From NCBI GenBank assembly GCA_029775855.1, contig JARVJZ010000003.1, forward strand, positions 32,001-96,000: DNA of 64,000 nt, in the 5' to 3' direction. A model generated the notes under the pieces. It saw nothing but the letters and a program-made list of their open reading frames with translations, was not told the DNA's origin and searched no databases. The DNA comes from Nitrososphaeria archaeon. GTDB lineage: Archaea > Thermoproteota > Nitrososphaeria > Nitrososphaerales > JAAOZN01. Shown piece after piece: positions 1 to 64,000 of this stretch. How positions within the stretch are numbered: position 1 is the stretch's first letter; the number at the start of each line of letters is the position of its first letter. Made by a program: the position numbers and the translations under genes.

Positions 1-36
1 AAACTTATATGCCAAAAGAGCTAACTATACCTTAGG

Positions 37-1461
37 TTGCCTGGAGCAGAATTAAAACCATCAAGAAGGCTCGGTGTGCTGATTATAGCATCCATCGCGG
101 CTTTCATGGGAACCTTAGATGGGAGTATCGTGAACCTCGCTCTACCTAGCATCGCAAAAGCTCTAAACGCGGGTTTAGGTTATTTGATATTGGTGCCGAC
201 GATCTACCTCATCGTCTTAGCTTCCCTTCAAACCACATTTGGTAGGTTAGCTGATGTTAAAGGAAGGGTAAGAGTATTCAACTTTGGGGTAGTGGTCTTC
301 ACAGCAGCTTCTCTACTCGCTGGGCTTTCACAAGACATCTTGCAGCTGATCTTTTTCAGAGTAATTCAAGGCGCAGGCGCTGCCATAATGGCTGCTACTG
401 CTACCGCGATAGTAGCTGAAGCATATCCTCCTTCTAAAAGGGGTGCAGCTATCGGTGTAAATACCATGGCGGTCTACATAGGGTTAACAGTAGGGCCTGT
501 ATTAGGAGGCTTCTTGGTTCAAGTATTCGGCTGGAGATCCATCTTTCTAGTCAACTTGCCGATCGGAGGCTTAGTGCTTCTCTTATCTGTGTATTGGCTT
601 CGAGGCATGGGAGAAAGCTCTGTAAATCGAAGCTTTGACCTAGGGGGTTCAGCTACATTAACACTATTCCTTACCTCGCTGCTCTTAGTTTTAAGCCAAG
701 GAGACTTAGGTTTTAACACTGTGCAGACCGCAACACTTGCATCAGTTAGTTTAATATCTCTAGCAGCTTTCGTGCACATAGAAAGAAGGGTAAACGAGCC
801 GCTGATGGATCTTCATTTATTCACATCTAACAGATTATTCAGCGCAGGCAACATCACCGCGCTATTGAACTATTCGACAACAGCTGGAACCGTGCTTCTC
901 ATATCTATCCATCTTCAATCCATCTTAGGCTTCTCACCCTCAGAAGCTGGGCTCATAATACTAACTCAGCCGCTAGTAATGGTTATTGCCGCACCTATAG
1001 CTGGATGGCTCTCCGACCATATAGAAGCTAGGATATTAAGCTCAATAGGCATGTTAATCAGAACTTTAGGGCTTCTTATGTTAGCTTTCTATGATGCTGC
1101 TTTAAGCAGCAGCTTTATAGTGATTCCACTATTTATTTTAGGGTTAGGTAATGGGATGTTTTCATCGCCTAACACAAACTCCATACTCAGCTCCGTAAGT
1201 AGGGAGAGGTATGGGTTAGCATCTGGAACAATTGGCACAATGAGGACGATGGGTCAATCTATTGGGATAGCTCTTATGGGTTCTATCGTGTCGTATGCAA
1301 TGCCCTCTGGAACATTTATGCACCTCAGCTCAGATGCAAGTGGATTAACCACGCTCTTCGTTAACGGCGCCAAGACAGCTTTTTTGACTGCGTCAATTTT
1401 AAGTGGAATCGGCGTCTTTACATCCTTAATACGAGGAAAGGAAATCAAGCGTTCAAGTTAA
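37..1461 (+). CDS. MFS drug:H+ antiporter (DHA2/EmrB-like, 14 TM)
   Basis: LDGSIVNLALP, GRLADVKGR, RVIQGAGAA and GWRSIFLVNLPIG motifs; TTG start about 25 nt after CTTATAT. Confidence 0.9.
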   Translation: MPGAELKPSRRLGVLIIASIAAFMGTLDGSIVNLALPSIAKALNAGLGYLILVPTIYLIVLASLQTTFGRLADVKGRVRVFNFGVVVFTAASLLAGLSQDILQLIFFRVIQGAGAAIMAATATAIVAEAYPPSKRGAAIGVNTMAVYIGLTVGPVLGGFLVQVFGWRSIFLVNLPIGGLVLLLSVYWLRGMGESSVNRSFDLGGSATLTLFLTSLLLVLSQGDLGFNTVQTATLASVSLISLAAFVHIERRVNEPLMDLHLFTSNRLFSAGNITALLNYSTTAGTVLLISIHLQSILGFSPSEAGLIILTQPLVMVIAAPIAGWLSDHIEARILSSIGMLIRTLGLLMLAFYDAALSSSFIVIPLFILGLGNGMFSSPNTNSILSSVSRERYGLASGTIGTMRTMGQSIGIALMGSIVSYAMPSGTFMHLSSDASGLTTLFVNGAKTAFLTASILSGIGVFTSLIRGKEIKRSS

Positions 1462-1697
1462 GAGACTCGAATAGAGCGTTTAAAGTAGCTGAGAGTTAAA
1501 GCATAGAGGATCAACACCCAAAGGATAGCCAGAAGCGCTGAGGCAGCCACTTTTATTATAGCTTCAGCCAGAGGGCTAGCTCCCACATCAGAAAGATTCA
1601 TCGGAGCAATGTATCCAAATATTATCACTGTGCCCGAAAGCACCAGCACCCAAGCTACCAACATTATAGTAATCAAAGGTAGAAGCCTACGCCACAT
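1458..1697 (-). CDS. small two-TM membrane protein
   Basis: 79 aa with two hydrophobic helices, directly downstream of the GPT gene. Confidence 0.7.
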   Translation of the reverse strand: MWRRLLPLITIMLVAWVLVLSGTVIIFGYIAPMNLSDVGASPLAEAIIKVAASALLAILWVLILYALTLSYFKRSIRVS

Positions 1698-1701
1698 AAA
1701 C

Positions 1702-2685
1702 CTACCACCACGTCAACAAGGCAGTTGCTACCGCTAAAATAGCCGCTACACCCGTTAGCGTTAATATTGCTCTTGTAACTTCAGTCTCATTTAACGGACC
1801 TTTGGCAAGTATTAGCCGAGTCAATGTAATAGGAGCATCTTTACTTTGTGAGGGAGCGAGTCTAAAGTCTGGGAGCACCTTAATAGGTCTCTCCTTCACT
1901 TCACGATGCTCTATAATCCTCCTAACGCTTGATAGGAAGAAGAAGGAGTTTAATATGGCTGGGAGAAGCGCTATTACACCAACAACTTCTGCGCGCCCAC
2001 ATATAGCTAAAGCGCCGTAGAGGGCTCCTAATGCAAGAGTGCCAGAGTCTCCAGGGAAGATCTTTGAGGGATTCCTATGATATAGGTAGAAGATGCTTGT
2101 CGATGCAATAAAGGGAAGCGCTGCTGTGAATATGATCCAATCTCCTCGTAAAGCGAAGGCTACCATTAGGGGTATAGTCGCTATAAGGGTAAAGCCGGAT
2201 ACGACTCCGTTGAAGACATCGATGGTGTTTATCGTGTTTGCTGTTACTGGAATAGCTATTAGGATCAGCAGCGGGTAGACTATAAAGAGCCTAACAGACT
2301 TTCCGTAAATTGGGAATAGGGGTTGAGGAACATAAGCGCCTAAGAGTATTATAGGTAATGCTGCAAGTATGAGGAGGATAGGTTTATAGTAGCCTTTTAG
2401 ATGCTTCACATCGTCTATAAAACCTATGATGCCAGCTAACAGTAGAGTGAATGATAACGCAAGCAACCTAATGTCTCGAGTAGCATAATAAAGTATGCCT
2501 TCACCAATCAGAATAGACACGATTAACGCAGGACCAGCAGGCCTTGGAATGAGTGGTCTATTAGGTTTATGCGCATCTTCCACCACCCAACCATTTCTCT
2601 TAAGAATGTTAATCAAGATCTTCATTAAAAGATATGTGAATAAACTGCTCACCACGATTACGATAAGTGCGAGCTCTATATACAA
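1702..2685 (-). CDS. aglH: UDP-GlcNAc:dolichol-phosphate GlcNAc-1-P transferase (GPT/AglH, MraY family)
   Basis: GFIDD, NTINTIDVFNG and KIFPGDSGT motifs; multiple TM helices. Confidence 0.85.
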   Translation of the reverse strand: MYIELALIVIVVSSLFTYLLMKILINILKRNGWVVEDAHKPNRPLIPRPAGPALIVSILIGEGILYYATRDIRLLALSFTLLLAGIIGFIDDVKHLKGYYKPILLILAALPIILLGAYVPQPLFPIYGKSVRLFIVYPLLILIAIPVTANTINTIDVFNGVVSGFTLIATIPLMVAFALRGDWIIFTAALPFIASTSIFYLYHRNPSKIFPGDSGTLALGALYGALAICGRAEVVGVIALLPAILNSFFFLSSVRRIIEHREVKERPIKVLPDFRLAPSQSKDAPITLTRLILAKGPLNETEVTRAILTLTGVAAILAVATALLTWW

Positions 2686-2778
2686 GCCAACACCGCCTTC
2701 GAAACCTTACTCTTAAGCATGTTAAAACTATTTTCAGCTAAAAGGTTACTTTTTATATATCGGGAAAGAGCATAGTGT

Positions 2779-3081
2779 TTGAGTGCCGATTTGAAGATAA
2801 TTGAACTTAAAGACGGTATGCGCAGAGTTGATGTCGAGGGGACAATTCTGGATAAAAGTGAACCTAGAACCGTTAATCTAAGAGCTGGTGGTCAAGCTAC
2901 AGTAGTTGAGTGCACACTTAAAGATGATTCAGGCTCTATAAAGCTTAGCCTATGGGATGACCTTATCGACAAGGTCAATGTAGGAGATACAGTAAAAGTT
3001 GAGAATGGATATGTTAACTCCTTCAGAGGGGAGCTAAGACTTAATGTAGGTAGATATGGTAGGCTGTTTGTAACAGGTTAA
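2779..3081 (+). CDS. ssb: single-OB-fold ssDNA-binding protein (crenarchaeal SSB/RPA type)
   Basis: LKDDSGSIKLSLW and ENGYVNSFRGELRLNVGRYG. Confidence 0.9.
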   Translation: MSADLKIIELKDGMRRVDVEGTILDKSEPRTVNLRAGGQATVVECTLKDDSGSIKLSLWDDLIDKVNVGDTVKVENGYVNSFRGELRLNVGRYGRLFVTG

Positions 3082-3878
3082 ATTAAGAAGAGTCTAGTTA
3101 TGAGCATGTAGATGCTTATTCCTACTATGACTATGCTAAATACTCTGCGAAGCATTAAGCTACTCATCTTTTTAGCCAGCCTTGAACCTATTTGAGCACC
3201 AACTATTACACCTACTACTAGAGGTATAGCGTATTCAAACAGAATGTGCCCTAGAATTAGATGCATAGCCAACCCGGAGAGGGATGTGAAGATTATTGTG
3301 AATGTTGAAGTCGCCACGGCGTAATGAATCCCTACACCAAACACGATGTTGAAGATAGGCACAACAAATATGCCTCCTCCAACTCCAAACATCCCAGCCA
3401 TTACACCAGCGCCGAAGAGCGTTAACATGGAAGCAAAAACACTAATCTTCCTTGCGCTACCAGGTCTACTAGACTCAAAAGAAGACCTACCTCTATCTTT
3501 TGTAAACAGCATGCTGAGAGATATTAAAAAGAGCATAATGCTAAAGACCACAGCAAGCAGTTGGGAAGACATATACTTTGTTATATCCGCACCTAAAAGT
3601 GCTCCCGGCACAGTCGACGCTGATGTGAGTAAACCGAGCCAAAATATAATGCGTTTTTGCCTAATATACTCTATGGTTGCTGAAGTTGCCGTAGCGAAGA
3701 CCGCTACTAGGCTTGCTCCAACTGCGATATGTGTCGGCAGACCCAAGCCTAAAACTAGAGTTGGTACTATAAGAATGCCTCCACCCAAGCCTAGCATAGA
3801 GCTGAATGTTCCTATTAGGACACCTATAGGCACTAACGCTAAGAAAGAGAGAAAGGAGAGATCGACCACGTTAATCAC
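3078..3878 (-). CDS. sulfite exporter TauE/SafE family protein
   Basis: repeated GLGGG/GVGGG motifs and about 8 TM helices. Confidence 0.88.
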   Translation of the reverse strand: MINVVDLSFLSFLALVPIGVLIGTFSSMLGLGGGILIVPTLVLGLGLPTHIAVGASLVAVFATATSATIEYIRQKRIIFWLGLLTSASTVPGALLGADITKYMSSQLLAVVFSIMLFLISLSMLFTKDRGRSSFESSRPGSARKISVFASMLTLFGAGVMAGMFGVGGGIFVVPIFNIVFGVGIHYAVATSTFTIIFTSLSGLAMHLILGHILFEYAIPLVVGVIVGAQIGSRLAKKMSSLMLRRVFSIVIVGISIYMLITRLFLI

Positions 3879-3980
3879 ATCACACCGTTGTTTATGTATG
3901 ATATGAATATTATGCTAACACTAATTTTTAGAAAGATTAAATGATAATGTTTATTGAGCCGTGTCTACGGTTAGGTTGCT

Positions 3981-5075
3981 ATGTCCCTAACCATCGTTGA
4001 TGTAATGGTTATTCTCATATCTCTAGCTGCAGCATTTCTGCTCGCCGTAGCCACACTTGTCTTCTTTAGAAGATACATCAGACGTTTTGCAGCTAGAACC
4101 AAAACCAGATTAGACGATGTTATCTTATCGGCGATAGAATGGCCTCTGATGCTTCTTATACTTGGTGTAGGCGTAGTCTTTTCTCTTAGATACCTAAACG
4201 AGAAGATCCCAAACATCCTACCAGACTGGGTGGTTTTGAGCTTGACGCCAATCACATACGCTATCATCACACTCATGATCACTTCTTTATTGGTTGCGGC
4301 AGTTAACCAGTTAAGTTCGACGCGCATAAAGAAACTCGTTGAAAGTGTTCCTGAGAAGGAGACCATGTTTAGGCTCCTTAACCGTCTGCTTGTGTCTCTC
4401 ATCTATATAGTAGGTGGGTTGGTGGCGCTATCCATCATATATCCTGGGGTGACTGGCGCGCTTTCAACGCTGCTGCTAGGCGCAGGTTTCCTAGGTATAG
4501 TGGTGGGTCTGGCGGCTCAGAGAGTTTTAGGAAACTTGCTTTCAGGCATAAACATCAACCTAGCGCATCCTATAAGAGTTGGAGATGCTGTGATGATAAA
4601 AGGTGAATACGGCTTCGTAACCGACATAACGCTTCGCCATACCGTTATCAGAACGTGGGATAATAGACGACTCATAATTCCAAACTCGGTTCTTGATGAT
4701 GAAGTTATAATCAACTATACGCTGGAGGATCCTAAGAAGCTCTTCGGAATAGTGCTCTATGTGCCCTATGATACAAACATAGAAAGGGTGGCTCAAATAA
4801 TGATTGAAGAAGCAAAGAAGCATCCAGATGTGCTGCCAGACCTTGCACCGATATTTCAAATATTGAACTTTGAGAAGGAATCTATTCAACTAAGATTACT
4901 CTTTATGGCAAAAGATCAAGGAACCGCATTTAACACTGCGGTCGAGCTTAGGAGGAGCATAAAGAAGAGGTTCGATGAAGAAGGGATAAAGATGAGCTGC
5001 GTAACTAACTACATAATTCCTAGCCGAATAGCTATGAAGATGCCCTCTGAAGGTGTGCAAACACTTAATATGTAG
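3981..5075 (+). CDS. mscS: small-conductance mechanosensitive channel (MscS family)
   Basis: GLAAQ..LGNLLSG, PIRVGD, G.VTDITLRHT and IIPNS. Confidence 0.9.
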   Translation: MSLTIVDVMVILISLAAAFLLAVATLVFFRRYIRRFAARTKTRLDDVILSAIEWPLMLLILGVGVVFSLRYLNEKIPNILPDWVVLSLTPITYAIITLMITSLLVAAVNQLSSTRIKKLVESVPEKETMFRLLNRLLVSLIYIVGGLVALSIIYPGVTGALSTLLLGAGFLGIVVGLAAQRVLGNLLSGININLAHPIRVGDAVMIKGEYGFVTDITLRHTVIRTWDNRRLIIPNSVLDDEVIINYTLEDPKKLFGIVLYVPYDTNIERVAQIMIEEAKKHPDVLPDLAPIFQILNFEKESIQLRLLFMAKDQGTAFNTAVELRRSIKKRFDEEGIKMSCVTNYIIPSRIAMKMPSEGVQTLNM

Positions 5076-5094
5076 CATAGAGTTGAAGTGAAAT

Positions 5095-6327
5095 ATGGTG
5101 CACATAGGGCTTAGATGCACAAAATGCAAAGCAACTTATCCTAAAGGTACGCTCTACCTATGCCCAAAATGTCAAGGCATACTTGATGTTGAATACAATT
5201 ATGATAAGATTGTTCTAAGCCGCAAAGCACTTGAACAGAGTTTAGACAGAACGGTATGGCGATATCGAGACCTACTCCCTTGCTCAAAAGAAGCAAAAGA
5301 AGTCAGCTTAGGAGAAGGGGGCACACCACTGCACAAAGCAAGTAGATTAACAGCCATTCTAGGCACGAATGTGATGCTGAAGGATGAGAGCAGAAACCCC
5401 ACCGGCTCGTTTAAAGATAGGGCTATCAGTGTAGCGGTTTCTTGGGCTATTGAGCAAGGTGCAAAGCGTCTCGTCTCTGCATCCTCTGGAAACGCAGCAG
5501 CATCTGTAGCTGCTTATTCGGCTAAGGCTGGGCTTGACTGCTACTTGCTCTTTGACTCTAAGTCTCCTCCTACAAAGCATCTCCAACCTACTGTTTATGG
5601 TGCTAAAGGTTTATCTGTGAAAAATCTGTTTACCGGCACCCCTCAAGATTTGAGTGAACTACTCTATACATTATCCAACCGCCTTGACGCATACAATATC
5701 TTCTGCTGGGCGCTCATAAACCCCTATACACTTGAAGGCAACAAAACCATAGCCTACGAGATATGTGAGGCGTTAAACTGGAGTGCCCCGGATGCGGTAG
5801 TAGTCCCAGTAGGTGGAGGAGATAACTTGGTAGCAGAGTGGAAGGGGTTCAAAGAAATGTTGGGAATGGGGTTGATAGATAAGCTGCCTAAGATGGTAGG
5901 TGTGCAGTCAACTAAAGCAGACCCTCTTGTAAAAGCGTGGAAGAGTGGCAGCGAGACAGTAGCCCCCATAGAGACACCTTCAAGCATAGCTTCAGGCATA
6001 AATGTGCCCTACACAGGAGACCACACACTTAAGGCGATAAGAGAATCTAAAGGGGCTGCTGTCGCTGTAGATGATGAAGAGATCCTTTTAGCGGAGAAAG
6101 AAATAGCCAGCTTAGAAGGGGTTTGGGTTGAACCTTCTTCAGCCTCAGCTGTAGCAGCTGTGCCTAAACTTGTGGAATCAGGCATAGTGTCAAAAGATGA
6201 TGTGGTCGTATGTGTGCTTACCGGAAGCGGGTTAAAGGATACGGACGCTGCACGGAAGTTTACACCTACTGTCCAGAAGGTTAACAGAGATTTAGAGGAG
6301 ATAATGCGTGCTTTTAAACGCATGTAA
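5095..6327 (+). CDS. thrC: threonine synthase (PLP, fold type II) with N-terminal Zn ribbon
   Basis: SLGEGGTPL, NPTGSFKDR, ASSGNAA, VPVGGGDN and LTGSGLKD. Confidence 0.85.
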   Translation: MVHIGLRCTKCKATYPKGTLYLCPKCQGILDVEYNYDKIVLSRKALEQSLDRTVWRYRDLLPCSKEAKEVSLGEGGTPLHKASRLTAILGTNVMLKDESRNPTGSFKDRAISVAVSWAIEQGAKRLVSASSGNAAASVAAYSAKAGLDCYLLFDSKSPPTKHLQPTVYGAKGLSVKNLFTGTPQDLSELLYTLSNRLDAYNIFCWALINPYTLEGNKTIAYEICEALNWSAPDAVVVPVGGGDNLVAEWKGFKEMLGMGLIDKLPKMVGVQSTKADPLVKAWKSGSETVAPIETPSSIASGINVPYTGDHTLKAIRESKGAAVAVDDEEILLAEKEIASLEGVWVEPSSASAVAAVPKLVESGIVSKDDVVVCVLTGSGLKDTDAARKFTPTVQKVNRDLEEIMRAFKRM

Positions 6328-6370
6328 ACCTGAAAGTAAGATTTTATTTCTAGAAGCGCGTCATAATTAA

Positions 6371-7783
6371 TTGGATGATTTGAACGAAGATTACAGAGTA
6401 GAAAGTGATACTTTAGGGGAAGTAAGGGTGCCCGCTACAGCTTACTACGGCGCCCAAACACAGCGAGCATTAGAAAACTTCCAGATATCTAACCTGAAGT
6501 TTCCAAGTATTTTCATAAGAGCACTAGCTTTGATAAAGCTAGCAGCAGCCAAAACGAACATAACACTAGGACTATTGGATAAGCAGATAGGTGAGGCAAT
6601 AATCAAAGCTTGTGAAGAGCTCCTAAATGGTAAATTCGATGACCAATTTCCATTAGATGTCTTTCAAACAGGCTCGGGCACGTCAACTAACATGAATGTG
6701 AATGAAGTCTTAGCAAACAGAGCCAGCGAGATCCTAGGTGGCAGCAGAGGTGATAAGAAGCTTGTCCACCCAAACGACCACGTGAACATGTGCCAATCAA
6801 CAAACGATGTCTTCCCAACCGCTATTAACATAGCTTCACTAGAAACGCTAAAGAAAGACTTGCTCCCTTCTATGCGCCTATTAAGGGATGCATTCAAGAG
6901 GAAGGTGGAGGAATTTAAAGACGTTATAAAATCTGCTAGAACACATCTCCAAGATGCAGTGCCTATAACGTTGGGACAAGAGTTCAGTGGTTATGAGAGT
7001 ATGGTTGAGCATGCTATAAGAAGAGTAGAGTCAACACAGGATTCATTATGTGAAATCCCTCTTGGAGGCACAGCGGTTGGCACAGGATTAAATGCGCACC
7101 CCTCTTACGCCGCTCTGACTATAGCAGAGCTTAATAGGTTGACTGGACTTGCTTTGAGGAAAGCGGAAAACACATTTGAAGCGATGCAAAGTAGGGACGC
7201 AAATGTAGAGTTAAGCAGCGCCTTAAAAGAATATGCGGTATCCCTCATGAAGATAGCAAACGACCTACGCCTACTATACTCAGGACCAAGAACAGGCTTG
7301 GGTGAAATAATTCTACCTGCTATTCAACCAGGTTCAAGCATAATGCCGGGGAAAGTAAATCCGGTTGTGCCTGAGATGGTTAATATGGTTGCTGCTAAAG
7401 TTATAGGAAATGATGTCACGATAACTGTAGCGGGGCAAGCTGGTAACCTTGATTTGAACACTATGATGCCTATTATAGCCTACACACTACTTGAATCGAT
7501 AAGCATTCTGGCTTCAGCGAGCAGAACCCTAGCGAGATGTGTAGATGGAATCGTGGCGGATAGATTGAGATGCCTAAAATATGCAGAATCTTCCGTCGCT
7601 CTAATAACGGTCTTAGCACCTAAAATAGGTTACGAAGAAGCGGCTAAAATTGCAAGAAAGGCTCTAGAAGGGGGTAAGAGCATCAGAGATCTTGTTGTGG
7701 AAGAAGGCTTGCTGACAAAAGAAGAAGCGAATAGCGTGCTTAACCTAAAGAAACTTACAGAAGGCGGTATAATTCATGCTTAA
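6371..7783 (+). CDS. fumC: class II fumarate hydratase (aspartase superfamily)
   Basis: QTGSGTSTNMNVNEV, HPNDHVN, RTHLQDAVP and GSSIMPGKVNP. Confidence 0.85.
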   Translation: MDDLNEDYRVESDTLGEVRVPATAYYGAQTQRALENFQISNLKFPSIFIRALALIKLAAAKTNITLGLLDKQIGEAIIKACEELLNGKFDDQFPLDVFQTGSGTSTNMNVNEVLANRASEILGGSRGDKKLVHPNDHVNMCQSTNDVFPTAINIASLETLKKDLLPSMRLLRDAFKRKVEEFKDVIKSARTHLQDAVPITLGQEFSGYESMVEHAIRRVESTQDSLCEIPLGGTAVGTGLNAHPSYAALTIAELNRLTGLALRKAENTFEAMQSRDANVELSSALKEYAVSLMKIANDLRLLYSGPRTGLGEIILPAIQPGSSIMPGKVNPVVPEMVNMVAAKVIGNDVTITVAGQAGNLDLNTMMPIIAYTLLESISILASASRTLARCVDGIVADRLRCLKYAESSVALITVLAPKIGYEEAAKIARKALEGGKSIRDLVVEEGLLTKEEANSVLNLKKLTEGGIIHA

Positions 7784-7785
7784 AC

Positions 7786-7822
7786 AAAAAAGGGATGGGC
7801 TCCATCTTTTTGCTAGGAGCCC
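7786..7822. terminator. hairpin/T-tract terminator between convergent fumC and zfx
   Basis: GGGCTCC...GGAGCCC and AAAAAGGGATGG...CCATCTTTTT inverted repeats, with T-tracts on both strands. Confidence 0.5.
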
Positions 7823-7830
7823 TTAAGAGT

Positions 7831-8172
<342 letters not shown>

Positions 8173-8225
8173 TTACCATAATATATTTAAATTGAACTAT
8201 TTGAGTTGCTCTGTAGAGTTTATGT

Positions 8226-9914
8226 TTAGTATGTGGTGTAGTAGCGGATGAGGCTTCTTGCTATATCGATCTTAGCTATTACACCTATTAACTCGCCTTT
8301 GTTATCGACTACATAGATGTGGTCAGCATTTTTATTGAGCATAATCGTGACAACTTCATTTAGAGGAGTGGTGAGGGGTACGGCAACGGGTTTCTCTGCG
8401 TAGGTGGTTAATACTGGGAGTTTAAGGGATTTTCTAGAGGCAGAGACTAATTCCTCAAGTCTAACAACGCCGATAGGTCTTTTGCCGCTGTCCACTATAG
8501 GTAGAACCCTATATGGCACAGCCTCAAACTTCTTAAGAGCCGTTGCAACATTCTCATCTTCAGTTAATGTAATGGGGTTATCTGACATCACATCAGAGGC
8601 CTTAAGCCGACTTATTATTTGGGGAGCTATCTTTGAGGCTTTACCGTAGATGCGCTCTAACGCGAGCTCCTCTTCATAAACCTTAGCCGAAGGCTGAGAC
8701 GGAAATAAAGAGAGAGAACCAGAAGCGAAGAAACTACAGAGAGATGCCAAAAGCCCTGGGATAATAGCATACGGGCCGGCTGTCTCTGCTATGAATGCGG
8801 CTGGTGCGAGGAAGATTTTGTGGGTTCCTGAGAGCATGGCAGCCATCCCTACCGCAAGATAAGTTGGTTCAATCGTTTGTGTGACTGCGATTGAGTAAGA
8901 TGCGCCTATTAATGCGCCTTCTACGATGGTTGGTGTTAGAAGGCCGCCGCTTCCCCCGAAGTTTAGGAATATGGTTGTTGAGAACAGTCTGAGAATTGTT
9001 AGTGTTAAGAGTAATGGGATTGTGTATGCCGATTTGTTTGACGCTAAGTTTTCTACGGTTTCATACCCCGCGCCGATGCTTTCGAAGTTTATGAAGCCAA
9101 TTAAACCCAGACTTAATCCCCCTATAAGGAGGAGCAGACCAAAACCGCCTCGAACCAAAGATCTTCGCCCTAAGCTATCCGCCAGATTATACACTCTAAC
9201 AAAGAATGCAGAGTAGAGCCCACAGATTACGCCAAGTATGATAGAGTGCGCAATTACATTTAAGTTCAAAGATGGGGTTGAGGGTAAATAGAAGATAGGT
9301 GCGATACCGCCCAAAACCACAGCAACTGAATACGAAAGAGCAGATGCTACTGCAGCTTCGACAAAAGCCTCTTTCTCTACATCCCTTTTATAGGGTATCT
9401 CTATAGCGAATAATATGGCTGTAAATGGGGCTTTAAATAACGCTGAGAAGCCAGCTGCAACGCCAGCCAAATAAATCTTCCTTTGCTTCTGGAAAGGCAC
9501 CTTAAACAATCTTGAGATAGCGGCGCCTATTCCCCCTCCAGCTACTATTGCTGGGCCTTCTAGTCCAGCAGTGCCGCTTAACATAATTGAAGTGGTTGAA
9601 GCAAGTGTCCTTACTGTTGTTTCTCTCATTGAGAGATGTCCAGCCCTTAAATGGAGTGTTTCAAGCATAAGGTGGATGTCGCTGTTTCTCGACTTGGTTG
9701 CAGAGAAGTATTGAATAAGTGTAAAGCTTAGAGTTATAGAGAGTAGTGTAATAATGAAGATTAACTCCTTTTCTTTCAACATAGCTGTCTTTATCAGAGC
9801 CCAAGTATATTGGTAGGCGAATCCCAGCGCTACTGTAATTAATCCTGCGGTAGCTGCTGTGGCAATAAGTATGAGGATATACGCTTTATTTCGTAAGATT
9901 AAGTTGAGCATCAA
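8226..9914 (-). CDS. ClC chloride channel/antiporter with C-terminal CBS pair
   Basis: GLEGP, AAGFSALFKAP..AILFAIE and GGSGGLLTP; CBS repeats (DVMS, VLPIVD, IYVVD). Confidence 0.9.
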   Translation of the reverse strand: MMLNLILRNKAYILILIATAATAGLITVALGFAYQYTWALIKTAMLKEKELIFIITLLSITLSFTLIQYFSATKSRNSDIHLMLETLHLRAGHLSMRETTVRTLASTTSIMLSGTAGLEGPAIVAGGGIGAAISRLFKVPFQKQRKIYLAGVAAGFSALFKAPFTAILFAIEIPYKRDVEKEAFVEAAVASALSYSVAVVLGGIAPIFYLPSTPSLNLNVIAHSIILGVICGLYSAFFVRVYNLADSLGRRSLVRGGFGLLLLIGGLSLGLIGFINFESIGAGYETVENLASNKSAYTIPLLLTLTILRLFSTTIFLNFGGSGGLLTPTIVEGALIGASYSIAVTQTIEPTYLAVGMAAMLSGTHKIFLAPAAFIAETAGPYAIIPGLLASLCSFFASGSLSLFPSQPSAKVYEEELALERIYGKASKIAPQIISRLKASDVMSDNPITLTEDENVATALKKFEAVPYRVLPIVDSGKRPIGVVRLEELVSASRKSLKLPVLTTYAEKPVAVPLTTPLNEVVTIMLNKNADHIYVVDNKGELIGVIAKIDIARSLIRYYTTY

Positions 9915-9967
9915 AGTTATTTACCACTCTACCTTAGCATAGGCATATATTATTTAAGGTGTAGACG

Positions 9968-11236
9968 ATGGGTGGAGCTAATAAGGTTATTAAATCTCTA
10001 GGCCGCTCAGGTTGGTTTTCTCTTATACCCTTTTACGCCGCTGTTCAAGGTGTGTCTGTTTACATTCCACTGGCGATAATTAGGTTAGGTGGAGATGTTA
10101 GAGATGTGAGCTTTGCCGCTTCTGCTTATAACCTTGCCTTGATACCTACAACGCTGCTTTGGGGATACTTATGTGATGTGACTGGATTAAGGAAAGGTTT
10201 GATTTATTTAGCTTCGTTAGTAAGCTTTTTATGCTCAACCGCGTTCTATTTTTCGAATAATGTAGCTCTCTTGATTATTATTTTCGGTGTGTATTCTCAG
10301 ACTGCATCTCTTTTTGCACCCGCTTTTAACTTACTCATATTAGAGACGCTGCCTAAGAAGAGTTGGGAAAAAGGCTACACGCTATCGAATCTTTACATGT
10401 TCATTGGGCAGATAATCGGTATGGTTGCTGGCGTAGTTTGGACAATCTTCTTCTCGGTCTCAACATATCCTTTGCTGTCTGCTGTCTTCTCTATTGTGGG
10501 GCTTTTAACCGCTTTAACACTGCCCAAGCCGAAGGTTCTATTAGAGCGGCGCTCTATTTTGTGGTCAGCCCAAGGGCTTATACATAAGATGACTCATTTA
10601 CCACTAATCTTTGTAAGGCGTCCTCGTTTAACTGACTATAAGTCAGTGGCAGCTATGGGTAAGAGAGCTCTAACGAGGGAAATACCGATGATATTTGCCG
10701 CAGCCTTCCTCTTTATGCTCTCAGCCAACTTCTTCTTCACACCTTATACACCATACTTGAAACATACTGGTCTTTCAGATTCACAAGTAATATTTCTCAA
10801 CATCTACATAGTAGCTGCTAACGCTATCACATCCCAATTCTTGTTAAAGAGGTTTAGCGGCAAAGTTTCACATTCAGTAGCGAGCAGAGCTTTAATGGCT
10901 AGAGCGATTGGTATGCTCTTAGGAGCGTTCTTCGCATCATTCGCGGTGGATGAATGGAGCTTCTACACCACTATGCTCATTTACACTCTACTAGGCTCAG
11001 CGTATGCTACAATTAACATAAATCTAACTTCTCTTCTATTCAAGGCACTGCCCTTAGGAAAGCAAGGTGGGCTGCTAGGTGTGTTCAGCTCATTGAATGG
11101 GCTCGCTTCTCTAGTAGGCGCATTCGCCTCAGGCTATTCAGCATACTACTTGGGCTACACAGCAACCTTCTTCATAGCCGCGCTCTTGGTGTTTTTAGCA
11201 TCAATTCTGCTAGAATTGCACTACCAAGAGCAATAG
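9968..11236 (+). CDS. MFS transporter
   Basis: about 12 TM helices; WGYLCDVTGLRK motif-A-like. Confidence 0.8.
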   Translation: MGGANKVIKSLGRSGWFSLIPFYAAVQGVSVYIPLAIIRLGGDVRDVSFAASAYNLALIPTTLLWGYLCDVTGLRKGLIYLASLVSFLCSTAFYFSNNVALLIIIFGVYSQTASLFAPAFNLLILETLPKKSWEKGYTLSNLYMFIGQIIGMVAGVVWTIFFSVSTYPLLSAVFSIVGLLTALTLPKPKVLLERRSILWSAQGLIHKMTHLPLIFVRRPRLTDYKSVAAMGKRALTREIPMIFAAAFLFMLSANFFFTPYTPYLKHTGLSDSQVIFLNIYIVAANAITSQFLLKRFSGKVSHSVASRALMARAIGMLLGAFFASFAVDEWSFYTTMLIYTLLGSAYATININLTSLLFKALPLGKQGGLLGVFSSLNGLASLVGAFASGYSAYYLGYTATFFIAALLVFLASILLELHYQEQ

Positions 11237-11242
11237 TTTATC

Positions 11243-12445
11243 TTAATCTTCATCCTTCTGTGGGTTAAGGTGTGTAAAGTAGTCGGATAAAGCATCTTTT
11301 TGAGTTGAGGCATCATTTATAAGAAGCGCTTCGATCTCCTCTACAAACTCCTTATTAAAGCCTCGTGGAAGACTTGTATTTAGATCAACCAAATCTAGGG
11401 GCCAAGGTAGACCCGTCGCGGGGTTATGGAATGATTTAAAGTATGAGAGTAAAGGCTCTATATCTGTGCCGGCTTTAACCTCAAACTCAAATGGTGGTGG
11501 TTGGTTGCATCTGACAAAGTGTCTTGAGGTGCCTATTATGCGTTCAACAGCGTACTCCAAAGATTTGTGAATAGAGTGCGACACACTACGCTTCGCTTTA
11601 TCATATAGTTGTTCTATATTTCTAACCTTCTTCTCAGACAGCACTGCATAATTGTAGAGTGACTTTATCTGAGCGTAAAAGTTGTATGCTTCTGGGCGTT
11701 CAAATAACCATTCATATGAAAAGTAATGTTTTGGCGGTAGAAGCGCCGTTAGAATGTGCTTGTCATTTGCGCCTACACACATATTGGGGTCTCTATATTT
11801 GTAGAGGAGCCAGCCGTCTATTGCGGTAGATCGGCTTCTTTTTATTACTCCTACTGCTTTTCGCGAGTCCATTAGGGCTAAAGTCTTATCTCTTATGTTT
11901 GAAATCAACTCTCTTCCGAATCTGTATCCATCGACACCTAAAATTTCTTCTCTGACTTTGTATGCAGCGGCTCTAAAGCCAAAGAAACTCCCATCTAGTA
12001 TAACCCAATCTACATCCATTTTTTTGAGGCATGTATATGCAAGTTCTCGTTCAAGGTTAAGCCTCAAAAGCTCAAGTAGGGTTAAGGTGTTGCTGTATCC
12101 TTCGCTCTGCTCCGCTGTGTAGCATCTTGATATGTAGCCTTCATCCACTTGCCGCTTTCCTTCAAATATAAGATATGAAGCGCAGTATGTCCCAACTCTT
12201 ATACCTAATCTCTCACTCGTAGTTGGAGAGTTAGAGCCATCTACCACCAAAACTCTCCAATTTAACCATTCGTCAGAATCTAGAATAGGCTTACCCTTTA
12301 CTACCGAGCTCAAACTTCTTATCTTCTGCTGCATACGCTGCATTCTTGCTTTGCATCTTCTAGCCTCCTCTTCAGCAAGCTTAAAGAATTGATGTTGTAG
12401 CGGTGGTGGGAGCTTAAACCAACTACTCTCTTTGTCGTTAAGCAA
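11243..12445 (-). CDS. NurA-family 5'-3' nuclease
   Basis: VVDGSN and ILDGSF catalytic aspartates, VGVIKRSRS, and C-terminal GLPWPLDLVD. Confidence 0.8.
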   Translation of the reverse strand: MLNDKESSWFKLPPPLQHQFFKLAEEEARRCKARMQRMQQKIRSLSSVVKGKPILDSDEWLNWRVLVVDGSNSPTTSERLGIRVGTYCASYLIFEGKRQVDEGYISRCYTAEQSEGYSNTLTLLELLRLNLERELAYTCLKKMDVDWVILDGSFFGFRAAAYKVREEILGVDGYRFGRELISNIRDKTLALMDSRKAVGVIKRSRSTAIDGWLLYKYRDPNMCVGANDKHILTALLPPKHYFSYEWLFERPEAYNFYAQIKSLYNYAVLSEKKVRNIEQLYDKAKRSVSHSIHKSLEYAVERIIGTSRHFVRCNQPPPFEFEVKAGTDIEPLLSYFKSFHNPATGLPWPLDLVDLNTSLPRGFNKEFVEEIEALLINDASTQKDALSDYFTHLNPQKDED

Positions 12446-12446
12446 C

Positions 12447-13874
12447 CTACTTTACCTCAAATGTGATGAGCAGAGGTATAGGAGATGGATTCATGTTACC
12501 CATAAAATAGAAGTGTCCTGGCGGTAGCGAAAGCAAGAACTTTGGGTCTATGTTGAACGGCGAAAGCCAGTTTCCAGCCTCATTTATGTCCAGTGGATGA
12601 ATCTTTCCTACAAACTGAGTGTTCAGATTCCTCCGCACAGCCGCATTTATGCCTATTTCACCAGCTATACCTTGAGACAGTATGCAAATGCAGAGCCTAT
12701 GAGAGCGCCCGAGAGCGCATAAATCTATGATAATATCCGTAGTTTCCCTTTGTATACCATCTGGGTTAAATGGGCAATATTGAGGTCCCTCATCTATAAC
12801 TAGAGCGAGGTTTAGGTCTTCATCGTTCTGCATCAGATCCATTATATATCGAGCGAAGGTCAAGAAGACAGAGAGCTTCTCATCTTTACCCGTCTTCTTC
12901 ATATCAACGATGATGAGCCTACGCTCCTTAACTAGACGAAGTATGTCTTCAGCACTAAGGGTGCCTAGAATAGTTTGGATATCACTGTCCTTCAGCCTAC
13001 GATAACCCCTCTCAAAACGCTGCTGGTCTTCGAAGGGTTTACCTGAGCCTAAGTTTTTTGGATTTAAAGATTTAGTTATGCTTGTGTATAGAACTCTTCT
13101 AAACTCCGCTACACTTAACCCACGCCAACTTTCTGAATATACGAACTCCTCTAGAGCTTGTGTAACCGTGCCTCTTGCCTGCTGACCCGAGTATCCGAAG
13201 CTACCCATCTTCTTACAGAGGTATGAGACAACAGTCTCAGGATCTAAAGCTATATCAGATATGCCTATAATATTCTGCTTCTGATAGTAAGGAGCGTAGT
13301 CACGACCCTTCCAATCCAAGACCAGAACATCAAACCCTGCGTCAAGAAACATTGGTATCAGCTGAAAACGCGCCAAAAACGACTTACCACCACCAGTAGA
13401 AGCGAACACACCTATGTGATAAGGGATAAATGTTTCATCAACAGGGACAAGCCAACCAGGATGCCCCTCATAGTAGCCTACCGTATATCTATGCCTTGCA
13501 CCTGCTAGATAACGCATCGGGTCATCCTTATCTTCGAAAAGATAGACGATTGAGCCTGGGGCAAGTATCTTTTTGTTCTGCTCTATAGTCTCTTTAACTT
13601 CGCCTATAACTGATAATGTGAAGTCATAGGTTTCCTTGGCTGTAGATGGGGGGCCTCCTGCTCTAGCGTAGGCTACCCCTGGGTTATAGCCTCCAGGTTT
13701 AAGGTTTTCGTTGATGCCTCTTCCTCTTCTTAAGACTGCAAGTATCTTGCCTTCGTTCCTATTGTCTACTAGCACAAGGTCTTCTACTTTAACTCTCTTT
13801 TCTTCGGATTGATTAAGTATGACTCTGGCTTCGTTTTCAGAAGATTCACTGGCTATTAGCCCTATTGGTCTCAT
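12447..13874 (-). CDS. HerA/FtsK-family ATPase with N-terminal HAS barrel
   Basis: HIGVFASTGGGKS Walker A, LVIDEG Walker B, LGRSH..ILSQ arginine/Q motifs, NLNTQF. Confidence 0.85.
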   Translation of the reverse strand: MRPIGLIASESSENEARVILNQSEEKRVKVEDLVLVDNRNEGKILAVLRRGRGINENLKPGGYNPGVAYARAGGPPSTAKETYDFTLSVIGEVKETIEQNKKILAPGSIVYLFEDKDDPMRYLAGARHRYTVGYYEGHPGWLVPVDETFIPYHIGVFASTGGGKSFLARFQLIPMFLDAGFDVLVLDWKGRDYAPYYQKQNIIGISDIALDPETVVSYLCKKMGSFGYSGQQARGTVTQALEEFVYSESWRGLSVAEFRRVLYTSITKSLNPKNLGSGKPFEDQQRFERGYRRLKDSDIQTILGTLSAEDILRLVKERRLIIVDMKKTGKDEKLSVFLTFARYIMDLMQNDEDLNLALVIDEGPQYCPFNPDGIQRETTDIIIDLCALGRSHRLCICILSQGIAGEIGINAAVRRNLNTQFVGKIHPLDINEAGNWLSPFNIDPKFLLSLPPGHFYFMGNMNPSPIPLLITFEVK

Positions 13875-13884
13875 CTGCTGCCGC

Positions 13885-15600
13885 CTACTCTGATTTTAGA
13901 AGCGAGGTAAGTAGGCTGCTTCTTGTAGCTATTAGAAGCTGGGTCTTCATCTTCAACCCTTTTAAGATCGTAGCTAACCCATTTATCCCAGATTCATCTA
14001 AACCCTCTTCAGGCTCATCTAATAGGAGTAGGGGTGCTCTCTCTAACTCGTTTACCGCTAGTAGAAGAGCAAAGCTTAAGGCTACATTTTCTCCAGTGCT
14101 CATTTGATGCGCATAGATCCAAGTGTCATCTACCTTACCCTTAAGGAATAGCACCTCTTGCCCCCTTACTACCCTACTTTCAAAATCTATGTCTTTGAAA
14201 CGCTCGTATGGATAAATTCTTTTGAAGATTTCCTTAAATGACGATTTGAGCGAAGTAAGGCGTTCACTCCTAGCTTCATTTATAGATTCAATGAGTGTAG
14301 CTTTTATATGTTTGAGCTTCTCAGCAAGATTTTTAAGATTTATGAGCTTCTGCTGTAAAACAGCTTTGTCTTGTGAACCTATCTGAGCTAGAGCCGCCTC
14401 GTATGCTTCTCTCTGCTCTTCTAGGCTGCTTAACCTACTCTCAAGCTGCTCTATCTCTCGCCTAGTTTCCTCTGCTTCCTTTAGCAGCTGTGTTGCTTTC
14501 GATAAATCTTCTTCCGATACGGGTTGCACCTTATATTTCGAAACCTCTGCTTCTAGCTTGCTTATCTGAGTTTCGATGAATCTCCTCTGCTCTAGACCTC
14601 TTCGATACTCCTCTACCTCTTTACTCTTCTGCGCAAGACGGCTCTGCAAGATATTATACTCTTCTATAACCTTCCTATATTCATCTTCAAGATGCTTAAA
14701 GCCTTCAAGAGCCTCTTTCGTCAAAGGAGCATTACAAAGAGGGCAAGTCTGAACATTCATATTCCTCTGCAGATCTATCATCTGTATAGAAGCCTCCAGT
14801 ACAGCTATCCTTCTGTTAAGCGCATCATTCCTAGCCTCCATCTCCCTTAACTCATCCTCAAACCCCTCAGAAGGCTCTGGCAAGGTCTTAAGCTGCATCC
14901 GATAATCCTCAAGCATCTTAACTCGACTTTGCAACTCCAGCTCAGCCCTCCTAACCTCCTCAGCCCTACGTTGAACACCTTCAGCCCAATTTAGCATAGT
15001 GCTATTCATCATATGCTTAAGACGAAGGGTTGCAAGCCTATCTTTGATCTGCTTGATCTCTGAAGCAACTTCGTTGCTCCTTTTCTGAATTTCTTCGCTT
15101 TGCTTAAGTGATGTTAGCTGTCTCTCAATATCATTTATCCTACGCTCTACTGGAGCAGCGGTTATTTCGGATGCGACTTGGTTATATCTTTCGAATCCTA
15201 GAAGCTGACTGATCTTAAGAGCCTTTTCTACTGGCGCACCCACGAAGAGCTTCGCTACCTCTCGACCATCTACAAATATCTTTGAAGAGATGTTAAGCGG
15301 TTCTGGTAGATTCGTCTTTACAGAAACAGAGCCCCCACGCTTCTTTCTCCTCTCGATATAAAAAGGTAAATCGTTGATGCGTCCTTCTACCCTAACCCAC
15401 ATATATTCGTATGAAGTGTTAATAAGATCGTCCAAAACCATATTTGAAGGAGCTTCACCAGAAAGCGCAAAGAGAACAGCAAGAAGGCGTGAAGTCTTAC
15501 CAGAACCCATACTACCCGAAAAGACCGTCAAATCATCTAGAACAAATTCATCCTCTTTAAGACCTCGAAAACCATAAAGTTTAACCTTTTCCAGCCTCAG
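13885..15600 (-). CDS. short SMC/Rad50-like ATPase with central zinc hook (571 aa, probable CTG start)
   Basis: in-frame N-terminal extension (M)RLEKVKLYGFRGL beyond the ORF track; GSMGSGKT Walker A, coiled coils around CPLC, MSTGE signature, LLLLDEPEEGLD; GGAGG upstream of the CTG. Confidence 0.85.
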   Translation of the reverse strand: MRLEKVKLYGFRGLKEDEFVLDDLTVFSGSMGSGKTSRLLAVLFALSGEAPSNMVLDDLINTSYEYMWVRVEGRINDLPFYIERRKKRGGSVSVKTNLPEPLNISSKIFVDGREVAKLFVGAPVEKALKISQLLGFERYNQVASEITAAPVERRINDIERQLTSLKQSEEIQKRSNEVASEIKQIKDRLATLRLKHMMNSTMLNWAEGVQRRAEEVRRAELELQSRVKMLEDYRMQLKTLPEPSEGFEDELREMEARNDALNRRIAVLEASIQMIDLQRNMNVQTCPLCNAPLTKEALEGFKHLEDEYRKVIEEYNILQSRLAQKSKEVEEYRRGLEQRRFIETQISKLEAEVSKYKVQPVSEEDLSKATQLLKEAEETRREIEQLESRLSSLEEQREAYEAALAQIGSQDKAVLQQKLINLKNLAEKLKHIKATLIESINEARSERLTSLKSSFKEIFKRIYPYERFKDIDFESRVVRGQEVLFLKGKVDDTWIYAHQMSTGENVALSFALLLAVNELERAPLLLLDEPEEGLDESGINGLATILKGLKMKTQLLIATRSSLLTSLLKSE

Positions 15601-15734
15601 ACTTCTTCTGCCTCCTCCATCAGCCTAACTATAATATCTCTAATCTTACTTGTTGGAGTCTTAAGAAATAGTTCTAAAAGAGCATACTCCTCTTCACTCA
15701 ACCTCTGCCTCAACTTTGCCTCAACAAGGTCCAA
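15597..15734 (-). CDS. unannotated 45-aa acidic helical protein (MDLVEAKLRQRLSEEEYALLELFLKTPTSKIRDIIVRLMEEAEEV)
   Basis: TTG start after AGGTGG; its TGA stop overlaps the CTG start of the SMC-like gene (CTGA). Confidence 0.7.
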   Translation of the reverse strand: MDLVEAKLRQRLSEEEYALLELFLKTPTSKIRDIIVRLMEEAEEV

Positions 15735-15787
15735 CCGACAGACCACCTAGCTTGAATGAAATTCTTTCCCTATCTACAACAAAGCAA

Positions 15788-15803
15788 TACTTAAAGGTTC
15801 TTT
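15788..15803 (-). promoter_or_regulatory. BRE/TATA promoter of the SMC-HerA-NurA operon
   Basis: minus strand reads AAAGAACC-TTTAAGTA upstream of the 45-aa ORF. Confidence 0.55.
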
Positions 15804-15854
15804 ACCAGTCGAGTCGAAGCTCGAATTTTCTGCACCCACACAAAGAAGCACACT

Positions 15855-16187
15855 CTATTTACCACTTAACTTAAGAAGAAGCTCAATATATCTTTCTAGC
15901 AGATCAAGCAGATCCTTTTGCCGCTCTATAGAGCGTTCATCCCTCAAAGCAAACGCTACTTCAAGAGCCTTAGTCTCTATAATCTCTTTGAGTGAAGGTA
16001 ATTTAGCTTCAAGTTGAAGGGTAGCAGCACTCTCATCTTTCGCTAATCCACAGACTATACAACTAACTTCACCTCTATACTTAATCTGAACACCACCACA
16101 CTTTGGGCAAGGCTCACGCAAAAGAGTAGCACCCTTCCTCAGCATTTCAGAAGCCGCAGCAAGCCGCTCCCTTGACACCGCAACCAT
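15855..16187 (-). CDS. UPF0148/autoantigen-p27-like Zn-ribbon protein
   Basis: MLRKGATLLREPCPKCG...CIVCG followed by a helical C-terminus. Confidence 0.85.
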   Translation of the reverse strand: MVAVSRERLAAASEMLRKGATLLREPCPKCGGVQIKYRGEVSCIVCGLAKDESAATLQLEAKLPSLKEIIETKALEVAFALRDERSIERQKDLLDLLERYIELLLKLSGK

Positions 16188-16302
16188 TCAACCACCATAC
16201 ATCAAACTCGTTATTTTAATGTTATGCATAGCGTTAACAGAAAAGTTAATTATGAGTGTTAAACTTAACAAGGAAGCAGATTATCAAAGAGGTGGAAACA
16301 AC

Positions 16303-16578
16303 TTGAGCGCCAAAAAGAAGAAGGAAAACCTAGAGAAACTCCAGAAAGCTATAACAACACTACAACAAGTAGCAGAAAGCACAATAACCCCAAGAAACAT
16401 CAGAAAGCTCGTCAAAGACGCTATAGCTATGCTACAAGATGAAGAAACAGCCATATCAGTAAGAGCAGCCAACGCAATAAGCATCCTAGACGAAGTCTCC
16501 CAAGACCCTAACATGCCATCATTTTCAAGAGTAACCATATGGTCTGCAGTCTCAACCTTAGAAAGCATAAGAGAATAA
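16303..16578 (+). CDS. UPF0147 family protein
   Basis: TPRNIR, RAANAISILDEVSQDPNMP..R..IW; start moved to the TTG after GAGGTG. Confidence 0.88.
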   Translation: MSAKKKKENLEKLQKAITTLQQVAESTITPRNIRKLVKDAIAMLQDEETAISVRAANAISILDEVSQDPNMPSFSRVTIWSAVSTLESIRE

Positions 16579-16588
16579 ACAAGCATCC

Positions 16589-17668
16589 CTAAAGGATGTC
16601 ACGTAGAGCATCTAAAAGAGCGTTGTTATCCTCAGGCAAACCAACCGAGACACGTAAACATCGACTAAGAGCGGGATCTTCAAGTCTCCTTAACACAAAC
16701 CCCCGCCTCAAAAGCTCATAATAAACCTCATCTCTATCTCTTTCTAAAAACTCGAGCAAGAAGAAATTAGCAGCACTCGGATAAACCCTCACACCACGTA
16801 TCTTACTTATTTCAGAAACTAGACGAGAACGCTCAGCCAAAGTATCTCTAACCCTCAACCGAACCCATTCAACATCATCTAATGCCAACTCAGCCAACCT
16901 CAACGTAACTACATCAACACTATTGGGAGGCCTAACCTTGTTAAGCACATCAACAGTTTCCCTACAAGCAACAATATAGCCAAGCCTAGCACCAGCAAGC
17001 CCAAACGCTTTAGAAAAAGTACGTACAACCATCAAATTACTGTAGCTTTCAGCTAACTTAACAGACGACTCACCCCCGTACTCTTGATAAGCCTCATCGA
17101 CCACCACACCGACATCACACTCATTAAGAATACGCACCAAATCGTCTCTCCCAATAACATTGCCAGTAGGATTATTAGGGCTGCAAAGAAAGATAAGCCT
17201 AGTCCTATTATTCACAGCCTTAATTAAACCATCGACATCATCCAAAAAACCCACTTTACGAGGCACAGAAACAACTTTTGCACCCATAATCTCACTAACA
17301 ACCCTATACATCGAATAAGTAGGGCTAGAAACTATTGCTTCACAACCATCTTCAAGATACACTTTAGAGATTATATCAAACGCCTCATCCCCCCCATTAG
17401 CTATAACAAAACAATCCTCACCAACACCCAGATAACTAGCCAATCCTCTACGCAAAGCACTGTAAGAGGTATCAGGATAACGATGCACAGCGAGCTCCTC
17501 AAGTTCACCAGCAACCTTCTTCAACCAATGCGAAGGTTTATACGGCGAAGTATTGAGATCAAAACGCCTAATCCTAGAGACATCCAAACCAACGGAAGCA
17601 GCTATCTCAAAATCAGAAGGCTCCCAAGCATAAGCTCTAAACGAATTAATAAACGCTCTAAACCGCAT
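16589..17668 (-). CDS. hisC: histidinol-phosphate aminotransferase
   Basis: RYPD, CSPNNPTG, VDEAY, RTFSKAFGLAGARLG; start placed at the ATG about 25 nt after GAAAGATTATAT. Confidence 0.88.
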   Translation of the reverse strand: MRFRAFINSFRAYAWEPSDFEIAASVGLDVSRIRRFDLNTSPYKPSHWLKKVAGELEELAVHRYPDTSYSALRRGLASYLGVGEDCFVIANGGDEAFDIISKVYLEDGCEAIVSSPTYSMYRVVSEIMGAKVVSVPRKVGFLDDVDGLIKAVNNRTRLIFLCSPNNPTGNVIGRDDLVRILNECDVGVVVDEAYQEYGGESSVKLAESYSNLMVVRTFSKAFGLAGARLGYIVACRETVDVLNKVRPPNSVDVVTLRLAELALDDVEWVRLRVRDTLAERSRLVSEISKIRGVRVYPSAANFFLLEFLERDRDEVYYELLRRGFVLRRLEDPALSRCLRVSVGLPEDNNALLDALRDIL

Positions 17669-17719
17669 AAACACAACATAAACAAACCACCCCATATAAT
17701 CTTTCCCAAACACAACAGA

Positions 17720-20838
<3,119 letters not shown>

Positions 20839-20909
20839 ATAATCGCAGGTGCGTTTCACCTGCTTCGCCCTTCACCCATCAAGATACCTTGATGAGTTGC
20901 ATCTACTTT

Positions 20910-22508
<1,599 letters not shown>

Positions 22509-22652
22509 TACATCAGATTCAACAATTGTCTGTTGAATCTTCATTTCTGTTAGCGCGTCTGGAGGTCTATAGTGCATCGCTTGGGTTTAACCCATGTGCT
22601 AACTATAGACGCCGCCTTGCGACGCGCAAATACTTAGTAGGTGTTAGACATA

Positions 22653-22670
22653 GATATAAGTGTTTACTTT
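22653..22670 (-). promoter_or_regulatory. rRNA operon promoter (BRE-TATA)
   Basis: minus strand reads AAAGTAAACA-CTTATATC, followed by a leader hairpin at 22553-22627. Confidence 0.65.
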
Positions 22671-22671
22671 T

Positions 22672-23604
22672 TTAGTCTGTGAGTAGGTGGTGTAGTATTG
22701 CTTTTTGTGTGTGTAGTCTGTTTTCAGCTTCTTCCCAGACTACTGACCATCTTCCGTCTATTACGGTGTCTGTGACTTCTTCTCCTCTGTGTGCTGGTAG
22801 GCAGTGCATGAATATAGCATCGGGTTTGGCTTGGGTCATTAGGTATTCATTTACTTGATATTTAGGTAGGAATATGCGTAGTCTTTGATCTCTTTCGTCG
22901 TCTTTTCCCATAGAGACGTATGTGTCTGTCATTACAACATCAGCTTCTGAGACTGCTTCTATGGGGTTTTCGGTTACAATGATATTCGCTTCACCGGCTT
23001 CTTTTAGTATTTCTTTTTTGGGTTGGTATGGTTTTGGGCAAGCTAATGTTAGTTTAAGATCAAGTTTTGCGCATGCTATTATAAGTGTGTTGGCTACATT
23101 GTTGTCTCCATCTCCTATCCATGCTATCTTTAAGTTGGTAAGCTTGCCTTTTGCTTCTTTTATCGTTTGGAGGTCTGCTAAGATTTGGCATGGGTGGTAG
23201 AGGTCAGACAGCCCGTTAATTACTGGGATGCTTGCGGCTTTTGCGAATCTTTCTAAATCTTTGTGGGAGATTACGCGCAGCATAGCTATGTCTACATATC
23301 TTGATAGTACTCTTGCGGTGTCTTCTATCGTTTCGCCTCTTGACAACTGCATTTCGTTTGAGTAGAGTGTGATGCTGCTTCCTCCTAGCTCTTTCATAGC
23401 AACTTCAAAGCTGATCCTTGTTCTAGTAGATGGTTTCTCAAATATTAGTGCTAATGTTTTGTCTGGTAGTGTTTTGTTGAGAATACCTTTTCGTCTTTCT
23501 TTTTTGAATTTGTCTGCTGTGTCGAGTATTGTGAGTATTTCTTCTGTCGTTAGTTCTTTCAGCGAGAGTATGTCTCTACCTTTTAGCGACATTTGCTTGT
23601 TCAT
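22672..23604 (-). CDS. argF: ornithine carbamoyltransferase
   Basis: STRTR, HPCQ, SMG and FMHCLP. Confidence 0.95.
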   Translation of the reverse strand: MNKQMSLKGRDILSLKELTTEEILTILDTADKFKKERRKGILNKTLPDKTLALIFEKPSTRTRISFEVAMKELGGSSITLYSNEMQLSRGETIEDTARVLSRYVDIAMLRVISHKDLERFAKAASIPVINGLSDLYHPCQILADLQTIKEAKGKLTNLKIAWIGDGDNNVANTLIIACAKLDLKLTLACPKPYQPKKEILKEAGEANIIVTENPIEAVSEADVVMTDTYVSMGKDDERDQRLRIFLPKYQVNEYLMTQAKPDAIFMHCLPAHRGEEVTDTVIDGRWSVVWEEAENRLHTQKAILHHLLTD

Positions 23605-23646
23605 AGTTAGCTCCGTTTTTAGGTGTATAATTGTGTTTCCGATTTG

Positions 23647-24558
23647 TTATTGTGCATTCAGTATGGATTTTATGAACTCATTTGGATCGAAGGGTTTGAG
23701 GCTGTCGTAGTTTTGTCCTGTGCCTAAGAATAGTATGGGTTTACTCGTTACGTAAACTATTGAGAGAGCTGCACCACCCTTTACATCTGCATCTACTTTG
23801 GTTAGCACTGCTGCATCGAAGTCTGTAAACTTTTGGAACTCTTTTGCTTGTGATACAGCATCATTTCCAGCTAGGGCGTCGCCAACGAATATCTTTAGAT
23901 CGGGTTTAGTTACTCTTATTATCTTCTCCATTTCATCCATTAAGTTTCTGCTTGTCTGCATCCTTCCTGCTGTATCGACTAGGACTACATCTACCTTGTG
24001 TTTTTTAGCGTAGATTACTGCGTCCTTAGCTACTGCAGCTGGATCTGCGCCGTATTTTTGCGTGATAACTTTTAGACCTAGCTTTTCTGCGTGTGTTGTT
24101 AGCTGCTCTATAGCGCCAGCTCTATGCGTGTCTGCGCAGGCTAATATGATGCTGTAGCCCTTTTGCTTTAGATAGTGGGCGAACTTGGCTATTGTTGTAG
24201 TTTTTCCTGTTCCGTTTATGCCCAAAAAGAGTATAATGTATGGTTCACCCTGTGTTTTTTTAGCTTCTATGAGAGATAGTAGGTTTATTGGCTGAGCTTT
24301 AAAGAATTCTTCTTTTATTATTGATGCTAACCTTTGTTTAAGATATTCATGTGTTGGTGTGCTTCTGCTGAGTTTTAGCCCTATGACTTCTTGTTTGATC
24401 TTTGAAGTTAGTGCTTTTACGACTTCTTCTGCTACATCGCTCTCAAGGAGAGCTATTTCAAAGTCCCATAGCGCTTTTTCAACTTCTGTTTCAGACAGAG
24501 TCTTTTGTGTTGCTAAAGTTGTTAGCGTGGAGATAGCCTTTTTTAGCTTCTCAAACAT
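23647..24558 (-). CDS. ftsY: SRP receptor FtsY
   Basis: GINGTGKTTT, DTHRAGA, DTAGR, TKVD and GTGQ. Confidence 0.95.
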   Translation of the reverse strand: MFEKLKKAISTLTTLATQKTLSETEVEKALWDFEIALLESDVAEEVVKALTSKIKQEVIGLKLSRSTPTHEYLKQRLASIIKEEFFKAQPINLLSLIEAKKTQGEPYIILFLGINGTGKTTTIAKFAHYLKQKGYSIILACADTHRAGAIEQLTTHAEKLGLKVITQKYGADPAAVAKDAVIYAKKHKVDVVLVDTAGRMQTSRNLMDEMEKIIRVTKPDLKIFVGDALAGNDAVSQAKEFQKFTDFDAAVLTKVDADVKGGAALSIVYVTSKPILFLGTGQNYDSLKPFDPNEFIKSILNAQ

Positions 24559-24564
24559 TTCTGC

Positions 24565-24993
24565 TTAACCCGTTTGTAGGCTTGCTGCCAGGTTATTTAC
24601 TTCAGCTCGGTGTGAGTTTATTTTGTTTTCGAGTTCGGTCTTCTGAGCGCTTATGTTTGACAGCGCATTTTCTAGTTCACTTATGCGTGTAGTTAGGTAG
24701 TTTAATACATATTCTTTGTTCTTCTCGATGACTACCCCTGCGCCTAAGTTAATTAGAAGAGTATCTGCTTTTGGCGATTTGACTCGCATTAGAACGCCTG
24801 CGCCCAGAGGTAATAGTATTTCTGAATCAGAGCCTTCTGGAATAGATTTAAGTGCGTTTAAGGTAGCTCTGCTATCTAAGATAGCTCTTGCTACCAATGT
24901 TTCTCTAGTAGTGAGTTCATTATAGTATGTCTCAAGGGCTCTTAGCTCTACAAGCATCCTTTGAATTTTTTCTTCTACACTCAACCCAAGCAT
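24565..24993 (-). CDS. pfdA: prefoldin alpha subunit
   Basis: EILLPLGAG and INLGAGVVIEK hairpins between coiled coils; located between eif6 and ftsY. Confidence 0.9.
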   Translation of the reverse strand: MLGLSVEEKIQRMLVELRALETYYNELTTRETLVARAILDSRATLNALKSIPEGSDSEILLPLGAGVLMRVKSPKADTLLINLGAGVVIEKNKEYVLNYLTTRISELENALSNISAQKTELENKINSHRAEVNNLAASLQTG

Positions 24994-25013
24994 TGGTGGC
25001 TCTTAACCCACAT

Positions 25014-25679
25014 TTAAACCTTGAACACTCTACTGAGAATCATCAGCTCCGGTCCTGTGGTTAGAGAGCCTACGACTGCGTTATTTTTGTTAACTAATAT
25101 GCCTGATGTGACGAATGGTACACCACCATTTATCGTTGCTGGTTCAACCTCTACTGAAAGAATTTCTGAGAGTCTTTCTAATTCTTTTTGTGAGGCTTTT
25201 GGGTGGACTGCTGCACCTTTATCCGTTGCGGTGACCATGGAGCCTACTTGCGTATATCCGGCTATTGTTAGTGTTTCCACGGGCACATCCAATATTTCCT
25301 TTACAGTTTTAAGTGATTCTGAGTGTAGGAGAGGTGAAGCTACTGCACCTTTGTTGTTGGCTGCTATGAGATTTCCTACGCTTGTATATTTACTTGGTAG
25401 TCTCGCTACTCTTAGACCGGTATCTCTGCTTAATGTTCTGATTTCTTCGTCTTCAGCTAACTTTGATACGAGTATGCCGTTGTCGTTTAGAGCTACTAAG
25501 GGGCCTAAGAGGCGTGAGCCTGCTATTGAGGTTCTAATTGGTGTCACATTTAGTAAGATGGAGAGCTTAGAGCATTTGGTTTGTGCTAGGCCTTTTGGTG
25601 TCAGTATGAATCTATTATTTGCTTTGAGGAAGACACCTATATTAGGTGACCTATAGATGTCAAGCATGTATATACCCAT
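25014..25679 (-). CDS. eif6: translation initiation factor aIF6
   Basis: SPNIGVF, VGNLIAANNKGA, TINGGVPFV.SG and TTGPEL. Confidence 0.95.
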   Translation of the reverse strand: MGIYMLDIYRSPNIGVFLKANNRFILTPKGLAQTKCSKLSILLNVTPIRTSIAGSRLLGPLVALNDNGILVSKLAEDEEIRTLSRDTGLRVARLPSKYTSVGNLIAANNKGAVASPLLHSESLKTVKEILDVPVETLTIAGYTQVGSMVTATDKGAAVHPKASQKELERLSEILSVEVEPATINGGVPFVTSGILVNKNNAVVGSLTTGPELMILSRVFKV

Positions 25680-25796
25680 GTCTTCTAGCAGCCTCTTGAT
25701 GTCAAGGTTCCTACCTCTGAGACTTTAATGTAGGTGAACTTAAGTCTTAAGGCTTAGGAGAGGGTTAAATAGATCGTATTTGCTTGGGGGATTGGT

Positions 25797-26843
25797 TTGG
25801 ATTCACATGTAATGGAGCTACCTCGTGTAATTCAGATAGGGTATGGGGTGATTAAAGAGGTTGGAGAGTTTCTCTCCAAATTTTCGCCGGAAAGTGTGCT
25901 TATAGTAAGTGGGCCTATTGTGTGGGCTAGGGTTAGTAAAGTCGTTGAAGACGCGTTTAAAGAGAAGGGGCTTACCTACCGATGTCTTCAAATTAACGAT
26001 TCGACTAGCAAAGAGGTTGAGGTTGCAGAGAAAACTGCTAGAGTATTCAAGGCGGATTTGATAGTAGGCTTAGGAGGCGGGCGGGCTGTAGATGTAGCAA
26101 AACTTGCTGCATATAATTGTCAATCAATGTTTGTAAGCATACCTACAAGTGCATCTCATGATGGGATAGCAAGCCCATTCGCATCTATAAAAGGTGGAAA
26201 TAGACCTTACTCATACACCACAAAGCCTCCGCTTGGCGTTCTAGCTGATGTAGATCTGATAGCACAAGCCCCGCAGAGACTTCTTGCTGCTGGCTGTGGT
26301 GATCTTATCTCTAAGATAACTGCAGTTAGGGATTGGATGCTAGCTAGAGATGAGAAACATGAATACTATGGTAATTATGCAGCAAACTTAGCGTTGATGA
26401 GTGCGGAAATCGTGTTATCAGAGGCTAAAGGTATTGGGCGTGGTAATAAAGAGTATGTTAGAGATGTTGTTGAAGCTTTGATTAGCGCTGGTGTAGCTGC
26501 CGGTATAGCTGGAAGCAGTAGACCTTGTAGCGGCGCCGAACATCTATTCAGCCACGCGTTGGATATAATTGCACCAGGCATAGGTCTTCACGGCGAAAAA
26601 TGTGGCCTAGGCGCTATTATGATGGCCAAGCTGCATAATTTAGATTGGGTTAAGTTAAGAAGCGCGCTCTACGATGTTAACGCGCCGGTGAATGCTTTAA
26701 AGATTGGGCTTGATGCAGATCAAGTTGCGAAGGCTCTTGTTTTAGCACCAGACATTAGACCAGAAAGGTACACCATTTTGCATAAGCTACGGTTAAGCTT
26801 TGAGGAAGCCAAAATGCTCGCTAGAGAGGTTGGTGTGGTCTAA
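25797..26843 (+). CDS. egsA: NAD(P)-dependent glycerol-1-phosphate dehydrogenase
   Basis: GLGGGRAVDVAK, PTSASHDGIASP, SSRPCSGAEHLFSHALD and LHGE. Confidence 0.95.
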   Translation: MDSHVMELPRVIQIGYGVIKEVGEFLSKFSPESVLIVSGPIVWARVSKVVEDAFKEKGLTYRCLQINDSTSKEVEVAEKTARVFKADLIVGLGGGRAVDVAKLAAYNCQSMFVSIPTSASHDGIASPFASIKGGNRPYSYTTKPPLGVLADVDLIAQAPQRLLAAGCGDLISKITAVRDWMLARDEKHEYYGNYAANLALMSAEIVLSEAKGIGRGNKEYVRDVVEALISAGVAAGIAGSSRPCSGAEHLFSHALDIIAPGIGLHGEKCGLGAIMMAKLHNLDWVKLRSALYDVNAPVNALKIGLDADQVAKALVLAPDIRPERYTILHKLRLSFEEAKMLAREVGVV

Positions 26844-26854
26844 CCTTCTTCTTT

Positions 26855-27604
26855 CTAATGGTCTTCGGTCTTCTGAGACTCTATCTTTTTGACTTCTTGT
26901 TGCGGCTTCTCTTCCTTCTTCTTTTCCGCTTGATATTCTTCTATAAACACAACTTTTTCTACGCCAGATACGTATTTGAAGATGTCTCTTGAAATGCCTC
27001 TTTTGCTTATCTGCAAGCCTTCGAACAAATAGGTTTCCTCAGGCAGCTGTATTTTTACTATATTTCCTTCAATCGCAAAGGAAATCTTCTTCTCATCTAT
27101 GTTGAGCCAGCGTCTAATGAGATATAGTATTTTTTCTGCTGGTTCTTCAAGTTTCTTCACTACTTCTATGGTGTAGGTTAGCACTTTTCCGGCTAAGCGG
27201 TGGTTAAAGTCTACTTGCACTCGACCTGACCCTACAAACCTTACTACGCCAACCCTCCCTTCAACTTCTACCTCATCGCCGACTGCTATTTCGTGAGCTT
27301 TTTCACCGAACTTTCTTAGCGGAATGAGCTTGATCTTACTGGCGTCTCTCTGCCCAAAAGCCTTTTCCGGCGGGATGTCGATGTTGACCTTCTCTCCTAC
27401 TGATGCTTGTTTGAGCGCGTCGTCTAAGCCGGGTATAACCCAGCCTTCTCCTACTGAGACTAGCCGCGGCTCATATCTTCTGGATGGGTCGTATATGCCT
27501 AGAGCCTTAGCCTCTTCTTCTACTGTTGTCTCTAAGGGTTCGTTTGTATCTTTTACTTTACCGGTTAAATTAACCAGCACCAAAGTTCCTGTTTCGAGCG
27601 CCAA
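26855..27604 (-). CDS. long-type FKBP peptidyl-prolyl isomerase
   Basis: VGEGWVIPGLDDAL, PPEKAFG and VDFNHRLAGK. Confidence 0.92.
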   Translation of the reverse strand: MALETGTLVLVNLTGKVKDTNEPLETTVEEEAKALGIYDPSRRYEPRLVSVGEGWVIPGLDDALKQASVGEKVNIDIPPEKAFGQRDASKIKLIPLRKFGEKAHEIAVGDEVEVEGRVGVVRFVGSGRVQVDFNHRLAGKVLTYTIEVVKKLEEPAEKILYLIRRWLNIDEKKISFAIEGNIVKIQLPEETYLFEGLQISKRGISRDIFKYVSGVEKVVFIEEYQAEKKKEEKPQQEVKKIESQKTEDH

Positions 27605-27703
27605 CTTAGAGCACAGATACGCCATCAAAGACTCTGCTAAAATACTTGTCGCTAACTATGCCGGATACTAGATGCTGGATGACGAATGTCGAAGGTGCGT
27701 TAC

Positions 27704-28855
27704 CTAGTTTAATTGTGAGAGTACTTTGAGAGCTTCATCTAAAGCAGCTGCGGTGCTGTTCTGGTATCCCAGCTGGTTGAGTGCGGCTGAGACTGCTGTA
27801 ACGGTAGTCAAGACGTGCGGTGTGTTTACTTCACCCATGCAGCCTATTCTAAAGACTTTACCTCTGAATTCTCCGAAGCCTCCTGCTACTAGCACATCAA
27901 ATTTGTCGTCAAGTAGCTTTCTGAACTTTGCATCTTCTATGCCAGTGGGATAATTGAACGCTAATACCACGTTAGACCTTACATCTTCTTTTGCGGTTGG
28001 TTTAAGGTTTATTGCTGAAAGTGATCTGTAGAATGCTTCTGAGCAGATCTTGTGTCTTCTTATGCGGTTATCTAAACCCTCCTCTAAGAGCATTGTTAAT
28101 GCTTCATCTAGAGCGTAAAAGAGTGGTAGGGCTGGTGTAAATGGTGTTTCTCCTCTTTCAGCGAATTTAAAGTATCTAGGCATATTGAAGTAGTGTCTTG
28201 GCGGCGGCGGATTACTCTCTAGATACTTCTTGACCTTATTACTTACCGAAACTATAACGACACCAGGTGGGGCAGCTAGGCACTTTTGGCTACCAGCTAT
28301 GCAAATATCGACACCTAACTCATCAACTGGAAGCTCATCTCCACCCAGTATGGAGATCGCATCAACGATATAGAAGGCGCCTAGATCTGAGGCTAGCTTA
28401 CCTAATTCTTTGAGCCACCTAAACGTGACTCCAGTTGAAGTCTCGTTATACACCACAAAAACAGCTTTGATATCTTTGTTAGCTTCTGCTAAAGCACGAA
28501 TCTTATCCATTCTCGGTGCATCGCCAAGAGGTGCATCTGCAACAATAGCTTTACCGCCTGCAGCTTCAACTTGCTCTGCGGCTCTCTGCCCGAATTCACC
28601 AAATACGGTGACGAGCACTTTATCCCCTGGTCTGACTATGTTTGTTACAGCAGCTTCTACGCCACCTGAGCCTGATGCCGTGAAGACTATTATGTCGCTT
28701 TTTGTTAGAAAGACTTTCTGGCATTTTTCGATTATACCTTTATAGAGCTGTGTGAAGGCTGGACTTCTGTGGTTTATTATCGGTTTAACCATGGCTAGCA
28801 TAACTCTTTCAGGCACATTTGTTGGACCTGGTATCATGACAAGTTTCTTTCGCAT
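27704..28855 (-). CDS. class V aminotransferase (serine-pyruvate/alanine-glyoxylate type)
   Basis: MIPGPT, NETSTGV, VDAIS, GSQKCLAAPPG and FRIGCMG. Confidence 0.9.
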   Translation of the reverse strand: MRKKLVMIPGPTNVPERVMLAMVKPIINHRSPAFTQLYKGIIEKCQKVFLTKSDIIVFTASGSGGVEAAVTNIVRPGDKVLVTVFGEFGQRAAEQVEAAGGKAIVADAPLGDAPRMDKIRALAEANKDIKAVFVVYNETSTGVTFRWLKELGKLASDLGAFYIVDAISILGGDELPVDELGVDICIAGSQKCLAAPPGVVIVSVSNKVKKYLESNPPPPRHYFNMPRYFKFAERGETPFTPALPLFYALDEALTMLLEEGLDNRIRRHKICSEAFYRSLSAINLKPTAKEDVRSNVVLAFNYPTGIEDAKFRKLLDDKFDVLVAGGFGEFRGKVFRIGCMGEVNTPHVLTTVTAVSAALNQLGYQNSTAAALDEALKVLSQLN

Positions 28856-28958
28856 ATTTCGAAGAATGTTTATGATAGATATAAGCTTTAATGTGTTATA
28901 TTTGACAATCGTCAAATATTCTTTGGATTATATTTGTTTTCTATCGGCGTTTACTTGA

Positions 28959-29477
28959 TTATTTTTTATCGCTTAGTTGCCTAAGCCTCTCCACCCCTTT
29001 TATCTCAGAGATTATCACAGCAACGGCTCTTGGGACAAGTTCTTCCCACGCTTCTCCACTTAACATTCTCCGCCTCACTTCAGTAGCAGAGTAGGTAGAG
29101 CGCTCATGGAACGGTATATCTAGCACCTCTACATTCTCTTCTTGAAAAAGTCTTCTTGTTAACGGGTCGTTAGAGAAGACTACATCGAACTTAGGTACCA
29201 TAGATTTAACCGAAGCAACCCAAAGTGAATGTGCTGAAGCATCAGGTAGGGGTATAATCATCACCCTTCTGCAATCTATGCTTGCTTCTTCTAATGCAGC
29301 CTTTATCATACGAATTCTCTCCCCGGCTGTAAATGGGTTATCTGTTTGATGGCTCTTCTCCGCCGAACCTACAATGATATACAAAGTGGCAACCTTCCCA
29401 AGAGCGTATTTCACAGCAAAGAGGTGCCCGAGATGAAATGGTTGAAAACGTCCTATCAAGAGACCGCTGTGCCACAT
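28959..29477 (-). CDS. nadM: nicotinamide-nucleotide adenylyltransferase
   Basis: GRFQPFHLGH, NPFTAGER and SATEVR. Confidence 0.95.
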   Translation of the reverse strand: MWHSGLLIGRFQPFHLGHLFAVKYALGKVATLYIIVGSAEKSHQTDNPFTAGERIRMIKAALEEASIDCRRVMIIPLPDASAHSLWVASVKSMVPKFDVVFSNDPLTRRLFQEENVEVLDIPFHERSTYSATEVRRRMLSGEAWEELVPRAVAVIISEIKGVERLRQLSDKK

Positions 29478-29538
29478 ACCCGCCTCTTTAGAAGAGGGAG
29501 AATTATTTAAACACCTAACTAGAGTTAGAGAAGACGCT

Positions 29539-30597
29539 TTGAGCGAAGTTACAATCGATGGGTCCTATGGCGAAGGGGGAGGGCAGATACTCAGAACAGC
29601 GGTAGCCCTATCTGCCATAATAGGTAAGCCTGTAAAGGTCGTTAGGATTAGGGCTGGTAGACCTAATCCTGGTCTTAGACCTCAGCACGTCGGCACTATA
29701 AGAATCATAGCTTCCATGTGTGATGCAGAAGTAGATGGTCTTGCTGTAGGTTCGGATACGATAATCTTTAAACCTAAGAATCTTGTCGCCAGGAGCGTAA
29801 GATATGATATTGGGTCTGCTGGCGCTATAACTCTTTTACTGCAAGTCGCGGTTATAGTTGCTGCTAAAGTTGGACAGAGGTGCAGTTTTGAAATTGTAGG
29901 CGGCACAGACGTTAAGTGGAGCCCAACTATAGACTACTTTAACCAAGTCTACATCAGAGCGTTGAAAGCGCTAGGAATTAATGTGAAGCTGAGTGTAGAA
30001 AGGCGTGGCTACTACCCTAAAGGAGGCGGGTTAGTTAAAGTTGAAGTTGAGCCAACTAAGAGCATAAAGCCCATAACGCTGCTGGAGCATACACCAAACC
30101 CTATAAACATAATCAGTGTATGTTCACAACTGCCCTTTGAAGTAGCTAAAAGACAGCTCAACGCAGCCTTAACCACGCTTCAGCGGCATAAAGTTGAGAT
30201 AGGTGAAGTTAGACCCACATTAGAACAGTCTTTCGGCGCTGGAACATCTATAACGATCTATAGTGTAGATGAAGACAAAGGAACTTACGTGGGTGCAGAC
30301 GCTGTTGGTGAAAAAGGTAAGCCAGCCGAACTTGTGGGTAAGGAAGCTGCAGAGAAGTTTCTGGTCGAATGGTCTGCAAATACACCAGTAGATTCTCATC
30401 TTGCAGATATGCTTGTGCTACCTCTGTGTTTAGCAGATGATGTGTCAACATACAAGACACCTAAGCTTACGCAGCATCTTGAAACCAACTTATATGTTGT
30501 AAGTAGAATAACTGGATGCAACTATGAGCTAAAAAGGCGTAGTTCTGAGGCTGTTGAAGTCAAGATTACACCAAAAATGTATTGGCGAGCGGTTTAA
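29539..30597 (+). CDS. rtcA: RNA 3'-terminal phosphate cyclase
   Basis: DGSYGEGGGQILR, PGLRPQH, GGTDVKWSP, RGYYPKGGG and DSHLAD. Confidence 0.95.
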   Translation: MSEVTIDGSYGEGGGQILRTAVALSAIIGKPVKVVRIRAGRPNPGLRPQHVGTIRIIASMCDAEVDGLAVGSDTIIFKPKNLVARSVRYDIGSAGAITLLLQVAVIVAAKVGQRCSFEIVGGTDVKWSPTIDYFNQVYIRALKALGINVKLSVERRGYYPKGGGLVKVEVEPTKSIKPITLLEHTPNPINIISVCSQLPFEVAKRQLNAALTTLQRHKVEIGEVRPTLEQSFGAGTSITIYSVDEDKGTYVGADAVGEKGKPAELVGKEAAEKFLVEWSANTPVDSHLADMLVLPLCLADDVSTYKTPKLTQHLETNLYVVSRITGCNYELKRRSSEAVEVKITPKMYWRAV

Positions 30598-30640
30598 ATA
30601 ACATTAGTATTTTAAGGAAGGTTAAAACTAGTGGTAGCGT

Positions 30641-32272
30641 TTGAAAAGTCTAATTCTCCAAACACGAACATTCAGCCTACCTATACTTTACTTAGTGACC
30701 TTCATTACACGCGTTGGCTTTGGAGCCATTGTGATAGCATTCCCCCATTATGTGATTGCAGATAGCTTTATGACTGGCGTAGTGCTTTCGATCTACCCTA
30801 TCTTTGAGGCGCTTTCAGCAGCTCCTGTTGGTATGTATGTTGATAGGAGAGGTCGCAAGAATATGTTATTCTTTGGGTTAATGAGCATAGCAATTTTAAC
30901 CTTCTTGATTGGTTTATCGAGGGACGTGCTTTACATCACTGTGGTGCATGGTTTAATGGGTATCTCAGCGGCTGCGGTAATAGTATCAACCCTCACTATG
31001 ATTACAGACCTTACAAAGATAAGCGATAGAGGAGTAGGGATGGGCGTATTTGACCTAGCAAACATAGCGGGCTACGCTGGAGGGATACTTATAGGCACTT
31101 GGCTCTACACAACATTCGAAACTAATCCAAGCTATGTATTCTTCTCAGTAGCTGCTCTTCTATTAGCAGTAGTTATCTTAGTAAAGGTGTTAGTAACTGA
31201 GCCGCCTCACGAAACCTTGAGAGCACCGCTTACATTCAACTTCTTTAAGGCGCTCAGCTGGAAGATAAAGGCTCTTCTACCCTTATGGTTCGCACTTACA
31301 ACCTTAGTTGGAATAGCTTTCTTCATACCAAAAGCTCTAACCTTAGGCGGCTACACAATCACCGAATCTGGACTACTATTATTTGCTGGAGCAGTAGGCA
31401 TGGGAATTGGAGCAGCATTTTTCGGTAGGCTCTCTGATAAGATTGGAAGAGAGAAGACTATGTGGATAGGAATAGCTGGCATGCTTATGCTGCTTCCATC
31501 ATTAGCTCTATCACTATCACCAGATACCAACCCCAGCTACCCCAACTTTGGAACATATCTTTATGCCATTGCGCCCTCAGCGCTTCTAACCTCAGCTCTA
31601 GTCCCCTCTATCTTGGCTCTAGTAGGCGATACAGCACGCTCAACCTTACGCGGCTCTGCTATGGGACTCTACAGCATAATGCTCAGCATAGGAATAGCTG
31701 CCGGCAACTTGATCGGAGGCATATCTGGACAAATAGGTGGACTGCCAACAATACTTTATGCTGCAGAAGGTGTCTTTATATCAGCAGTCATCATCTCACT
31801 TCTACTAAGCCGATTAACAAATAAAAGAGAACTGGGAGTCAACACAGATCCAAAGACAATACCCAAAATACTAACACTGAGCTACTGGATGAGGTTCATA
31901 AAATTCAACATAGTCGGATTAACCGGAGTCTTTGTCAACCAAGGACTACTAATCCTTTTAACCACCTTAGGCTTATACTACCTCTACTCAGCCATCATAG
32001 CGGTCGAAACATCCATCATATCAAACTTTCTGCTAAACGACCTCTGGACATTCAAAGACCGAAGATCTGGGCATATATTGAAGAGGTTAGTTAAGTTCAA
32101 CGTATTGATGCTTGTAGGTTTAGTTATAAACCTCTTTGTCCTCTACACATTAACAGATTTAGTGTCCTTGCATTACGGCATATCTAACCTCTTTGGTATA
32201 GGCGTAGCTTCTATAGCCAGATATTTAATGAGTATTAAATGGGCTTGGCTTCAGCCCCAAAGGAGAGTTTAA
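30641..32272 (+). CDS. MFS transporter fused to a C-terminal GtrA-like (polyprenyl-P-sugar flippase) domain
   Basis: MFS motif A twice (GMYVDRRGRK, GRLSDKIGRE), then RFIKFNIVGLTGVFVN...SIISNFLLNDLWTFKD. Confidence 0.8.
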   Translation: MKSLILQTRTFSLPILYLVTFITRVGFGAIVIAFPHYVIADSFMTGVVLSIYPIFEALSAAPVGMYVDRRGRKNMLFFGLMSIAILTFLIGLSRDVLYITVVHGLMGISAAAVIVSTLTMITDLTKISDRGVGMGVFDLANIAGYAGGILIGTWLYTTFETNPSYVFFSVAALLLAVVILVKVLVTEPPHETLRAPLTFNFFKALSWKIKALLPLWFALTTLVGIAFFIPKALTLGGYTITESGLLLFAGAVGMGIGAAFFGRLSDKIGREKTMWIGIAGMLMLLPSLALSLSPDTNPSYPNFGTYLYAIAPSALLTSALVPSILALVGDTARSTLRGSAMGLYSIMLSIGIAAGNLIGGISGQIGGLPTILYAAEGVFISAVIISLLLSRLTNKRELGVNTDPKTIPKILTLSYWMRFIKFNIVGLTGVFVNQGLLILLTTLGLYYLYSAIIAVETSIISNFLLNDLWTFKDRRSGHILKRLVKFNVLMLVGLVINLFVLYTLTDLVSLHYGISNLFGIGVASIARYLMSIKWAWLQPQRRV

Positions 32273-32444
32273 TCAAAATTTAAAAATATTTTCTGACTCA
32301 CATTTAAAAATGAAATTTTTATATTTTAATTTAAGGTTCTCTGCTTTATATTTGTTTTGTCATAAATTGTAGAGTTTCTTTACATCTAGTCTAATTTAAT
32401 GCACCTATCTGTTAATATTAGGAATAGCGGAAATAGTAAGCGCT

Positions 32445-32567
32445 ATGTTGTGTTATGTTTGCGGCAGTATAGTGTATACTTCTAGTGGAGTCTGCTGGAT
32501 CTGCTCTGCTTCTGACAACCTCGCTTTACATGTTGATAGATTAAGACTAGCTGCCATAAGCACGTAA
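32445..32567 (+). CDS. unannotated 40-aa CxxC-x10-CxxC zinc-finger microprotein
   Basis: MLCYVCGSIVYTSSGVCWICSASDNLALHVDRLRLAAIST; TTAATATT about 26 nt upstream of the ATG. Confidence 0.55.
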   Translation: MLCYVCGSIVYTSSGVCWICSASDNLALHVDRLRLAAIST

Positions 32568-32642
32568 GTATAAGCGCCTAAGACAAAGTCTCCTTCTCTT
32601 TGCAGCAGACCGTAACTTAAATTAATCCGGTTAACGATAGCT

Positions 32643-33254
32643 TTGATGATAAGCATGTTTAACGAAGCTTGGATGCCCGGAGCTACTGCTGTCGGAGTAA
32701 CCTTTAGAGATGGAGTCATTTTAGGAGCAGAGAAGAGACTTACCTACGGCACACACGTAGTAAGCCGAAGCGGAAAGAAGGTGTTTAAGATAAGTAGAAC
32801 AGTAGGTGCAGCATGCGCAGGTCTAGTAGCAGATATGCAGATCTTAGTCAGAGAAATCTCCGCATACATATATCTCCGTGAAATCGAGCTCAATAGAACA
32901 CTACCACCAAATTCAGTAGCTAAGCTTATGTCTGTACTGATGTTCGAGCGTAGATGGGCACCCTTACTGACACAGGTTGTGATAGGTGGTGTTGATGACA
33001 CACCATCTATATATGTGCTTGATCCTTTAGGCTCAGTTATACCAGATGATTACGCTACAGTAGGAACAGGTGCTGAAATGGCGATAGGTGTGTTAGAGAG
33101 TGAGTACCGCAAGGATTTAAGTGAAGAAGAGGCTAAGTCGCTTGTAGTCAAAGCCATAAAATCCGCGATGCAACGTGATGCTGCAAGCGGTGATGGCATA
33201 GATCTACTGATAATAACCAAGAGCGGCATGAAAGAAGAAACCATTAAACTTTAA
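32643..33254 (+). CDS. psmB: proteasome beta subunit, probably the non-catalytic paralog
   Basis: GATAVG (Ala at the Thr1 position), GAEKR, GTGAEMA and RDAASGDG. Confidence 0.93.
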   Translation: MMISMFNEAWMPGATAVGVTFRDGVILGAEKRLTYGTHVVSRSGKKVFKISRTVGAACAGLVADMQILVREISAYIYLREIELNRTLPPNSVAKLMSVLMFERRWAPLLTQVVIGGVDDTPSIYVLDPLGSVIPDDYATVGTGAEMAIGVLESEYRKDLSEEEAKSLVVKAIKSAMQRDAASGDGIDLLIITKSGMKEETIKL

Positions 33255-33288
33255 CAATATCTTCTTGCATAAGGTTGAATAAAATATA

Positions 33289-34269
33289 ATGCAGCCCCCA
33301 CAGAGCATCGTAAACGAGAGAATACCTGCAGAGCTAAAGCAGGTATTAAAGAAGCAAGGTTATCATATAGTAGGTACACATTCAGCAACTAAAAAGTGCA
33401 GATGGCTGCACAACAGCCTAGTGTACAATCGCCCCTGTTACAAAGAGAAGTTCTATGGAATAAGCTCACATAGATGCCTTCAAGCGTCGCCAGCAATTCT
33501 GAGCTGCTTGACCAGATGTGTTCACTGTTGGCGCCTTATGCCTGGGGACGAGGGTTATAGCTGGAGCGACACCTTTGGAAACATTTGGGATGAACCTGAA
33601 TTTGTTGCAGAAGGGTTGATACGTGAGCATAAGAGAATTGTATGCGGATACGGTGCGTTAGTCAAAGAAGGAAGGGTTGAAAAGAAACGCTTAGAAGAAG
33701 CGCTAGAACCAACTAATATAGCCCTATCGCTTTCTGGTGAACCCACAATATACCCTCATCTTGCAGAATTAATACAAGAATTTAAGAAGAGGGGAATGAC
33801 TGTCTTCTTAGTCACTTCAGGAGTTCTTCCAAGAGCCTTAAAGAAGATTGCAGATTCAGAGTTCAAACCCACGCAGCTTTATATCTCGCTTACTGGCTGG
33901 GATGCTGAATCATATCAAACCTTAAACCGACCCATAGATGAGAAACTTTGGAGCGCTCTCCAGCAGAGCCTAGAAATAATGACTACACTAACCTGCCCCA
34001 CTGTATTCAGAGTAACCGTTATCCACGGATTAAATGATGGCGGAGAAGCTGTTAAAGGTTTTTCCAAGATGATAGCAAAATATCAGCCAACATATGTAGA
34101 GGCTAAAGCATATATGCACGTAGGCTACTCTACAAAAAGGTTAAAGCGAGCTAACATGCCTACATACAGCCAAGTCAAAACCCTAGCTGAAGCGCTCCAC
34201 AAACAAACGGGATACCAAATAGCAAATGAAGAGGCAGACAGCAGAGTGATCCTACTTAAAAAGAAATAA
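33289..34269 (+). CDS. taw1: 4-demethylwyosine synthase (radical SAM)
   Basis: HSATKKCRW, CYKEKFYGISSHRC, CLTRCVHCWR, SLSGEPTIYP and EAKAYMHVG. Confidence 0.93.
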   Translation: MQPPQSIVNERIPAELKQVLKKQGYHIVGTHSATKKCRWLHNSLVYNRPCYKEKFYGISSHRCLQASPAILSCLTRCVHCWRLMPGDEGYSWSDTFGNIWDEPEFVAEGLIREHKRIVCGYGALVKEGRVEKKRLEEALEPTNIALSLSGEPTIYPHLAELIQEFKKRGMTVFLVTSGVLPRALKKIADSEFKPTQLYISLTGWDAESYQTLNRPIDEKLWSALQQSLEIMTTLTCPTVFRVTVIHGLNDGGEAVKGFSKMIAKYQPTYVEAKAYMHVGYSTKRLKRANMPTYSQVKTLAEALHKQTGYQIANEEADSRVILLKKK

Positions 34270-34318
34270 ATCTATAGCATAAACCCATTAATCACCTAAA
34301 GAGCTAGGTAGAGGAAAG

Positions 34319-34756
34319 ATGGCTGAAGAATGCACGTTTTGCAGAATAATACAAAGAGTCGAAGAGGGAGTAGTAGTCTACGAGGATGACGAGCATCTAA
34401 TTCTTATGGATAAACATCCATACAACCCCGGACATAACCTAGTCATACCTAAAAAGCATTACAAAACTTTACTCGAAATGCCTAAATCAGAAGCTGGTAA
34501 GTTATTCGAAAAGGTCTGGTTAATCGCTAAAGCTACGGTAAAAGCTTTAGATGCAGATGGTATTCATATAGGGCAAAATAACGGGAGGGCAGCACGCCAA
34601 GTCATAGATCACGTGCACGTGCATATAATACCGAGATTCTACGAAGATGAGCAGAACGGCAGATGGCCGTCCAGAAAAACTATACCACTGGAGGAATCGA
34701 GGAAATTAGCGGATATGATAAGGCAGCAGATTTTACACTTTAAAGAAGAATGTTAA
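34319..34756 (+). CDS. HIT family nucleotide hydrolase
   Basis: CTFC, PGHNLVIPK and NGRAARQVIDHVHVHIIPR. Confidence 0.92.
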   Translation: MAEECTFCRIIQRVEEGVVVYEDDEHLILMDKHPYNPGHNLVIPKKHYKTLLEMPKSEAGKLFEKVWLIAKATVKALDADGIHIGQNNGRAARQVIDHVHVHIIPRFYEDEQNGRWPSRKTIPLEESRKLADMIRQQILHFKEEC

Positions 34757-34962
34757 GTTTTCTTACTGAGTTTTTTTAAAGCGTCTTGTACTCGTTCATT
34801 AGGCTTAACTAAGCCTTCAGTAAGAGCCCACATCCAAAACTCTAGGATTCGTTTTCTCATCTTTGAGTATTGTGGGTAGAGCCCTTTTTCTTCGATTGCT
34901 GCGATATCCCTCAAATATTCCTCAACTGTTCTGTTGTCCTCTTCTTCTTTTTGCAGCGCCAA
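34753..34962 (-). CDS. small hypothetical protein
   Basis: 69-aa ORF with TTG start, overlapping the HIT stop and divergent from the AAA gene. Confidence 0.6.
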   Translation of the reverse strand: MALQKEEEDNRTVEEYLRDIAAIEEKGLYPQYSKMRKRILEFWMWALTEGLVKPNERVQDALKKLSKKT

Positions 34963-35117
34963 TTAACCTAGCCCTCTTTTTTTATACTTCACTTTCTTCT
35001 ATCACCATTTTTAGGTTGGGTGTCTAATAAGTTTGACTACCATGCTGTATCGATATTAGATATGGTCTACTAACTCTTTAAGGTTAAATAAGTAGTTAGA
35101 GTAGTTACTGTTAGCGT

Positions 35118-36623
35118 TTGGTCAAAAAAGCTTTGGATGACGATGCTATAGTCTACCAAGAGGTCCGTGTCTCAAGGAGAGACGGCATCAAGTACATCTT
35201 AGATGGAAATGAGGTAGACATCTGGGCACCAGAGTTTCGCAACTATCATTCTAAAACGCCAGTAGACTACATAAGAGACGCAATATTGGATATTGAAAAG
35301 AAGAACGGAGACCCTTTTCCAGACATCGTAGGTAAAGAAAAGGAAAAGGAATTAGTCAAGACCGCCCTATTCTCAGGCTCACCTATTCTATTCAGAGGTG
35401 AAAGGGGGTACGGTAAAACAACCTTCTCAAAAGCCATAGCAAAACTCCTACCGGAAAAGATTCTTGCGATTAAAGGGTGCAAGATACACGACGACCCAAC
35501 AGCACCTATCTGTTTCTCATGCAAATCAAAGATACTTTCAGATGAAACAATAGAATTAACTTGGGTTCCCAGAATCTGGGTAAGAATACCTGGAGATCCT
35601 ATGCTTACAACAAGGCAGCTCATTGGTGGCATATCGATACAAAAGATACGCGAAGGCTACGATCTAGATCATCCAGAAGTATTTATGCCTGGAAGAGCAT
35701 TGAAGGCTAATCGAGGAATAGGCTACTTTGATGAATTAGGAGCTGTGCCTACGGCCCTTCAGACGCTGCTCCATGAACTTTTCGAGGAGCGTCAAGTCTC
35801 AACAAGTGAAGGAGAGATTGTGCCTTTTAGAATTAATACAATTGAGGTTGCTTCAACAAATCCAGCCAATTATCGTGGTACATCGCCTATTAAGGAGCCG
35901 CTTCTGGATCGGATGGAAGTCATAGAAATAGGTCCTCCCGCGACGATTGAAGAGGAGATTGAAATAGCGCGTAGAAACTGCTTTATTGGGTGTAAGGAGC
36001 AGCCGCCGGTCATTTTACCCGATTGGCATATGAGACTTATGGCGTATACGGTCACTCTCGGTCGAAATCCGAAGGAGAGTGACACAGCTAAGAAGCTTCA
36101 GGTACCTCCTTCGTGTAGAGCGACGATAAAGCTCTTTGACCATCTAGCTTCTCGAGTAATACTAAGCGGTGGGCGTGTGCCTCTGCTCAAAAATTACGGT
36201 GACGATCTTGAGGTGGTTGTGCTAGCTTTGGCTGGTAGAATAGAGTTGGAGTACGGTGTTAAAGAGAGTAAGGCTGAGGTGTCGAAGATGCTTTTCAAAG
36301 AAGGTCTACTTAAAGTAGCTAAAGAGGTTTATCAAAGGATACCTGAAGATAGTTTTAACGATATAATCTCAGAGCTTATGAATGTAGGTGTAGCAAAAGG
36401 AGGGGTCAGTAGCATAGTAATTAATCCGTCTGTGGTTAAAGATCTGAGGGATCTTAAACATTTCTCTTCAGTTGTTTATGATTTATGCGGCGGCTACACT
36501 GAGGATGATGACCTCTTTCTCTCCTCTGCAGAGATACTTCTGTATTCGCTATCTATGTGTGTGCCAAGGTATGTGGTAAAGAGCCGTAATGAGTTTATCA
36601 TAAAGAAGGTTGAAGATAAATGA
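35118..36623 (+). CDS. ChlI/MoxR-like AAA+ ATPase
   Basis: GERGYGKT Walker A, KANRGIGYFDEL Walker B, ASTNP and EPLLDR. Confidence 0.85.
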   Translation: MVKKALDDDAIVYQEVRVSRRDGIKYILDGNEVDIWAPEFRNYHSKTPVDYIRDAILDIEKKNGDPFPDIVGKEKEKELVKTALFSGSPILFRGERGYGKTTFSKAIAKLLPEKILAIKGCKIHDDPTAPICFSCKSKILSDETIELTWVPRIWVRIPGDPMLTTRQLIGGISIQKIREGYDLDHPEVFMPGRALKANRGIGYFDELGAVPTALQTLLHELFEERQVSTSEGEIVPFRINTIEVASTNPANYRGTSPIKEPLLDRMEVIEIGPPATIEEEIEIARRNCFIGCKEQPPVILPDWHMRLMAYTVTLGRNPKESDTAKKLQVPPSCRATIKLFDHLASRVILSGGRVPLLKNYGDDLEVVVLALAGRIELEYGVKESKAEVSKMLFKEGLLKVAKEVYQRIPEDSFNDIISELMNVGVAKGGVSSIVINPSVVKDLRDLKHFSSVVYDLCGGYTEDDDLFLSSAEILLYSLSMCVPRYVVKSRNEFIIKKVEDK

Positions 36624-37891
36624 AACCAAAGTGTGAATTATGTGATAAAGAAGCGATAGAGAATTCCTTATCTCTATTCGGCAAGCAGTTTATCGAAGAC
36701 CTTGCATACGAGATCTTTAACCCAAATTTAGAAAAGAAGGAAGAACGCCTAGATGTTAAAGGGATCATAGAGCGGTATATGGCTGAGGATTATGACGAAG
36801 AACTCTATGAGATGCTGCTTGATATGCTACGCGAAGGCAGAAGCGATATTTTATATGGTGAAGACCTAAGAAATAAATTAAAATTAGATGCTAGTAGGAA
36901 AAAAGCGTGGCAAGAAATAATTTCAAAGATCAAAAGTGGTGAATTAGCAGCAGACAGTTTAACACCTACGCAAGTCCTTGAATACTTCCCAGAAGAAGCC
37001 TTAGAAGGGTTGATCAAAGAGGGGCTGATAGATGAGAGCATAAGAAGAAACATCAAATATCCACGAAGTGCTCTCTCATTCTCCAATTTTACAGTAGAGG
37101 GAGAAAAGATCATAGCCCAGCGTCTATTAGAAGAGGTATTCAAAAACATTAAGAAGAGTGGATTTGGTATCCACACTACAGAAGAAGAAGGTTTTGGGGT
37201 AGAGTCAACAAGCACTTTAAGAGATTTCGATGACTACACACATAGCTACGATCTCATAGATTGGCAAGAGACCTTACTTAATACTGTGTCAAGGGATGCC
37301 AAAGGGATGAATATAAGAAATTCAGACATTAAAGTTAGAGCGCCGAAGCATAGGTCAAGGTGTGCAAATGTCATACTTGTAGACATCTCAAATTCGATGT
37401 ATGGAAACAAGTTTAAAGGAGGCATAATGGCAGCCCTAGCCTTAGAACAGCTTTTCCAAGAAGAATATAAGGAAGACACACTACATATTCTCGCCTATAA
37501 CGAAGATGTAAACTTAGTGCCTGTTGGAAATCTTCTAAAACTTAGACCGTACGGGTTTACAGATATTGGATGTGCAATAGATGCGGCTGTAAAGATACTG
37601 GAAAAGGAAGAGGGCGAAAAGAACATCTTCCTAATTACTGACAGCGAGCCTACAGCTTCCAACAGAAGAGAATATTCGCCGATTGAAAACGCCTTCAGAG
37701 CTGCATATATGGCTGGCAAAGCTGAAGTAAAACTTAACATCATCATGCTCGATAGAAAGCCTATACTACGAACAATATGTGATAAGATAGCAACTCTTAA
37801 CGGTCAAGCTTCAGTAGCCTATGTCGATAACCCGCTTAACCTCAAAGAATTCGTTATAAAGACAATTATAACCAGAAAAACCTTGGTATAA
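36620..37891 (+). CDS. vWA-domain protein (MIDAS), partner of the AAA+ ATPase
   Basis: LVDISNSM, GFTDIG and LITDSEPTA; ATGA overlap with the upstream gene. Confidence 0.85.
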   Translation: MKPKCELCDKEAIENSLSLFGKQFIEDLAYEIFNPNLEKKEERLDVKGIIERYMAEDYDEELYEMLLDMLREGRSDILYGEDLRNKLKLDASRKKAWQEIISKIKSGELAADSLTPTQVLEYFPEEALEGLIKEGLIDESIRRNIKYPRSALSFSNFTVEGEKIIAQRLLEEVFKNIKKSGFGIHTTEEEGFGVESTSTLRDFDDYTHSYDLIDWQETLLNTVSRDAKGMNIRNSDIKVRAPKHRSRCANVILVDISNSMYGNKFKGGIMAALALEQLFQEEYKEDTLHILAYNEDVNLVPVGNLLKLRPYGFTDIGCAIDAAVKILEKEEGEKNIFLITDSEPTASNRREYSPIENAFRAAYMAGKAEVKLNIIMLDRKPILRTICDKIATLNGQASVAYVDNPLNLKEFVIKTIITRKTLV

Positions 37892-37983
37892 TCCTCCAAG
37901 TCACCGACTGGGGCCAGCTAACCTACAGCCCCTTCACTCACCTTTTTATCAAGTTTACACCAATGTTTCTTTGTATTTTTAAT

Positions 37984-38166
37984 CTCAAAAAGAGAATTGA
38001 AAGCAAAATTGATAATACGCGCTTACGCCGGTTGGCTTCCTCAGCGGAAATATGAGTCTTCTCCAACTACTCCAGTTGTCGACAACCTGCCAATAGTAGT
38101 CTGAGCCAGCTGTTTTAACTGTAAAGGTGATGTTTTTGCCGCTGTTTGCACCATACCACCAGATGC
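37984..38166 (-). pseudogene. start-less fragment resembling a Trp-rich carbohydrate-binding beta-sandwich
   Basis: frame reads CIWWYGANSGKNITFTVKTAGSDYYWQVVDNWSSWRRLIFPL. Confidence 0.35.
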
Positions 38167-38228
38167 AACTTTCTCCTAAGAATCAAGCGACTCAAAGCCT
38201 CCTTAACATCGGTGTATCCAGCTTTATC

Positions 38229-38301
38229 CTCTAACAGCTAGGAGGAAATCACATTTCCTCATTGTGTCTTAAGAGACACCACCAAATTTTTGGTAGCAGA
38301 G
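38229..38301. repeat. three tandem inverted repeats within a closing stem
   Basis: GAGGAAAT/ATTTCCTC, GTGTCT/AGACAC and CCAA/TTGG, enclosed by CTCT..GCTA/TAGCAGAG. Confidence 0.55.
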
Positions 38302-38367
38302 TCAGGGTAGATCAAACCGAACTGCAAATAACCGACTTGTAAACACCTAGTGTATAAACATAAAAAC

Positions 38368-39687
38368 CTAACCACTAACTCGCTTGTCTATCACCCTTTT
38401 TGCCTTACCTACCTCTACTCTTGGCAGCTGACCAGGATCAACGACCTCGATATTAGGGGTAAAGAGTAAGAGCTCTCTCAGTTCATCTCTTAAAGTTTGT
38501 GATAAAACCTTCTTCTTCTCCTCTTCATTAATAATAGTTTTGGTTTCAATGTATATAGTAAGCCTATCTACTTCTGAAACTCTATCAACTATAATCTGGT
38601 ATTCTGGACCAACTTCAGGGTGTTTCAACAGAGCTTCCTCTATTAGAGATGGCCAGAAGTTTACACCACTCACCTTGATCATATCGTCAGTTCTACCTTG
38701 TATACGTCCTATACGGCGAAGCGTTCGACCACAGTCGCAGTTCTCCGAAGCATAGAGGAATGAGACATCCCTTGTGCGATATCTTAACAGCGGCATAGCC
38801 TCTTTACAGAGCGTTGTAAACACAAGCTCACCCTTCTCTTCAAGCTCACAATGTTCCCCACTATTAGGATCTACAACCTCTACTATGTAATGATCTTCCC
38901 ATACGTGAAGCCCATCATGGAATTGGCAGTCAGCAGCAACGCCTGGACCACCATTAAGCTCAGTTAGGCCATACGCATCATACGCATCCATATTCCAAGT
39001 TTCACATACTCTTTTCCACATCTGCTGGCTCCAAGCCTCTGAGCCTAAAAGGCCTTTTCTAACGGACGTGTTAGATATTGGGTCAATGTTCATTTCTTTT
39101 GCGATTTCTGCAAGCCTGAGCATATAGCTTGTTATAGCGCATACGGTTGTTGTACCAAAGTCTATCATGTACTGAAGCTGCCTTCTACTATATCCAGCCG
39201 AAGCTGGTACAATCGTTGCACCAACCCTCCTCGCACCGTGGTAGAAGGCAAACCCTCCAGAAAACATTCCTAGGCTTGCTGTTATCTGCACTACATCTGA
39301 CTTGCCCACACCAGCCATCTTAAACGCTCTGCCAACAAGATCACCCCAATTCTTAAGATCATTCTCCGTATAGTATCCTAATGTAGGTGTACCGGTTGTT
39401 CCAGAGGATGCGTGTATCTCAACTATTTCACTCAATGGAACGGCTGAGAGCTTAAAGGGGTAATTGTTTCTCAGATCATTTTTAGTTGTAAAAGGTAATT
39501 TACGCACATCCTCTATTGAACGTATATCATCTGGTGAAACGTTAAGTTCTTTCATTTTACTATAGTAAAACGGCACGCATTCATATACTCGGTGGACAAC
39601 CTCCTTAAGTCGCTTTAGCTGTATCTCGCGTAACTCCGTTCTTCTCATTTTTTCAAACATCGGTTCAAGGATGCGTTCTTCGCCCAA
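38368..39687 (-). CDS. paaK: phenylacetate-CoA ligase family acyl-CoA synthetase
   Basis: HASSGTTGTP, YGLTE, EAMPLLRYRTRD and GRTDDM..VSGVN. Confidence 0.88.
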   Translation of the reverse strand: MGEERILEPMFEKMRRTELREIQLKRLKEVVHRVYECVPFYYSKMKELNVSPDDIRSIEDVRKLPFTTKNDLRNNYPFKLSAVPLSEIVEIHASSGTTGTPTLGYYTENDLKNWGDLVGRAFKMAGVGKSDVVQITASLGMFSGGFAFYHGARRVGATIVPASAGYSRRQLQYMIDFGTTTVCAITSYMLRLAEIAKEMNIDPISNTSVRKGLLGSEAWSQQMWKRVCETWNMDAYDAYGLTELNGGPGVAADCQFHDGLHVWEDHYIVEVVDPNSGEHCELEEKGELVFTTLCKEAMPLLRYRTRDVSFLYASENCDCGRTLRRIGRIQGRTDDMIKVSGVNFWPSLIEEALLKHPEVGPEYQIIVDRVSEVDRLTIYIETKTIINEEEKKKVLSQTLRDELRELLLFTPNIEVVDPGQLPRVEVGKAKRVIDKRVSG

Positions 39688-39697
39688 GACGAACCCC

Positions 39698-40843
39698 CTA
39701 GTAAGATCGTGGTAACCCTAATATATGTTCACCGATGAGAGCTAAAGTTAATTCTTGTGATATTGGTCCCAGTTTAAGCTGCCTTAGGTCTCTCCAATGT
39801 CTCTCTACATCGAAGCTTCGTAAGTAGCCATATCCACCATGGACCTGAATAGCTACATCTGCTGCATAGAGAGATGCTTCAACAGCTGTATACTTGGCTA
39901 TCGTAGCTTCTTTCCAATATTGCTGGTGTTGATCACACAATGAAGCTGCTTGGAAGGTGACAGCTCTAGCGGCTTCAAGTTGAGAATAAGCTTCTGCCAG
40001 CTGAAACTGTATTCCTTGATTCATGCCGATAGGTCTGCCGAAGACTATTCTTTTCTTAGCGTACTCAACAGCTTTGTTAAGCGTTAACATACCTGTACCT
40101 ATAGCCATAGCTGCAACAGCAACTCTATCAATATTATATACGTCAAGAAGAAGAGGCCACCCCTCATTTAAACCTCCAAGCATCATCTTTTCAGATACAA
40201 TAAGATTTTCGACAGTTACTTCACAAGTTTCAAAATAGTTCATGCCCATTTTACTCATAGGTGTATGACGGACAGTCTGATCCCTAGAATTCACCAAAAA
40301 TATTGTAAGCCCGTAACTCTTTTTAGGCGCTACGCTTATTGGGCAAGTTCTTGTAACAAGTATAAGTAAGTCAGCTATACGACTATTATTCACAAAAATT
40401 TTTCTGCCATTGATTAAGTATGTACCATCAACCTTTGTTGCAGTGGTCTTAATATCTAATGCATCAGATCCAGCCTCAGGCTCGGTATGCGCTAACGCAA
40501 GCTTAAGTTTGCCTTCTACAAGTTTAGGCAAAAGTTCCCTTTTAATTTCTTCTTTAGCACCCTTTAGCACCATCAATGAACCTAAAGCGTTTGTGAGAAG
40601 GATATAGGATGCCATTCCCGCACCATTCTTAGCTATTTCCTCTAATATTGTGATAAGTTCTGTAACACCTAGTCCAAGACCACCGTATTCCTTGGGTATT
40701 ACCGCGCCAAACCATCTCCCTTCAGATAGCTTTGCCCAGAATTCTTCTGGGAAAGAGTGAGTTTCACTCTTATTACGCCAATAACTGTCCGTGAATTCTC
40801 TCATGAGCTCACAAATATTTGATTTTACTATCTCAATAGACAT
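39698..40843 (-). CDS. acyl-CoA dehydrogenase
   Basis: TEPEAGSD, NGRKIF, RIVFGRPIG.NQ and QVHGGYGY...VERHWRD. Confidence 0.92.
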   Translation of the reverse strand: MSIEIVKSNICELMREFTDSYWRNKSETHSFPEEFWAKLSEGRWFGAVIPKEYGGLGLGVTELITILEEIAKNGAGMASYILLTNALGSLMVLKGAKEEIKRELLPKLVEGKLKLALAHTEPEAGSDALDIKTTATKVDGTYLINGRKIFVNNSRIADLLILVTRTCPISVAPKKSYGLTIFLVNSRDQTVRHTPMSKMGMNYFETCEVTVENLIVSEKMMLGGLNEGWPLLLDVYNIDRVAVAAMAIGTGMLTLNKAVEYAKKRIVFGRPIGMNQGIQFQLAEAYSQLEAARAVTFQAASLCDQHQQYWKEATIAKYTAVEASLYAADVAIQVHGGYGYLRSFDVERHWRDLRQLKLGPISQELTLALIGEHILGLPRSY

Positions 40844-40873
40844 AAAGGACCCCTTCTAAAGCATCCCCTATTT

Positions 40874-41875
40874 TTAGCCAATGAACTTAATGTTAAGTAA
40901 GGAGGGTATCTGTAAGCCCACGCCTTTCTGCAGCGCGTATTCGTAGGCTTTCACAGCAGTTACCAAATCTAATAACGCAAAACCTACACACTTGAATAAA
41001 GTTATGTCTTCTTCGTTTTTTCTACCCTGCTTCCGACCAGAAACGACTTCTTCGAGTTCAAGTACACCGCTACTTGCTATAACACCTTGCTTTAGAGCGT
41101 TAATTATGTCACCAGCTTCGTTAAATACGCTTTCTTTTTTATCTACTACGATTACATTCGCTTTTTTTATTATAGAAAGATCTAGCTCTCTCCTATCTGG
41201 CAATGTACCTATACTGTTTATATGCACACCTTTATCTAACCATTCGCCAAAAATGACTGGTATAGATGAGTTTGTAGCCGTGATTACCATATCTACATCT
41301 TTAACAGCTTCTTGAGCTGAGTCAACAGCTTTGACATCAATTAGAAGTTCATTTGACATTCTCTTAGCGAATTCTTCCCTATGTTGTCTAGTTGGACTGT
41401 AAACCTTCACCTTTTTCACTTTACGTACTGTGCAAACTGCTTGAAGCTGACTTCTAGCTTGCAGGCCAGAGCCTAATAGGCCAACGTTACTACTATCTTT
41501 ACGTGCCAGATATTTTGCAGCAACACCACAGAGAGCACCGGTTCGCAGCATAGTTATAATTGTAGCATCCATAATTGCAAGCAGCTGACCATTCACCGGG
41601 TTATGTAAAATTACTTCACCAGCTTGTTTCGGAAGGTTATATCGTACAGGATTATATGCATGTTCTGACACTATTTTTATTGCAAGTGTGTTTAGTGAAG
41701 GTACGTAAGCTGGCATAAAGAGCCATACGGTCTTATCTTCTGGTAATTGTAATACAGACCTCAATGGGTTCCATATATTAGCTTGAGGGGCTTTAAAGAG
41801 TTCTTCTAAAACTTCAATGCACTCATTCATATTTAAAACTGATTCAATATGTTGATAGGTTAGAAGTAGCGGCAT
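40874..41875 (-). CDS. ornithine cyclodeaminase/mu-crystallin family oxidoreductase
   Basis: FMPAY, ITMLRTGA, LGSGLQA, HINSIG and LFKCVGFALLD. Confidence 0.9.
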   Translation of the reverse strand: MPLLLTYQHIESVLNMNECIEVLEELFKAPQANIWNPLRSVLQLPEDKTVWLFMPAYVPSLNTLAIKIVSEHAYNPVRYNLPKQAGEVILHNPVNGQLLAIMDATIITMLRTGALCGVAAKYLARKDSSNVGLLGSGLQARSQLQAVCTVRKVKKVKVYSPTRQHREEFAKRMSNELLIDVKAVDSAQEAVKDVDMVITATNSSIPVIFGEWLDKGVHINSIGTLPDRRELDLSIIKKANVIVVDKKESVFNEAGDIINALKQGVIASSGVLELEEVVSGRKQGRKNEEDITLFKCVGFALLDLVTAVKAYEYALQKGVGLQIPSLLNIKFIG

Positions 41876-42045
41876 AACACTTTTTTTGCTACTGTTGTAT
41901 TTAAGCTTATTTAGAAGTTACGAGTAAGATCGTATGATTTTGTCTCTAGTTATGGTGTGAAGAATTACAATCGAAAAATGTTGCACAGATTTTGGTGAAT
42001 CATGTTATTATATCATAAAAGTTAAATATTAAAACCTAAAAGAAG

Positions 42046-42837
42046 ATGGAGGTAATGAGCAAAACCCTAATTGAAGTTCGAAATCTAACTAAATTATACA
42101 ACGGCGGTTTAGGGAAACCAATAACCGCATTGCAAGACGTCAATTTTAGCGTGGCTAAGGAGGAGTTTTTTACTATAATAGGTCCTTCTGGTTGTGGAAA
42201 GTCAACATTGTTGAATTTGATAGCCGGTCTGGATAAACCCTCTTCAGGAGAGGTATTAGTGAACGGTGTAAAAATCAATAAACCAAATCCGCAGCTTATG
42301 GCTATAATGTTTCAAGAACACGCGCTTTACAATTGGAGAACAGTGCTACGTAACGTAGAATTTGGTTTGGAGATACGCGGTGTAAGTAAAGCTGAGCGTA
42401 GGACCAAAGCGCTCCATTATATTAGATTAGTTGGGTTGCAGGGATTTGAAGATAAATACCCTAATCAGCTTTCAGGAGGGATGAAGCAGAGAGCTGCATT
42501 AGCGAGGGCTTTAAGTCTTGAAACTGACATTCTTTTAATGGATGAACCTTTTGGCGCGTTAGATGAGCAGACTCGGCTTCTACTCGGTCTAGAACTTACA
42601 AGGATATGGCAAGAAACAAAGAAAACTATTATATTCGTTACACACAGTTTATCTGAAGCTGCCTTCCTTTCAGATAGAATACTTGTTATGTCGGCTCGGC
42701 CAGGTAGGGTCAAAAGAATTTACAATGTAGATATTAGAAGGCCGCGAGACCCGAACAGCGATGAAGTTAATCACATTAAGGCGTTGATCTGGAATGAAAT
42801 TAAGGATGAAGCTTTAAGTATGATGAAGGGAGGTTGA
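42046..42837 (+). CDS. NitT/TauT-family ABC transporter ATP-binding protein
   Basis: GPSGCGKS, LSGGMKQR, LMDEPFGALD and FVTH. Confidence 0.93.
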   Translation: MEVMSKTLIEVRNLTKLYNGGLGKPITALQDVNFSVAKEEFFTIIGPSGCGKSTLLNLIAGLDKPSSGEVLVNGVKINKPNPQLMAIMFQEHALYNWRTVLRNVEFGLEIRGVSKAERRTKALHYIRLVGLQGFEDKYPNQLSGGMKQRAALARALSLETDILLMDEPFGALDEQTRLLLGLELTRIWQETKKTIIFVTHSLSEAAFLSDRILVMSARPGRVKRIYNVDIRRPRDPNSDEVNHIKALIWNEIKDEALSMMKGG

Positions 42838-42842
42838 ATTAG

Positions 42843-43589
42843 TTGCGATTTAAATTTAAAGTGTTAATCTTCCAGTTTTTTATACTATTTTTGATTATAT
42901 TAGTATGGGAACTGACGTCTGCCAACGTTTCTATCATCTTTCTGGCTCCTCCTACCCAAGTCTTTCCCTTATTATTTAATATCTGGTATTATGCTGATAT
43001 TCTGCCGCATATCTCGATTACTGGGTTTGAGATTCTTGTATCCTTCGGTTTAGCTACATCTACAGGCTTGTCAGTTGGCTTTATGCTAGGGACGTGGAAG
43101 CTTCTAAGAACTACTTACGAACCTCTACTTGCTGCTCTTTATGCTGTTCCTAGTGTAGTCTGGTATCCCCTGCTACTACTATTCTTAGGGCTTGATGTAG
43201 CTTCAAAAATAGCCTTTGCTTACATTTTATCCTTCTTCCCTATAGTTCTGAGTACAATACAGGGTGTTTCTCAAGTTGATGTTGTGTTGGTAAAAGCCGC
43301 ATATTCGATGGGGGCCAGCAAATTAACAACTTTTTACAAAGTTATCATACCTGCAGCTTTACCAATAATCTTAAGTGGTATTAGCACGGGTTTAGCACTT
43401 TGCGTAACGGGAGTAATTGTTGGAGAGATGCTTGGTGGAATAAGAGGGTTAGGAGTATTAATAGCTTCGGCTGCTACACGCTTTGAAACGGCGCGCTATT
43501 TTGTCCTCACGATACTCGTCATAATAATAGCGTTTGCAGTAAACTATTGTGGTAAGATCATAGAACGCTTAGGTGGTAGAGGAGCTTGA
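42843..43589 (+). CDS. NitT/TauT-family ABC permease
   Basis: KAAYSMGAS..KVIIPAALP EAA loop; GEM..GLG. Confidence 0.9.
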   Translation: MRFKFKVLIFQFFILFLIILVWELTSANVSIIFLAPPTQVFPLLFNIWYYADILPHISITGFEILVSFGLATSTGLSVGFMLGTWKLLRTTYEPLLAALYAVPSVVWYPLLLLFLGLDVASKIAFAYILSFFPIVLSTIQGVSQVDVVLVKAAYSMGASKLTTFYKVIIPAALPIILSGISTGLALCVTGVIVGEMLGGIRGLGVLIASAATRFETARYFVLTILVIIIAFAVNYCGKIIERLGGRGA

Positions 43590-44329
43590 GAAAGATCGCT
43601 GTCTTTCTACAGATTGGTACTATTGCTGCTGTAATTGTTATATGGGAAGAAATAGTGGTGAAAGGCTTTGTCGACCCTCTTTTTCTGCCTCCCCCTTCTC
43701 AGGTTCTCTATTCTTTTGCAACTTTACCTGCTTTAATTGGGCTACCTTTTTATGAGACTCTCACTAAAACCTTGCTCTCATTCGCTGTGGGCTCTGGACT
43801 GGGTATCGCATTAGGAATTTTAATAGGAAGCGGTATCTTTCTACACGACGTGCTTTACCCCTATATCTTTGGTTTGTACTCAATACCTCGAATGATCTTT
43901 CTACCATTAATAGTTCTCTTCTTAGGGATAGGCTTCAATTCAACACTATTTTACGCTGTGTTACACACCGTTCTACCAGTAATAATAATTGTTATAGGTG
44001 GCGTTAGGGCAGTAGACAAGCGTCTCATTTTGTACGCTGTATCTGTTGGTGCGACTTTAACGCAAATTTACACAAAAGTAATAATACCAGCAGCACTCCC
44101 TTCTATAATAGCGGCGCTTAGATTAGGGATAATCTTTAGTCTACTAGGCGTGTTAATTGCTGAAATGTATTTATCCCTTAGTGGTATTGGTTTCCTAATG
44201 CAGAAGTTATCTTTTGCTTTTAGGTCCGCTGATCTCTTCGCTGTTACGATTTGTGTAGCGGTAATCGCGATAGTCATATCCGTTTTATTAGGGGAGTTTC
44301 AGAAAAAAATTGGGGAGCGGCAAATTTAA
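43586..44329 (+). CDS. second NitT/TauT-family ABC permease
   Basis: YAVSVGAT..KVIIPAALP; AEM..GIG. Confidence 0.9.
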   Translation: MRKIAVFLQIGTIAAVIVIWEEIVVKGFVDPLFLPPPSQVLYSFATLPALIGLPFYETLTKTLLSFAVGSGLGIALGILIGSGIFLHDVLYPYIFGLYSIPRMIFLPLIVLFLGIGFNSTLFYAVLHTVLPVIIIVIGGVRAVDKRLILYAVSVGATLTQIYTKVIIPAALPSIIAALRLGIIFSLLGVLIAEMYLSLSGIGFLMQKLSFAFRSADLFAVTICVAVIAIVISVLLGEFQKKIGERQI

Positions 44330-45501
44330 CCGCCAACTACGGGGACAAAGCCTCTCAGGATATATTCTTCAACGGGTAGCGCTTGTTGTATGACCCCTCT
44401 TTTATGAAGGAAATCTCGCATGTTTTCTATTGCCTTTAGATCTATTCTACCGTCTGTTGATATCTTTGTTAATTCCATAGCTCTCTTAATAGCTTCAACT
44501 GGAGCCTCTGTCTTTTTAGCTATTATTTGAGCCGATTCGTCGGGATATATCCGGATGTAGCGCCACGCTTCCATATAAGCAGCGATTAACTCTTTGATGG
44601 CCTCAGGATTCTTACTTGCGAAATCCTTTGTGGTTAATATAGGTTGATCCTGCCAGCTTCCTGGTACAATCTCATCAAATGTTAAGAGTACTTTTCCAAC
44701 ACCTAATGTCTCAGCAACGGCACCGAAGTCGCCCCACACAAAGGCCGCTATTTCGCCCCTTCTCATGGCGGCTATCTGCGCGTCAAATCCTCCTAGAGCT
44801 ACAACCTTAACATCTTTGTCTACTTGCCAGCCCATTTTCTCTGCTAAAGCATTAGCAAGATGCCAAGTGAATGCACCAATAGCTGTAACTCCTATGACCT
44901 TCCCCTGTAAGTCCTCTAGTTTATTTATATCTTTGCTTACGACGAGCGTCATATGGATGCCATCATTACAGTTACCTACTACCCTTATATCTACACCTTT
45001 ATCTTTAAGGACATAGAGGTCGGTTACGCCGGTAGCCAATAGATCTATCTCGCCTGCTGCAAGAGCTGTACCGCCTCTTGGTCCACCTGGGAATGGTATG
45101 AACTCTACGTCTAACCCGTGCTTAGCAAAGAAGTTCTTTTCCAACGCTACAGCTATGGGGCCGACCATTCCATAGTCACCAAGTACTGCAGTTCCTATTC
45201 GAAGTTTCACCATCTTCAGCGGAGCAGCCGTTACTGTTGTGGTTTGTGTAACTGTTGTTGTTATGGGCACGGTAGTTGTCTGTGTAATGGTGATAGGTGA
45301 CGTAACGGTTTGTGTTAACGTGACTGTAGCAGCAGCTACAGTAGTTGTAAGCGTTTGTGTAGTTGTAACGGTTAAAGTTGTTGTTTCGGGAGAAACTGTT
45401 GACGAACCAGCGAAATAGCCTGCTGCTACACCAATGATGAGAAGCACCACAGCCAAGCCAATAGTTATAACTGTACTAATACCAATTGAATGTTTTGACA
45501 T
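44326..45501 (-). CDS. NitT/TauT-family substrate-binding protein with membrane anchor and Thr-rich linker
   Basis: N-terminal TM helix, T/V-rich stalk, FFAKHGLDVE and LQGKVIGVT. Confidence 0.88.
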   Translation of the reverse strand: MSKHSIGISTVITIGLAVVLLIIGVAAGYFAGSSTVSPETTTLTVTTTQTLTTTVAAATVTLTQTVTSPITITQTTTVPITTTVTQTTTVTAAPLKMVKLRIGTAVLGDYGMVGPIAVALEKNFFAKHGLDVEFIPFPGGPRGGTALAAGEIDLLATGVTDLYVLKDKGVDIRVVGNCNDGIHMTLVVSKDINKLEDLQGKVIGVTAIGAFTWHLANALAEKMGWQVDKDVKVVALGGFDAQIAAMRRGEIAAFVWGDFGAVAETLGVGKVLLTFDEIVPGSWQDQPILTTKDFASKNPEAIKELIAAYMEAWRYIRIYPDESAQIIAKKTEAPVEAIKRAMELTKISTDGRIDLKAIENMRDFLHKRGVIQQALPVEEYILRGFVPVVGG

Positions 45502-45965
45502 ACCTTTCTATTTGTTTAAGCGATATTTAAACTTATCGAACTCATCCTAAAATATGTTAAATAAAATTTTTTATTTTGCAACAATTTTTGGATTTGGTAA
45601 TTTTACTTTTAGCAGTGTGATTTCCTTAGCTCTTTTCTTTGGTGGATTGGGTAAATTAGTGTAGGATGAAGACGCTCTTACTATACAAACTTGATTAGGA
45701 TTACTAACTATTCTCTCAAATAGATGTTCCAAGTAAAAAGCAATTAAGAAATAATTAAGCAAAGTGGCAAAGGATGATAAAAGCTAATCCCTTTAAGAGT
45801 TACAACTACAATCTTATAGCTTACCTATCTTATTCAATATCGCCTGCTTATGCACGTTAAGCTCATGTTCGTGAACCTTTCCTCTTTATAACACTCTCTT
45901 TTTTAAAAAGCCAATTACGTCCACATATAAAACAGTAGACTTCAAACTAACCGCCCTAATCATAG

Positions 45966-46039
45966 AGCCCCAAGCGGGATTTGTACCCGCGATCTCCTGC
46001 TTACGAGGCAGGCGCTTTGCTGGGCTAAGCTGCCGGGGC
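45966..46039 (-). tRNA. tRNA-Thr(CGU), non-canonical or degenerate
   Basis: GCCCCGG-CA-GCTT-AGCCCAGCA-AAGC-G-CCTGC-CTCGTAA-GCAGG-AGATC-GCGGG-TACAAAT-CCCGC-TTGGGGC-T cloverleaf. Confidence 0.85.
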
Positions 46040-46076
46040 TCATAAAGGGTTGATTCAGCTGATACCTAAATCTTTT

Positions 46077-46280
46077 TCACCCGGGCTCTTTGAGTGTAAG
46101 CATTATTAAGGTTCCCGCTATACAGACCAGTGCTGCTGTTATGGAAGCTGTGTGGAAGGTGTAGGCTTCTATGATCGCTCCTGAGATCGGTGGGACGAAC
46201 GCAGCCCAAGTGACGTTTGCTGCGAAGAAGATTGCATACGCTGTGCCCCTCATTCTCTCCGGCACAAGTTTGGCTAGGTA
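46077..46280 (-). pseudogene. C-terminal fragment of an MFS transporter
   Basis: YLAKLVPERMRGTAYAIFF...PPISGAII last two TMs only; 5' end truncated at the element junction. Confidence 0.65.
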
Positions 46281-46428
46281 GGTTTTCCTGCAGGTATCTG
46301 GACTAAAGCGTTATTCGATGATGAAGACGCTATCTTATACATAGTTGACCACAATAAAAGGGACTGCTGGGTGCTTGAGAAGGTTCAAAGCTTGAACCCT
46401 ATTAAACAGCTGTTAGGAGGTCGATATA

Positions 46429-46758
46429 ATGGTTAAAGATGATGAAGAAGTTGAGGTTGTTGAGACACCTGGTCTTCTTCTTCCGCATATATTATTTGAG
46501 GAGATTGAGGGGGTTCGTTTCGCTTATATGCGTAAAGACGGTTCAATGGGTGAAGACATTGAAGTGTGGTATGGTGATGTTAAATATCTACCTCTTAAAT
46601 ATGTGCCTTGGTTTCTTCCACCTAATCGAATAGAGTATAAACGCTACAAAGATCTATGGGGTGAAGTAAGACTATTTATCTACATGCATTGGGATTACCC
46701 GATTGAGGAGGCATATTCAGTTTTCACCTCGTGGATCATGGCGACTTTAGGTGCCTGA
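46429..46758 (+). pseudogene. N-terminal part of an MGE replication ATPase (frameshifted)
   Basis: GGAGGT upstream; the motif continues in another frame at about 46750. Confidence 0.55.
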
Positions 46759-47359
46759 GCTTTGGTTGGTTGCGCCAAATATTTTCTTCTTTGGTCCAGA
46801 GGATTTAGGTAAAACGCGTGGTTTAGAGATTATTCAAGCGTTGGGTTACAGAGGCTGGATAGTGCCGAGTATAACCGCTGCAACAATATTTAGATGCGAC
46901 AAAGAATTAAGACCAACATTCTGCCTAGATGAAGTTGAGTATCTCTCAACACGCGATAAGGTGGAGATAATTGGTTTACTTAACTCGCGATACCTTATGA
47001 GTAAACCTCAGCTAACAACATTATGTAAACAAATAGAGCAGCGAGGTGTGAGCAAAAGATATTCAATTCACATCTATAGCTGGAAGAAACATGGGTTCAC
47101 AAAAATAGCCGACACATTAGGAGAGCTAGCTGCACACGCCATAGCGGGGCATAAAGCCTACCTCATCACATACTATAAGAAGAGCAGAGACGATAGGGCT
47201 AAAGACTACAGGAAGGTCGCCCCGAAGCTACAGCTATTCCAAGGAGAAGACAAAGAGGCTGAGAAGCTCAAACATGAGCTCGCGGAGACCGTAGAGGGGC
47301 TACCGAAAGAGAGGCTGGCAGAGATCCTAAGGATCGCCAAACGCCAACTCAAAAGGTAG
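46751..47359 (+). pseudogene. chimeric ORF: P-loop ATPase fragment fused to an integrase C-terminus
   Basis: degenerate Walker A/B followed by H-x-x-(R) and GH..Y-like recombinase motifs. Confidence 0.55.
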
Positions 47360-47661
47360 TCTCTTCAGAGGAAGCTGAACAATTTATCAACAGCGGATGG
47401 CGTTTCATAGGCGTCTTACCGAGCGGAAAGGTAGTTTTATCATTATAACTAGGAAAAACTTGGTATAAAGACAATTATAGATAGGAAGCGTAAAGTGATA
47501 GGTTAGCAAAAAGTTTTCTCTACAAGCTCTTTCAAAGAACTTTCTGACCAAGTCTTAGCAACATTATTGAAAAAGATGTGGTCAAAGCATAATACTACTC
47601 ATTAATATTTATACGATAAGCTTAAATTAGGAAAACTTAAGCCTAACACTCAGTGAGAAGA

Positions 47662-49707
47662 ATGTCAAGCGGTGTAGAAGCCTACAAAGAATTTTTCGAG
47701 ACGAATATAATCCCCCCAAGCTGGAAGGACAGAAGCTGGAGTAAGGAAGATTTTAGGAAGTTCCATCAGAGTACAGTAGAGAGTAAGAAAGCTTTAGAAG
47801 AGTGGTGGGTTAAATGGGCAAATGAGCTCTTCTGGTTTAAAAAATGGGATAAGGTGCTAGATGACAGCAACCCACCTTTCTATAGATGGTTTGTAGGTGG
47901 CGAGATTAATTTAGCGTATTTGGATACAGATTGGCAGATTGAGAAAGGTCGAAAGAATAAAGTTGCGCTAATCTGGGAAGGTGAACCATGGGACGAAACT
48001 TTAAAGCAGCCCAAAGAAGTTAAAAAGTTCACATACTATGACTTGTATAGGGAATCAAATGTCATAAGCTATGCGTTAAAAGAGAAACTCGGCGTCAAAA
48101 AAGGGGACATCTTAACATTCTACTTACCTATGATACCTGAACTACCATTTTACATGCTTGCAGTCCAAAGACTTGGCGTAGGACACAGCATAGTCTTCAG
48201 CGGCTTCAGCGCAGAAGCCTTAGCAGCAAGAATTTTAGATAGCGGCTCAAAGATCATTGTCACTGCAGACGGCTTTTACAGAAGGGGAAAGGTTGTAAGC
48301 CTTAAACCTATAGTAGAAGAGGCTCTTAAGATCTGTGAGAAGAACGGTCTAACGATTCAGAAGGTTATAGTAGTTAAACGCGCTGGAATTGATATACCTT
48401 GGAATAGCGAAAGAGATGTATGGCATCACGAGTTAATCTCAGGAATACCCCCAACTGTTAAGGTGCCTGCTGAAAGGTGCACAGAATCAATAATCTCTCA
48501 CATTCTCTATACATCGGGAACAACTGGTACACCTAAAGCGGTTCAACGCTCAGCGGGAGGTTATGCGGTGGGCTTATATGCTACTATGAAGATGATTTTT
48601 GACGCCAAAGACGATGACATCTTTTGGTGTACAGCGGATGTCGGCTGGATAACTGGGCATTCATATGTAGTTTATGGACCGCTGCTCGTTGGCTTAACAA
48701 CGGTTATGTACGAGGGTTCGCCGGATTACCCGGAGCCAGATAGATGGTGGAGCATCATCGAAAGATATGGAGTAACTATCTTTTACACAGCCCCAACCGC
48801 CATCAGAATGTTGATGAGGTTCCCAGAAGACCTTATCAGAAGGCATGATCTTTCAACACTAAGGGTGGTGCATACCGTTGGAGAGCCCATAAATCCAGAA
48901 GCGTTCAATTGGTACTACAAGAACATCGGTAGAGAGGATGTTGTGGCTTCAAGCACTTGGTGGATGACTGAGACTGGACACATAATAACTGGGCACTTCC
49001 CCGGCTTAGGTAAGTTATTCCCACTTAAACCAGGGACTAACGGCTATGCTCTACCTGGAGTCACATTAGAAGTTGTGGATGACGATGGGAATCCGTGCCC
49101 ACCTGGAGTCAGAGGGTACTTTGTGATAACTTCACCTTGGCCTGGGATGCTTGAGACACTCTACAAGAACCCTCAGAGGTATATTGATGCCTACTGGTCT
49201 AGGTTTAAAGGTAAGATGTACTTCTATACTGGAGACTTTGCTGTTAAGGATCAAGATGGGTATGTGTGGGTGCTTGGGCGTGCTGACGATGTGTTAAAAG
49301 TTGCTGGGCATAGGATTGGAACCGCCGAGATAGAGTCTGCTCTAATTAGACATCCGGCTGTGGCCGAGTCTGCCTGCGTCGGTAAGACCGACCCAATTAA
49401 AGGGCAAGTGCCAGTAGTCTTTACTGTGCTCAAGAAGGGTTTTAAACCGAGTCCTGAAGTTGAGGCTGAAATAAGGAAGTATCTTAGGGCTACTATTGGG
49501 CCTATTGTCGCATCAGATGTGATAATAACCTTCGTCGACTCGGTGCCTAAGACAAGGAGCGGTAAGATAATGCGGAGGCTGCTAAGGGCGGTTGTTGAAG
49601 GTGCTACACTTGGAGATATCACAACCTTAGAAGACGGTGTTGCTGTAGAAGAAGCGATTAAAGCCTACGAAGCGATTAAAACAGCAATCGGTGAAAAGAA
49701 AGGTTAA
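47662..49707 (+). CDS. acs: AMP-forming acetyl-CoA synthetase
   Basis: YTSGTTGTPK, WCTADVGWITGHSY, VGEPINPEA, WWMTETG and PKTRSGKIMRR. Confidence 0.95.
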   Translation: MSSGVEAYKEFFETNIIPPSWKDRSWSKEDFRKFHQSTVESKKALEEWWVKWANELFWFKKWDKVLDDSNPPFYRWFVGGEINLAYLDTDWQIEKGRKNKVALIWEGEPWDETLKQPKEVKKFTYYDLYRESNVISYALKEKLGVKKGDILTFYLPMIPELPFYMLAVQRLGVGHSIVFSGFSAEALAARILDSGSKIIVTADGFYRRGKVVSLKPIVEEALKICEKNGLTIQKVIVVKRAGIDIPWNSERDVWHHELISGIPPTVKVPAERCTESIISHILYTSGTTGTPKAVQRSAGGYAVGLYATMKMIFDAKDDDIFWCTADVGWITGHSYVVYGPLLVGLTTVMYEGSPDYPEPDRWWSIIERYGVTIFYTAPTAIRMLMRFPEDLIRRHDLSTLRVVHTVGEPINPEAFNWYYKNIGREDVVASSTWWMTETGHIITGHFPGLGKLFPLKPGTNGYALPGVTLEVVDDDGNPCPPGVRGYFVITSPWPGMLETLYKNPQRYIDAYWSRFKGKMYFYTGDFAVKDQDGYVWVLGRADDVLKVAGHRIGTAEIESALIRHPAVAESACVGKTDPIKGQVPVVFTVLKKGFKPSPEVEAEIRKYLRATIGPIVASDVIITFVDSVPKTRSGKIMRRLLRAVVEGATLGDITTLEDGVAVEEAIKAYEAIKTAIGEKKG

Positions 49708-49795
49708 CATCGAAGCCAGATGGCGATGAGGCACAGCGCCTCGCCGCACTTTTATGCATAAGGTATTTTTAGTAGCGCTTATCATATGCTTTGTG

Positions 49796-50224
49796 ATGAA
49801 GCAGCCCAATCTTATATTTATAGGGTATGTTGAAAAAGTTGAGGGTAATGCATCCTATATTAAGGTGAGGTCTGAGTTCTGCGAGGGGTTGGATAAGCTC
49901 GATAATTTTTCGCATGTTATCATCTTAGGTTGGTTCCATCTTAAGGATACGCCGAAGGATAGACAGACCTTACGGGTTGTGCCTAAAAGGCATCCTGGTG
50001 CGCCTGAGGTTGGTGTATTTGCGTCGAGAAGCCCTAGCAGACCTAATCCTTTGGGTTTATCTGTTGTCGAGCTTATTGGTATAGAGGGTTGTACTATAGT
50101 GGTTAAGGGGTTGGATTTTGTAGAGGATACACCTATTGTAGATATTAAGCCGTATTTGCCGAGGGCTGATTGTGTAGTAGGAGCTAAGGCGCCTGAGTGG
50201 ACTTCGGTAGGTCCTCCTACTTAG
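49796..50224 (+). CDS. trmO: tRNA m6t6A37 methyltransferase (TrmO/TsaA)
   Basis: FSHVIILGWFH, GVFASRSPSRPNPLG and GLD...TPIVDIKPY. Confidence 0.92.
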   Translation: MKQPNLIFIGYVEKVEGNASYIKVRSEFCEGLDKLDNFSHVIILGWFHLKDTPKDRQTLRVVPKRHPGAPEVGVFASRSPSRPNPLGLSVVELIGIEGCTIVVKGLDFVEDTPIVDIKPYLPRADCVVGAKAPEWTSVGPPT

Positions 50225-50274
50225 GGTATAGTAAACTATATTGGCTTCCTCTAGGTTATGATGTTGGGTCTAGA

Positions 50275-51024
50275 ATGAATGAAGCGATGAAGATTATAGA
50301 GAAAGATGGTGTGAGGTTTGAGAATCCGGTTGTTGTTGAGGGGCTGCCTGACATAGGTTTGGTGGGTGCTATAGCTGCGTCGCATATCGTTGAGACACTC
50401 GGGTTATATGAGGTGGCGCATTTTGAGTCGGATCTTTTTCCGCCGATTATGGTTATGCATCGAGGCGTGTTGACAGACCCTGTTAGAATTCTTGGTAATG
50501 AGAAAATTCTGGTGGTCACTTCTGAGATAGCTATACCACCTTCAGCCATATACCCTTTAGCAAGTGTCTTAGTTGATTGGTTAAGTAGTAAAGGTGCGAA
50601 GCTCGTGTTCTCGCTCACCGGCTTCCCGGAGCAGAATAGGTTGGAGGTAGATAAACCGATGGTGTTTGGTGTGGGAAACATCAGTCAAGCAGTAGATCTG
50701 CTTAAAGAGTATAAGGTTGAGACGATGGAGGAAGGTTTCATAGCGGGCATCTACGCGCTCATAATGAAGTATTGCATGATTAAGAAGATACCGGCAATAA
50801 CGCTGATGGCGCAATCATTTCCTAACTACCCCGACCCTGGTGCGGCTGCTTCTGTTCTTCAAGTGTTAAATAAGATGATTGGGTTGAATATTTCGGTTGA
50901 CCAGCTTCTAGAGAAGGCTGATGAGATAAAGATTAAAGGGAGAGACCTAATGAAGCAGACTAGGAGCTCTATGGAGCGTATTGGAAAGGTTAGTGAACAA
51001 GAGATACCTTTGATGTATAGGTAG
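50275..51024 (+). CDS. proteasome assembly chaperone (PAC2/PbaA-like)
   Basis: EGLPDIGLVGAIA and YPDPGAAA..L. Confidence 0.88.
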   Translation: MNEAMKIIEKDGVRFENPVVVEGLPDIGLVGAIAASHIVETLGLYEVAHFESDLFPPIMVMHRGVLTDPVRILGNEKILVVTSEIAIPPSAIYPLASVLVDWLSSKGAKLVFSLTGFPEQNRLEVDKPMVFGVGNISQAVDLLKEYKVETMEEGFIAGIYALIMKYCMIKKIPAITLMAQSFPNYPDPGAAASVLQVLNKMIGLNISVDQLLEKADEIKIKGRDLMKQTRSSMERIGKVSEQEIPLMYR

Positions 51025-51035
51025 GTGGCTGACGA

Positions 51036-51452
51036 ATGTCTGACCCTAAAGATATATGGGGGAGGCTTGAGGATCTACTTAATGAGGTTGAGGGCTATTT
51101 GGTTAGATCATCTTGGAGCGCTTCAGATCGATGCCTCGAGCCTCTAGTTGAAATTGAGAACCGAGAGAACGAGATCGTAGTAACAGTAGACCTTCCTTGT
51201 GTTGAAAAGAAGGAGGATATAAGCCTCGAGGTCTCTGAAGACTTGCTTGAAATTAAGGCTATGTTGAAACAGGCTATGAGGTGGGAGAGGTGGGGGATGG
51301 TGCAGAAGAATATTGAGTTTACATCCTTTAAGAAGATAGTTTCTCTTCCTGAGAAGGTTAAACCTGAGGAAGCGACAGCTGTTTTTAAACGCGGGGTGCT
51401 GAAGATAAGATTGCCGAAGGCTTATCGAAAGTTCACTTTAAAGGTCTCTTAG
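51036..51452 (+). CDS. Hsp20/alpha-crystallin small heat-shock protein
   Basis: EPLVEI..VTVDLP and LPEKV...A.FKRGVLKIRLPK. Confidence 0.9.
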   Translation: MSDPKDIWGRLEDLLNEVEGYLVRSSWSASDRCLEPLVEIENRENEIVVTVDLPCVEKKEDISLEVSEDLLEIKAMLKQAMRWERWGMVQKNIEFTSFKKIVSLPEKVKPEEATAVFKRGVLKIRLPKAYRKFTLKVS

Positions 51453-52766
51453 ATCTGAGAACCAATACCATCTAGAAGATATCTTACCATCCCACTTCGT
51501 TTTCTCTAACCCCCATCTTGTTATCGGCTTGGTTAAATGCCTATGCGCTCTTGGGGGTGGAATATACACACCTTCTTTTAAGTTTCGAGTAGCTTCGGCG
51601 AATTCGGTAGCTTTCTTTTTTGAACCACATCTTCTACATTTGAAGTATCCTTCTCTGCCTTTTGACTTCATGCGGATTCCACAAGATCCACAGAGCGGTT
51701 TAACTGGTTGTAAGATCTTCTTTAGTTTAATGATCTTTAGGTATTCAACATTTAAGACCTTTGGGTGTTTTGCTGTGGCTCTCCGCACCCCGCCAGCTAC
51801 TTCAACAAAGTCTCCTTCAACCAGCTGCTGGAAGAGTTTTCTGAATGGTCCTGTGGGCTCGTATACAGCACATTTTATCTTTGTGGAGTTTGTGGATATG
51901 TGTATGTAGAGGTGCCCTCCTTTACCTATCACCGCTCTGCTGGCTACTACACCTTGGATATATCCTGATTCATATGCTTTGAGAGCGTTTGGATTAAGTT
52001 TGGTTTGTAGGTGTTGGGCTGTTCCTTGATTAGTTCTGAATATCATCCACCTATCTACTGGTTGTTGTGGCTTTAGTATGCTTAGAGCCTTTAGGAGTGC
52101 TTCTGTCGATTCCCCTCTTATACCAAAGTAGACCGGGTCTGGGCCGTGGGGTGTTATTAGTATTCTTCTTGTTTCTGGGTCATAGTTGTTGAAGAGTAAG
52201 CCGTTTAGATGCTTGTCTAAGTCGTATACTGATTGGGGGTCTATCAGCCTAGGTTTTCCCCAGTATTCGCGTCTTCTATATGCTAGGAGCTCATATGTGT
52301 AGTCGCCTCTACTTAGATCGTTTCCTATGGCTGCTAGTGCACCTTTTAGACCAGAGCCTCTTCCCCATAGCTTCGTGTAGGTGCAGAGTTTTTTGCATAA
52401 TGCTCGTGCTTCAGACATTTTGACTACTGTATAAAGCGCTCTTTGAGCGTAGTCTCTTAGTTGTTCTAGGTTGTGGTCGAGGATGAGGGTTGCGGCTGAG
52501 TCGAGGTGTGTAGTTAAGTTTTCCTCAACAGCTCTGCAGACAGTTTCAAACACAGCTTTTGGCTCATCTGTTTCTAAGGTGAGGGCTACTGCTGCATTAC
52601 CACGCGTCTTCCAAGGTATGTTTGGATTCAACCTTATGATCTTAGGGTAATCTTTGAAGATAGCGAGTTTGCTGATTAGAAGCTGCCTTACGGCTTCGGT
52701 AGCGGTGTAGGTTGTGCAGCCGCCCATCTTTGAGTCTGTATCATCTATGCCTATATGCACGAGCAT
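51438..52766 (-). CDS. tiaS: tRNA(Ile2) agmatinylcytidine synthase
   Basis: IGIDDTDS..GGCTT, RLNPNIPWKTRGN, PHGPDPV.FGIRG, TNQGT, Zn ribbon and RHLTKP. Confidence 0.95.
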   Translation of the reverse strand: MLVHIGIDDTDSKMGGCTTYTATEAVRQLLISKLAIFKDYPKIIRLNPNIPWKTRGNAAVALTLETDEPKAVFETVCRAVEENLTTHLDSAATLILDHNLEQLRDYAQRALYTVVKMSEARALCKKLCTYTKLWGRGSGLKGALAAIGNDLSRGDYTYELLAYRRREYWGKPRLIDPQSVYDLDKHLNGLLFNNYDPETRRILITPHGPDPVYFGIRGESTEALLKALSILKPQQPVDRWMIFRTNQGTAQHLQTKLNPNALKAYESGYIQGVVASRAVIGKGGHLYIHISTNSTKIKCAVYEPTGPFRKLFQQLVEGDFVEVAGGVRRATAKHPKVLNVEYLKIIKLKKILQPVKPLCGSCGIRMKSKGREGYFKCRRCGSKKKATEFAEATRNLKEGVYIPPPRAHRHLTKPITRWGLEKTKWDGKISSRWYWFSDLRDL

Positions 52767-52826
52767 TTCAAACCAGCATAGGTTTAGATATAAAGGGTTG
52801 CTTTTAAGGTGCCTAAAAACTTTAGT

Positions 52827-54488
52827 CTACATTTGGCTTATTTCGTCTAAGAGTTCTATAAGAGACGAAGCTAGTTTTTGAAGGCTGCGTGTTTTATCTG
52901 CTACCGTCTTCTCAAAGACTTCACGCTTCAGTTTACCCGCCAGATAACTCTTATATGCTGATAAAAGGTCTAGAAGCGTACGCTCATACATCTTGTCGAG
53001 GGAGTTAAACTGTGCCAACTTCTGCTCGACTTTAGGATCGCTTGGAATCTTACTTCTTATCTGAGAGGCTTTGGAGGCGGTCTTTGCTCTAATCTCCTTA
53101 AGCTGCTGTGTGAATAGATCTATCTGCGTTGAATGTATTCGTTCAAGACGAGCTGTAGATAGTGTTTCAGCTATCTCTTCCTGCAGCTGAAGAGAGTTTT
53201 CATAAAGCCTTATCAACTCTAAGAATGGATGCGCTTCTGTTTCTCTTTTTCTGTGAGCGGTGTATGCTGATAGAGCCAAAAAGGAGGCGATAAATATTAA
53301 GGTCGCTACTGGGAAGACTTGAGCAGACGCCCAAGCAGAGCCTATGCGAATATATGCATCCATTTCTTCGCTGTTAAGCGGGCTGGCGTAGTTAAGGGCA
53401 AATGATGCTTTACCAGTAAGGAAGTAGCCTCTTGGAACCTCTATATTCAGATAATATTCTTTGACCAAAACATCCTTTAACAACGGAGTTGCTGGAATCT
53501 TTAAGAGTAAAGTGTTGTTTGAATCAACGGGCAAAGCTTTTAGAGGGTAGGCTACTGTGAAGGAAATACTATCGCCAGCATTAAGGTCACCTCTGATTAA
53601 TGAATAGAGGTCAAGTGAACCGCCTATGACTGAGAGCGTCTTCTGATCTCTTAGAGGTATCTCGTCTCTCATCAGAGATACGGAAGAGATTTGTTTATCT
53701 AAGGATATCTTTAAGCTGTAGAGTGCTCCGTTTCCCTCGTTCCTTATGTATATGCTATCATATACCATAACTTCGCTTGGCGAAACTATCTTTATGAGCC
53801 GATCTTGCCTATCAACTGTTAAAACGGTGAAGGCGTATGTTGACGCGTTAACCCTAAGTTTAGTTGTTAAAGGATTAGATGTAGGCTGCAAATCATCAAA
53901 CTCCCTATACAAGACATCACCTTTTGCACTCTGCTTCTGCTCGAACCCTTCGGGTTTTCTCCAAACCTTGACATCACTAGGTAAAGAAACCTGAACCATA
54001 ACATCATTTAATACGATGTTTGGCGTAGATGGTAGGGGTAGTGATACCTCATAACTTCCTTCACCAGTAGGCTTTACAACTCCTCCTAGTATCGCTCTTA
54101 GACTAATAGTAAGGTTTGAAGAAGAGGATATCGTTAAGTCTGCTGAGACAGTTAACGAACTTGCGTTTTCAAATCTATCTAACCTAACCCACTCTTTTTT
54201 GAGATGCTGATTTATCCGAAAGTCTATCGCTTGAGTCGGGTAAATAAGTGTAAATTGTGGTAAATGAGTAGCAGTAGTTGAGTTGTTAATGAAAGTGATG
54301 GTGTCGTTAAGCAGAAGGTATCCGTAGCCGCTAAGAATCATCTCACGATCCATCTTAACCAGAAGAGGATGCTCTAAAGCCAAGGCATCCACCTCTAAAT
54401 GTAGAATTGAGATACAGAAGAGCAGAGGAAGTAGCAAAAGGCATATCTTTCGAACCAACTTCGACACATACAGCATAGAAGCATACAT
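52827..54488 (-). CDS. type I membrane protein with ribophorin-I-like architecture
   Basis: signal peptide, two beta-rich repeats (DREMILSGYG..NDTITFIN; DRLIKIVSP..YDSIYIRNEG), a single TM near aa 390-411 and a ~140-aa helical tail. Confidence 0.6.
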   Translation of the reverse strand: MYASMLYVSKLVRKICLLLLPLLFCISILHLEVDALALEHPLLVKMDREMILSGYGYLLLNDTITFINNSTTATHLPQFTLIYPTQAIDFRINQHLKKEWVRLDRFENASSLTVSADLTISSSSNLTISLRAILGGVVKPTGEGSYEVSLPLPSTPNIVLNDVMVQVSLPSDVKVWRKPEGFEQKQSAKGDVLYREFDDLQPTSNPLTTKLRVNASTYAFTVLTVDRQDRLIKIVSPSEVMVYDSIYIRNEGNGALYSLKISLDKQISSVSLMRDEIPLRDQKTLSVIGGSLDLYSLIRGDLNAGDSISFTVAYPLKALPVDSNNTLLLKIPATPLLKDVLVKEYYLNIEVPRGYFLTGKASFALNYASPLNSEEMDAYIRIGSAWASAQVFPVATLIFIASFLALSAYTAHRKRETEAHPFLELIRLYENSLQLQEEIAETLSTARLERIHSTQIDLFTQQLKEIRAKTASKASQIRSKIPSDPKVEQKLAQFNSLDKMYERTLLDLLSAYKSYLAGKLKREVFEKTVADKTRSLQKLASSLIELLDEISQM

Positions 54489-54517
54489 TTTTAACCCTTT
54501 ATCTACCCCGGTCTATT

Positions 54518-55912
54518 TTGCTAGTCTTGAACCTGAGCAAACCCTACCAACCCAATTCAGCACCAAATGTTACCACACGCATGCTAAGAGCACTTGGGTT
54601 AAACACAATAGAAGAACTCTACAACGACATCCCTGATGATGCAAAATTAAATAGACCACTTAACATACCAGAAGGCAAAACAGAAGGAGAGGTTGAAAGA
54701 CTCATCGAAGAAACATTAAGGCAAGATTTAGCCCCCGAACCACACCAATGTTTCTTAGGCGGCGGAATATGGACACACTATGTTCCAGCTCTAGTCGATG
54801 AAGTTATCTCAAGGTCTGAATTCTACACAGCCTACACACCATACCAAGCTGAAGCAAGCCAAGGCATGTTGCAAGCTCTATACGAATACCAGAGTCTCAT
54901 CTGCGACTTAACTGGGATGGAGATAGCTAACAGCTCTATGTATGACTGGGCTTCTGCAGCCGGAGAAGCGGGAAGGATGGCAGTTCGAATAACCAGAAGA
55001 AGAAAGATTGTAGCGCTAAGAAACTGCGGGCCACAGAGGCTTGATACACTAAAGACATACTGCGACGCAGCAGGTGTAGATGTAGTGGTTGTTGACTATG
55101 AGCATAAGAAGGGTTGTATAGATTACTCCACTCTTAAAGAGAAGGTAGATGATGAAACTGCGGCTATATATTTTGAGAACCCTAACTACTTTGGGGTCTT
55201 TGAGGAACAAGCAGAAGAAATCTGTAAGCTAGCTCACCTAAAAGGTGCATTAGCGATAGTGGGGTTAGACCCCACCTCGCTAAGCGTTGTCAAACCCCCA
55301 GCAGAGTATGGTGCAGATATAGTCGTAGGCGAGGGGCAGCCGCTTGGATTATACCCCAATTACGGCGGTCCTCTGATCGGAATCTTCGCAGCAAGAGGCG
55401 GTCAGAAGGTGTTCAGACAGATGCCTGGGCGTATTATCGGCGAGACTCTCTCTAAGAATGGGGAGAGAAGGTGCTACACAATGGTTATGCAGACTCGTGA
55501 ACAGCATATAAGGAGAGAAGAGGCTACATCTAACATATGCACCAACGAAGCTTTATGTGCTGTTGCAGCATCGGTATACCTTGCTATGCTTGGTAGCAGT
55601 GGTCTAATGGAACTGGGTAGAAGGATAATGGAAAGCTCACACTACGCTGCTAAAAAGTTAGGTGAGATAAAGAATGTGGAGTCACCTCGATTTACCCCCT
55701 TTTTTAAAGACTTTGTCGTAAGATTCTTACAAGCTGATCCAGAGAAAATCTATCGAAATCTACCCAAGTATGGGTTGGTTGGGTCACAACCGCTAGGTAA
55801 AGACTTCCCAGAGTTAAGTGATTCAGCTCTATTCTCAGCAACAGAAGTCCATCTAAAGAAAGACATAGACTTTCTTATCCACTCTGTTAGCAAGGAGGTC
55901 GAGGATAAATGA
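54518..55912 (+). CDS. gcvPA: glycine dehydrogenase (decarboxylating) subunit 1
   Basis: FYTAYTPYQAEASQG.LQAL.EYQ, NSSMYD and TREQHIRRE.ATSNICTN. Confidence 0.95.
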   Translation: MLVLNLSKPYQPNSAPNVTTRMLRALGLNTIEELYNDIPDDAKLNRPLNIPEGKTEGEVERLIEETLRQDLAPEPHQCFLGGGIWTHYVPALVDEVISRSEFYTAYTPYQAEASQGMLQALYEYQSLICDLTGMEIANSSMYDWASAAGEAGRMAVRITRRRKIVALRNCGPQRLDTLKTYCDAAGVDVVVVDYEHKKGCIDYSTLKEKVDDETAAIYFENPNYFGVFEEQAEEICKLAHLKGALAIVGLDPTSLSVVKPPAEYGADIVVGEGQPLGLYPNYGGPLIGIFAARGGQKVFRQMPGRIIGETLSKNGERRCYTMVMQTREQHIRREEATSNICTNEALCAVAASVYLAMLGSSGLMELGRRIMESSHYAAKKLGEIKNVESPRFTPFFKDFVVRFLQADPEKIYRNLPKYGLVGSQPLGKDFPELSDSALFSATEVHLKKDIDFLIHSVSKEVEDK

Positions 55913-57378
55913 AGTATAGGCAGGCTAGATGGGATGAACCTCTACTAATCGAGTTAAGCGGTGAAGGCAGATGCGGACTAACACTACCCTTTGACCCCGA
56001 GTTGAGTAGAGAGGTTGGAGATGTGTTAGAGACCATACCCAAGAACCTGAGGCGAGCAGACATTAGGCTCCCTCAAGTAGCCCAACCTCAGATCACAAGA
56101 CACTATATTAGGCTGTCTCAGATGAACTATTCTGTAGACTCAGGCACATATCCACTCGGCAGCTGCACCATGAAACACAATCCAAAGATAATTCAGAGAA
56201 TATTAGCGAACACGAAAGTTAGGAAGATACACCCAGAGCAACCAGATGAATATACACAAGGTTTAATGAAGATTTTATTTGAATTGGGCACGATGCTCGC
56301 TGAAATAGTAGGGTTGCCAAAATTCTCTCTACAGCCAGCAGCTGGAGCGCAAGGAGAATTCACTGGAGTGCTGATGATAAGAGCGTGGCTAAAAGACCGA
56401 GGTCAACTAAACACTAGAAACGAGATTCTGATACCAGATACCGCACACGGAACCAACCCAGCTAGCGCAGCTATGGCTGGATTCAAGGTGATTGAGATAC
56501 CCTCCACAGAAGATGGGCTTGTCGATGTTGAGGCTATAAAAGCAGTAGCAGGGCGATCTACCGCTGGAATGATGATGACCGTCCCAAACACATTAGGATT
56601 ATTCGAGAAGCACATAAAAGAAGTCATTAACATAATCCACGAAGTAGGCGGTTTAATGTATTATGACGGTGCAAACCTAAACGCATTAATAGGAAGAGTC
56701 AGACCAGGAGACATAGGGTTTGATATCGCACACCTAAATCTACATAAAACCTTCGGCACACCACACGGAGGTGGAGGGCCAGGAGCAGGTCCAGTCTTCT
56801 CAACCGAGGAACTTGGGGAATATCTTCCTAAGCCTACTCTTGAGTTTGATGGACAGAGGTATAGGTGGTGCTATGATAGACCTAAGTCTGTAGGTAGGGT
56901 TAGAAGCTACTTTGGGAACATAAGTGTGCTCTTAGGTGCATACATCTACTGCCTATTAATGGGTAGAGATGGGTTAAAAGATGCTTCAGCACTCGCTACA
57001 CTCGCAGCAAATTACTTGATGAGTAAACTTGATAGAAGATACTTTGACCTACACTACTTTCTTAATATTCGATGTAAACATGAGTTTGTTGCATCAGCTA
57101 AAGTTTCTGCTCTTGAAGTCGCTAAACTGATGCTCGACTACGGGGTGCATCCACCTACCATCTACTTCCCTATAACGGTGCCTGAGGCGATGATGATTGA
57201 ACCGACAGAATCAGAGAGCGTAGAAGAACTGGATAACTACGCTGAGGTGCTTAACAAAGCTGCTGAAGTTGCTTCCAAAGACCCTAAAGCGGCTGCTGAG
57301 GCGCCTCATAACACAGCAACACCAAGGGTTGATGAAGTTAGAGCCTCCCATCCTCGCACATTAAAAGTTAGATGGTGA
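55909..57378 (+). CDS. gcvPB: glycine dehydrogenase (decarboxylating) subunit 2
   Basis: YPLGSCTMKHNP, AHGTNPASA, HLNLHKTFGTPHGGGGPGAGP and IEPTESE. Confidence 0.95.
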   Translation: MKYRQARWDEPLLIELSGEGRCGLTLPFDPELSREVGDVLETIPKNLRRADIRLPQVAQPQITRHYIRLSQMNYSVDSGTYPLGSCTMKHNPKIIQRILANTKVRKIHPEQPDEYTQGLMKILFELGTMLAEIVGLPKFSLQPAAGAQGEFTGVLMIRAWLKDRGQLNTRNEILIPDTAHGTNPASAAMAGFKVIEIPSTEDGLVDVEAIKAVAGRSTAGMMMTVPNTLGLFEKHIKEVINIIHEVGGLMYYDGANLNALIGRVRPGDIGFDIAHLNLHKTFGTPHGGGGPGAGPVFSTEELGEYLPKPTLEFDGQRYRWCYDRPKSVGRVRSYFGNISVLLGAYIYCLLMGRDGLKDASALATLAANYLMSKLDRRYFDLHYFLNIRCKHEFVASAKVSALEVAKLMLDYGVHPPTIYFPITVPEAMMIEPTESESVEELDNYAEVLNKAAEVASKDPKAAAEAPHNTATPRVDEVRASHPRTLKVRW

Positions 57379-57415
57379 AGTTAGAGTTAAATAAAGTTAT
57401 GTGCGGTGACTTGGC

Positions 57416-57706
57416 GTGGATACACTCATCAAAGACTTGGCTGAGCGTATTCAGAAGGTTAAAGACCCCGAGACAGAACGCCTTCTGTCCGAATCAAATA
57501 TAATTTTAGAAATAGTGCGTGTAGACGATGGAACAATACGAATTGTTTACTCGCCCACATCACCAGCAAGCCCAGTTGCCGTGGATCTGGGAAGAAGGAT
57601 ACTGAAGGCTGCATCGGATGCTGTGCCGAGTTTCAAAGTGCAAGTAGTCTGCAGAGGTCATCTGTTAGATGATCTAGTAAACAGACTTCTAAACCAAAGC
57701 CCTTAA
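57416..57706 (+). CDS. DUF59/SufT/MIP18-like Fe-S maturation protein lacking the conserved Cys
   Basis: VKDPET, PTSPASPVA (family consensus PTxxxCP) and GH..DDLVNRLLN. Confidence 0.65.
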   Translation: MDTLIKDLAERIQKVKDPETERLLSESNIILEIVRVDDGTIRIVYSPTSPASPVAVDLGRRILKAASDAVPSFKVQVVCRGHLLDDLVNRLLNQSP

Positions 57707-57742
57707 GCTAAATCTTTTATTGCAGCGAATACAAGCTTAGCT

Positions 57743-58051
57743 ATGATGAACAACGAACAGAAGATCACGGTATCAACAAAATACTTCGCGGCTCTTAGAG
57801 AGATTACTGGAAAGAAGGAAGAAGCCTTTAACTTCGAAGGAGAAGTTGACGGGAAGAAGTTTCTGGATACACTAATCTTACATTACGGGCAAGCGCTTAA
57901 AGAATTCCTACTAGACCAAAAAGGCACCTTAAGAGACGGCCTAGTTATGCTTGTTAACGGAAACGCGGTAGACGCATCTGACCTATCCTCTTTAAAGCTG
58001 AAAGATGGCGACCTAGTTGTAATCTTACCACCCATAGGCGGCGGGTTGTGA
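57743..58051 (+). CDS. MoaD/SAMP/Urm1-type ubiquitin-like protein
   Basis: KYFAALREITG, LVNG and LKDGDLVVILPPIGGG followed by Leu. Confidence 0.9.
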   Translation: MMNNEQKITVSTKYFAALREITGKKEEAFNFEGEVDGKKFLDTLILHYGQALKEFLLDQKGTLRDGLVMLVNGNAVDASDLSSLKLKDGDLVVILPPIGGGL

Positions 58052-59340
58052 ACCTACAAAAGATTGAAGCCAAAGTTTACATAGAGGCTTACGGCTGTAG
58101 CGCAAACCTCGCTGACGCCGAGATTATAGCTGGGCTTCTGAAGAACTCAGGCTTCACAATAGAAAAAACACCCTCAGAAGCGGAGCTAAACATTATAGTA
58201 TCTTGCACCGTAAAAGATGCAACATACCAAAGAATGGTTACAAGAGTGAAGAATCTTACCTCTCTGGGAAAACCTATGATAGTAGCTGGATGTATGCCTA
58301 AAACATCTAAAGACGCCATACTTAAACTCAATCCAAGAGCATCACTCATCGGCCCTAACTCAGTAGATAAGATAGTAGCAGTCGCTAAAAGAACACTTAG
58401 CGGGGAAAGAGTTGAAGAGTTAAATGGAACATATACCAAGCTTCTACAACCCAGAGTATTTAGAAACCCAGTCGTCGGTATTGTTCAGATCGCTTCAGGC
58501 TGCCTCTCTGCTTGTTCATTCTGCCAAGTTAAGATTGCTAGAGGCGGGCTTAGAAGCTTTGATGAGCATCTGATCTTAGATGAAATTCGTAGGTTTCTTA
58601 GATGCGGTTGCAGAGAAATTTGGCTTACATCCCAAGACAATGGTTGCTACGGTATGGATAGGGGGGGTTCTCTTGCTGATCTGCTAGATAAAGTCTCTAA
58701 GATTGAGGGGGACTTCAGAGTTAGGGTTGGTATGATGAACCCCACATATATAGTTAGAGATATAGGTAGGATAGTCGATGTGCTTAAAGATGTTAAGTTC
58801 TTTAAATTTCTACATATACCCGTTCAAAGCGGATGTAATGATGTTTTAGCCGATATGAAGCGAGAATACACCCGCGAAGACTTTCTAGAAATAGCTAAAA
58901 AGGCTAGACAAAAGATACCCACACTCACTTTAAGCACAGACATAATTGTAGGATACCCAACCGAAGAGGAAGAATGTTTTAGAAACACAATCTCCCTCCT
59001 CGAAGAAGTAAAGCCAGATGTAGTTAACATTTCACGCTTCAGCCCTAGACCAGGCACAAAGGCTGCTCTACTACCACAGCATCCCTACGAGGTTGTTAAG
59101 CGGCGTTCAACCATCCTACACCGCATAGTGAAAGCGATCTGCTTAGAGAGGAATAGAATCTGGCTTGGATGGAGAGGGGAGTCTCTTGTAGACGAGAAAG
59201 TTAAGGGCGCTAGGATCGCTAGGAATCCATCTTATAAGCCGATTTTAATCAGCGATGACGCTGAGTTAGGTTCTTATTTAGAGGTTGAGGTGAACGGCGC
59301 TTCTGCAGCATGTCTTCGAGGTGTGGTGTGTCAAGAATAG
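58048..59340 (+). CDS. tRNA t6A37 methylthiotransferase (archaeal MtaB/CDKAL1-like radical SAM)
   Basis: YGCSAN, SCTV, AGC, GCLSACSFC, HIPVQSG, TDIIVGYPTE and FSPRPGT. Confidence 0.9.
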   Translation: MNLQKIEAKVYIEAYGCSANLADAEIIAGLLKNSGFTIEKTPSEAELNIIVSCTVKDATYQRMVTRVKNLTSLGKPMIVAGCMPKTSKDAILKLNPRASLIGPNSVDKIVAVAKRTLSGERVEELNGTYTKLLQPRVFRNPVVGIVQIASGCLSACSFCQVKIARGGLRSFDEHLILDEIRRFLRCGCREIWLTSQDNGCYGMDRGGSLADLLDKVSKIEGDFRVRVGMMNPTYIVRDIGRIVDVLKDVKFFKFLHIPVQSGCNDVLADMKREYTREDFLEIAKKARQKIPTLTLSTDIIVGYPTEEEECFRNTISLLEEVKPDVVNISRFSPRPGTKAALLPQHPYEVVKRRSTILHRIVKAICLERNRIWLGWRGESLVDEKVKGARIARNPSYKPILISDDAELGSYLEVEVNGASAACLRGVVCQE

Positions 59341-59412
59341 GTGACAAGTAGTCTAAACCTCTTAAGAAGTAGACGATTAAAGGTATACTGAGTAATACCT
59401 TGCGAGCAAGAA

Positions 59413-60474
59413 TTGGTTAGAGAATATACTCTAACCCTAAAACACTATATTACAGAAGATAACTCTAATAAGATAATCGGGGTTGGTGTAGGAAGCGCCG
59501 GTTGCAAAATAGCTTCAAAGATCAGCAGCTTCAAGACAGGAATAAACCGCTTCTATTACATTAGCTGCGATGAAAACGATTTAATAGGCTTGAACAACGG
59601 AGAAACCCTTTACATACCTCCGCTTACCTCAACTAAAAGAGAGCCTTCTTTGGCAAGAGGAGCTGGGATGAGACACAGAGACAAGATAAGCAGAATACTT
59701 AGAGATTCAAAGGTCACACTGATTATAACGGGCTTAGGAGGTGCGGTAGGCTCTGGCTTAGCACCTCTCATAGCTGAATTGGCTAAAGAGCAGAACTCAT
59801 TAGTTTTGGGAGTGGCTGTAATGCCATCTAGCTACGAGCATAGCAAACTCTTCTACTCCTCAGTTGCCCTACGCCATTTCCGCAGCTCCTGCGACTATAC
59901 TATAGTTATTGATAAAGACGACTTTACACAAAGCATGAGTGATAGACCTATAATCGAAGTATATGAAGAAATAAGCGAGCGCATATCTTTCGCATTATCT
60001 AGGGTGCTCGGTGCCTTCGAGAAAGAAGATTACTACATAAGTCTGAGTAAGTTTATTACAACTTCTATTAAAGATAGGTTCACACTACTAACTGTAAGCA
60101 ATAGATCAAATATGATGGATGCTGTTAGCGAGGCTGTAGCCTCTATATATAGGAAAGCTAATCCAGCTGAAACTGAGTCCGCCCTTCTATATCTATGCGG
60201 CTCAAAGGATCTTTTGGCTGGTGAAGTGGAGGATTCTGTAAGACATCTATCTACACTGCTTGGAAACGGCTCGGTTAAAGTTGAATACGGCTTCAGCACA
60301 AACGGCTACACAAAAATCACATCCATAGTATTGGCATCTGGCTTTAAAACATTAAAACACGCCAAATACGATGTATTAGAAAACATTTTTGACGCTGAGC
60401 GAAAGATCGATGCTGCGCCAGAATGTGCAGTAGACCTAGATTTAAGCAAGATAACCCAAATGGAACACTTCTAA
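59413..60474 (+). CDS. divergent FtsZ/tubulin-like protein
   Basis: IIGVGVGSAG, GLGGAVGSGLAP signature and VAVMPSSYE; no NxDxxD T7 loop. Confidence 0.8.
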   Translation: MVREYTLTLKHYITEDNSNKIIGVGVGSAGCKIASKISSFKTGINRFYYISCDENDLIGLNNGETLYIPPLTSTKREPSLARGAGMRHRDKISRILRDSKVTLIITGLGGAVGSGLAPLIAELAKEQNSLVLGVAVMPSSYEHSKLFYSSVALRHFRSSCDYTIVIDKDDFTQSMSDRPIIEVYEEISERISFALSRVLGAFEKEDYYISLSKFITTSIKDRFTLLTVSNRSNMMDAVSEAVASIYRKANPAETESALLYLCGSKDLLAGEVEDSVRHLSTLLGNGSVKVEYGFSTNGYTKITSIVLASGFKTLKHAKYDVLENIFDAERKIDAAPECAVDLDLSKITQMEHF

Positions 60475-60507
60475 AACCGATACACACACTAATACTGGAT
60501 AAAAGCA

Positions 60508-61068
60508 ATGACCTTATTTTCCAACCTAACTACTTCAACATGTGATAATATGAAGAAGAATGGCAAAAATCTTGAAGATGTAGATGCTTGGGGCTGCTTC
60601 AAAAGGTGGATTAAAGAAAACCTTTGTGAACCAGATGACTATGATAAGATAGATTGGGAGGCATTAGTTGACCGCTCCCTAAGCTTCGAGGAAGCAGCAG
60701 ATGAAATAAGAAGACTACTACCATCAATATGGCTCGATAAAGAGCAAGGTGAGAAGAAGATTAAGAAGATCGTCTTCATCAAACCCCTAATAGAGAAGAT
60801 CAAGAACGGTGAAGTTCAAGCAACCTATCGGAACAAACCTAAAACTGGCTTACACTACGTGGTTTCAAACAGATTCAAAGACGAGGAGCCGAAGATCTTT
60901 ATAGAGTTTTACAGAAGCGAAGAGGTTGATGTAAACAAGTTAACCGATGAAGAGGCGCAGCTAGCTGGTGTGGAGACCGCCAAGAAGCTCAAAGCTCTAC
61001 TAGCTAAGTGGTATGGGAAGGACGCTAAGATCTACAGAAACTGGTTCAGAGTTAGGCATGTAGATTAA
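60508..61068 (+). CDS. hypothetical protein with C-terminal ASCH/PUA-like domain
   Basis: IVF..PLIEKIKNGEVQATYR...LTDEEAQLAG...LLAKWYG; N-terminal DWEALVDRSLSFEE module; start uncertain (60508 or 60550). Confidence 0.6.
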   Translation: MTLFSNLTTSTCDNMKKNGKNLEDVDAWGCFKRWIKENLCEPDDYDKIDWEALVDRSLSFEEAADEIRRLLPSIWLDKEQGEKKIKKIVFIKPLIEKIKNGEVQATYRNKPKTGLHYVVSNRFKDEEPKIFIEFYRSEEVDVNKLTDEEAQLAGVETAKKLKALLAKWYGKDAKIYRNWFRVRHVD

Positions 61069-61337
61069 TCTTCAGTGGGTAGAGAAACGGTAACTACGCC
61101 CTCTTTATCCTTAACCATCTTGACTACAAGTTTACGGGGTGGAGACTCTATTCCCCTCATCCATAGGAGGTGGTTTATCGATTCATCTACCTTAACTTCA
61201 CTTGTTTTCATATGCTTCCGTGCGAATTCTTTAATCAGGTTAACCGCCCTAACTGTTCTTCTCCACCTGGGTGTGATTAATACCTTCCTTAAGTTTATAG
61301 TGTATATCCTCTCCATTTCAACATCTTCTGCGCTCAT
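61065..61337 (-). CDS. rpl31e: 50S ribosomal protein L31e
   Basis: ERIYTINLR, RAV..IKEF..KHM and WMRGIESPP. Confidence 0.95.
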   Translation of the reverse strand: MSAEDVEMERIYTINLRKVLITPRWRRTVRAVNLIKEFARKHMKTSEVKVDESINHLLWMRGIESPPRKLVVKMVKDKEGVVTVSLPTED

Positions 61338-61345
61338 AGTAACCA

Positions 61346-61504
61346 CTACCCAATCTTTAACTTAGTCCTACGCCAGTTTCTTCTACCTGGATGTGTTCTC
61401 ACTCTTCTTTTAGTTTTGACTATGACCCAAGTCGGCACAGCGTAGTTTTCTTTTAGCTTTGAGATCAAGCGAATCTTTAGACCAGAGGGTTTGTTTCTAG
61501 CCAT
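61346..61504 (-). CDS. rpl39e: 50S ribosomal protein L39e (52 aa, absent from the ORF track)
   Basis: [52 protein letters not shown]. Confidence 0.95.
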
Positions 61505-61776
61505 TATGCCCACCTTATCTTAAACTCTCTTTTAGGCTGCTGTAGGCTAGCTAGAACCTGCTTTAACTCTTCATCGGTAACTTGGTGTGTTAACTTGCCT
61601 GCTGAAGCAAGTTGTATGAAGCGGTCTTCGACGAGCTTAGCGAGTTCAGGCTTAACCATCTTTATGTTTGAAAGTCTTTCACGAGCTTTTGGGCTTAAGA
61701 TTATTCTAAGCACGGATTCTCGAGCAATTCTCTGCTGCTCTTCACGCATCTGTCGATCTTGTGTTTCAGAAGACAT
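61504..61776 (-). CDS. PDCD5-like DNA-binding protein
   Basis: [25 protein letters not shown]; conserved position after rps19e. Confidence 0.92.
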
Positions 61777-61790
61777 GGCAAACGCGCCTC

Positions 61791-62246
61791 CTAACCATAC
61801 TTTGCTAGCTCAGGATTTGATTTAACTAGCTCCTTAAATATTTCACTACTAAGCCTATCAAGCAGACTTCGACCCTTACTCGTCAAAACCCTACCCTTCT
61901 TACCATCCTTAACAACTAACCCTGCGGATTCGAGCTGCTTGAGAATATTTCTAATGTTAGAGCCCCCGCCATCTCTATGGTGAGCTAGAGAATAACCCAC
62001 ACTCTTTCTACCACCATACATAGATTCAAGATCAGCCAAGCCAAGAGGGCCGTGTATGTAGAGTTTTCTGAGTATAGATGCAGCTCTTGTATACCACCAC
62101 TCTCTTTCTGCGGGTGGGCGCTCTGCGTGAGAACCCGTCTTAACCATATAAGACCACATAGGTGGAGATACTTGAGGGAGTCGTCTAAGGTATTCAGCAA
62201 CCCTCTTTATCAGCATATCTTGCGGCACATCGTAGACAGTTGGCAT
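61791..62246 (-). CDS. rps19e: 30S ribosomal protein S19e
   Basis: PTVYDVP, VKTG..ERPP, WWYTRAASILRK and QLE.AGLV. Confidence 0.96.
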   Translation of the reverse strand: MPTVYDVPQDMLIKRVAEYLRRLPQVSPPMWSYMVKTGSHAERPPAEREWWYTRAASILRKLYIHGPLGLADLESMYGGRKSVGYSLAHHRDGGGSNIRNILKQLESAGLVVKDGKKGRVLTSKGRSLLDRLSSEIFKELVKSNPELAKYG

Positions 62247-62307
62247 CTCCTATCAGCTTAACCTAACCCAACCTATAAGCCCTATATATTTCTACTCTAT
62301 CCTTGTG

Positions 62308-62622
62308 TTAAACCTTTACTCTTAAGGGTCGTCTATAGATATGCCCACACATTAAACAAGTCATCTTCAGCATATGTGATCTTCGCGTAAGCCTGACTCT
62401 ACAGTTTAAACCAGGTATAATCAGCTGCTTACAGCCGTGGCAGAAGAAGCGTTTCAAGTAGAAGGGTAGGCGAACATTATACTTTAAAGCGATGCGCCTA
62501 GCTAAAGCAGTCTCCTTTTTTGCGGTCTCATAATCTGTTTTAGCGACTTCTAGGGCTACTTCCATAATCCTTTCGATTCTCTGCCTAGCGAGGTCGGCGA
62601 GAAGGCGCCTAGGAGGCTTCAT
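62308..62622 (-). CDS. rnp4: RNase P protein component 4 (Rpp21)
   Basis: ARQRI, KRFFCHGC..LIIPG.N.RVR and CLMCG. Confidence 0.92.
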   Translation of the reverse strand: MKPPRRLLADLARQRIERIMEVALEVAKTDYETAKKETALARRIALKYNVRLPFYLKRFFCHGCKQLIIPGLNCRVRLTRRSHMLKMTCLMCGHIYRRPLRVKV

Positions 62623-62672
62623 CGACTTGTCTTTAAGGTGTAAGTTTTTAAACTATACTTTCCATTTAATTT

Positions 62673-63338
62673 ATGTTGCTTTATGTAGTTCTAGTTGAAT
62701 CTGCTTTGGAGCTTGTGCCTCAGCAGCTTTGGAGTGAGCGCAGCGTTCTCTCTTCAGCTAAGAACAAGGGTAAGCACCCTAGCCAGATACTCCTTGATAG
62801 AAGCTTACACCACGCCGCTATGCTTAAGCTTAAAGATGGCTTAAGAAGGGGCCGACCAGACCTTGTTCATCAAGCAGTCTTGGCAGTTACAGGCACACCC
62901 GCTTACCTTAAGGGGGAAGTAAAGCTCTACATTCACACATATACTAACCTCGTCTTAGATGTTCTTGAAGGGACTAGGCTGCCTAAATCCTACTTTAGGT
63001 TCCAAGGGTTAATGGAAAAGGTGTTAAGCGGAGAAGAGGGAAGTAGACTGATAAAGGTAAAAGAAATGGGGTTTAAGGAGCTGATTGACCAAGTAAACGC
63101 AGATAGTGTAATAGGTTTCAGCCGCAAAGGCGTCTTAATGAAACCAGAAGAATGGGTAAGTAAGTTTGTGAAAGAAAATTCAATTCTAGCAATCGGGGGA
63201 TTTCCACGAGGCAGCTTTTCTCCAGCAGTCTTAAATCACCTTAACGCAATAATTTCCATACACGAAATGCCGCTTGAATCCCATGTTGTTCTATCTCGGG
63301 TAATATATGATTACGAGCGGTTCAGAAGACAGACATAA
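62673..63338 (+). CDS. nep1: 16S rRNA pseudouridine N1-methyltransferase Nep1/Emg1
   Basis: LLDRSLHH.AM, RGRPDLVH, RLPKSY.RF.GLM and IGGFPRG. Confidence 0.93.
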   Translation: MLLYVVLVESALELVPQQLWSERSVLSSAKNKGKHPSQILLDRSLHHAAMLKLKDGLRRGRPDLVHQAVLAVTGTPAYLKGEVKLYIHTYTNLVLDVLEGTRLPKSYFRFQGLMEKVLSGEEGSRLIKVKEMGFKELIDQVNADSVIGFSRKGVLMKPEEWVSKFVKENSILAIGGFPRGSFSPAVLNHLNAIISIHEMPLESHVVLSRVIYDYERFRRQT

Positions 63339-64000
63339 CCTCTTTAGCGAATACCTCCATAGCTTTCAACCTATCTTTGCCCACAAAATACAATATAATA
63401 TAGGTGAAGCCTCTCATAACCAGCTTATCGATTTTATCAGCACAATGTTTAGGTGAACCAGCTACAACTACATCTAAGTGAGGCGTGCCCAAAAACATCT
63501 TAAGCAGACCTTTATCTATTAAGCAGACACCTGTATATGATTTGACTAATGTAGAGGGTGCTCTTCCAGCAACTCGACAAAAATCATCTAAAGTCTTAAG
63601 GGTTTTATTTAACCCAGCGATCTTAAAACCAAAGTTTGCTATGTCAGCTTTTTCAGCCATCAGTTTGAGCATCTTACGCTTGTTTCCACCTATTAAGATG
63701 GGTGGATGAGGTTGCTGAACAGGCTTGGGCTCACATATAGCATCCTTAACTTTGTAATATTGCCCTTCGAATGTGAAAGAGGTAGTTGTCCATAGCCCTT
63801 TGATAATACTAATAGCTTCCCTAAGCTGGGTTATTCTAACTCCAGCTTTCGGAAAGGGGTAGCCGTATGCTTCGTATTCCTCACGATACCAGCCGGCGCC
63901 TATGCCAAATTCAAGCCTACCTTTCGAAAGCACATCAAGTGTTGAAGCCATCTTCGCCAACAATGCGGGATTTCTATACGAGGAGCAAGAAACCAAGATA
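63322..64000 (-). CDS. luciferase-like (LLM) F420-dependent oxidoreductase, 5' end outside the window
   Basis: YRNPALLAKMASTLD.LS.GRLEFGIGAGW..EY and PKPVQQPHPPILIGG. Confidence 0.9.
   Translation of the reverse strand, partial: ILVSCSSYRNPALLAKMASTLDVLSKGRLEFGIGAGWYREEYEAYGYPFPKAGVRITQLREAISIIKGLWTTTSFTFEGQYYKVKDAICEPKPVQQPHPPILIGGNKRKMLKLMAEKADIANFGFKIAGLNKTLKTLDDFCRVAGRAPSTLVKSYTGVCLIDKGLLKMFLGTPHLDVVVAGSPKHCADKIDKLVMRGFTYIILYFVGKDRLKAMEVFAKEVMSVF

What the first reader, a model, noticed from the sequence alone, without database searches (positions are those of the whole stretch)
11243..15803. Mre11-less operon: microprotein + short zinc-hook SMC ATPase + HerA-like motor + NurA-like nuclease
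Seen: four co-oriented genes separated by -3, 10 and 1 nt behind one BRE/TATA, with no metallophosphoesterase gene. The SMC-like protein is only 571 aa and has a central CPLC hook, an MSTGE signature, no Gln at the Q-loop position (FVDGRE) and Arg at the H-loop position (IATRS). The NurA has Asp where many NurAs have the C-terminal His. Known: the canonical archaeal break-resection operon is herA-mre11-rad50-nurA with a considerably longer Rad50; short hook-containing SMC-related proteins (ClsN/coalescin, Arcadin-4) act outside Mre11 complexes; SMC+nuclease (Wadjet, Lamassu) and HerA+effector pairs are defence systems. Inference: this is a second, distinct SMC-HerA-NurA module for chromosome organisation/segregation or foreign-DNA sensing and degradation, with the 45-aa protein as an accessory subunit. 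It is the best candidate for an undescribed system in this window.
Basis: partly seen in the sequence, partly recalled or inferred. Interest (0 to 1): 0.85.

Follow-up and report, generated by a model that had tools for sequence, protein, structure and literature searches.

The report
Mre11-less Rad50-like HerA-NurA operon
A hot-spring archaeon carries a conserved four-gene operon that joins a tiny protein and a short Rad50-like zinc-hook ATPase to a second HerA motor and NurA nuclease, which looks like an undescribed DNA-end processing machine that works without Mre11.

Summary
On the minus strand, 11243-15803 carries a 45-aa microprotein, a 571-aa Rad50-like zinc-hook ATPase, a 475-aa HerA-like and a 400-aa NurA-like gene, spaced -4 (counting the stop), 10 and 1 nt.

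The order recurs in 8 of 11 relatives' loci, among different neighbours.

The ATPase family is small: 13 hits below 1e-30 in 1.84 billion representatives. It lies outside the Rad50s that sit beside Mre11, near arcadin-4-like proteins. Q-loop Gln is missing and H-loop His is Arg.

The HerA/NurA pair is a second paralogue pair found across TACK archaea, mostly without the ATPase. ATPase and microprotein mark one Nitrososphaerales clade.

In relatives the module coexists with canonical Mre11-Rad50. In this 98%-complete genome neither was found, but a second nurA-herA pair exists.

A co-fold puts the microprotein on the coiled-coil base, where Mre11 binds Rad50: 0.62 against best control 0.00. This may reflect likeness to solved complexes.

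Best reading: Mre11-independent end tethering and resection (0.45). Defence (0.25) and chromosome organisation (0.12) remain open. No description found in print.

The parts
15787..15803 (-). BRE/TATA-like element AAAGAACCTTTAAGTAT upstream of the microprotein gene
   Evidence: The same 17-mer, with one Y position, lies upstream in 3 of 3 genomes of the genus. TTTAAA-like elements lie upstream in most other loci. No transcription start was measured, so its role as a promoter is inferred.
15597..15734 (-). Microprotein gene: 45 aa from TTG (49 aa if GTG at 15746), predicted helix-loop-helix
   Evidence: The open frame is conserved at the amino-acid level (31-71% identity, 9 sequences). It sits directly upstream of the ATPase gene in all 11 loci read. 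No Pfam, NCBIfam or PADLOC family matched. The co-fold with the ATPase scored ipSAE 0.62 against a best control of 0.00.
13885..15600 (-). Short Rad50/arcadin-4-like zinc-hook ABC ATPase, 571 aa, CTG start overlapping the microprotein stop (CTGA)
   Evidence: Family scores: Pfam SMC_N 55.5 bits; NCBIfam arcadin-4 117 bits (cut-off 860), ASRP 76.9 (cut-off 300), Rad50 about 50 (cut-off 700 or more). AlphaFold2 model: pLDDT 84.3, head plus antiparallel coiled coil. Foldseek top hit is Rad50, entry 7zr1, E 2.7e-19.
14734..14745 (-). Zinc-hook codons C286-P-L-C289 at the tip of the coiled coil
   Evidence: C286, P287 and C289 are invariant in 10 of 10 homologues. In the model they lie in the loop between helices 247-280 and 295-355.
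12447..13874 (-). HerA-like ATPase of the second paralogue group ('HerA2'), 475 aa
   Evidence: Pfam DUF87 / HerA central domain, 42.6 bits against a cut-off of 23.2. Walker A (TGGGKS) and Walker B (IDE) are invariant in 10 of 10. Identity is 61-95% in Nitrososphaerales and 41-50% in other TACK lineages.
11243..12445 (-). NurA-like nuclease of the second paralogue group ('NurA2'), 400 aa
   Evidence: Pfam NurA 28.4 bits against a cut-off of 21. AlphaFold2 model: pLDDT 84.6. Foldseek top hit is S. solfataricus NurA, entry 2ygk, E 2.5e-11. D69, E132, D151, D351, D354 and the C-terminal N-P-Q-K are invariant in 17 of 17.

Best explanation
The four genes encode one Mre11-independent machine that tethers and resects DNA ends on the cell's own chromosome.

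Inferred mechanism:
1. The 571-aa Rad50-derived ATPase dimerises through its CxxC zinc hook at the tip of a coiled coil of roughly 20 nm. Its heads engage on ATP to clamp or bridge DNA.
2. The Q-loop Gln is missing and the H-loop His is Arg. The engaged state is therefore probably long-lived, and the protein acts more as a sensor or tether than as a fast ATPase.
3. The 45-aa helix-loop-helix microprotein is made in step with the ATPase by termination-reinitiation at the CTGA overlap. It packs onto the base of the coiled coil, the site that Mre11 uses on Rad50. There it stabilises the neck or serves as a docking point.
4. The HerA2 hexamer with the NurA2 dimer is then loaded on the held DNA end, translocates and degrades it. 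NurA2 uses a D-E-D-D metal site.

History. HerA2-NurA2 is an old pair found across TACK archaea. One Nitrososphaerales lineage added the ATPase and the microprotein to it. In this genome, where Mre11 and canonical Rad50 were not found, the module would be the only Rad50-type end-recognition activity.

Shown: the gene order, its conservation, the motifs, the folds, the phylogenetic placement and the phyletic pattern. Predicted: the microprotein-ATPase contact. Inferred: every biochemical step and the cellular role.
For: Operon cohesion. SMC-like, HerA2 and NurA2 lie in the same order in 8 of 11 relatives' loci. The other three are one contig end (L030), one locus without NurA (L040) and one pseudogenised locus (L041). 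The flanking genes differ between families.

Tight coupling. The junctions are a CTGA/GTGA/TTGA stop-start overlap, then 10 nt and 1 nt.

Rad50 ancestry of the ATPase. The best solved relatives by sequence are Rad50 (3aux, 66 bits), including the stretch after the Q-loop. The best by fold is also Rad50. The CxxC hook is invariant.

Microprotein contact. ipSAE 0.62 against a best control of 0.00. That mark was reached by 58 of 80 solved complexes and 2 of 110 mismatched pairs. The three runs agree in at least 97% of contacts, and the partner's pLDDT is at least 83. The interface covers ATPase residues 136-154 and 414-447, which is the coiled-coil base.

Nuclease competence. The NurA fold and the aligned D/E/D are present. 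An acidic residue at the fourth position occurs naturally in T. maritima NurA and in T. thermophilus Argonaute (PMC3300031, passages).

Chromosomal character:
- The HerA2 tree largely follows taxonomy across TACK.
- Neighbours are housekeeping genes, with no integrase and no defence genes.
- The arrangement hisC-UPF0147-p27-operon-MFS is kept within the genus and partly in another family.
- HerA2 is 61-95% identical across families.

Possible substitution for Mre11-Rad50. No Mre11 or canonical Rad50 was found in the own genome. An Mre11-sized hit was missing in 8 of 13 module carriers against 3 of 28 non-carriers. This is my tally, and related genomes are not independent.

Expression. Short contigs of one metatranscriptome match nurA, herA and the ATPase gene. 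This is a weak hint only, because DNA carry-over is not excluded.
Against: - No experiment exists for any member of either family.
- The module is dispensable. HerA2 was found in 16 of 41 genomes of the order and the ATPase in 13. It is decaying in G010 (stops in the ATPase gene, no HerA2/NurA2) and in G007 (no NurA2; ATT at the start position). One member of the ATPase-linked HerA2 clade, L058, lacks the ATPase. Such patchiness also fits an accessory or defence role.
- Five carriers keep Mre11, so the module is not simply a replacement.
- Loss of the Q-loop Gln and the H-loop His might mean the ATPase is crippled.
- The co-fold pass may come from the model's memory of solved Rad50-Mre11 or SMC-kleisin complexes. 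No sequence similarity between the microprotein and the Mre11 C-termini of relatives was found (hhalign probability 0.15%).
- Contact between the ATPase and HerA2-NurA2 was not tested.
- The ATPase also scores 89.6 bits on a Lamassu LmuB model.
Confidence: 0.45

Rival explanations
1. It is an archaeal defence system of the Lamassu or Wadjet type. The hook ATPase with its small partner senses free DNA ends or replication intermediates of viruses and plasmids. It then unleashes HerA2-NurA2 as the degrading effector.
For: - The best PADLOC matches of the ATPase are LmuB (89.6 bits) and mad3 (83.9 bits). HerA2 matches mad8 at 38 bits.
- Lamassu LmuB is among the structural hits, at rank 14.
- A HerA-like/NurA-like defence pair, TdpAB (entry 8wfd), is a structural match of NurA2 at rank 10.
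- The distribution is patchy: 13 and 16 of 41 genomes. Two HerA2 copies occur in G008 and G024. Decaying copies occur in G010 and G007.
- A degenerate ATPase site is common in sensor-type SMC-like proteins. This last point is recalled, not tested here.
Against: - The locus is in no defence island and next to no mobile-element gene in any of the six relatives' loci whose ORFs were listed, nor in the window.
- The position is stable between housekeeping genes within the genus.
- The HerA2 tree largely follows taxonomy, and HerA2 is highly conserved, unlike fast-evolving immune genes.
- No LmuA or LmuC relative was detected. NurA2 and the microprotein have no credible PADLOC match.
- NurA2 is closer to repair NurA (E 2.5e-11) than to TdpB (E 1.8e-6).
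- According to the abstract of PMC13662399, seen only in the listing, mad3 belongs to an OLD-type ATPase-nuclease module. That match is therefore generic ABC-ATPase likeness.
Confidence: 0.25
2. It is a chromosome organisation or segregation device. The hook ATPase acts like arcadin-4 or ClsN/ASRP as a DNA bridging protein. HerA2, an FtsK-like pump, moves or resolves chromosomal DNA, and NurA2 trims trapped DNA.
For: - The nearest relatives of the ATPase by profile score and by tree are arcadin-4-like proteins, which score 334-462 bits on the arcadin-4 model.
- The ASRP model aligns over the whole length, residues 24-560.
- ASRPs also carry a zinc hook, and ClsN organises chromosome compartments (PMC9389158, section 8).
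- HerA belongs to the FtsK-HerA pumping ATPases.
Against: - All family cut-offs are missed by a wide margin: 117 against 860 and 76.9 against 300.
- No actin or crenactin gene was found in the genome, so there is no arcade-type context.
- A canonical 1189-aa SMC is present for chromosome organisation.
- The partners are a nuclease and its motor, which are tied in all studied cases to DNA-end degradation (abstracts listed).
- The module is missing from most genomes of the order.
Confidence: 0.12
3. The adjacency carries no joint function. The ATPase with its microprotein and the HerA2-NurA2 pair are two independent units that happen to share an operon in one lineage.
For: - HerA2-NurA2 works without the ATPase in most lineages. 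58 of 63 loci have the pair, but only 9 have the ATPase.
- L058 lost or never had the ATPase.
- G010 keeps remnants of the ATPase gene only.
Against: - The order and the very short spacers are kept across seven families at 40-71% ATPase identity, while all flanking genes change.
- The ATPase family was never seen away from HerA2. Wherever a full-length copy had sequence available downstream, HerA2 followed.
- All ATPase-linked HerA2 genes form one clade.
Confidence: 0.08

Closest known systems
Archaeal herA-mre11-rad50-nurA double-strand-break resection operon (Sulfolobus, Pyrococcus, Thermococcus)
   Same: It combines a Rad50-type zinc-hook ABC ATPase, a HerA-family hexameric motor and a NurA-fold nuclease in one operon. 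The small partner is predicted on the coiled-coil base, where the Mre11 Rad50-binding domain sits.
   Different: - There is no Mre11 or any other metallophosphoesterase.
- The ATPase has 571 aa instead of about 670-920 and lacks the Q-loop Gln and the H-loop His.
- It lies outside the clades of the Rad50s that sit next to Mre11.
- HerA and NurA are a separate paralogue pair.
- The gene order is micro-ATPase-herA-nurA.
Arcadin-4 (Rkd4) of the crenactin 'arcade' cluster, and unnamed arcadin-4-like proteins of about 790-856 aa
   Same: This is the best-scoring NCBIfam model (117 bits). These proteins are the nearest neighbours in the exhaustive profile search and in both trees. They also lack the Q-loop Gln and the H-loop His.
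   Different: - The score is far below the family cut-off of 860.
- The protein is about 260 aa shorter.
- The H-loop residue is Arg here and Gln there. The signature is MSTGE here and LSDGQ there.
- No actin gene was found in the genome.
- The partners here are HerA and NurA.
ASRP family (ClsN/coalescin, Sph1/Sph2)
   Same: Similar length (model of 593 positions, aligned over residues 24-560), a zinc hook and an archaeal distribution (PMC9389158, section 8).
   Different: The score is 76.9 bits against a cut-off of 300. ClsN and Sph were not described with HerA or NurA in the passages read (0 occurrences of HerA or NurA in that paper).
Lamassu LmuB (with LmuC and the effector LmuA)
   Same: A short Rad50-like SMC ATPase with a small partner and a nuclease effector. 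PADLOC LmuB scores 89.6 bits. LmuACB structures are among the fold hits.
   Different: No LmuA or LmuC relatives were found. The effector here would be a HerA-NurA motor-nuclease. The locus is not in a defence island. The hook is a CxxC zinc hook.
Stand-alone NurA-HerA pairs (Deinococcus, Thermus) and the TdpAB defence pair
   Same: A HerA-family ATPase next to a NurA-fold nuclease without Mre11 or Rad50. Both are structural matches of NurA2 (7f6d at rank 15, 8wfd at rank 10).
   Different: Here, in one lineage, a hook ATPase and a microprotein were added upstream. Sequence similarity to the solved HerA proteins is undetectable (0 PDB hits with either the protein or the profile).

Membership tests
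Rad50 (canonical, partner of Mre11) | ABC ATPase head with Walker A, Walker B and D-loop | tested here: met
   G-x-M-G-x-GKTS and LLLDEP-x-EGLD are invariant in 10 of 10. They align to M. jannaschii Rad50.
Rad50 (canonical, partner of Mre11) | CxxC zinc hook at the tip of an antiparallel coiled coil | tested here: met
   C286-P-x-C289 is invariant. In the model it lies between the long helices.
Rad50 (canonical, partner of Mre11) | Q-loop glutamine and H-loop histidine | tested here: not met
   'ieGRei' aligns to 'IKQGEI' and 'atR' aligns to 'ITH' of M. jannaschii Rad50. The 8 reference Rad50s in the head alignment have Q and H.
Rad50 (canonical, partner of Mre11) | Reaches the curated score of an NCBIfam Rad50 equivalog | tested here: not met
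   Best Rad50 model: 53.6 bits against a cut-off of 847. The other Rad50 models are lower.
Rad50 (canonical, partner of Mre11) | An Mre11 nuclease partner encoded in the genome, usually adjacent | tested here: not met
   The Metallophos and sbcD models hit only the PolD small subunit and phosphoesterases of 169-259 aa in a 98.4%-complete genome.
Arcadin-4 (NF053563) | Curated equivalog score | tested here: not met
   117.1 bits in three stretches, against a cut-off of 860.
Arcadin-4 (NF053563) | Linkage with crenactin and other arcadins (definition recalled from the literature) | tested here: not met
   The Pfam Actin model found nothing in the own genome. The neighbours are HerA and NurA.
ASRP / ClsN / Sph (NF045487) | Curated equivalog score | tested here: not met
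   76.9 bits against a cut-off of 300, although the alignment spans the whole length.
Lamassu | LmuB together with an LmuA effector and LmuC | tested here: not met
   The LmuB model scores 89.6 bits. No PADLOC match to LmuA or LmuC was found for the three other proteins.
HerA (Pfam PF01935, FtsK-HerA ATPases) | HerA central domain above the gathering score, with Walker A and Walker B | tested here: met
   42.6 bits against 23.2. TGGGKS and IDE are invariant.
HerA (Pfam PF01935, FtsK-HerA ATPases) | Hexameric ring with an N-terminal barrel that docks a NurA dimer | not tested
Sequence searches of solved structures found nothing.
NurA (Pfam PF09376) | NurA domain above the gathering score, and the NurA fold | tested here: met
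   28.4 bits against 21. Foldseek's best hits are NurA structures: 2ygk at E 2.5e-11, then 9x1m and 3taz.
NurA (Pfam PF09376) | Catalytic Asp-Glu-Asp plus a C-terminal His (Asp51, Glu105, Asp126 and His411 in P. furiosus NurA) | tested here: inconclusive
   D69, E132 and D151 align to the catalytic residues. The fourth position reads Asp354 only in my by-eye register. An acidic residue there is known in T. maritima NurA and T. thermophilus Argonaute (PMC3300031).

The most novel reading that the evidence does not exclude
A 45-aa microprotein has taken over the structural place of Mre11 on a Rad50-derived hook ATPase. Through it, the ATPase directs a HerA-NurA motor-nuclease. This would be a new class of SMC-guided DNA degradation machine in archaea. 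It would work either as a self-standing, Mre11-free break-repair pathway or as the first HerA-NurA-armed, Lamassu-like immune system.
Probability: 0.3. Interest if true: 0.85.

Novelty: new variant of a known kind. Interest (0 to 1): 0.66.

Why it matters
Mre11-Rad50 is held to be the universal first responder at DNA double-strand breaks. In thermophilic archaea it works with HerA-NurA.

Here a lineage of hot-spring Nitrososphaerales couples HerA-NurA to a different, much shorter Rad50 descendant. That protein has an altered ATPase site and a microprotein partner. Several carriers, this genome included, show no Mre11 at all.

If the four proteins form one machine, it would show three things:
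- how end recognition can be rebuilt without the Mre11 nuclease;
- a function for the orphan arcadin-4-like branch of the SMC superfamily;
- a function for the second HerA-NurA pair found across TACK archaea.

It would also be a compact system, about 1,490 residues in four chains, suited to structural work on how a hook ATPase hands DNA to a translocase-nuclease. If it proves to be a defence system instead, it would extend Lamassu-type sensing to archaea with a new effector.

Tried and rejected
Mre11 relocated elsewhere. Rejected for this genome. The Metallophos and sbcD models found only the PolD small subunit (484 aa, next to cdc6) and small phosphoesterases of 169-259 aa.

A canonical Rad50 elsewhere in this genome. 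Not found. The Rad50 model's best hit is the 1189-aa SMC and the second is the operon's own ATPase.

Microprotein as a detached Mre11 Rad50-binding domain. No sequence support. The profile-profile comparison with nine Mre11 C-termini of relatives gave probability 0.15%. Only the predicted binding site is alike.

Microprotein family. No Pfam, NCBIfam or PADLOC match. The ESM Atlas gave no hit of 0.9 or more, so nothing usable.

Microprotein fused to the ATPase by a frameshift. I considered this because of the CTG start. I rejected it because homologues have TTG or GTG at that codon and the stop-start overlap is conserved.

MADS relationship. The mad3 and mad8 matches are generic P-loop likeness. 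The MAD3-MAD4 abstract, seen only in a search listing, describes an OLD-type module.

Sequence searches of solved structures with HerA2, as a protein and as a profile, found nothing.

Profile comparison of NurA2 with this genome's other NurA aligned only residues 45-249, at probability 7.9%. It therefore gave no residue-level test of the C-terminal His position.

The family of about 680 aa in relatives (L122-L125) that I suspected to be the ATPase's closest kin is a different SMC-like family in another context.

AmoA search. No hit, but the control genomes held no positive, so it shows nothing firm.

Sequencing runs. Shares under 0.1 in runs X8-X15 were not used for habitat. In the one clear RNA run, X9, most of the stretch has no cover. 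The short contigs on three genes do not prove transcription.

The organisms and names of the arcadin-4-like hits and of the 684-719-aa hits are therefore unknown.
- Supplementary files of the papers were not opened. Tables S6-S8 of PMC13707971 may list Rad50/SbcC-like candidates in Nitrososphaera that bear on the distribution.

Full report
WHAT IS THERE

The finding lies on the minus strand of the window, which is G000:C3:32001-96000. Reading downstream from a conserved BRE/TATA-like element (15787-15803) there are four genes:
- a 45-aa microprotein, 15597-15734, TTG start (a GTG at 15746 would give 49 aa);
- a 571-aa SMC/Rad50-like gene, 13885-15600;
- a 475-aa HerA-like gene, 12447-13874;
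- a 400-aa NurA-like gene, 11243-12445.

The spacers are 10 nt and 1 nt. The first junction is the tetranucleotide CTGA, in which the stop TGA of the microprotein overlaps the first codon of the ATPase.

That first codon is CTG. The first ATG/GTG/TTG in frame would remove the N-terminal beta-strand that every Rad50/SMC head begins with. At the aligned codon, six homologous loci have TTG or GTG, four have CTG (the genus plus L034) and one has ATT. Most keep the NTGA overlap. A contig from a different hot-spring metagenome study covers 15336-15656 without a difference. I read this as translational coupling, that is, reinitiation at a weak start. It is not an assembly error and not a gene fusion.

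Pfam places the three large proteins in SMC_N (55.5 bits), HerA central domain (42.6) and NurA (28.4). The microprotein matches nothing.

THE ORGANISM AND THE REST OF ITS GENOME

The assembly has 1.507 Mb in 6 contigs and is 98.4% complete. Close homologues carry names such as Nitrososphaerales or Thaumarchaeota archaeon. The DNA is held by hot-spring metagenomes. A 16S-23S rRNA operon lies 2 kb upstream, at 17757-22455. Its G+C is 58%, against about 43% around it.

The Rad50 model finds only the canonical 1189-aa SMC and the operon's own ATPase. The Metallophos and sbcD models find only the PolD small subunit and phosphoesterases of 169-259 aa. So neither Mre11 nor a canonical Rad50 was found.

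The genome does hold a second pair, nurA (314 aa) then herA (494 aa), at C2:871-3300. It is followed by an HTH gene and not by mre11. It also holds a further 602-aa DUF87 ATPase.

CONSERVATION OF THE OPERON

Among 40 relatives of the same order, the ATPase was found at E<1e-20 in 12. These are G001-G003, G007, G008, G010, G016, G020, G021, G024, G030 and G033. They span seven families at 40-71% identity over the full length.

In the 11 loci fetched, ATPase-HerA2-NurA2 lie in the same order in 8. L030 ends inside herA. L040 (G007) has no NurA. L041 (G010) has an ATPase gene broken by stop codons and no HerA2 or NurA2.

The microprotein frame is present upstream in all 11 loci: 7 by tblastn, one more by blastp, and L034 and L041 by reading the frames. 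Its alignment keeps a pattern of two amphipathic helices.

Flanking genes differ between families and are ordinary housekeeping genes. No integrase, transposase or defence gene was seen. Within the genus the arrangement hisC-UPF0147-p27-operon-MFS is kept. The upstream part is also kept in G010 of another family.

HerA2 is the most conserved protein (61-88%), then NurA2 (42-75%), then the ATPase (40-71%).

THE ATPASE

Ten homologues keep Walker A, Walker B/D-loop (LLLDEP-x-EGLD), the signature QMSTGE and the hook C-P-x-C.

A profile search of solved structures gives Rad50 first (3aux, 66 bits). It aligns 'ieGReiaklf..Ek...d.lLGl' to the Q-loop region 'IKQGEIAKFL..EK.....LLGI' of M. jannaschii Rad50, and 'ivvatR' to 'MIIITH'.

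The AlphaFold2 model (pLDDT 84.3) is a head plus an antiparallel coiled coil of about 135 residues per strand, with the hook at the tip. Foldseek ranks Rad50 first (7zr1, E 2.7e-19). SMC heads and Lamassu LmuB come lower.

No curated family accepts it:
- arcadin-4, 117 bits against a cut-off of 860;
- ASRP, 76.9 against 300;
- Rad50, at most 54 against 700 or more.

An exhaustive profile search of 1.84 billion representatives found only 13 proteins below 1e-30. Four are full-length cluster representatives of the family, seven are fragments of 72-381 aa and two are the first 835-aa proteins. The score drops from 695 bits for the last full-length member to 145 bits for the first 835-aa protein. 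Of ten of the next hits scanned with NCBIfam:
- three proteins of about 835 aa score 334-462 bits on arcadin-4;
- three are Rad50-like;
- four, of 684-719 aa, lie weakly between arcadin-4 and ASRP.

Trees of the head domains (first 165 plus last 150 residues) were built twice: FastTree on 155 rows, and IQ-TREE quick with LG+C20 on 55 rows. In both, the family is a fully supported clade on a long stem (1.16). It groups with the arcadin-4-like proteins, the 700-750-aa proteins and the 684-719-aa proteins (support 99 and 93). The Rad50s encoded next to Mre11 in relatives lie elsewhere. The order inside that group is unresolved. The rows were chosen by likeness to the family profile, which biases the sample.

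Motif states fit the trees:
- the reference Rad50s have Q and H;
- the arcadin-4-like proteins have no Q-loop Gln and have Gln at the H-loop;
- the 684-719-aa group shares Arg at the H-loop and an S-T-G signature with this family.

HerA2 AND NurA2

A pattern scan of one genome per species with the HerA2 alignment returned 63 loci. They come from Nitrososphaeria, Caldarchaeales, Bathyarchaeia, Korarchaeia, Brockarchaeota and Hecatellales, at 41-50% identity outside the order. NurA2 follows HerA2 directly in 58 of 63. Four of the misses are contig ends and one is L062, which is the G007 locus. The ATPase is present in only 9, all from Nitrososphaeria. Outside that group the upstream genes are unrelated.

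On a HerA2 tree the ATPase-linked genes form one clade (support 99). Inside it:
- L055 carries the ATPase fragment at a contig end and was mislabelled by my script;
- L058 truly lacks the ATPase, with EF-1-alpha upstream.
The rest of the tree largely follows taxonomy, with a few oddly placed metagenome bins.

Within the order, HerA2 was found in 16 of 41 genomes. The other paralogue, HerA1 of the C2 type, was found in 34 of 41. HerA2-NurA2 is thus an old, mainly vertically inherited, dispensable second pair. One Nitrososphaerales lineage added the ATPase and the microprotein to it once.

NurA2 folds as NurA (pLDDT 84.6; best match S. solfataricus NurA, E 2.5e-11; the TdpAB defence pair at rank 10). 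D69, E132 and D151 align with the catalytic residues of the T. kodakarensis and S. solfataricus enzymes. One of the solved chains carries Ala at the first Asp.

The fourth metal ligand, His411 in P. furiosus NurA, is acidic in T. maritima NurA and in T. thermophilus Argonaute (PMC3300031, passages). In NurA2 the invariant stretch G345-x-P-x-x-L-D-L-x-D354 matches, by eye, the G-Y-P-x-x-L-x-L-A-H of this genome's NurA1. Asp354 probably takes that place, but no tool aligned it. The C-terminal N-P-Q-K is invariant in 17 of 17 and remains unexplained.

RELATION TO Mre11-Rad50

Most relatives encode an Mre11 of 380-445 aa next to a Rad50 of 670-860 aa. Four intact carriers of the module (G016, G020, G021, G030) and the decayed G010 have both. 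So the module is a distinct second system and not a diverged canonical one.

By my tally, an Mre11-sized hit is missing in 8 of 13 carriers: G000-G003, G007, G008, G024 and G033. Of these, G001 is 72% complete and G033 is 88% complete. It is missing in 3 of 28 non-carriers: G005, G009 and G035. G004 has a truncated hit at a contig end, which I counted as present. The carriers without Mre11 belong to four families, so this amounts to a few events at most. It is a hint, not a test, that the module can stand in for Mre11-Rad50.

THE MICROPROTEIN

A co-fold of the ATPase alignment with the microprotein alignment reached ipSAE 0.62, 0.61 and 0.62 in three runs, against 0.00 for the best of three controls. 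That mark was reached by 58 of 80 solved complexes and 2 of 110 mismatched pairs. The runs agree in at least 97% of contacts and the partner's pLDDT is at least 83. The counts hold only roughly, because my own alignments were used.

The whole helix-loop-helix (residues 3-45) packs on ATPase residues 136-154 and 414-447. In the model these are the two coiled-coil helices where they leave the head. This is the place where the Mre11 Rad50-binding domain sits on Rad50 and where kleisins sit on SMC necks. That comparison is recalled; entries such as 3qku and 5da9 appear among the fold hits. The pass may therefore reflect likeness to solved complexes. It supports binding but does not show it.

No sequence relation to the Mre11 C-termini of relatives was found.

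HOW IT MOST LIKELY WORKS

I favour an Mre11-independent machine that tethers and resects ends on the chromosome (confidence 0.45). In this reading:
- hook-linked ATPase dimers hold DNA in a long-lived ATP-engaged state;
- the microprotein stabilises or marks the neck;
- HerA2-NurA2 is loaded to translocate and degrade.

For it:
- the Rad50 ancestry and the hook;
- partners that are end-resection enzymes in every studied case (abstracts listed);
- the chromosomal, taxonomy-following pattern;
- the lack of Mre11 and Rad50 in this and other carriers.

Against it:
- dispensability and decay in some genomes;
- coexistence with Mre11-Rad50 in others;
- a possibly crippled ATPase site;
- no test of contact between the ATPase and HerA2-NurA2.

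The rivals are:
- a Lamassu-like defence system, 0.25, resting on the LmuB and TdpAB likeness and the patchiness;
- an arcadin-4/ClsN-like chromosome organiser, 0.12;
- mere adjacency, 0.08.

One metatranscriptome holds short contigs on nurA, herA and the ATPase gene, with 1-5 differences each. This is a weak hint of expression in a close relative, since DNA carry-over cannot be excluded.

NOVELTY

Full-text searches found no description of a hook ATPase linked to HerA-NurA, of this ATPase family, or of a second HerA-NurA pair across TACK archaea. The searches were:
- HerA/NurA with Thaumarchaeota and Rad50;
- ASRP or arcadin-4;
- SMC-like with HerA, NurA and operon;
- HerA/NurA with Aigarchaeota, Bathyarchaeota and Korarchaeota;
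- Rad50-like with zinc hook, HerA and Nitrososphaer (0 papers).

Papers on Nitrososphaera and Nitrosocaldus report NurA-HerA-Mre11 or the standard set only (PMC13707971 and PMC5797428, passages). The ASRP paper does not mention HerA, NurA or Thaumarchaeota (PMC9389158). A 2026 NurA review does not mention SMC or Thaumarchaeota (PMC13748450, passages). Subscription journals and supplementary files were not searchable.

I rate it a new variant of a known kind, with interest 0.66.

Noticed in passing
window 15597-15600 (minus strand): The ATPase gene starts with CTG inside a CTGA stop-start overlap. Homologues have TTG or GTG (6 loci), CTG (4) or ATT (1) at that codon. This looks like reinitiation at a weak or non-canonical start in an archaeon.
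   Followed up: partly
G000:C2:133-3300 (locus L004): A second nurA (314 aa) then herA (494 aa) pair lies on the minus strand, followed by an HTH_3 gene instead of mre11. This HerA type was found in 34 of 41 genomes of the order. Nitrososphaera is reported to have the order NurA-HerA-Mre11.
   Followed up: partly
L122-L125 (G012, G021, G037, G020): Relatives carry an SMC-like gene of about 680 aa in a conserved block. The block also holds two helicase-like genes of 947-970 aa, two small genes of about 250 and 190 aa just downstream, and a 252-280-aa SbcD-related phosphoesterase with a 227-aa partner. It looks like another uncharacterised SMC-like module. No counterpart of the 680-aa gene was seen in this genome.
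   Followed up: partly
L041 (G010:C23) and L040 / L062 (G007:C162): The module is decaying in two relatives. In G010 the ATPase gene is broken by many stop codons and HerA2/NurA2 are gone, with a thermosome-like gene following. In G007 there is no NurA2 after HerA2, and the ATPase has ATT at the start position.
   Followed up: partly
window 17757-22455 (minus strand): A complete 16S-23S rRNA operon has G+C of about 58%, against about 43% in the surrounding genome. This fits a thermophile from hot springs.
   Followed up: no
window 15855-16578: A zinc-ribbon protein of the Auto_anti-p27 family (110 aa, minus strand) and a UPF0147 protein (119 aa, plus strand) sit just upstream of the operon. 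They keep this position in the genus and in G010 of another family, but not in the other families.
   Followed up: partly
window 11243-11257 (NurA2 C-terminus): The last residues of NurA2 (L-N-P-Q-K followed by acidic residues) are invariant in 17 of 17 proteins from several TACK lineages. In the model they are disordered (pLDDT under 50). This may be a docking tail. Its partner is unknown.
   Followed up: no
G000:C3:107470-108129 (locus L003): A third HerA-family (DUF87) ATPase of 602 aa lies about 60 kb from the operon on the same contig. Its neighbours were not examined.
   Followed up: no
G008:C9 and G024: Two relatives of one family carry two HerA2 copies each. One is of the ATPase-linked type (72-73% identity). 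The other is of the stand-alone type (46-48%), like those of Bathyarchaeia and Caldarchaeales.
   Followed up: no
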